Sequence record: SRR2962707_3481
Direction: 5' to 3' (one strand)
Length of the DNA: 20,000 bases
Shown: positions 1 to 20,000 of the stretch, one piece after another
Layout of the letters: each line of letters opens with the position of its first letter
Numbering within the stretch: position 1 is the stretch's first letter
The notes under the pieces: model-generated
What the model was told of the DNA's origin: nothing
Databases searched by the model: none
The model's input: the letters and a program-made list of their open reading frames with translations, nothing else
Position numbers and translations under genes: made by a program

Positions 1-1
1 G

Positions 2-157
2 ATGATCCCTTTCGTGATGAATCCTGAGGTATTAGGCCCATCCATTGTCTTTGCTATTTTCGCTGGTTTTATGGTGCTCCAGTTACTTTTTGTAATGTTC
101 GTAATGCCAGAAACAAAGGGAATACCACTGGAGGAATTACAGAAGAAATTCAACTAG
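2..157 (+). CDS. Sugar porter family MFS transporter, C-terminal fragment (5' end outside window)
   Basis: Open frame from nt 2 reads MIPFVMNPEVLGPSIVFAIFAGFMVLQLLFVMFVMPETKGIPLEELQKKFN*; a hydrophobic last helix followed by the sugar-porter signature PETKGxxLEE; TAG at 155-157. Confidence 0.9.
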   Translation: MIPFVMNPEVLGPSIVFAIFAGFMVLQLLFVMFVMPETKGIPLEELQKKFN

Positions 158-158
158 G

Positions 159-653
159 CTAGCCTACTTTCACTTTATTACCCATTAGGTCTTCATAGAA
201 ATGATGGATATCAAACATCTGCTGTGCGCCAATCTTTTGGCCGGCTTGCGCTGAGAAGTAAAGCGTTGCGGCAATGATTCCGAAGATCGGAATAGCCCAT
301 AGCACCGAGGCATCCAGATCCAAGCTCCACCTTGTCAAACCCCACATCCCGATAAACATGGAGAGCAGGCCCAAAGCAACATAGCTAAAAAAGAATACTG
401 CCCAAACGGTAGGATTCGGCCCATAAAGCCCGCGGATAATCACGGTTTTTTCGTCCTGTTCAAAGGAGAGATGAAGCTGGGGTGACCAAAAGTGCTGTTC
501 ATCCGGGTGAACTTTGATATAGATGTGACCGGGGAGATAATTGTAGATCAAAGTCTTCTCCTCCCTGAGTTTTTCAACAATTCTTTTCTCAAGCTCTTCC
601 TTATTGCCGCTTAATTCCTGGCGGAATCTTGGTCGAATTTTAAAACTGGACAT
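159..653 (-). CDS. Hypothetical membrane protein (soluble N-terminus, two C-terminal TM helices)
   Basis: 164-aa ORF with WSPQLHL and GLYGPNPTVW motifs, then two hydrophobic segments; divergent from the efflux operon. No P-loop, so no support for a GTPase label. Confidence 0.75.
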   Translation of the reverse strand: MSSFKIRPRFRQELSGNKEELEKRIVEKLREEKTLIYNYLPGHIYIKVHPDEQHFWSPQLHLSFEQDEKTVIIRGLYGPNPTVWAVFFFSYVALGLLSMFIGMWGLTRWSLDLDASVLWAIPIFGIIAATLYFSAQAGQKIGAQQMFDIHHFYEDLMGNKVKVG

Positions 654-688
654 GGGACGAATCTAGGGGCAATTAGACTACAAAAAAA

Positions 689-700
689 TGATGAAAGTCA
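689..700. promoter_or_regulatory. Possible Crp/Fnr-type box TGA-N6-TCA upstream of the 159..653 gene
   Basis: TGATGAAAGTCA, 35 nt upstream of the minus-strand ATG; short, so it could occur by chance. Confidence 0.3.
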
Positions 701-769
701 GTGCCAATATCTCTTTCCGGCATTGCATTGGAATCCGCATTATCAATAGGAGCTATTCGGGTTTCGTTG

Positions 770-785
770 TGTAACAAACGTTACA
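770..785. promoter_or_regulatory. Palindromic operator TGTAAC-N4-GTTACA (Crp/Fnr-family-like) for the efflux operon
   Basis: Perfect 6-4-6 inverted repeat TGTAAC-AAAC-GTTACA ending 21 nt upstream of a consensus -7 element, i.e. around the -33 position. Confidence 0.7.
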
Positions 786-806
786 ATCTTCGCTTTTCCC
801 CACTCG

Positions 807-814
807 TACATTTG
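807..814 (+). promoter_or_regulatory. Bacteroidetes primary-sigma -7 promoter element
   Basis: TACATTTG matches TAnnTTTG exactly, 18 nt before the TolC-family ATG at 833. Confidence 0.7.
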
Positions 815-832
815 CTCAAATTCTAATGATAA

Positions 833-2146
833 ATGAGACGAAAAGTATTTTTAATAGGGGTATTAGCGTTAGGGGCAATATTTGGATTTGGGCAGGATAC
901 CACGATGGTTTCGAAGGAAGAGGTTCTTTCGAAAGTCAAGGAGGGTAATTACCAGGCAAAGGCCTCCCAAATACAAGCCCAGATGGCAGCATCGGATTAT
1001 CAGCAATCCAATTCATTGTACCTGCCTCAGGTATCAGCTTCCTACACTGCTATTACCACCAATAATCCATTGATGGCATTTGGTTCGAAGCTGAATCAGG
1101 AGATTTTAACCCAAGCAGATTTTAACCCGGCACTGTTAAATGACCCGGACAATGTACAGAACTATGCGACAGAGATCCTTGTGCTGCAGCCACTCTTAAA
1201 TCTCGATGGAGTTTACGGGAGAAATGCTGCAAAAATTCAGAAGGAAGCTTATCAACTAAAAGCAGAAAGAACAACTGAGTATTTGGAGCTGGAGGCGACC
1301 AAAATGTACATGCAGTTGCAGTTGGCGTATGAGGCCGTCACTGTCTTGGAAAAAGCTGTGGCTACATCCGATGAAGCTTTGTCTATGGTTACGGATTATT
1401 ATGAGCAAGGAATGCTGCAGAAAGCAGATTTGCTGGATGTGAAAGTAAGAGCCGGAGAGGTGCAGAATCAATTGAAGTATGCTCAATCGAATGTTCAGAA
1501 TACATCTGATCAGTTGGCCATTCTGATTGGTGAGAAGCCCGGAAACGAGTTGTATAAACCTGTAGAAAGATCACCATCTACTTTCGAAATGTCGGAGATG
1601 ACAATCATACTACCGGAGGGAAGAAAAGACCTGTTGGCTATGGAAAAATCAGTAGAAGGGTATGAAAGCATGCTCAAATCCTCCAGGATGAAATTCATGC
1701 CTAGGATCAATGCATTTGGAAGTTTCCAACTCTACGACAATCAATTCCTGGCTTTCAATGCCTCCGGATATGTTCTGGGTGCAAAGCTTTCCTGGGACTT
1801 GTTCAATGGCTATTCCAACATAGCAAAAACTACCAAAGCAAGGTTGCAGGCAGATAAGGCCAGGGTGGAGCAAGAAGAATATTCAGCTCAGCAACAAGCA
1901 GAACTAAACAAAGCCAACAGGATGCTGATGGATGCACAAAACAAGGTATCTCTGGCAGAATTGGCTTTTGAGCAATCGAGTGAGGCCTATCGGACAAGAA
2001 AAGATCGATTTGAGGAAGGGTTGGAAACGACAACTGACCTGCTTGCTTCTGAAACACAGATGTTCAAGAAAGAGCTGGAATATCGGCAGGCCATTTTCGA
2101 ATACAATTTCACCAGTGCATACCTGGAATTTTTAACAAGACAATAA
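833..2146 (+). CDS. TolC family outer membrane efflux protein
   Basis: 437 aa, signal peptide, two OEP-like repeats (YLPQVS... / FMPRIN...LSWDLFNG; YEQGMLQKADLL / FEEGLETTTDLL), first gene of an OMF-MFP-RND operon. Confidence 0.93.
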   Translation: MRRKVFLIGVLALGAIFGFGQDTTMVSKEEVLSKVKEGNYQAKASQIQAQMAASDYQQSNSLYLPQVSASYTAITTNNPLMAFGSKLNQEILTQADFNPALLNDPDNVQNYATEILVLQPLLNLDGVYGRNAAKIQKEAYQLKAERTTEYLELEATKMYMQLQLAYEAVTVLEKAVATSDEALSMVTDYYEQGMLQKADLLDVKVRAGEVQNQLKYAQSNVQNTSDQLAILIGEKPGNELYKPVERSPSTFEMSEMTIILPEGRKDLLAMEKSVEGYESMLKSSRMKFMPRINAFGSFQLYDNQFLAFNASGYVLGAKLSWDLFNGYSNIAKTTKARLQADKARVEQEEYSAQQQAELNKANRMLMDAQNKVSLAELAFEQSSEAYRTRKDRFEEGLETTTDLLASETQMFKKELEYRQAIFEYNFTSAYLEFLTRQ

Positions 2147-2168
2147 CAACAAGACATTTCAAAATATC

Positions 2169-3242
2169 ATGAAAACGAAATACATATTAAGTACAGCTAT
2201 TCTGATTGCAGTATTGGCAAGCTGTGGTTCTGCGGATGAAAAAAACATCACGGAGCTACCGCCGGTGGCAGTGAAAGTTGGAACCGCAATGGTTAAAGAA
2301 GGAGTGGAGACCATCACCGCAAGCGGAAAAATTGAGGCAGGAAATAGCGCCAATGTCAGTACCCGAATGATGGGACACGTGACTAGCTTAAAAGTGCAAT
2401 CTGGCGACAGGGTAGCCAAAGGTGATTTGTTGGTGGCAATTACCAATGCCGACCTGGTAGCAAAAAGAGCCCAGGTGGATGCTTCCATAGCACAAGCTCA
2501 AAGTGGATATGAAAATGCAAAAAAGGACTTGGAGCGATTCAAGGTATTGTTCGAAAAGGGAAGTGCTTCTGAGAAGGAGTTGGAAAACATGACTACCCGT
2601 TTCGAAATGGCCCAGGCAGGATTGGATGCAGCCAATCAGATGAAAAGAGAGGTCAACGCTCAGTTTGAGTACACCAATATCAGGGCACCATTCGGCGGTG
2701 TAGTGGCCAACACCTTTGTGAAAGTAGGGGACATGGCCAATCCGGGCATGCCACTGGTCACTGTGGAAGGGACTGGCGGATATCAGGCAACCGTGTTGGT
2801 AGCAGAATCAGATATTTCAAAAATAAAAGAAGGAGCCAAAGCATCTCTGATTGTGAAGTCCAATGGCACTTCACTAGGTGGTAAAGTAGTTGAGGTAAGT
2901 CCTTCAGCTAAGAATACAGGCGGTCAGTTTATTGTGAAGATTGATATCGATGAATCAAAAGAAGTACTACCGGGAATGTTTGTCAATGCGAACATTGATG
3001 CTTCCTCTCAAAAAGTAGCCCGGACATCACCAATGGTGAAAGAAACCGCCTTGATCAACAATGGTCAGCTCACCGGACTTTATGCCCTGAGCGATGCGAA
3101 CACAGCTATTCTACGATGGGTACGAACCGGTAGAATGACGAATGGGAGTGTAGAGATTCTCTCCGGGATCAGCGAAGGTGAAAAGTACATTGAAGTGGCC
3201 GAAGGCAAACTTTTCAATGGCGCCAAAGTGACGGTACGATAA
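2169..3242 (+). CDS. Efflux RND transporter periplasmic adaptor (MFP), lipoprotein
   Basis: Lipobox LASC; lipoyl half-motifs GDRVAKGDLL and IRAPFGGVV...GDMANPG; coiled-coil hairpin; VEILSGISEGE C-terminus. Confidence 0.93.
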   Translation: MKTKYILSTAILIAVLASCGSADEKNITELPPVAVKVGTAMVKEGVETITASGKIEAGNSANVSTRMMGHVTSLKVQSGDRVAKGDLLVAITNADLVAKRAQVDASIAQAQSGYENAKKDLERFKVLFEKGSASEKELENMTTRFEMAQAGLDAANQMKREVNAQFEYTNIRAPFGGVVANTFVKVGDMANPGMPLVTVEGTGGYQATVLVAESDISKIKEGAKASLIVKSNGTSLGGKVVEVSPSAKNTGGQFIVKIDIDESKEVLPGMFVNANIDASSQKVARTSPMVKETALINNGQLTGLYALSDANTAILRWVRTGRMTNGSVEILSGISEGEKYIEVAEGKLFNGAKVTVR

Positions 3243-3270
3243 GACTGGGATATAAATAAACGATAAGAAA

Positions 3271-6200
3271 ATGCAAGAAGGAATATCAGGTAAAGTAGCC
3301 CATTTTTTCATCCACTCGAAGTTGACTGTCCTCTTGATGGTTGCGCTAATGATCATCGGGGTTTACAGCTCATTCCTGATCCCACGAGAGGAGGAACCAC
3401 AGATCGTCGTGCCGATGGCAGACGTGATGGTGGGTTATCCGGGTGCTTCACCTACTGAAGTAGAAAGCCGTGTGGTAAAGCCGCTGGAGAAAATCATCTC
3501 CAATATTAAAGGGGTGGAACATGTGCACAGCATGGCCATGAATGGAGTAGCTGTGATGGTAGTTCAATTCTATGTTGGCGAAGACACAGAGAGATCATAT
3601 GTCAAGTTGTACGACGAAATTTTGAAACATGAGGACATGTTTCCGGAGGCGGTTTACGATCCGGTTGTTAAAACACGCTCCATTGATGACGTGCCCATGC
3701 TGGGTCTTACCCTGTGGAGCCAGTCCTATGACGATTTCCAGCTACGTCAGTTAGCCGAAGAAGTCACTTCAGAGATAGAAAAAGTCAAAGATGTAGCGAT
3801 TACCAAGCAGATTGGTGGCAGACCAAGAGAGTTGAGAATTGTTGTTGATAAAGACAAGATGGCTGAAAACCAGGTGGATGTGTTGAGCATCATGCAAATG
3901 GTAAAAGCCAGCAACAGCAGCTCACAATCGGGCAAGTTTGTCAGCTCGGACGAGGAGTTTCTTTTAACGACCGGACAATTTCTCTCATCTGCTAAAGATG
4001 TGGAAGGAATTGTAGTAGGTGTGAACAAAGGAATGCCGGTGTATCTACACCAGGTAGCAGAAGTGCTGGATGGCCCTTCAAAACCTAAGGATTATGTAGC
4101 CTTTGGGTATGGAAAAGCCAATGCGGCTTATGCAGAGAATCCTTCATCCTATCCGGCTGTGACCATTTCCATTGCCAAGGTCAAAGGAGCTGACGCAATG
4201 AAAGTGTCGGATAAGATCCTCGAAAAGGTGGAAAACCTTCGGGAGACACTGATTCCGGATGATGTGAAGTTGGAAGTGACACGAAACTATGGTGAAACCG
4301 CATCTCACAAAGTAGGAGAGTTGTTATTACACCTTGGCGTAGCGATCATCGCTGTGACAGTGCTTGTGATGATGGCAATGGGTTGGAGAGGAGGCCTGGT
4401 GGTTTTCCTTTCGGTTCCATTGACGTTTGCCCTGACTCTCTTCAGTTACTACATGTTGGGGTATACCCTAAACAGAATTACGCTTTTTGCTCTGGTGTTC
4501 GTGGTGGGTATTGTGGTGGATGATAGCATCATCATTGCTGAGAACATGCACCGTCACTTTAAGTCCAAGAGACTTCCGTTTGCACAGGCAGCAATATATG
4601 CCATCAATGAGGTAGGAAACCCAACGATCCTGGCGACTTTCACGGTCATTGCAGCGATTCTGCCTATGGCTTTTGTATCTGGTATGATGGGGCCATACAT
4701 GAGTCCTATGCCTATTGGCGCATCCATCGCGATGATGCTATCCTTGTTTGTGGCCTTGACGGTGACACCATATTTGGGATATCATTTCCTGAGAGAGAAA
4801 GGAAAGAAAGGTGAAGAGAATGAAGGCCATGGAGAGCATGGATCTGGCTGGATTCACAGGGTGTATGACAAAATCGAAAAGCCACTACTGGAAAGCGGTA
4901 CAAAAAGATGGGTGATGTTGGGCATAACCGTGGTTTTACTCTTCGGTTCCATGATCATGTTCTTCACCAAGTCAGTAGCTGTGAAGATGCTGCCATTCGA
5001 TAACAAGAATGAATTTCAGGTGGTCATAGACATGCCGGAAGGTACCACTTTGGAGCGAACCTCGGCTGTGACAACTGAGATTGCACAATACCTTGCGACA
5101 GTACCAGAGGTGGTCGACTATCAGACTTATGCCGGAACCTCAGCGCCAATCACCTTCAATGGGCTGGTGCGTCACTATGACCTACGCGGGGGAAGCAACA
5201 TGGCGGATATTCAGGTCAACTTGCTTCACAAGGAAGATCGTGATGATGACAGTCACACCATCGCTACACGGGTACGACCTGAAGTACAGCGGATCGCCAG
5301 ACGATACAATGCAAATGTCAAAATAGTGGAGGTACCACCAGGCCCTCCTGTGCTATCCACGCTTGTTGCCGAAGTATATGGTCCTGACTACAACGAGCAA
5401 ATCAAAGTAGCCAGACAGGTAAAGGACATCCTTGAAAATACACAGGATGTGGTGGATGTAGATTGGTATGTGGAAGCCGGGCAGACTGAATATCGATTGG
5501 AAGTGGATCGTGAAAAGGCCATGATGTATGGAATTGTACCGCAGCAGGTAGTTGGCAACCTTACTTACCTGATTGGTAGTCATGCCATTTCGACTTTATA
5601 CGATGAAACCTCCAACAATCCGGTGGATATCGTCATGGCTTTGGAGGACAAAGAACAAGCAGGCATCAGGTCGGTTCAAAACCTGAAAGTAAAAGGAATG
5701 ACCGGTCATATGGTGCCGGTAAATGATATCGTGCAGGTGAAGAAGGACACCTTGCAATCAACGATATATCGAAAAGATCAGAAACGGGTAGTGTACGTGC
5801 TGGCTGACATGGCCGGAGCGTTGGAAAGTCCGGCTTATGCCATCCTCGGGATGACAGAAAAGCTGGAACAAATGCAGCTACCCAAAGGATACAGTGTTAG
5901 TGAGTTGTATATGAACCAGCCATCTGATGAGTCAGATTTCACAGTGAAGTGGGACGGTGAGTGGCAGATCACTCTGGAAGTGTTTCGTGATTTAGGTGGC
6001 GCTTTCCTCGTGGTGATCATCGTGATCTACATGCTCATCGTTGGCTGGTTTCAAAACTTCAAAACACCGATTGTAATGATGCTTGCGATTCCGCTCTCAC
6101 TGATCGGGATTGTTTTGGGGCACTGGTTGCTGGGGGCGTTCTTCACAGCCACTTCATTCATCGGCATGATTGCCCTGGCGGGTGTCATGGTAAGAAACTC

Positions 6201-6474
6201 AGTGTTGCTGATCGACTTTATTGAGATCAGATTGAAGGATGGTGTGGATCTGAAAACAGCCATTATTGAAGCAGGAGCAGTGAGGACCACCCCAATTTTA
6301 TTGACAACCGGTGCAGTAGTGATCGGTGCATCCATTATCCTGTTCGATCCAATCTTCCAGGGACTCGCGATCTCGCTGGTTGCAGGAGCCATTGTATCGA
6401 CCATGCTCACGCTTGTGGTGGTGCCACTCATCTACTACATGACGGAAAAGAAAAAATGGGAGCAGGCCAATTAA
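3271..6474 (+). CDS. Efflux RND transporter permease subunit (AcrB/CzcA superfamily)
   Basis: 1067 aa with the two-repeat RND layout; TM4 GIVVDDSIIIAEN, TM10 GVMVRNSVLLIDF, TM11 RTTPILLT. Confidence 0.96.
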   Translation: MQEGISGKVAHFFIHSKLTVLLMVALMIIGVYSSFLIPREEEPQIVVPMADVMVGYPGASPTEVESRVVKPLEKIISNIKGVEHVHSMAMNGVAVMVVQFYVGEDTERSYVKLYDEILKHEDMFPEAVYDPVVKTRSIDDVPMLGLTLWSQSYDDFQLRQLAEEVTSEIEKVKDVAITKQIGGRPRELRIVVDKDKMAENQVDVLSIMQMVKASNSSSQSGKFVSSDEEFLLTTGQFLSSAKDVEGIVVGVNKGMPVYLHQVAEVLDGPSKPKDYVAFGYGKANAAYAENPSSYPAVTISIAKVKGADAMKVSDKILEKVENLRETLIPDDVKLEVTRNYGETASHKVGELLLHLGVAIIAVTVLVMMAMGWRGGLVVFLSVPLTFALTLFSYYMLGYTLNRITLFALVFVVGIVVDDSIIIAENMHRHFKSKRLPFAQAAIYAINEVGNPTILATFTVIAAILPMAFVSGMMGPYMSPMPIGASIAMMLSLFVALTVTPYLGYHFLREKGKKGEENEGHGEHGSGWIHRVYDKIEKPLLESGTKRWVMLGITVVLLFGSMIMFFTKSVAVKMLPFDNKNEFQVVIDMPEGTTLERTSAVTTEIAQYLATVPEVVDYQTYAGTSAPITFNGLVRHYDLRGGSNMADIQVNLLHKEDRDDDSHTIATRVRPEVQRIARRYNANVKIVEVPPGPPVLSTLVAEVYGPDYNEQIKVARQVKDILENTQDVVDVDWYVEAGQTEYRLEVDREKAMMYGIVPQQVVGNLTYLIGSHAISTLYDETSNNPVDIVMALEDKEQAGIRSVQNLKVKGMTGHMVPVNDIVQVKKDTLQSTIYRKDQKRVVYVLADMAGALESPAYAILGMTEKLEQMQLPKGYSVSELYMNQPSDESDFTVKWDGEWQITLEVFRDLGGAFLVVIIVIYMLIVGWFQNFKTPIVMMLAIPLSLIGIVLGHWLLGAFFTATSFIGMIALAGVMVRNSVLLIDFIEIRLKDGVDLKTAIIEAGAVRTTPILLTTGAVVIGASIILFDPIFQGLAISLVAGAIVSTMLTLVVVPLIYYMTEKKKWEQAN

Positions 6475-6478
6475 TCAC

Positions 6479-6799
6479 ATGAATAGTACAAACATGGAAT
6501 TATTACTTATCACAGCAGTTCAGTCCTTTGAGGAGGAGATCAAAAAGCTGCTAAAGCAAAATGGGGTCAAAGCCTACTCACACATGGATGTAACAGGCTA
6601 TAAAGACCTGTCGGAAGAATCACAAGATGACAACTGGTTTGCATCCGGTGTGGGAGAACATCGATCTGCGCTTTTCTATGCCTTTGTGGAAGCGGATGGT
6701 GTAGATAAGGTACTGGAGGCCATTCAGCAACTGAACCAGGGACAAGAAACGCACTCCTATGTGCATGGGGCCGTGCTTGGAATAAAGAAAATGGTATAA
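6479..6799 (+). CDS. PII/GlnB-like small protein (probable start may be ATG 6494, MELLLIT)
   Basis: About 100 aa with a PII-like pattern: short N-terminal strand, helix, GVKAYS...VTG, T-loop-like acidic segment, VDKVLEAI helix; 4 nt after the RND stop. Fold call is by eye. Confidence 0.65.
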   Translation: MNSTNMELLLITAVQSFEEEIKKLLKQNGVKAYSHMDVTGYKDLSEESQDDNWFASGVGEHRSALFYAFVEADGVDKVLEAIQQLNQGQETHSYVHGAVLGIKKMV

Positions 6800-6813
6800 A
6801 TCAATTAACAAAA

Positions 6814-6999
6814 ATGAAAAATAGAATCATACACGCAATCGCCGGCACATTCATATTAGCTAGCCTTTTATTGGCTATTTATGTGAATATCAACTGGCTT
6901 TGGTTTACTGCTTTCGTAGGAGCCAATTTGCTGCAATCATCCATCACCAAGTGGTGCCTGATGGCAGATATTTTGACCAAGCTCGGGGTGAAGGATTAA
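6814..6999 (+). CDS. DUF2892 / YgaP-like membrane protein
   Basis: 61 aa, two TM helices, signature FVGANLLQSSITKWCLM with the conserved Cys. Confidence 0.9.
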   Translation: MKNRIIHAIAGTFILASLLLAIYVNINWLWFTAFVGANLLQSSITKWCLMADILTKLGVKD

Positions 7000-7012
7000 A
7001 AAGCAGATGTCA

Positions 7013-7026
7013 TTGATGGTAATCAT
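7013..7026. promoter_or_regulatory. FNR-like box upstream of the CBS gene
   Basis: TTGAT-GGTA-ATCAT, 9/10 match to TTGAT-N4-ATCAA, 72 nt upstream of ATG 7099. Confidence 0.5.
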
Positions 7027-7098
7027 GAGATTGCCTGATGATAGTACTATGAGCTCATGAGTTAAACCTGTACATTATCCCTAAAATCAGCTCAGGAG

Positions 7099-7512
7099 AT
7101 GAAAAAGGTTACGGTTTCAGAAATTATGACAAAGCAGGTTCATTTTCTAACAGTGGAAGATGACCTGCTTTCTGCGCGTAAATTGATGCATAAATATCAC
7201 GTCCATCATTTACCGGTGATTGAAAATGGCCAGCTTGTTGGAATGTTGAGCCACCACGACATCTCCAGAGTTGAATACCTTGCCGAATTCATCGGAGAGC
7301 AATTGGAGGACAGTGACATCTTCAAGTCCATGTCCGTGTCAGAGATAATGATAAAGGACATCTATTTTATTGATGCAAAATCCTCCATTGCTGAAGCTAT
7401 CCACGTTTTTAGCAAAGCAGACTTTCATAGCCTTCCTGTCATGGCAGATGAAAAGATTGTCGGCATCATCACATCAAAAGATCTGTTCTTACATCTTGAT
7501 GTAGCTCAGTAA
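7099..7512 (+). CDS. CBS domain pair protein
   Basis: Two CBS repeats: VSEIMT...HHLPVIENGQLVGMLS and VSEIMI...HSLPVMADEKIVGIITSKD. Confidence 0.93.
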   Translation: MKKVTVSEIMTKQVHFLTVEDDLLSARKLMHKYHVHHLPVIENGQLVGMLSHHDISRVEYLAEFIGEQLEDSDIFKSMSVSEIMIKDIYFIDAKSSIAEAIHVFSKADFHSLPVMADEKIVGIITSKDLFLHLDVAQ

Positions 7513-7633
7513 ACCATTCTTTCTGTTTACATCTCGTCTATTTGGTATGATATTGGTTGGTCAACTAGTTATGAATGACTTTATTTGAATGTTCATTCTA
7601 CCACGCTTTTGTTTAACCTAATAAATTTTTGTT

Positions 7634-10468
7634 ATGAGAATTATGAACCGTATTAAGCTCCTTAGCTTACTATTGGTGCTCTCGTTTTTCTTCTCTAATG
7701 CACAGGAGAGGGACATGTCGGGAGACATTGAAAAACCTTTGACCAGTACCATTCCGTCCGATCCGGATGTGAGAATCGGTAAACTAAAGAACGGACTTAC
7801 CTATTACATCAGGAAAAATGCCAAGCCGGAAGACAAAATTGAATTCCGATTGGTCGTGAACGCAGGTTCCATCCTTGAGAACGAAGACCAGCAAGGACTG
7901 GCTCACTTTGTTGAGCACATGGCCTTCAATGGAAGTGAAAACTTCAAGAAAAATGAATTGGTCAATTACCTTCAATCCATTGGGGTGGAATTTGGAGCTG
8001 ACCTGAATGCATACACCAGTTTCGATGAGACTGTTTACATGCTTCCTATTCCAACGGGAGATCCAGCGGTTTTGGATAAAGGCATGAAAGTACTCGAAGA
8101 TTGGGCAAGCGGACTTGAGTTTTCAGAGGAAGAAATTGACAAAGAACGTGGCGTGGTGATAGAAGAGTGGAGATTGGGCCAGGGTGCAAGCCAGCGGATG
8201 AGGGACAAGTGGTTCCCGGTCATGTTCAAGGATTCACGATATGCTGAAAGATTACCAATTGGAAAGAAAGAGGTAATTGAGAACGCCAGCTACGAGACCA
8301 TCAGAAATTTCTACAATGACTGGTATCGTCCTAATCTTATGGCGGTGATTGCAGTAGGTGATTTGGATCCGGATGAAATGGAAAAGCAAATCCAGCAACG
8401 GTTCGGGAAATTGAAAAATCCTAAGAGTCCCCGGGAGCGAACGGAGTTTGACGTGCCGAGCCATCGGGAAACCTATGTAGCTATTGAGCAAGACAAGGAA
8501 GCTCCTTTCACCCAGGTTCAATTAGTATACAAGCAGGATGCTGAAGATGAGTCCAAGACATTGGCAGATTACAGAAGAGAGCTGACCTACAACTTATTCA
8601 ATAGCATGCTGAATCAGCGATTGAATGAACTTCGCCAGTCTGCAGAGCCCCCATTCGTATTTGCAAGCACAGGATATGGCAACATGGTGAGAACCAAGCA
8701 AACATATTCTTCCTTCGCTATGGTGGGTGAAGATGGCATCATGAAAGGTCTACAGAACCTTGTAAGAGAAAATGAACGTGTGAAGCGTTACGGATTCACT
8801 GCAGGTGAGTTGGAGCGAGCTAAGAAGCAGACGCTCAACCGAATGGAGCAGCAAATGAAAGAGCAGGACAAAACAGAGAGCAGAAGATTGGCTTCCCAGT
8901 ATGTCTCTTCTTTCCTTGATGAATCCACTATTACCTCTCCGGAGTTTTCATATGCTTTTGCTAAAAAGCAGTTTGAAGGTGTGACAGTTGATGAAATTAA
9001 TAAGTATGCACCCATGTGGATCAAAGAAAGTGACAGGGTAATCGTGATTACTGGTCCGGAAAGAGAAAATGCAGATGTGACCAAAGATGCTGTATTGGAA
9101 ATGCTGTCAATGGTGGAAGCTGAGGAAATCGAAGCATACGAAGATGAAATGTCCGGTTCGGAGTTGATGGCAACCATGCCTAAGAAAGGCTCAATAAAAT
9201 CAGAAAAAGGATTGGACAAAGTGGAAGCTACCGAATTGACACTTTCCAATGGCATGACGGTGGTACTTAAACCAACAGACTATCAGAACGATGAAGTATT
9301 GATGAGTGCCTTCAGCCATGGCGGTCATTGTCTATATGGTGATGATGTATATCACAGTGCATCTTACGCCGACAATGTCATTGGTGAAAGTGGTGTGGCA
9401 GACTTCTCAAATACAGATTTGCAGAAACTATTTGCTGGAAAAACGGTGAATGTTCGTCCGTTTATTGGTACCTACTCTGAAGGTTTTAATGGAAATGCAG
9501 CTCCTAAGGATCTGGAGACCATGATGCAGATGATCAATTTGTATTTCACAGCACCAAGAAAGGATGACCAGGCATTTGCCTCTTATAAGATGAGAAATAC
9601 CATGCTATTCCAGAATCTTATGTCGAATCCAAACTTCTTTTTCCAGAATGAGATGATCAAGATCATGAGCCAGGACCATCCGCGAGCTGGAGGATTCCCA
9701 ACGGCAGAGGAGCTGGAGAAAATCGACTTGGATAAGGCGTTTGAGATATTTGGAGAGCGATTTGCCGATCCAGCCAATTTCACTTTCTTCTTTGTTGGAA
9801 ACTTTGAGATAGACAAAATCAAGCCTTTGTTGGAGACGTACCTAGCCAGCATTCCTTCCATAGATAGAGAAGAAACATGGAAAGATCTTGGCATTCGTCC
9901 ACCTAAAGGAAAGCTTGAAAAAGTGATCAACAAAGGAACCGATCCTAAGAGTCAGGTATCGATCAATTATCGTGGAGAAACTGACTACAGCGTTGAAGAG
10001 AGTTACATCCTTACCAGCCTTGGAGAAGTGGTAACCAACAGACTGATTGACATTATTCGTGAGGAGAAAAGCGGTGTGTATGGTGTAGGTGCGAGAGGTA
10101 GTTTGAACGAACGACCTTACGAGAGCTACAGTTTTTCCGTTTCGTTCCCATGCGGCCCTGAGAATGTAGATGAGTTGAAGCAGGCGGTATATGATGAGAT
10201 CGAGCGAATCAAGAAGGAAGGCGTTTCAGAGGAAGATCTAAATGAAGTGAAAGAAGCTCAGCGTATCGATCGTAAAGAGAGCCTGGAGCAAAACAGGTAC
10301 TGGATGAACCAACTTTCTGGGTACTATACTGCCGATCGTGATTTGAGCACGTTCTTTGATTACGAAGATCGTATCGAAGCATTGACAACTGAGGATTTGA
10401 AAAAAGCAGCTCAGAAATATCTGGTGGAAAGCAATCTCATTGAGATCGTATTGATGCCGGAAGAATAA
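7634..10468 (+). CDS. M16 family zinc metallopeptidase (PqqL-like, exported)
   Basis: 944 aa, signal peptide, inverzincin motif HFVEH in GLAHFVEHMAFNGS, NAYTSFDETVY, ERGVVIEEWR; second half lacks HxxEH and carries IREEKSGVYG. Confidence 0.95.
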   Translation: MRIMNRIKLLSLLLVLSFFFSNAQERDMSGDIEKPLTSTIPSDPDVRIGKLKNGLTYYIRKNAKPEDKIEFRLVVNAGSILENEDQQGLAHFVEHMAFNGSENFKKNELVNYLQSIGVEFGADLNAYTSFDETVYMLPIPTGDPAVLDKGMKVLEDWASGLEFSEEEIDKERGVVIEEWRLGQGASQRMRDKWFPVMFKDSRYAERLPIGKKEVIENASYETIRNFYNDWYRPNLMAVIAVGDLDPDEMEKQIQQRFGKLKNPKSPRERTEFDVPSHRETYVAIEQDKEAPFTQVQLVYKQDAEDESKTLADYRRELTYNLFNSMLNQRLNELRQSAEPPFVFASTGYGNMVRTKQTYSSFAMVGEDGIMKGLQNLVRENERVKRYGFTAGELERAKKQTLNRMEQQMKEQDKTESRRLASQYVSSFLDESTITSPEFSYAFAKKQFEGVTVDEINKYAPMWIKESDRVIVITGPERENADVTKDAVLEMLSMVEAEEIEAYEDEMSGSELMATMPKKGSIKSEKGLDKVEATELTLSNGMTVVLKPTDYQNDEVLMSAFSHGGHCLYGDDVYHSASYADNVIGESGVADFSNTDLQKLFAGKTVNVRPFIGTYSEGFNGNAAPKDLETMMQMINLYFTAPRKDDQAFASYKMRNTMLFQNLMSNPNFFFQNEMIKIMSQDHPRAGGFPTAEELEKIDLDKAFEIFGERFADPANFTFFFVGNFEIDKIKPLLETYLASIPSIDREETWKDLGIRPPKGKLEKVINKGTDPKSQVSINYRGETDYSVEESYILTSLGEVVTNRLIDIIREEKSGVYGVGARGSLNERPYESYSFSVSFPCGPENVDELKQAVYDEIERIKKEGVSEEDLNEVKEAQRIDRKESLEQNRYWMNQLSGYYTADRDLSTFFDYEDRIEALTTEDLKKAAQKYLVESNLIEIVLMPEE

Positions 10469-10489
10469 GACTTTATCTATCCATAAAAC

Positions 10490-10519
10490 AAAAGCCTTCC
10501 TGATCAGGAAGGTTTTTTT
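10490..10519. terminator. Bidirectional rho-independent terminator
   Basis: AAAAG-CCTTCCT-GATC-AGGAAGG-TTTTTTT between the convergent M16 and ABC permease genes; A-tract on the left, T-tract on the right. Confidence 0.88.
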
Positions 10520-10521
10520 GT

Positions 10522-13158
10522 CTATTCATATCTCAATGTTTTCACGGGGTTACTTCTGGCTGCTTTAAGAGATTGTGTGCCTACCGCAATTAAAACCATT
10601 AGTAGAGAGAATCCACCTGCGATCAGAAATACTACAGCTCCTACATTGATACGGTATGCAAAGTCTTGTAACCATTCGTTGGTTAGGTAGTAGCCAATCG
10701 GAACCGAAAGGAGAAAAGCCACACCTATTAGCAGTAAAAATCCCTTGCTAATTAGCATGAAAATGGAGCGAATGGAAGCACCCAACACTTTACGAACACC
10801 TATTTCTTTGGATCGCTTCACGACAGCAAAAGAAGCCAGACCAAACAATCCCGAACAGGCAATAAGTATCGCCAGAATGGTGAAATACCGAGTAGCACTC
10901 GCTAGGCGTTCTTCTTTCACATACTGATCCTGGATTTTTTCATCCAAAAAAGTGAACTCAAAAGGCCAGTCAGGGATGACCCGATCCCAGACCGTCTCAA
11001 TTTGATCCAGGGTTGATAGTAAGTTGGTAGTTCCTGAAAGCTTCAGGCAGACTTCACTGCCTACACTGGATCGTGGCATCCGAAAGACACTCGGTTGCAC
11101 AGGATTATAAAGGCTCTCAAAATTGGCATCTGCCAGCACCCCTAACACTTCAATTTCTTCAGGTTCACTAGCGCCACCAGGCAGAAAGCTTAATCGTTTG
11201 CCCAGGCTCTCTTCCAATGACCATCCAAGGGCATTGGCCGCAGATTCATTGATTAGGATACCTGATGAGACATCAGATTCTATTTCAGTATTGAAGTCTC
11301 TGCCTGCAACCACTTCCAGATCAAACATATCTGTAAACCCTTCACCTATCCATTTGATACCCAGCGAGTAAGTGGATTCATCATCACTTCCCACTCGTTT
11401 GAATGTGTTGCTGTATGAAGAAGTACCTGCCACATAGCCACGATGCAGGTCAACCACACTTGGCAAAGCTTTCATTTCATTTTCAAATACTTCGTATTGA
11501 CTTTTTGAAAGGTTTCTGGCATGCCGGATGATCAACATTTGCTCCTTGTCAAACCCCAGCTCTTTACCTTTTAGGAAATCCAATTGTTGATTGACCACAA
11601 TGATTCCAACGAACAAGAGATTACACACCAGAAACTGACCAATGATCATCACCTTACCGAACCGTTGCTTAGACTTCAACAAGCCAAATCGCTGAATAGC
11701 ATTGATCTTTATCACTGCCATGGATGGCCTCAGACCCGCGATCAACGCAATCATTAATGCTGTCAGTAGCGCTAAGGCGATAAATGGTAATTCATTCCAA
11801 CCGATGGATAATGTCGAGTCCATAAATTCATTGAAGTAGGGGAGTGAGACAAAGGCAAGAATGACTGCCAGGGTGCAGGCCATTATGACCAATGCAAATG
11901 CTTCAGTCATAAACTGAGAAACAAGATGACTCTTTCCTGCTCCCATCACTTTTCTTAAGCCCACTTCTTTCAATCGCTCATTTGATTGAGCGGAGGTGAG
12001 ATTGACGAAATTGACACAGGCAATGGACAAGATCAGAATGGCTACTAGTCCAAATCCGTAGAGTTGTGCCATGTTGCCATTCGCCTTTGCTTCCCCTGAT
12101 TTATCAGAATGCAAATGGATATTGAAAAGTGGCTGCACCTCTAGCGAAAATCCATCTTGTCCGTCGACATTAAAATATGATGAAGCAATGGTTTGTAATT
12201 TTCTCTGGAAATCTTTTAAATCTGTGCCCGGAGCAAGTTGAGCGTATGTCCACGCAGCAGCCCAGTTCCAGTCTTTTTCCAGGTCATAGGTGTATTCGCC
12301 CCAACCCATCCATCTCTGCCGTTGCAACTCTATTGGGACGAGGATATCGAATGCAAGGTGTGAGTTGTCCGGAACGTCCTTGATTACACCAGTTACGATC
12401 AGGTCATCCTCGTTTTTGTACCGCATAATTTCGCCCATAGGATCAGACTCTCCAAAGTACTTAGCCACCACCTTCTGTGTAAGGATAATGCTTCTTGGAT
12501 CAGAAAGAGCGGTAGTTGGATCCCCGGAAACAAATTCAAAATCAAATACCTTAAACACATCTGTTTCAGCGAAGTAGATTCCCTCTTCAGTGAATTTATG
12601 ATCACCATATTCAAGCAATGGTGTATCGCCACCCCAGTTATAGAACCTGGCTGTTTTGACTATCTCCGGGTACTCTTCCTCCAATACTTTCTTCATCGGA
12701 AAAGGTAGTTTGGCACCCAGACGCGTCGCACTAGGTGTTTCCAACCTATAGGTTAAGCGCACAATTTGATCACCATTGTTGTGAAAGCGATCGAAGGAAA
12801 GTTCATGTTTGATGAATAGCATGATCAGAATAACTGCCGACAACCCAATGGCCAGTCCTAAAACATTGATGGTTGAGTAGGTGAGGTGTCGGCGCATGAG
12901 TCGAAAGCCGACTTTTAGATGATTAAAAAACATAATAGTGGAGTTTGAAAATGGATTAATTCTTTCTTTTCGAATAACAAAAAGTTGCATGAAGGAGATC
13001 ACATTGAAGAAATAGAGAAAGTTGGCCCTGAGGGCATTCATCCGTTCGCGCCTTTCATTGTAAATAGCCAATAAATCACCCTCAATTGCTTCGCAAAGGT
13101 CTTCCGAGCAAAACCATCTAAACAATCTTATCATCCATTTAGGTGGTGAGTGTTTCAT
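10522..13158 (-). CDS. Duplicated MacB/FtsX-type ABC transporter permease with N-terminal permease-prefix domain (ADOP-like)
   Basis: 878 aa; prefix PPKW...EAIEGDL; two FtsX repeats (ACVNFVNL...RLKEVGLRKVMGA and RSKEIGVRKVLGAS); C-terminus NPVKTLRYE. Confidence 0.93.
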   Translation of the reverse strand: MKHSPPKWMIRLFRWFCSEDLCEAIEGDLLAIYNERRERMNALRANFLYFFNVISFMQLFVIRKERINPFSNSTIMFFNHLKVGFRLMRRHLTYSTINVLGLAIGLSAVILIMLFIKHELSFDRFHNNGDQIVRLTYRLETPSATRLGAKLPFPMKKVLEEEYPEIVKTARFYNWGGDTPLLEYGDHKFTEEGIYFAETDVFKVFDFEFVSGDPTTALSDPRSIILTQKVVAKYFGESDPMGEIMRYKNEDDLIVTGVIKDVPDNSHLAFDILVPIELQRQRWMGWGEYTYDLEKDWNWAAAWTYAQLAPGTDLKDFQRKLQTIASSYFNVDGQDGFSLEVQPLFNIHLHSDKSGEAKANGNMAQLYGFGLVAILILSIACVNFVNLTSAQSNERLKEVGLRKVMGAGKSHLVSQFMTEAFALVIMACTLAVILAFVSLPYFNEFMDSTLSIGWNELPFIALALLTALMIALIAGLRPSMAVIKINAIQRFGLLKSKQRFGKVMIIGQFLVCNLLFVGIIVVNQQLDFLKGKELGFDKEQMLIIRHARNLSKSQYEVFENEMKALPSVVDLHRGYVAGTSSYSNTFKRVGSDDESTYSLGIKWIGEGFTDMFDLEVVAGRDFNTEIESDVSSGILINESAANALGWSLEESLGKRLSFLPGGASEPEEIEVLGVLADANFESLYNPVQPSVFRMPRSSVGSEVCLKLSGTTNLLSTLDQIETVWDRVIPDWPFEFTFLDEKIQDQYVKEERLASATRYFTILAILIACSGLFGLASFAVVKRSKEIGVRKVLGASIRSIFMLISKGFLLLIGVAFLLSVPIGYYLTNEWLQDFAYRINVGAVVFLIAGGFSLLMVLIAVGTQSLKAARSNPVKTLRYE

Positions 13159-13493
13159 GAGCTACCTCCTTCCCAAATAAATGCCGGAACCGCCTCCCAC
13201 ATTTTATTCCTTAACTCGCGAGATTCACCGAGTGCCTTTTTTCCCGAGGCTGTCATTTGGTAAAGTCGTTTCCTTCTGCCGCCTCGTTCTGAAGTGGCGC
13301 CACCCATGTGCGAAGTGAGGAATCCCTTTTTTTCCAAGCGAACCAATACTTTATGCACAGCACTGATCATTGGTTTCCGGTCGCTTTGATTTTCAAGCTC
13401 TTTCTGGATGGCCAATCCATGTGCATCGTCTGTTAGAATACCAACAGTTAGTAATACCAGTTCTTCAAATTCACCAAGATGTGTGCCCTTCAT
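13155..13493 (-). CDS. PadR family transcriptional regulator
   Basis: LGEFEELVLL...RLEKKGFL...ERGGRRKRLYQMTASG winged-helix pattern; 4-nt ATGA overlap with the permease start. Confidence 0.92.
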   Translation of the reverse strand: MKGTHLGEFEELVLLTVGILTDDAHGLAIQKELENQSDRKPMISAVHKVLVRLEKKGFLTSHMGGATSERGGRRKRLYQMTASGKKALGESRELRNKMWEAVPAFIWEGGSS

Positions 13494-13527
13494 AATTTAT
13501 TTGTTTCATTTTTGTCTCTATCATACT

Positions 13528-13544
13528 CTTTTGGAAATCAAAAG
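13528..13544. promoter_or_regulatory. Inverted repeat upstream of the PadR gene (candidate operator)
   Basis: CTTTTG-GAAAT-CAAAAG, 34 nt upstream of the PadR ATG in the divergent padR/TPR interval. Confidence 0.3.
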
Positions 13545-13621
13545 GTTGCACGAAAACTCAAATTTCTTTCACCTTTGTCTAATAATTTCTTAATTACCTT
13601 ACCTACACTAAAGAGATTGAT

Positions 13622-14227
13622 ATGAAAAATCACCTGGCAATCTTCTTTTTTTCTGTTCTAAGCTGTGTGAGTCTGATAGCACAGGATGATGCTGATTTGT
13701 ATCGCTTGGCCACCGACCTCTATTATCAAGGGCAATATGAGAAAGCGCTGAATTACCTTGATAGTGCCCTTATTCTTAATGATGACGACATCTCCAGGTA
13801 TTTCTATCGGTCCAAAATCAATGAGAAGCTAGGTAAGTATGACGAGGCAATTTCAGATCTGACTATGTGCATCCAGCGATCTGAGCACGATGCGATGTAC
13901 CTGAATATTCGTGCTGATTATTATGAGCGCATCGGTAAGCTGGATCCGGCGCTGGCTGATTTTTCTGAATGCATCAAGTTACGCCCAACTTGGAATGCCT
14001 ACTTCCGCCGGGGACTTATTTATATCAAACAAAATCAATTGAAAAAAGGCATGTCTGATCTGGATCAGTCCATCAAGATGAATAGTGATCAGGCCGATCC
14101 ACTTAGAGCTCGCGGGTACCTTAAACATAAGATGGGGGACAAGGAAGGCGCATGTGATGACATGTTCAAAGTGTATGACATGGGATTCGATGACGTCCGT
14201 GATTGGATCCGAAAAAACTGTGGGTAG
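13622..14227 (+). CDS. Exported tetratricopeptide repeat protein
   Basis: Signal peptide, about 5 TPR units (GQYEKAL, GKYDEAISD, AYFRRG, RARGYLK), C-terminal GACDD...KNC Cys pair. Confidence 0.9.
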   Translation: MKNHLAIFFFSVLSCVSLIAQDDADLYRLATDLYYQGQYEKALNYLDSALILNDDDISRYFYRSKINEKLGKYDEAISDLTMCIQRSEHDAMYLNIRADYYERIGKLDPALADFSECIKLRPTWNAYFRRGLIYIKQNQLKKGMSDLDQSIKMNSDQADPLRARGYLKHKMGDKEGACDDMFKVYDMGFDDVRDWIRKNCG

Positions 14228-14338
14228 ACGACTCATATCATTTCCTCAAACGTTAGCGTTGATTTGTCGATTAAAGTGAAACTCTTTTCACAGAAATCGT
14301 AAGTATCTAACAGGCTAATGTTTTAAAAAGGACTCAAA

Positions 14339-14407
14339 ATGAAAGCAAAGCAGATTTTATTGGTTGTCTACCTGGTGATCCTCATGGTCACCGTGGCTGT
14401 TGGATAG
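14339..14407 (+). CDS. Putative 22-aa single-TM small peptide
   Basis: ATG...TAG reads MKAKQILLVVYLVILMVTVAVG*; A-rich leader, basic N-terminus, fully hydrophobic helix; below the ORF-track cutoff. Confidence 0.4.
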   Translation: MKAKQILLVVYLVILMVTVAVG

Positions 14408-14450
14408 TTCCGGGACTTTTTCTATTCAGATTTTTATTGGTTCGGGATAC

Positions 14451-14501
14451 GTATGAGTTTATTAACTCGAACGACATAGCTGATGCATTTCAGTATGATT
14501 G
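14451..14501 (+). promoter_or_regulatory. Regulon box 1 plus degenerate -7 element
   Basis: GTATG-AGTTTATTAACT-CGAACGA (14451-14474), then TATGATTG at 14494-14501; ATG at 14516. Confidence 0.6.
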
Positions 14502-14515
14502 GGGAAAATACTTGT

Positions 14516-14941
14516 ATGAAGCTCCCAATCATTCTATTGCTAGGCACGATGGCTGCAGCTACTTCCATCTTTTTGCAAAATCAGTCGGCCACCTGGATTT
14601 CGACTCAGCAACACGAGGCACAAATTCGTAAAGTGACATCACCCTTCCACATCGAATTGTACACAAAGCCTTTTTGTAAAGAATGTGATTGGGTAAAAGG
14701 CGAACTTGAAACGTCGGCGTTGTATTTTACGACTTATTCCGTTTTTCTGGATCAGAAAGAGCTGTCAGAGATGACTATTCGCACCAGTGGAGTAGGTGGT
14801 ATCCCTCAAATATTCATAAATGGATATTACATTGGTGACGATGATGACTTTAGAAGCAATGTTGTCCCTAAATTGGATTCAATGAAAAATGGATACGATG
14901 TTCATCTTAAGGTCAATATTCATCATCTAACCAATGAATAA
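14516..14941 (+). CDS. Exported glutaredoxin-like protein (start revised from 14483 to 14516)
   Basis: IELYTKPFCKEC (CxxC) and GIPQIFINGYYIGDDD (cis-Pro and Grx C-terminal motif); N-terminal MKLPIILLLGTMAAA hydrophobic leader. Confidence 0.8.
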   Translation: MKLPIILLLGTMAAATSIFLQNQSATWISTQQHEAQIRKVTSPFHIELYTKPFCKECDWVKGELETSALYFTTYSVFLDQKELSEMTIRTSGVGGIPQIFINGYYIGDDDDFRSNVVPKLDSMKNGYDVHLKVNIHHLTNE

Positions 14942-16052
14942 TCTTTACATCATTTCTTTATTCATTTGTCTGACTGGAGGCATGCAGGGTGCTTTTTTAT
15001 TATTCGCGCTTAACAAGATTTTTAAGGAGAAAAACGTTGATAGAAAGTGGCTGATGCTTCTTATCGGAACTGTTACGATAACTCTACTTGGTCGCCTTCT
15101 TTATTTATATCCGCATCTGATAGACATCAGAATTCCTGTCCTGACAGATCTTGTACTCTTTCTATTTGGCCCATTATACTATTTGTTTTTAAAGAGTGTA
15201 TTTTCAGATACATCTGTCTCTAAAGTATCACGCAATTCAATTAGGTATTTCGTTCCATCCCTTTTGCACCTGATTGCCACCATCCCGATTTTCACCATGA
15301 GTTATGAAGACTATATGCATAGAATGGCTAATGGTCAGCTTATGGTGTATTTCAATGTGATTATGATAACCGCCTTGTTTCACAATACATATTACTGGTG
15401 GAAGGGAAGAAGAATGATAAAGAACATAGAGAAGCAATTTGGGTCAACCAAAATCAGGTTTTCTGCTACGTACATTATACTTATGAACTGGTGGTATCTC
15501 ATTGTTATAGCCTCCTTTGGTACAATGATTATCCTGTATCAAATAGATTTCAGGATAGCCGGGATAGGCTATCAGCTCACATGGATTCTTGCTTCCTGGC
15601 TAACCTATGGTTTAGGTTTTATGGTCATGACCAACCCTGAATCGTTTGGTGATCTGATAGTGGATATCAAAGAAAAAGGAAAATTAGAAGCTCGAGAGCA
15701 AAAGCAAATAGAGAAACTGGCCAATAAGATCGTGGAGCTGCTTGAAAATAAGAAAGTGTACCTTGATCCTGAGATTTCGCTGTTGAGTATGGCGAAACAG
15801 CTTGGAACAAACAACGTAATGCTGTCAAAAACCATTAATCATTACTTTGATGTCGGTTTTTATGACTTAATCAATAAACGCAGAGTTAATGAATTCATTC
15901 GTCTGGCAGGAGATTCCGATAACAGTCACTTTACCTACTTTGCGCTTGCGCTTCAGGCAGGTTTTAACTCAAAAACCTCTTTCAATAAGTACTTCAAAAA
16001 GTTCACCAATCAGACCCCAAAAGAGTATTTCAGCAAATTAAGTGTTGCTTAA
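14934..16052 (+). CDS. Membrane-anchored AraC family transcriptional regulator (multi-TM sensor plus C-terminal HTH)
   Basis: About 6-7 hydrophobic segments (GPLYYLF motif), then YLDPEISLLSMA...LSKTIN...FYDLINKRRV...AGFNSKTSFNKYFKKFTNQTPKEY; overlaps the upstream gene by 8 nt. Confidence 0.94.
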   Translation: MNNLYIISLFICLTGGMQGAFLLFALNKIFKEKNVDRKWLMLLIGTVTITLLGRLLYLYPHLIDIRIPVLTDLVLFLFGPLYYLFLKSVFSDTSVSKVSRNSIRYFVPSLLHLIATIPIFTMSYEDYMHRMANGQLMVYFNVIMITALFHNTYYWWKGRRMIKNIEKQFGSTKIRFSATYIILMNWWYLIVIASFGTMIILYQIDFRIAGIGYQLTWILASWLTYGLGFMVMTNPESFGDLIVDIKEKGKLEAREQKQIEKLANKIVELLENKKVYLDPEISLLSMAKQLGTNNVMLSKTINHYFDVGFYDLINKRRVNEFIRLAGDSDNSHFTYFALALQAGFNSKTSFNKYFKKFTNQTPKEYFSKLSVA

Positions 16053-16053
16053 T

Positions 16054-16104
16054 ATTCGAGGTAATAACCACGAACGAATCATATGGCCCAAAGTGAGAGT
16101 ATTG
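16054..16104 (+). promoter_or_regulatory. Regulon box 2 plus degenerate -7 element
   Basis: ATTCG-AGGTAATAACCA-CGAACGA (16054-16077), then GAGTATTG at 16097-16104; ATG at 16119. Confidence 0.65.
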
Positions 16105-16118
16105 CCTCAAAAAAGGTC

Positions 16119-17342
16119 ATGAATTATTCTAAAATCTTACGCATTCTCCACATTGGACTGTTCACATTCATAGTTCTTCAATTGCATTCCCAGCAGATGA
16201 ATCCGGAATTTGTTGAGCTTTCAGATGAGTACTTTAAGAAATTTTCAAAAAAGATCAATAACAGGGCATTGGTTGTTGGGCTTTATTATGAAGGAAAGGA
16301 TACTATTATTTCATATGGGAGAATAAATTTCCTTGGAAGAAAGGCGGATGCGGATGATCTGTTCCAAATTGGATCAGTGAGTAAGACATTTACTGGTCTC
16401 CTTTTCGCTGAATCTGTTGTGAAGGGTAAGTTGAGACTGGACGATAAGCTTTCCAAATTTCTGGAAATCAAAAAAGCATCAAAATACGAGGCTACCACAT
16501 TGCTTCAATTGGCAACTCATACTTCGGGATTGCCAAACAATACCCTAACGCTACACGCTCTACCAGCCCTGTCCTATATTTCATTATCCTTCGGCAAAAG
16601 ACCACTATTGGAAAGTTTAGGAGCCCCGCAAATTTTCACTGACCTACCTTGGCAGATTGCGATTATTCCTCCGCCGATTCCCTACTTTTCAACCTATGGT
16701 GCTGGATCTGTTGATTTTGATTTAAATCTATACGGACCAAAAAAGAGTAAAATCGGCACGATGAAATATTCCAATTTGGGAATGGGTGTATTGGGAAGGA
16801 TAGTATCAGAGCCATTCAATGGTATCTATGAGGTCGCTTTAAGGAATTCAATTTGTATTCAATTGCAGATGCATGCGACAACAACACTCCCGTCAAAAAC
16901 TGAAAAGAAAAACTATGCAACCCCTCATAATCTGCTTGGCATGAGAGTGCTTCGGACAAAATTCAAGGAAGGAGGAATAGAAGGGGCAGGAGGTATAAAA
17001 AGTACCGGCAATGACATGATGAAATACCTCAGGTTTCAAATGGATAGTACAGGTATTTCATCATTGCGCTTTGCAGCCGATTTGCAGCAGAAAACACATT
17101 TCATTAGCGAGGATCCAAAAAAACAAGGCTTAGAAATGGGATTAGGATGGATTAAATACAATCCAGATAATGATGAGGAAACATCCATTATTTGGCACAA
17201 TGGTCAGGTCTCCGGTTCCTCGGCTTTTATTGGTTTCAATCCTGAAAAGAAGATTGGATTGTTTGTGATGTCCAATAACCCAAGAGCCGGTAAGTTAACA
17301 AAAGATTCATTCAGGATTCTCAATCAGATGCTAAAGGATTAA
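16119..17342 (+). CDS. Serine hydrolase, beta-lactamase class C / peptidase S12-like, exported (start revised from 16083 to 16119)
   Basis: FQIGSVSKTFT (SxxK), LATHTSGLP, YSN (YxN), WHNG triad; a signal peptide begins at MNYSKILR. Confidence 0.9.
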   Translation: MNYSKILRILHIGLFTFIVLQLHSQQMNPEFVELSDEYFKKFSKKINNRALVVGLYYEGKDTIISYGRINFLGRKADADDLFQIGSVSKTFTGLLFAESVVKGKLRLDDKLSKFLEIKKASKYEATTLLQLATHTSGLPNNTLTLHALPALSYISLSFGKRPLLESLGAPQIFTDLPWQIAIIPPPIPYFSTYGAGSVDFDLNLYGPKKSKIGTMKYSNLGMGVLGRIVSEPFNGIYEVALRNSICIQLQMHATTTLPSKTEKKNYATPHNLLGMRVLRTKFKEGGIEGAGGIKSTGNDMMKYLRFQMDSTGISSLRFAADLQQKTHFISEDPKKQGLEMGLGWIKYNPDNDEETSIIWHNGQVSGSSAFIGFNPEKKIGLFVMSNNPRAGKLTKDSFRILNQMLKD

Positions 17343-17353
17343 TAAGCCAATTG

Positions 17354-17404
17354 GTTCGCGATTATGATTACGAACGAGCTTCGTTTTTCGGATTGCTAAT
17401 GTTG
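17354..17404 (+). promoter_or_regulatory. Regulon box 3 plus degenerate -7 element
   Basis: GTTCG-CGATTATGATTA-CGAACGA (17354-17377), then TAATGTTG at 17397-17404; ATG at 17417. Confidence 0.65.
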
Positions 17405-17416
17405 TTGGAAAAACAA

Positions 17417-18442
17417 ATGAAAAGAGTTTTATCACCAATGATTTTGTTGTTTCCGCTGCTTCTGCTTAGTCAGTCCGGAGAGCGATGGTATTACAATATC
17501 GATGCAAACAACGTAGCACTCAGAGGATACGATCCAACAACCTATTTTTCAAATTCAGAAAATGAAAAGGACACTAATTCACCAGAGATTGGAAAAAAGG
17601 AAATTTCCTATTTGTATGAAGGCATTATCTATCAATTTGCCAATGCCCGGAATAAGAAGAAATTTGAAAAAGATCCTGAGAGATACCTTCCGAAGTACGG
17701 TGGATGGTGTGCGTACAGATTGGCACATTTTCCTGCAGAGGAGGGTTGGGGCCAGTCACGTATTCCTGCAAATCCTGCAAACTTCAAAATCATTGAAGGT
17801 GAACTTTACCTTTTTTCAAAGACCAATATTGGAAATGCTATTGATCGCTGGAATGAGCATAAAGAAGCAGAAATGATTGAGCGAGCTGATAGATTTTGGC
17901 AATCCAGAGTTGCTTTGGCAAACATGGTAGATGGCAAGCCGGATGGATTGAATATCAATGCAAGAATGGAAAATTTACTGTGGGACAGGTTTATAGGTAC
18001 CTGGGACGGAAAGGGACATCAGATGATTGATACGGTGAAAAAGGTTTACAATGATTTTCCACCTGCAACATGGACATTTTATTATGGTTATGATGGTTTT
18101 TGTATCCAGGATGACTGGATGACCTCAGTGAATCTTGGCGGAACTTGGAATGGACCTGCAATCCGTGGATATGATCCATACAAAGAAGAATGGCACATGA
18201 CCTTTATCCCGATTAATGCTGATAGGAGTGCTACATGGTTGATGACCGGAAAATTCAATGATAAAAACGAGCTGGAGGGACAATTCGAAGGAACCGATTG
18301 GCAAGGAAGAAAATTCCAGCAAAAAATATATTTCTACAATATCTCCGAAAACCATTTTTCATGGAAGTCTGACCGATCTTATGACGGTGGCAAAACATGG
18401 ATAAGGAAATTTACCTATACCGAATGCGAGCGGTTAGAATAG
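17417..18442 (+). CDS. Exported YHS-domain (seleno)protein-family homolog fused to a DUF1579-like C-terminal domain (start revised from 17351 to 17417)
   Basis: N-half ALRGYDPTTYF...YQFANARNKKKFEKDPERYLPKYGGWCAY...FKIIEGELYLF; C-half WDRFIGTW...GFCIQDDW...YDPYKEEW...FSWKSDRSYDGGKTW; signal peptide from MKRVLSP. Confidence 0.8.
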   Translation: MKRVLSPMILLFPLLLLSQSGERWYYNIDANNVALRGYDPTTYFSNSENEKDTNSPEIGKKEISYLYEGIIYQFANARNKKKFEKDPERYLPKYGGWCAYRLAHFPAEEGWGQSRIPANPANFKIIEGELYLFSKTNIGNAIDRWNEHKEAEMIERADRFWQSRVALANMVDGKPDGLNINARMENLLWDRFIGTWDGKGHQMIDTVKKVYNDFPPATWTFYYGYDGFCIQDDWMTSVNLGGTWNGPAIRGYDPYKEEWHMTFIPINADRSATWLMTGKFNDKNELEGQFEGTDWQGRKFQQKIYFYNISENHFSWKSDRSYDGGKTWIRKFTYTECERLE

Positions 18443-18472
18443 CGTTCTTATTTCTGAACGTTTGGTTTTCGA

Positions 18473-18504
18473 AAAGGTCTCACTCAGTTGAGACCTTTAT
18501 TTTT
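18473..18504 (+). terminator. Rho-independent terminator after the YHS fusion gene
   Basis: AAAGGTCTCA-CTCAGT-TGAGACCTTT hairpin followed by ATTTTT. Confidence 0.75.
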
Positions 18505-18505
18505 G
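18498..18505 (+). promoter_or_regulatory. -7 element (TAnnTTTG) predicting a leaderless transcript for the SnoaL gene
   Basis: TATTTTTG, then TCCC, then ATG at 18510. Confidence 0.55.
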
Positions 18506-18509
18506 TCCC

Positions 18510-18878
18510 ATGACACCTCGGGAATTAATCAAAAAATGGGTCGGGCGCTTCAATGATGCTGATATCGATGGGTTAATGGCACTCTATGCTGAAGATGCTG
18601 TTAATCATCAGGTGGTTATGGATCCACTCAACGGAAAAGAAGCCATCCGAAGGATGTTTGAAATTGAATTTGGCAGAGCAGAAATGGTTTGCGAAATCGA
18701 AAACATTTTAGAGGAGGGTGAATGGGGTATTTTGGAGTGGAAAGATCCTTTGGGCCTCAGAGGATGTGGATTCTTTCATGTGCAACATGATCTCATCCAA
18801 TTTCAGCGGGGCTATTTTGATCAGCTTTCCTTTTTCAAAATACAAGGTCTTCCTGTGCCTGATGACTACCTAAAGTAG
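18510..18878 (+). CDS. SnoaL-like / NTF2 family protein
   Basis: 122 aa; FNDADIDGLMALYAEDA...GKEAIRRMF...GCGFFHV...FQRGYFD pattern. Confidence 0.9.
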   Translation: MTPRELIKKWVGRFNDADIDGLMALYAEDAVNHQVVMDPLNGKEAIRRMFEIEFGRAEMVCEIENILEEGEWGILEWKDPLGLRGCGFFHVQHDLIQFQRGYFDQLSFFKIQGLPVPDDYLK

Positions 18879-18992
18879 GGATTTACGATTGGAGTAATTT
18901 CTGTACTTCTTGTCTGCATGGTAAAATAGCACCGTGATTCCCGCTAGTGTCGCATAGAACAGTAGAACGATTAGGATGAATGAAATGGTCAT
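18870..18992 (-). CDS. Small single-TM peptide, paralog A (40 aa)
   Basis: Minus strand reads MTISFILIVLLFYATLAGITVLFYHADKKYRNYSNRKSLL*; hydrophobic helix plus basic tail; 16/32 ungapped identity to paralog B. Confidence 0.7.
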   Translation of the reverse strand: MTISFILIVLLFYATLAGITVLFYHADKKYRNYSNRKSLL

Positions 18993-19191
18993 TGTGATAG
19001 TGTTTAGGGTGTATACTATTAAACCCCTTGAGCTTTAAATAGTTATAAAAATTAGCTGAATAATCATATTTATCGATGAATAACCAAATAGGGAAGATCA
19101 GTTCAAACCTGTTATAGAGGAAGATTAAAGGTTCATTAAGATTTCAGGGATCCTGTTTGGATCGGTTGAAATTCGCTAACTTGGTTACAAA

Positions 19192-19707
19192 ATGAAACAG
19201 CTACTGATCACCACACTGTTGCTCGTTTCCTTCACTTCTATTGGTCAGAGGAAACTGAGTATCGTTGAAGTCATTGATAAACTCAGGTATAAATGGGATG
19301 AGTCCGCCATTGGGTTGAAATCCTACCAGGGCATCCAGGAGTTTTGTCTAAATCAGGAATATCAGAAAGAAACCATTGAATTGCTGGATGCGATTCATCA
19401 TTGGGATACCACGTTGTACTACATCGTTCAGGAGAAATTTGATACCCATCAGGACAAAGAAGCGGAATTGACTTTGAAGGACATTGAGCAGTTGGAATCA
19501 GAGTATTCAACCGCCAATTTCAAGGAGTTCATTACCAATGAGTGCAATGAACTAAAGATCATTCATGAATCCTTTGATAAGGAAACTGTTCGCAAATACG
19601 AAAAGGAGATCCGAAATTTTGAGAAAGAGTTATACAAATACATCAATAGTATAACCTTCCGGATCGATATCATTGATGAGCACATCCACCATTTAAACTT
19701 CGACTGA
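19192..19707 (+). CDS. Hypothetical exported alpha-helical protein with His motifs and a Cys pair
   Basis: 171 aa, signal peptide, amphipathic helical pattern, IHHWD and EHIHHL motifs, two Cys. Confidence 0.8.
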   Translation: MKQLLITTLLLVSFTSIGQRKLSIVEVIDKLRYKWDESAIGLKSYQGIQEFCLNQEYQKETIELLDAIHHWDTTLYYIVQEKFDTHQDKEAELTLKDIEQLESEYSTANFKEFITNECNELKIIHESFDKETVRKYEKEIRNFEKELYKYINSITFRIDIIDEHIHHLNFD

Positions 19708-19711
19708 TGTC

Positions 19712-19810
19712 TTAGTTTGCGATGCTTTTGCTGACATAGTAAAAAAGCATGGTGAATAATCCCATGAACGCATAGAATAATGCGACTATAATAATAAAAG
19801 AGCTGGCCAT
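19712..19810 (-). CDS. Small single-TM peptide, paralog B (32 aa)
   Basis: Minus strand reads MASSFIIIVALFYAFMGLFTMLFYYVSKSIAN*; shares SFIxIVxLFYA...TxLFY...K...N and the leader ACTATCAC with paralog A. Confidence 0.7.
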   Translation of the reverse strand: MASSFIIIVALFYAFMGLFTMLFYYVSKSIAN

Positions 19811-19840
19811 GTGATAGTTTTTTTAATGTGGTGATTGCTA

Positions 19841-19999
19841 TCAGACGTTGGCCTGTTGCATGTTTTGATTATTCATTCGATTCTCGATGAATAGCTCGCA
19901 TTTCTCCTTTGTACCCATGTAAAGGATCTTAAACTTCTTCGTAACCATCCATTGTCCATCTGTCGTTTTCTCCAGATTCAGATAAGGATTTGGTTTACT
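19841..19999 (-). CDS. Hypothetical protein, C-terminal fragment (5' end outside window)
   Basis: Frame open to the window edge reads SKPNPYLNLEKTTDGQWMVTKKFKILYMGTKEKCELFIENRMNNQNMQQANV*; stop lies 30 nt upstream of paralog B. Confidence 0.55.
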   Translation of the reverse strand, partial: SKPNPYLNLEKTTDGQWMVTKKFKILYMGTKEKCELFIENRMNNQNMQQANV

Positions 20000-20000
20000 T

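What the first reader, a model, noticed from the sequence alone, without database searches (positions are those of the whole stretch)
18870..19846. Two unannotated paralogous small transmembrane peptide genes with a shared 5' leader
Seen: minus-strand ORFs 18870..18992 (MTISFILIVLLFYATLAGITVLFYHADKKYRNYSNRKSLL) and 19712..19810 (MASSFIIIVALFYAFMGLFTMLFYYVSKSIAN) align without gaps at 16/32 identity. Several identical residues use different codons (e.g. S tca/tct, F ttc/ttt, V gtt/gtc, L ctg/tta), as expected for selection on protein. The leaders also align: GTTTAATAG-N4-CACC...ACTATCACA-ATG versus GTCTGATAG-N4-CACC...ACTATCAC-ATG. The two genes bracket the 171-aa exported protein gene. Inference: a small membrane-protein family that I do not recognise, possibly an accessory subunit or regulator of a membrane complex, or a type I toxin-like peptide (single TM plus basic tail).
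Basis: partly seen in the sequence, partly recalled or inferred. Interest (0 to 1): 0.8.

Follow-up and report, generated by a model that had tools for sequence, protein, structure and literature searches.

The report
Small single-helix membrane protein family
Two tiny neighbouring genes encode old copies of a previously unnamed one-helix membrane protein that a few related marine-type Bacteroidota also keep, so the genes are real but their job is still unknown.

Summary
The minus-strand ORFs 18870..18992 (40 aa) and 19712..19810 (32 aa) are 16/32 identical without gaps (BLASTP E 6e-9). Ten of the 16 shared residues use different codons. Synonymous sites are saturated (pS 0.77) while pN is 0.32 (Fisher p 4e-4).

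A profile of the pair found 3 short proteins among 1.84 billion (E 2e-9 to 3e-6). Six-frame searches found one copy each in 5 of 42 genomes of the closest genus (E 6e-11 to 2e-17). They found no credible hit in 401 Bacteroidota or 201 family-level genomes. Nothing reached a curated cut-off or significance in Pfam, NCBIfam, PHROGs, PADLOC or PDB sequences.

All members are one helix with invariant F12, Y13, T20, F23 and K28 and a basic tail. There are two locus types:
- A stand-alone gene behind a conserved AT-rich upstream block (pep1 and four genomes).
- A gene 23-30 nt behind a 63-aa soluble-protein gene (pep2 and one genome).

My best reading is a lineage-restricted small membrane protein that packs against a larger membrane protein or itself. 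A type I toxin-like role is not excluded but lacks RNA support. This is a new member of a known kind, of moderate interest.

The parts
18870..18992 (-). pep1, 40-aa single-helix membrane protein gene (stop codon included); stand-alone ('type A') copy
   Evidence: ORF. Profile hit at 82 bits in the local six-frame search. AF2 model is one helix over residues 2-37, pLDDT 84. Mean hydropathy of the first 19-residue windows is 2.0-2.4.
18993..19090 (-). pep1 upstream region: ACTATCACA directly before the ATG (18993-19001), GTTTAATAG (19016-19024) and the conserved AT-rich block TTATTCATCGATAAATATGATTATTCAGCTAATTTTTATAAC (19042-19083); probable promoter/operator and unstructured leader
   Evidence: Aligns with the upstream regions of the peptide genes in L113, L114 and L115 (A6). 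Local alignment score: w1 vs L114 is 44 against a shuffle maximum of 33 (0 of 300 shuffles reach it); w1 vs L140 p 0.003; w1 vs L115 p 0.037; w1 vs L113 not significant. No consensus RNA structure on either strand.
19712..19810 (-). pep2, 32-aa paralogue (stop codon included); 'type B' copy behind the 63-aa-family gene; short, weakly charged tail
   Evidence: ORF. Profile hit at 65 bits. Keeps V9, F12, Y13, T20, F23, Y24 and K28 but has S27, S29 and I30 instead of D, K and Y (A5).
19811..19840 (-). 30-nt spacer between the stop of the upstream ORF and the pep2 ATG (TAG CAATCACC ACATTAAAAAAACTATCAC)
   Evidence: The orthologous spacer in L112 also ends AAAAAAACTATCAC before its ATG.
19841..20000 (-). 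3' part (52 codons plus stop) of a small soluble-protein gene ('up63' family); runs off the window end
   Evidence: Open frame. 67% identical over 45 aa to the 63-aa ORF L112:10117-10308(-), which lies directly upstream of the peptide gene in genome G637 (tblastn E 2e-18).
19192..19707 (+). 171-aa gene with a signal-peptide-like N-terminus (judged by eye); bracketed by pep1 (divergent, 199 nt away) and pep2 (convergent, 4 nt between stop codons). A neighbour, not shown to be a functional partner.
   Evidence: No Pfam or NCBIfam family reaches its cut-off. Homologues in 42 of 42 genomes of the genus, 1-6 hits each.
18510..18878 (+). SnoaL-like 122-aa gene, convergent with pep1; the 3' ends overlap by 9 nt (18870-18878). 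A neighbour.
   Evidence: PF12680 SnoaL_2, E 1.1e-12.

Best explanation
pep1 and pep2 are two anciently diverged paralogues of a real, lineage-restricted small membrane protein of 30-44 aa.

Shown:
- The reading frame is preserved in seven DNA copies from six genomes.
- Synonymous sites are saturated while amino-acid change is limited.
- The protein is predicted to be one continuous helix. It has a hydrophobic stretch at about residues 4-25, followed by a conserved (D/E)KKY motif and a basic tail.

Inferred:
- Topology is N-terminus outside and tail in the cytoplasm, by the positive-inside rule.
- The most conserved residues (V9, Y13, G17, T20, Y24, D27) lie on one face of the helix. The peptide therefore most likely works by helix-helix packing in the membrane, as an accessory or modulating subunit of a larger membrane protein, or by self-association. 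The partner is unknown.

Expression (inferred):
- pep1-type genes are independent transcription units. An intrinsic terminator of the upstream gene is followed by a roughly 80-nt AT-rich block that is better conserved than the coding sequence. I read it as a promoter/operator plus an unstructured leader.
- pep2-type genes are read together with a 63-aa soluble-protein gene 23-30 nt upstream.

My odds: a real translated membrane protein, about 0.9. The accessory/modulator mechanism specifically, about 0.45.
For: Family and selection:
- Pairwise E is 6e-9.
- A profile of the pair against 1.84 billion representatives gave 3 hits at E <= 0.001, all 30-37 aa and aligned from the N-terminus.
- Six-frame profile hits occur in 5 of 42 genomes of the closest genus, at E 6e-11 to 2e-17.
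- All 21 pairs among the 7 DNA copies show pS 0.42-0.97 against pN 0.24-0.41.

Conserved residues and fold:
- F12, Y13, T20, F23 and K28 are invariant in 9 of 9 sequences. V9 is 8/8, Y24 8/9, G17 7/9 and D27 7/9.
- Conservation over columns 4-27 has a 100-degree helical periodicity, permutation p 0.048.
- The AF2 model is one helix over residues 2-37, pLDDT 84.
- Net tail charge is +3 to +6 in six of the eight complete members and +1 in pep2 and L112.

Independent unit:
- Terminator-like hairpins with a T-run lie upstream of the block in L114 and L115. One is visible in L140 (by eye).
- Local alignment scores among the upstream 130 nt of L113, L114, L115 and L140 are 83-129, against shuffle maxima of 35-44.
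- The block occurs exactly once in each of G631-G634, with 0 hits for the reversed control pattern.

Arguments against a toxin-type leader:
- No consensus RNA structure on either strand.
- The pep1 mRNA is less stable than shuffles, z +1.54.

Conserved pairing with the 63-aa gene in the window and in G637.
Against: - No partner is identified. The genes flanking the peptide differ between loci: SnoaL-like and the 171-aa gene here, fatty-acid hydroxylase in L114 and L115, GntP permease in L113 and L116, dioxygenase-like in L112. Known accessory peptides usually sit in their partner's operon (established knowledge; review PMC12648545, passages seen).
- The distribution is patchy, 5 of 42 genomes in the genus.
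- The helical-face statistic is weak (p 0.048) and comes from only nine related sequences.
- No expression data bear on the peptides. One metatranscriptome run holds relatives' contigs over parts of the window, but the pieces over the peptide genes were not listed.
- No Bacteroidota-type promoter motif could be placed convincingly in the block (my reading).
Confidence: 0.5

Rival explanations
1. Type I toxin-like membrane peptide. The peptide would oligomerise and depolarise the membrane when made in quantity. Its synthesis would normally be held down by an antisense RNA. Here that RNA could be the 3' end of the convergent neighbour's transcript, which must run into the peptide gene because the stop codons overlap or lie within 14 nt of each other.
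For: - It meets the protein-level search criteria of Fozo et al. 2010 (PMC2887945, passages read): under 70 aa, one hydrophobic helix, and a C-terminal cluster of charged and aromatic residues (DKKY plus K/R).
- It is duplicated locally in the window, with similarity extending beyond the coding region.
- The distribution is narrow and patchy: 5 of 42, 0 of 201 and 0 of 401 credible hits. This resembles type I families (PMC5367252, passages).
- Six of seven loci are tail-to-tail with a neighbour, from an 11-nt overlap to a 14-nt gap. This is my reading of coordinates.
- The pep2 mRNA can pair GGCCA in the upstream ORF with the start-codon region (MFE z -1.85, 8 of 200 shuffles fold as well).
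Against: - No conserved secondary structure in the 5' region on either strand in four orthologous loci: 0 and 4 predicted pairs, none covarying.
- The pep1 mRNA is less structured than shuffles.
- The convergent partner gene differs between loci, so there is no dedicated antitoxin gene.
- pep2 and its G637 orthologue sit 23-30 nt behind another ORF, which is unusual for type I toxins.
- Five of six genomes have one copy.
- No match above cut-off to any toxin family in Pfam, and none at E <= 1 in PADLOC.
- No RNA data.
Confidence: 0.17
2. Membrane anchor or partner of the 63-aa soluble protein family. The peptide's basic cytoplasmic tail would bind an 'up63'-type protein and hold it at the membrane. 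Stand-alone peptide genes would use up63 paralogues encoded elsewhere in the genome.
For: - The gene order up63 then peptide, with a 23-30 nt spacer, is kept between the window and G637. This holds although the peptides are only 13/28 identical and their synonymous sites are saturated.
- All five peptide-bearing genomes carry 2-4 up63-family hits.
Against: - Only 1 of the 30 up63-family ORFs examined in 20 loci has the peptide downstream.
- The up63 family is in 38 of 42 genomes but the peptide in only 5 of 42.
- Four other loci (five counting pep1 in the window) have the peptide without up63 nearby (tblastn).
Confidence: 0.1
3. pep2 is a decaying copy. Only pep1-type genes would be functional, and pep2 would be a relic that still has an open frame.
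For: - pep2 has the shortest and least charged tail, net +1.
- It has lost D27, K29 and Y30.
- Its pN to the other members is at the high end, 0.31-0.41.
Against: - It keeps all seven residues that are invariant or nearly invariant in the helix, and an intact frame, although its synonymous sites are saturated against every other copy.
- Its G637 counterpart also has a short tail (30 aa, net +1) and is intact.
Confidence: 0.1

Closest known systems
Small single-pass regulatory or accessory membrane proteins of Proteobacteria (MgrB, AcrZ, KdpF, CydX class; review PMC12648545, passages seen)
   Same: Size of 30-50 aa, one transmembrane helix, short polar ends, often missed by annotation. Conservation is concentrated on the helix, which suggests packing against another membrane protein.
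   Different: No sequence relationship: no Pfam or NCBIfam hit above cut-off. No conserved partner gene or operon, as the flanking genes vary between loci. Restricted to a few species of one Cytophagales-like genus.
Membrane-acting type I toxins (Hok, Ldr/Fst, TisB, Ibs, ShoB, ZorO; Fozo et al. 2010, PMC2887945)
   Same: Short hydrophobic helix with a charged and aromatic C-terminal cluster. Local duplication with similarity beyond the ORF. Narrow, patchy distribution.
   Different: No antitoxin RNA is identified. There is no conserved RNA structure around the 5' end. One copy lies in an apparent operon behind another ORF. The phylum differs: 'Bacteroidetes' occurs 0 times in the main text of PMC2887945 and of PMC5367252.
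PspB (PF06667) and phrog_2429 (bacteriocin production/immunity): the best weak profile hits
   Same: A single hydrophobic helix followed by a polar stretch.
   Different: PspB scores E 0.054 and 14 bits against a cut-off of 25.6, for pep2 only. phrog_2429 has a best E of 0.056 in 2 of 5 members. Both are at chance level for hydrophobic peptides, so this is not membership.

Membership tests
Type I toxin-antitoxin (membrane toxin type) | Toxin under about 60-70 aa with one predicted transmembrane helix | tested here: met
   30-44 aa. One helix in the AF2 model. Hydropathy 2.0-2.4 over the first 19-residue windows.
Type I toxin-antitoxin (membrane toxin type) | C-terminal cluster of polar, charged or aromatic residues (criterion of PMC2887945) | tested here: met
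   (D/E)KKY followed by a K/R-rich tail in 7 of 9 members; weaker in pep2 and L112.
Type I toxin-antitoxin (membrane toxin type) | [quoted passage not shown] | tested here: inconclusive
   No Rfam family in the window. No conserved structure on either strand of the 5' region. Convergent neighbours could supply antisense transcripts, but no strand-resolved RNA data were available (one search used contigs only).
Type I toxin-antitoxin (membrane toxin type) | Structured 5' UTR that hides the translation start in the primary transcript | tested here: not met
   pep1 mRNA z +1.54, with 189 of 200 shuffles folding at least as well. The four-locus alignment has zero consensus pairs. Only pep2 shows a modest fold over its start (z -1.85).
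Type I toxin-antitoxin (membrane toxin type) | Growth arrest or membrane damage on overexpression | not testable with these tools
   Needs a bench experiment.
Type I toxin-antitoxin (membrane toxin type) | Sequence membership in a described toxin family | tested here: not met
   No hit above cut-off in Pfam or NCBIfam, none at E <= 1 in PADLOC, and only chance-level hits in PHROGs.
Accessory or regulatory small membrane proteins (functional class, not one homologous family) | Single-pass small membrane protein conserved under purifying selection | tested here: met
Accessory or regulatory small membrane proteins (functional class, not one homologous family) | Conserved linkage (operon or neighbourhood) with the membrane protein it serves | tested here: not met
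   The immediate neighbours differ among the seven loci. Sensor kinases lie within 0.2-2 kb in L112, L113, L114 and L115 but not in the window part that is visible.
Accessory or regulatory small membrane proteins (functional class, not one homologous family) | Physical binding to a partner membrane protein | not testable with these tools
   No candidate partner is defined.
FixQ/CcoQ-type small oxidase subunits (considered from recall of a helix followed by a KK-aromatic motif) | Match to the family profile | tested here: not met
   The Pfam scans at E <= 1 of six family members list no such family. No oxidase genes were seen among the ORFs of the seven loci.

The most novel reading that the evidence does not exclude
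The locus could be the first membrane-toxin type I toxin-antitoxin-like system in Bacteroidota, with an unusual antitoxin. The antitoxin would be not a dedicated small RNA but the run-through 3' end of whichever gene converges on the peptide gene (stop codons overlapping or up to 14 nt apart in six of seven loci). Expression of the neighbour would then silence the peptide.
Probability: 0.12. Interest if true: 0.7.

Novelty: new member of a known kind. Interest (0 to 1): 0.4.

Why it matters
Small membrane proteins are under-annotated, and almost all studied examples come from Proteobacteria and Firmicutes. This is a clean, selection-supported example from a Cytophagales-like Bacteroidota lineage, with three useful properties:
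- One complete-genome species (G637) is among the six genomes that carry it, and 37 of 42 congeneric genomes searched show no copy. If cultured strains exist, that gives natural presence/absence comparisons.
- It has two distinct expression contexts: its own conserved upstream block, or an operon with a 63-aa protein.
- A conserved polar face on the helix can be mutated.

It would be a tractable entry point for asking what such peptides do in Bacteroidota, where translation initiation and promoters differ from the model organisms. On present evidence it is one more family of unknown function, not a new principle.

Tried and rejected
- Own-genome search: no genome is held for the window.
- Word-index protein search with pep1 alone: no candidate. 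With the 5-sequence profile it returned only the same 3 proteins.
- Genome-contig scan with the 363-aa neighbour: no relative. The scan with the RND pump gave 80 loci, but only the efflux operon is shared and there are no peptide hits in them.
- Metagenome-contig scan with the peptide profile: 590 pattern matches, none confirmed. The scan with the 171-aa protein gave one 2.3-kb contig without a peptide gene.
- Viral contigs and plasmid searches: nothing.
- Earlier-findings look-ups: empty.
- Protein atlas: only unnamed clusters at 0.80-0.85, below the lead threshold.
- Sequencing runs: one metatranscriptome run (coded X1, Logan contigs, word share 0.15). Of 61 contigs laid, 4 were 99% or more alike. 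The two bins over the peptide genes have summed depth 0.52 and 1.39, but the pieces there were not listed and contigs give no strand or ends. This gives no evidence on expression.
- Complex prediction of the G637 63-aa protein with its peptide: 'no answer', which is neither support nor evidence against.
- Sigma-70-type promoter scan around the window locus: 4 sites against 4.5 expected. No convincing Bacteroidota -33/-7 motif by eye.
- Remnant of an up63 gene upstream of pep1: the open frame there shows no protein similarity to up52 (BLASTP, no hits). The only DNA similarity between the two locus types is a shared 13-15-mer (p 0.013-0.03).
- Regulon idea: the type-A block occurs only at the peptide locus in G631-G634 and not in G637.
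- M16 peptidase as a relatedness marker: it led to the right genus (78% in G569). It is missing at E <= 1e-100 from the five peptide-bearing genomes, so it says nothing about which species is closest.
Full report
**1. The observation**

The minus strand of the window holds the two ORFs exactly as described. pep1 is at 18870..18992 (40 aa) and pep2 at 19712..19810 (32 aa). They align without gaps at 16/32 identity, with BLASTP E 6e-9 for the single comparison.

At the DNA level 56/96 positions agree, and 10 of the 16 identical residues use different codons. By Nei-Gojobori counting, 16.2 of 21 synonymous sites differ (pS 0.77, saturated) against 23.8 of 75 non-synonymous sites (pN 0.32). Fisher's test on rounded counts gives p 4e-4. 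The other two frames of the same alignment contain stops and give 9 and 8 identities. The similarity is therefore carried by the protein, not the DNA.

The leader similarity is also present:
- GTTTAATAG-N4-CACC...ACTATCACA-ATG before pep1.
- GTCTGATAG-N4-CACC...ACTATCAC-ATG before pep2.
- A further shared 13-mer, TATTCATCGA[T/G]AA, lies 83-90 nt upstream of each start. These are the only 2 matches in the window against 0.18 expected.

In copy 2, the 'GTC TGA' of the leader is the end of an upstream ORF that runs off the window at 20000 (frames).

**2. Is it a family?**

No curated library recognises either peptide.
- Pfam's best hits are PspB (E 0.054, 14 bits against a cut-off of 25.6) and SLC3A2_N (E 0.15).
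- NCBIfam gives nothing for pep1 or pep2, and only hits far below cut-off for four relatives.
- PHROGs' best is E 0.028.
- PADLOC gives nothing.
- The PDB sequence search's best is E 0.053, to a helix of a sterol transporter.
- Rfam finds nothing in the window.

A profile of the two peptides was scored against 1.84 billion representative proteins. It returned 3 hits at E <= 0.001 (2.3e-9, 2.7e-8 and 3.0e-6). All three are 30-37 aa long and aligned from the N-terminus. None carries a name. One comes from an NCBI genome with a 3,918,733-nt contig.

No genome is held for the window, so I located relatives in steps:
- The M16 peptidase at 7634..10468 is 40-48% identical to most Bacteroidota sampled.
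- It is 58-61% identical (two segments) to a MAG labelled Roseivirgaceae.

Searching the 42 genomes of G569's genus in six frames with the profile gave credible hits in 5 of 42: G631, G632, G633, G634 and G637, at E 6e-11 to 2e-17, one copy each. It also gave three hits at E 0.013-0.044, in two further genomes and a second place in G631; all lie inside longer frames or contain a stop, and I disregard them. G637 holds the 3.9-Mb contig, so it is the source of the 30-aa protein.

The same profile found only chance-level hits elsewhere:
- 7 of 401 phylum-wide genomes, E 0.004-0.009.
- 5 of 201 family-level genomes, E 0.001-0.004.

All of these lie inside long frames or contain stops.

The G634 copy is split over two contigs. 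With the two metagenome-derived proteins, the family has nine members (alignment A5).

**3. Anatomy of the protein**

- Lengths are 30-44 aa.
- F12, Y13, T20, F23 and K28 are invariant (9/9). V9 is 8/8, Y24 8/9, G17 7/9 and D27 7/9.
- AlphaFold2 with the family alignment gives one helix over residues 2-37, mean pLDDT 84.
- The hydrophobic stretch covers roughly residues 4-25. It is followed by (D/E)KKY and a K/R-rich tail. Net tail charge is +3 to +6 in six of the eight complete members and +1 in pep2 and the G637 protein.
- By the positive-inside rule (established knowledge), the tail should be cytoplasmic and the three or four N-terminal residues outside.
- Conservation along columns 4-27 is periodic at 100 degrees per residue (permutation p 0.048). 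V9, Y13, T20 and D27 lie within 30 degrees of the conserved direction, and G17, F23 and Y24 within 70 degrees. This weak statistic is consistent with one helix face being used for packing.

**4. Selection**

For all 21 pairs among the seven DNA copies, pS is 0.42-0.97 and pN 0.24-0.41. dS is saturated in 15 pairs, and dN/dS is 0.21-0.71 in the other six. The peptides evolve quickly, but the frame and the helix face have been kept over a divergence that has randomised silent sites.

**5. Two kinds of locus**

*Type B (pep2 and G637).* The peptide gene follows, after 23-30 nt, a small ORF. In G637 this ORF is 63 aa (L112:10117-10308, minus strand), and it is 67% identical over 45 aa to the partial ORF at the window end. 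The upstream 130 nt of the two loci align strongly, with a score of 86 against a shuffle maximum of 27.

*Type A (pep1, G631, G632, G633, G634).* There is no such ORF nearby. Instead:
- The upstream gene ends in a terminator-like hairpin with a T-run in L114 and L115, and visibly in L140.
- About 25-45 nt later comes an AT-rich block of roughly 80 nt.
- A variable AT-rich stretch then leads to the ATG (A6).

Among the four genomes the upstream 130 nt score 83-129, against shuffle maxima of 35-44. pep1's upstream region matches L114 (44 against a maximum of 33) and L140 (p 0.003), matches L115 weakly (p 0.037), and does not match L113. The block is thus at least as well conserved as the coding sequence, although silent sites are saturated.

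The block occurs once per genome in G631-G634 and not in G637, so it is not a widespread operator. RNAalifold finds no consensus structure on either strand, with 0 and 4 pairs and none covarying. The pep1 mRNA is less stable than shuffles (z +1.54). I therefore read the block as DNA-level signal (promoter/operator) plus an unstructured leader. I could not place a convincing promoter motif.

pep1 shares a 13-15-mer and the ACTATCAC box with the type B loci. This may reflect common origin or gene conversion within this genome. The open frame upstream of pep1 shows no protein similarity to the 63-aa family.

**6. Neighbourhood**

The peptide genes lie in a loosely syntenic region. A homologue of the 171-aa protein (64-69% identical) lies 2.5-8 kb away in L112, L113, L114 and L116.

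The immediate neighbours differ:
- SnoaL-like and the 171-aa gene in the window.
- Fatty-acid hydroxylase in L114 and L115.
- GntP permease in L113 and L116.
- A dioxygenase-like gene in L112.

In six of seven loci the peptide gene is tail-to-tail with its neighbour, between an 11-nt overlap and a 14-nt gap. This is my reading of the coordinates. Sensor kinases lie within about 0.2-2 kb in four loci, but such genes are common in these genomes.

One metagenome contig with a 69%-identical 171-aa homologue has no peptide gene in its 2.3 kb. The 171-aa family itself is multi-copy, in 42 of 42 genomes with 1-6 hits each. The bracketing seen in the window is therefore a local arrangement, not a conserved module.

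**7. The 63-aa family**

It occurs in 38 of 42 genomes of the genus, with 1-7 hits each and often in tandem. G25, W27, V29, Y37, G39, K43 and C44 are invariant (A9). It has no Pfam or NCBIfam match.

The predicted fold is three strands plus a helix, pLDDT 74.8. It has no significant structural neighbour; the best is 3bid_A at E 0.6 and TM 0.41. Of the 30 ORFs of this family examined in 20 loci, only the G637 one has the peptide gene behind it.

**8. Mechanism**

Shown:
- A conserved, selected, single-helix hydrophobic protein with a basic tail.
- Two expression contexts.
- A narrow and patchy distribution.

Inferred: membrane insertion with the N-terminus out and the tail in, and action through helix packing. 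I favour an accessory or modulating role on a larger membrane protein, or self-association (about 0.45). My reasons:
- The constraint sits on one helix face.
- The gene has a conserved, apparently regulated upstream region.
- Single copies have been kept at a syntenic site for a long time.
- The RNA features expected of type I toxins are missing.

The type I toxin reading (about 0.17) is kept alive by:
- The protein-level criteria of Fozo et al. 2010 (PMC2887945, passages read).
- The local duplication.
- The patchy distribution.
- The convergent overlaps that could give antisense transcripts.

A role as membrane partner of the 63-aa protein (about 0.1) rests only on the conserved gene order in two genomes.

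**9. Comparison and novelty**

In kind, the family belongs with bacterial small membrane proteins (review PMC12648545, passages seen). It is not a member of any described family by the profile tests run here.

Two literature searches surfaced no paper on such a peptide in Bacteroidota: 12 of 122 papers listed, two of which I then opened; 12 of 1,064 listed. 'Bacteroidetes' occurs 0 times in the main text of the two type I survey papers read. Supplementary tables of those papers and of the global small-ORF catalogue (PMC11364881, seen only in the search listing) could not be opened. They might list the family as an unnamed cluster.

**Verdict:** real, a new member of a known kind, function open, moderate interest.

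Noticed in passing
window 19841-20000 (-); L112:10117-10308 (-); loci L117-L136: The ORF upstream of pep2 belongs to an unnamed family of 51-63-aa soluble proteins. G, W, V, Y, G, K and C are invariant within a WMVKKGFSILYIGSKEKCE-like core. The family is found in 38 of 42 genomes of the genus, with 1-7 hits each and often in tandem arrays. The predicted fold is three strands plus a helix (pLDDT 74.8). There is no significant structural or profile match.
   Followed up: partly
window 19192-19707 (+): The 171-aa protein with a signal-peptide-like start has no Pfam or NCBIfam family. It is a multi-copy family present in 42 of 42 genomes of the genus, with 1-6 hits each.
   Followed up: partly
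window 833-6474 (+): This is a three-gene efflux operon: outer-membrane factor, HlyD-type adaptor and AcrB-type pump. Its pump is 76-82% identical to loci in records labelled Flavobacterium, Chitinophagaceae, Sphingobacterium, Lentimicrobium and Cyclobacteriaceae. The nearby M16 peptidase is only 40-48% identical to most of the phylum. The operon looks horizontally spread.
   Followed up: no
window 7634-10468 (+): The M16 peptidase gene is 78% identical to G569. It has no match at E <= 1e-100 in the five peptide-bearing genomes of the same genus, so it appears to be an accessory gene.
   Followed up: no
L119, L130, L133, L135 (downstream of the MKFVKT-type paralogues of the 63-aa family): Short hydrophobic ORF-like strings sharing LLLY(S/L)CLI(F/Y) recur 28-107 nt downstream of one paralogue type in four loci. 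This could be a conserved nucleotide element or another tiny ORF.
   Followed up: no
window 159-653 (-) and L114:17663-18157 (-): A 164-aa ORF at the far end of the window is 69.5% identical to an ORF about 7.5 kb beyond the peptide gene in L114. This suggests that the roughly 18 kb between it and the peptide genes in the window (efflux operon, peptidase, MacB/PadR pair and others) is inserted or rearranged relative to that genome.
   Followed up: no
window 10522-13493 (-): A PadR-family regulator gene overlaps the start of an 878-aa MacB/FtsX-type permease gene. One Maribacter locus (L057) holds three tandem homologues of the permease.
   Followed up: no
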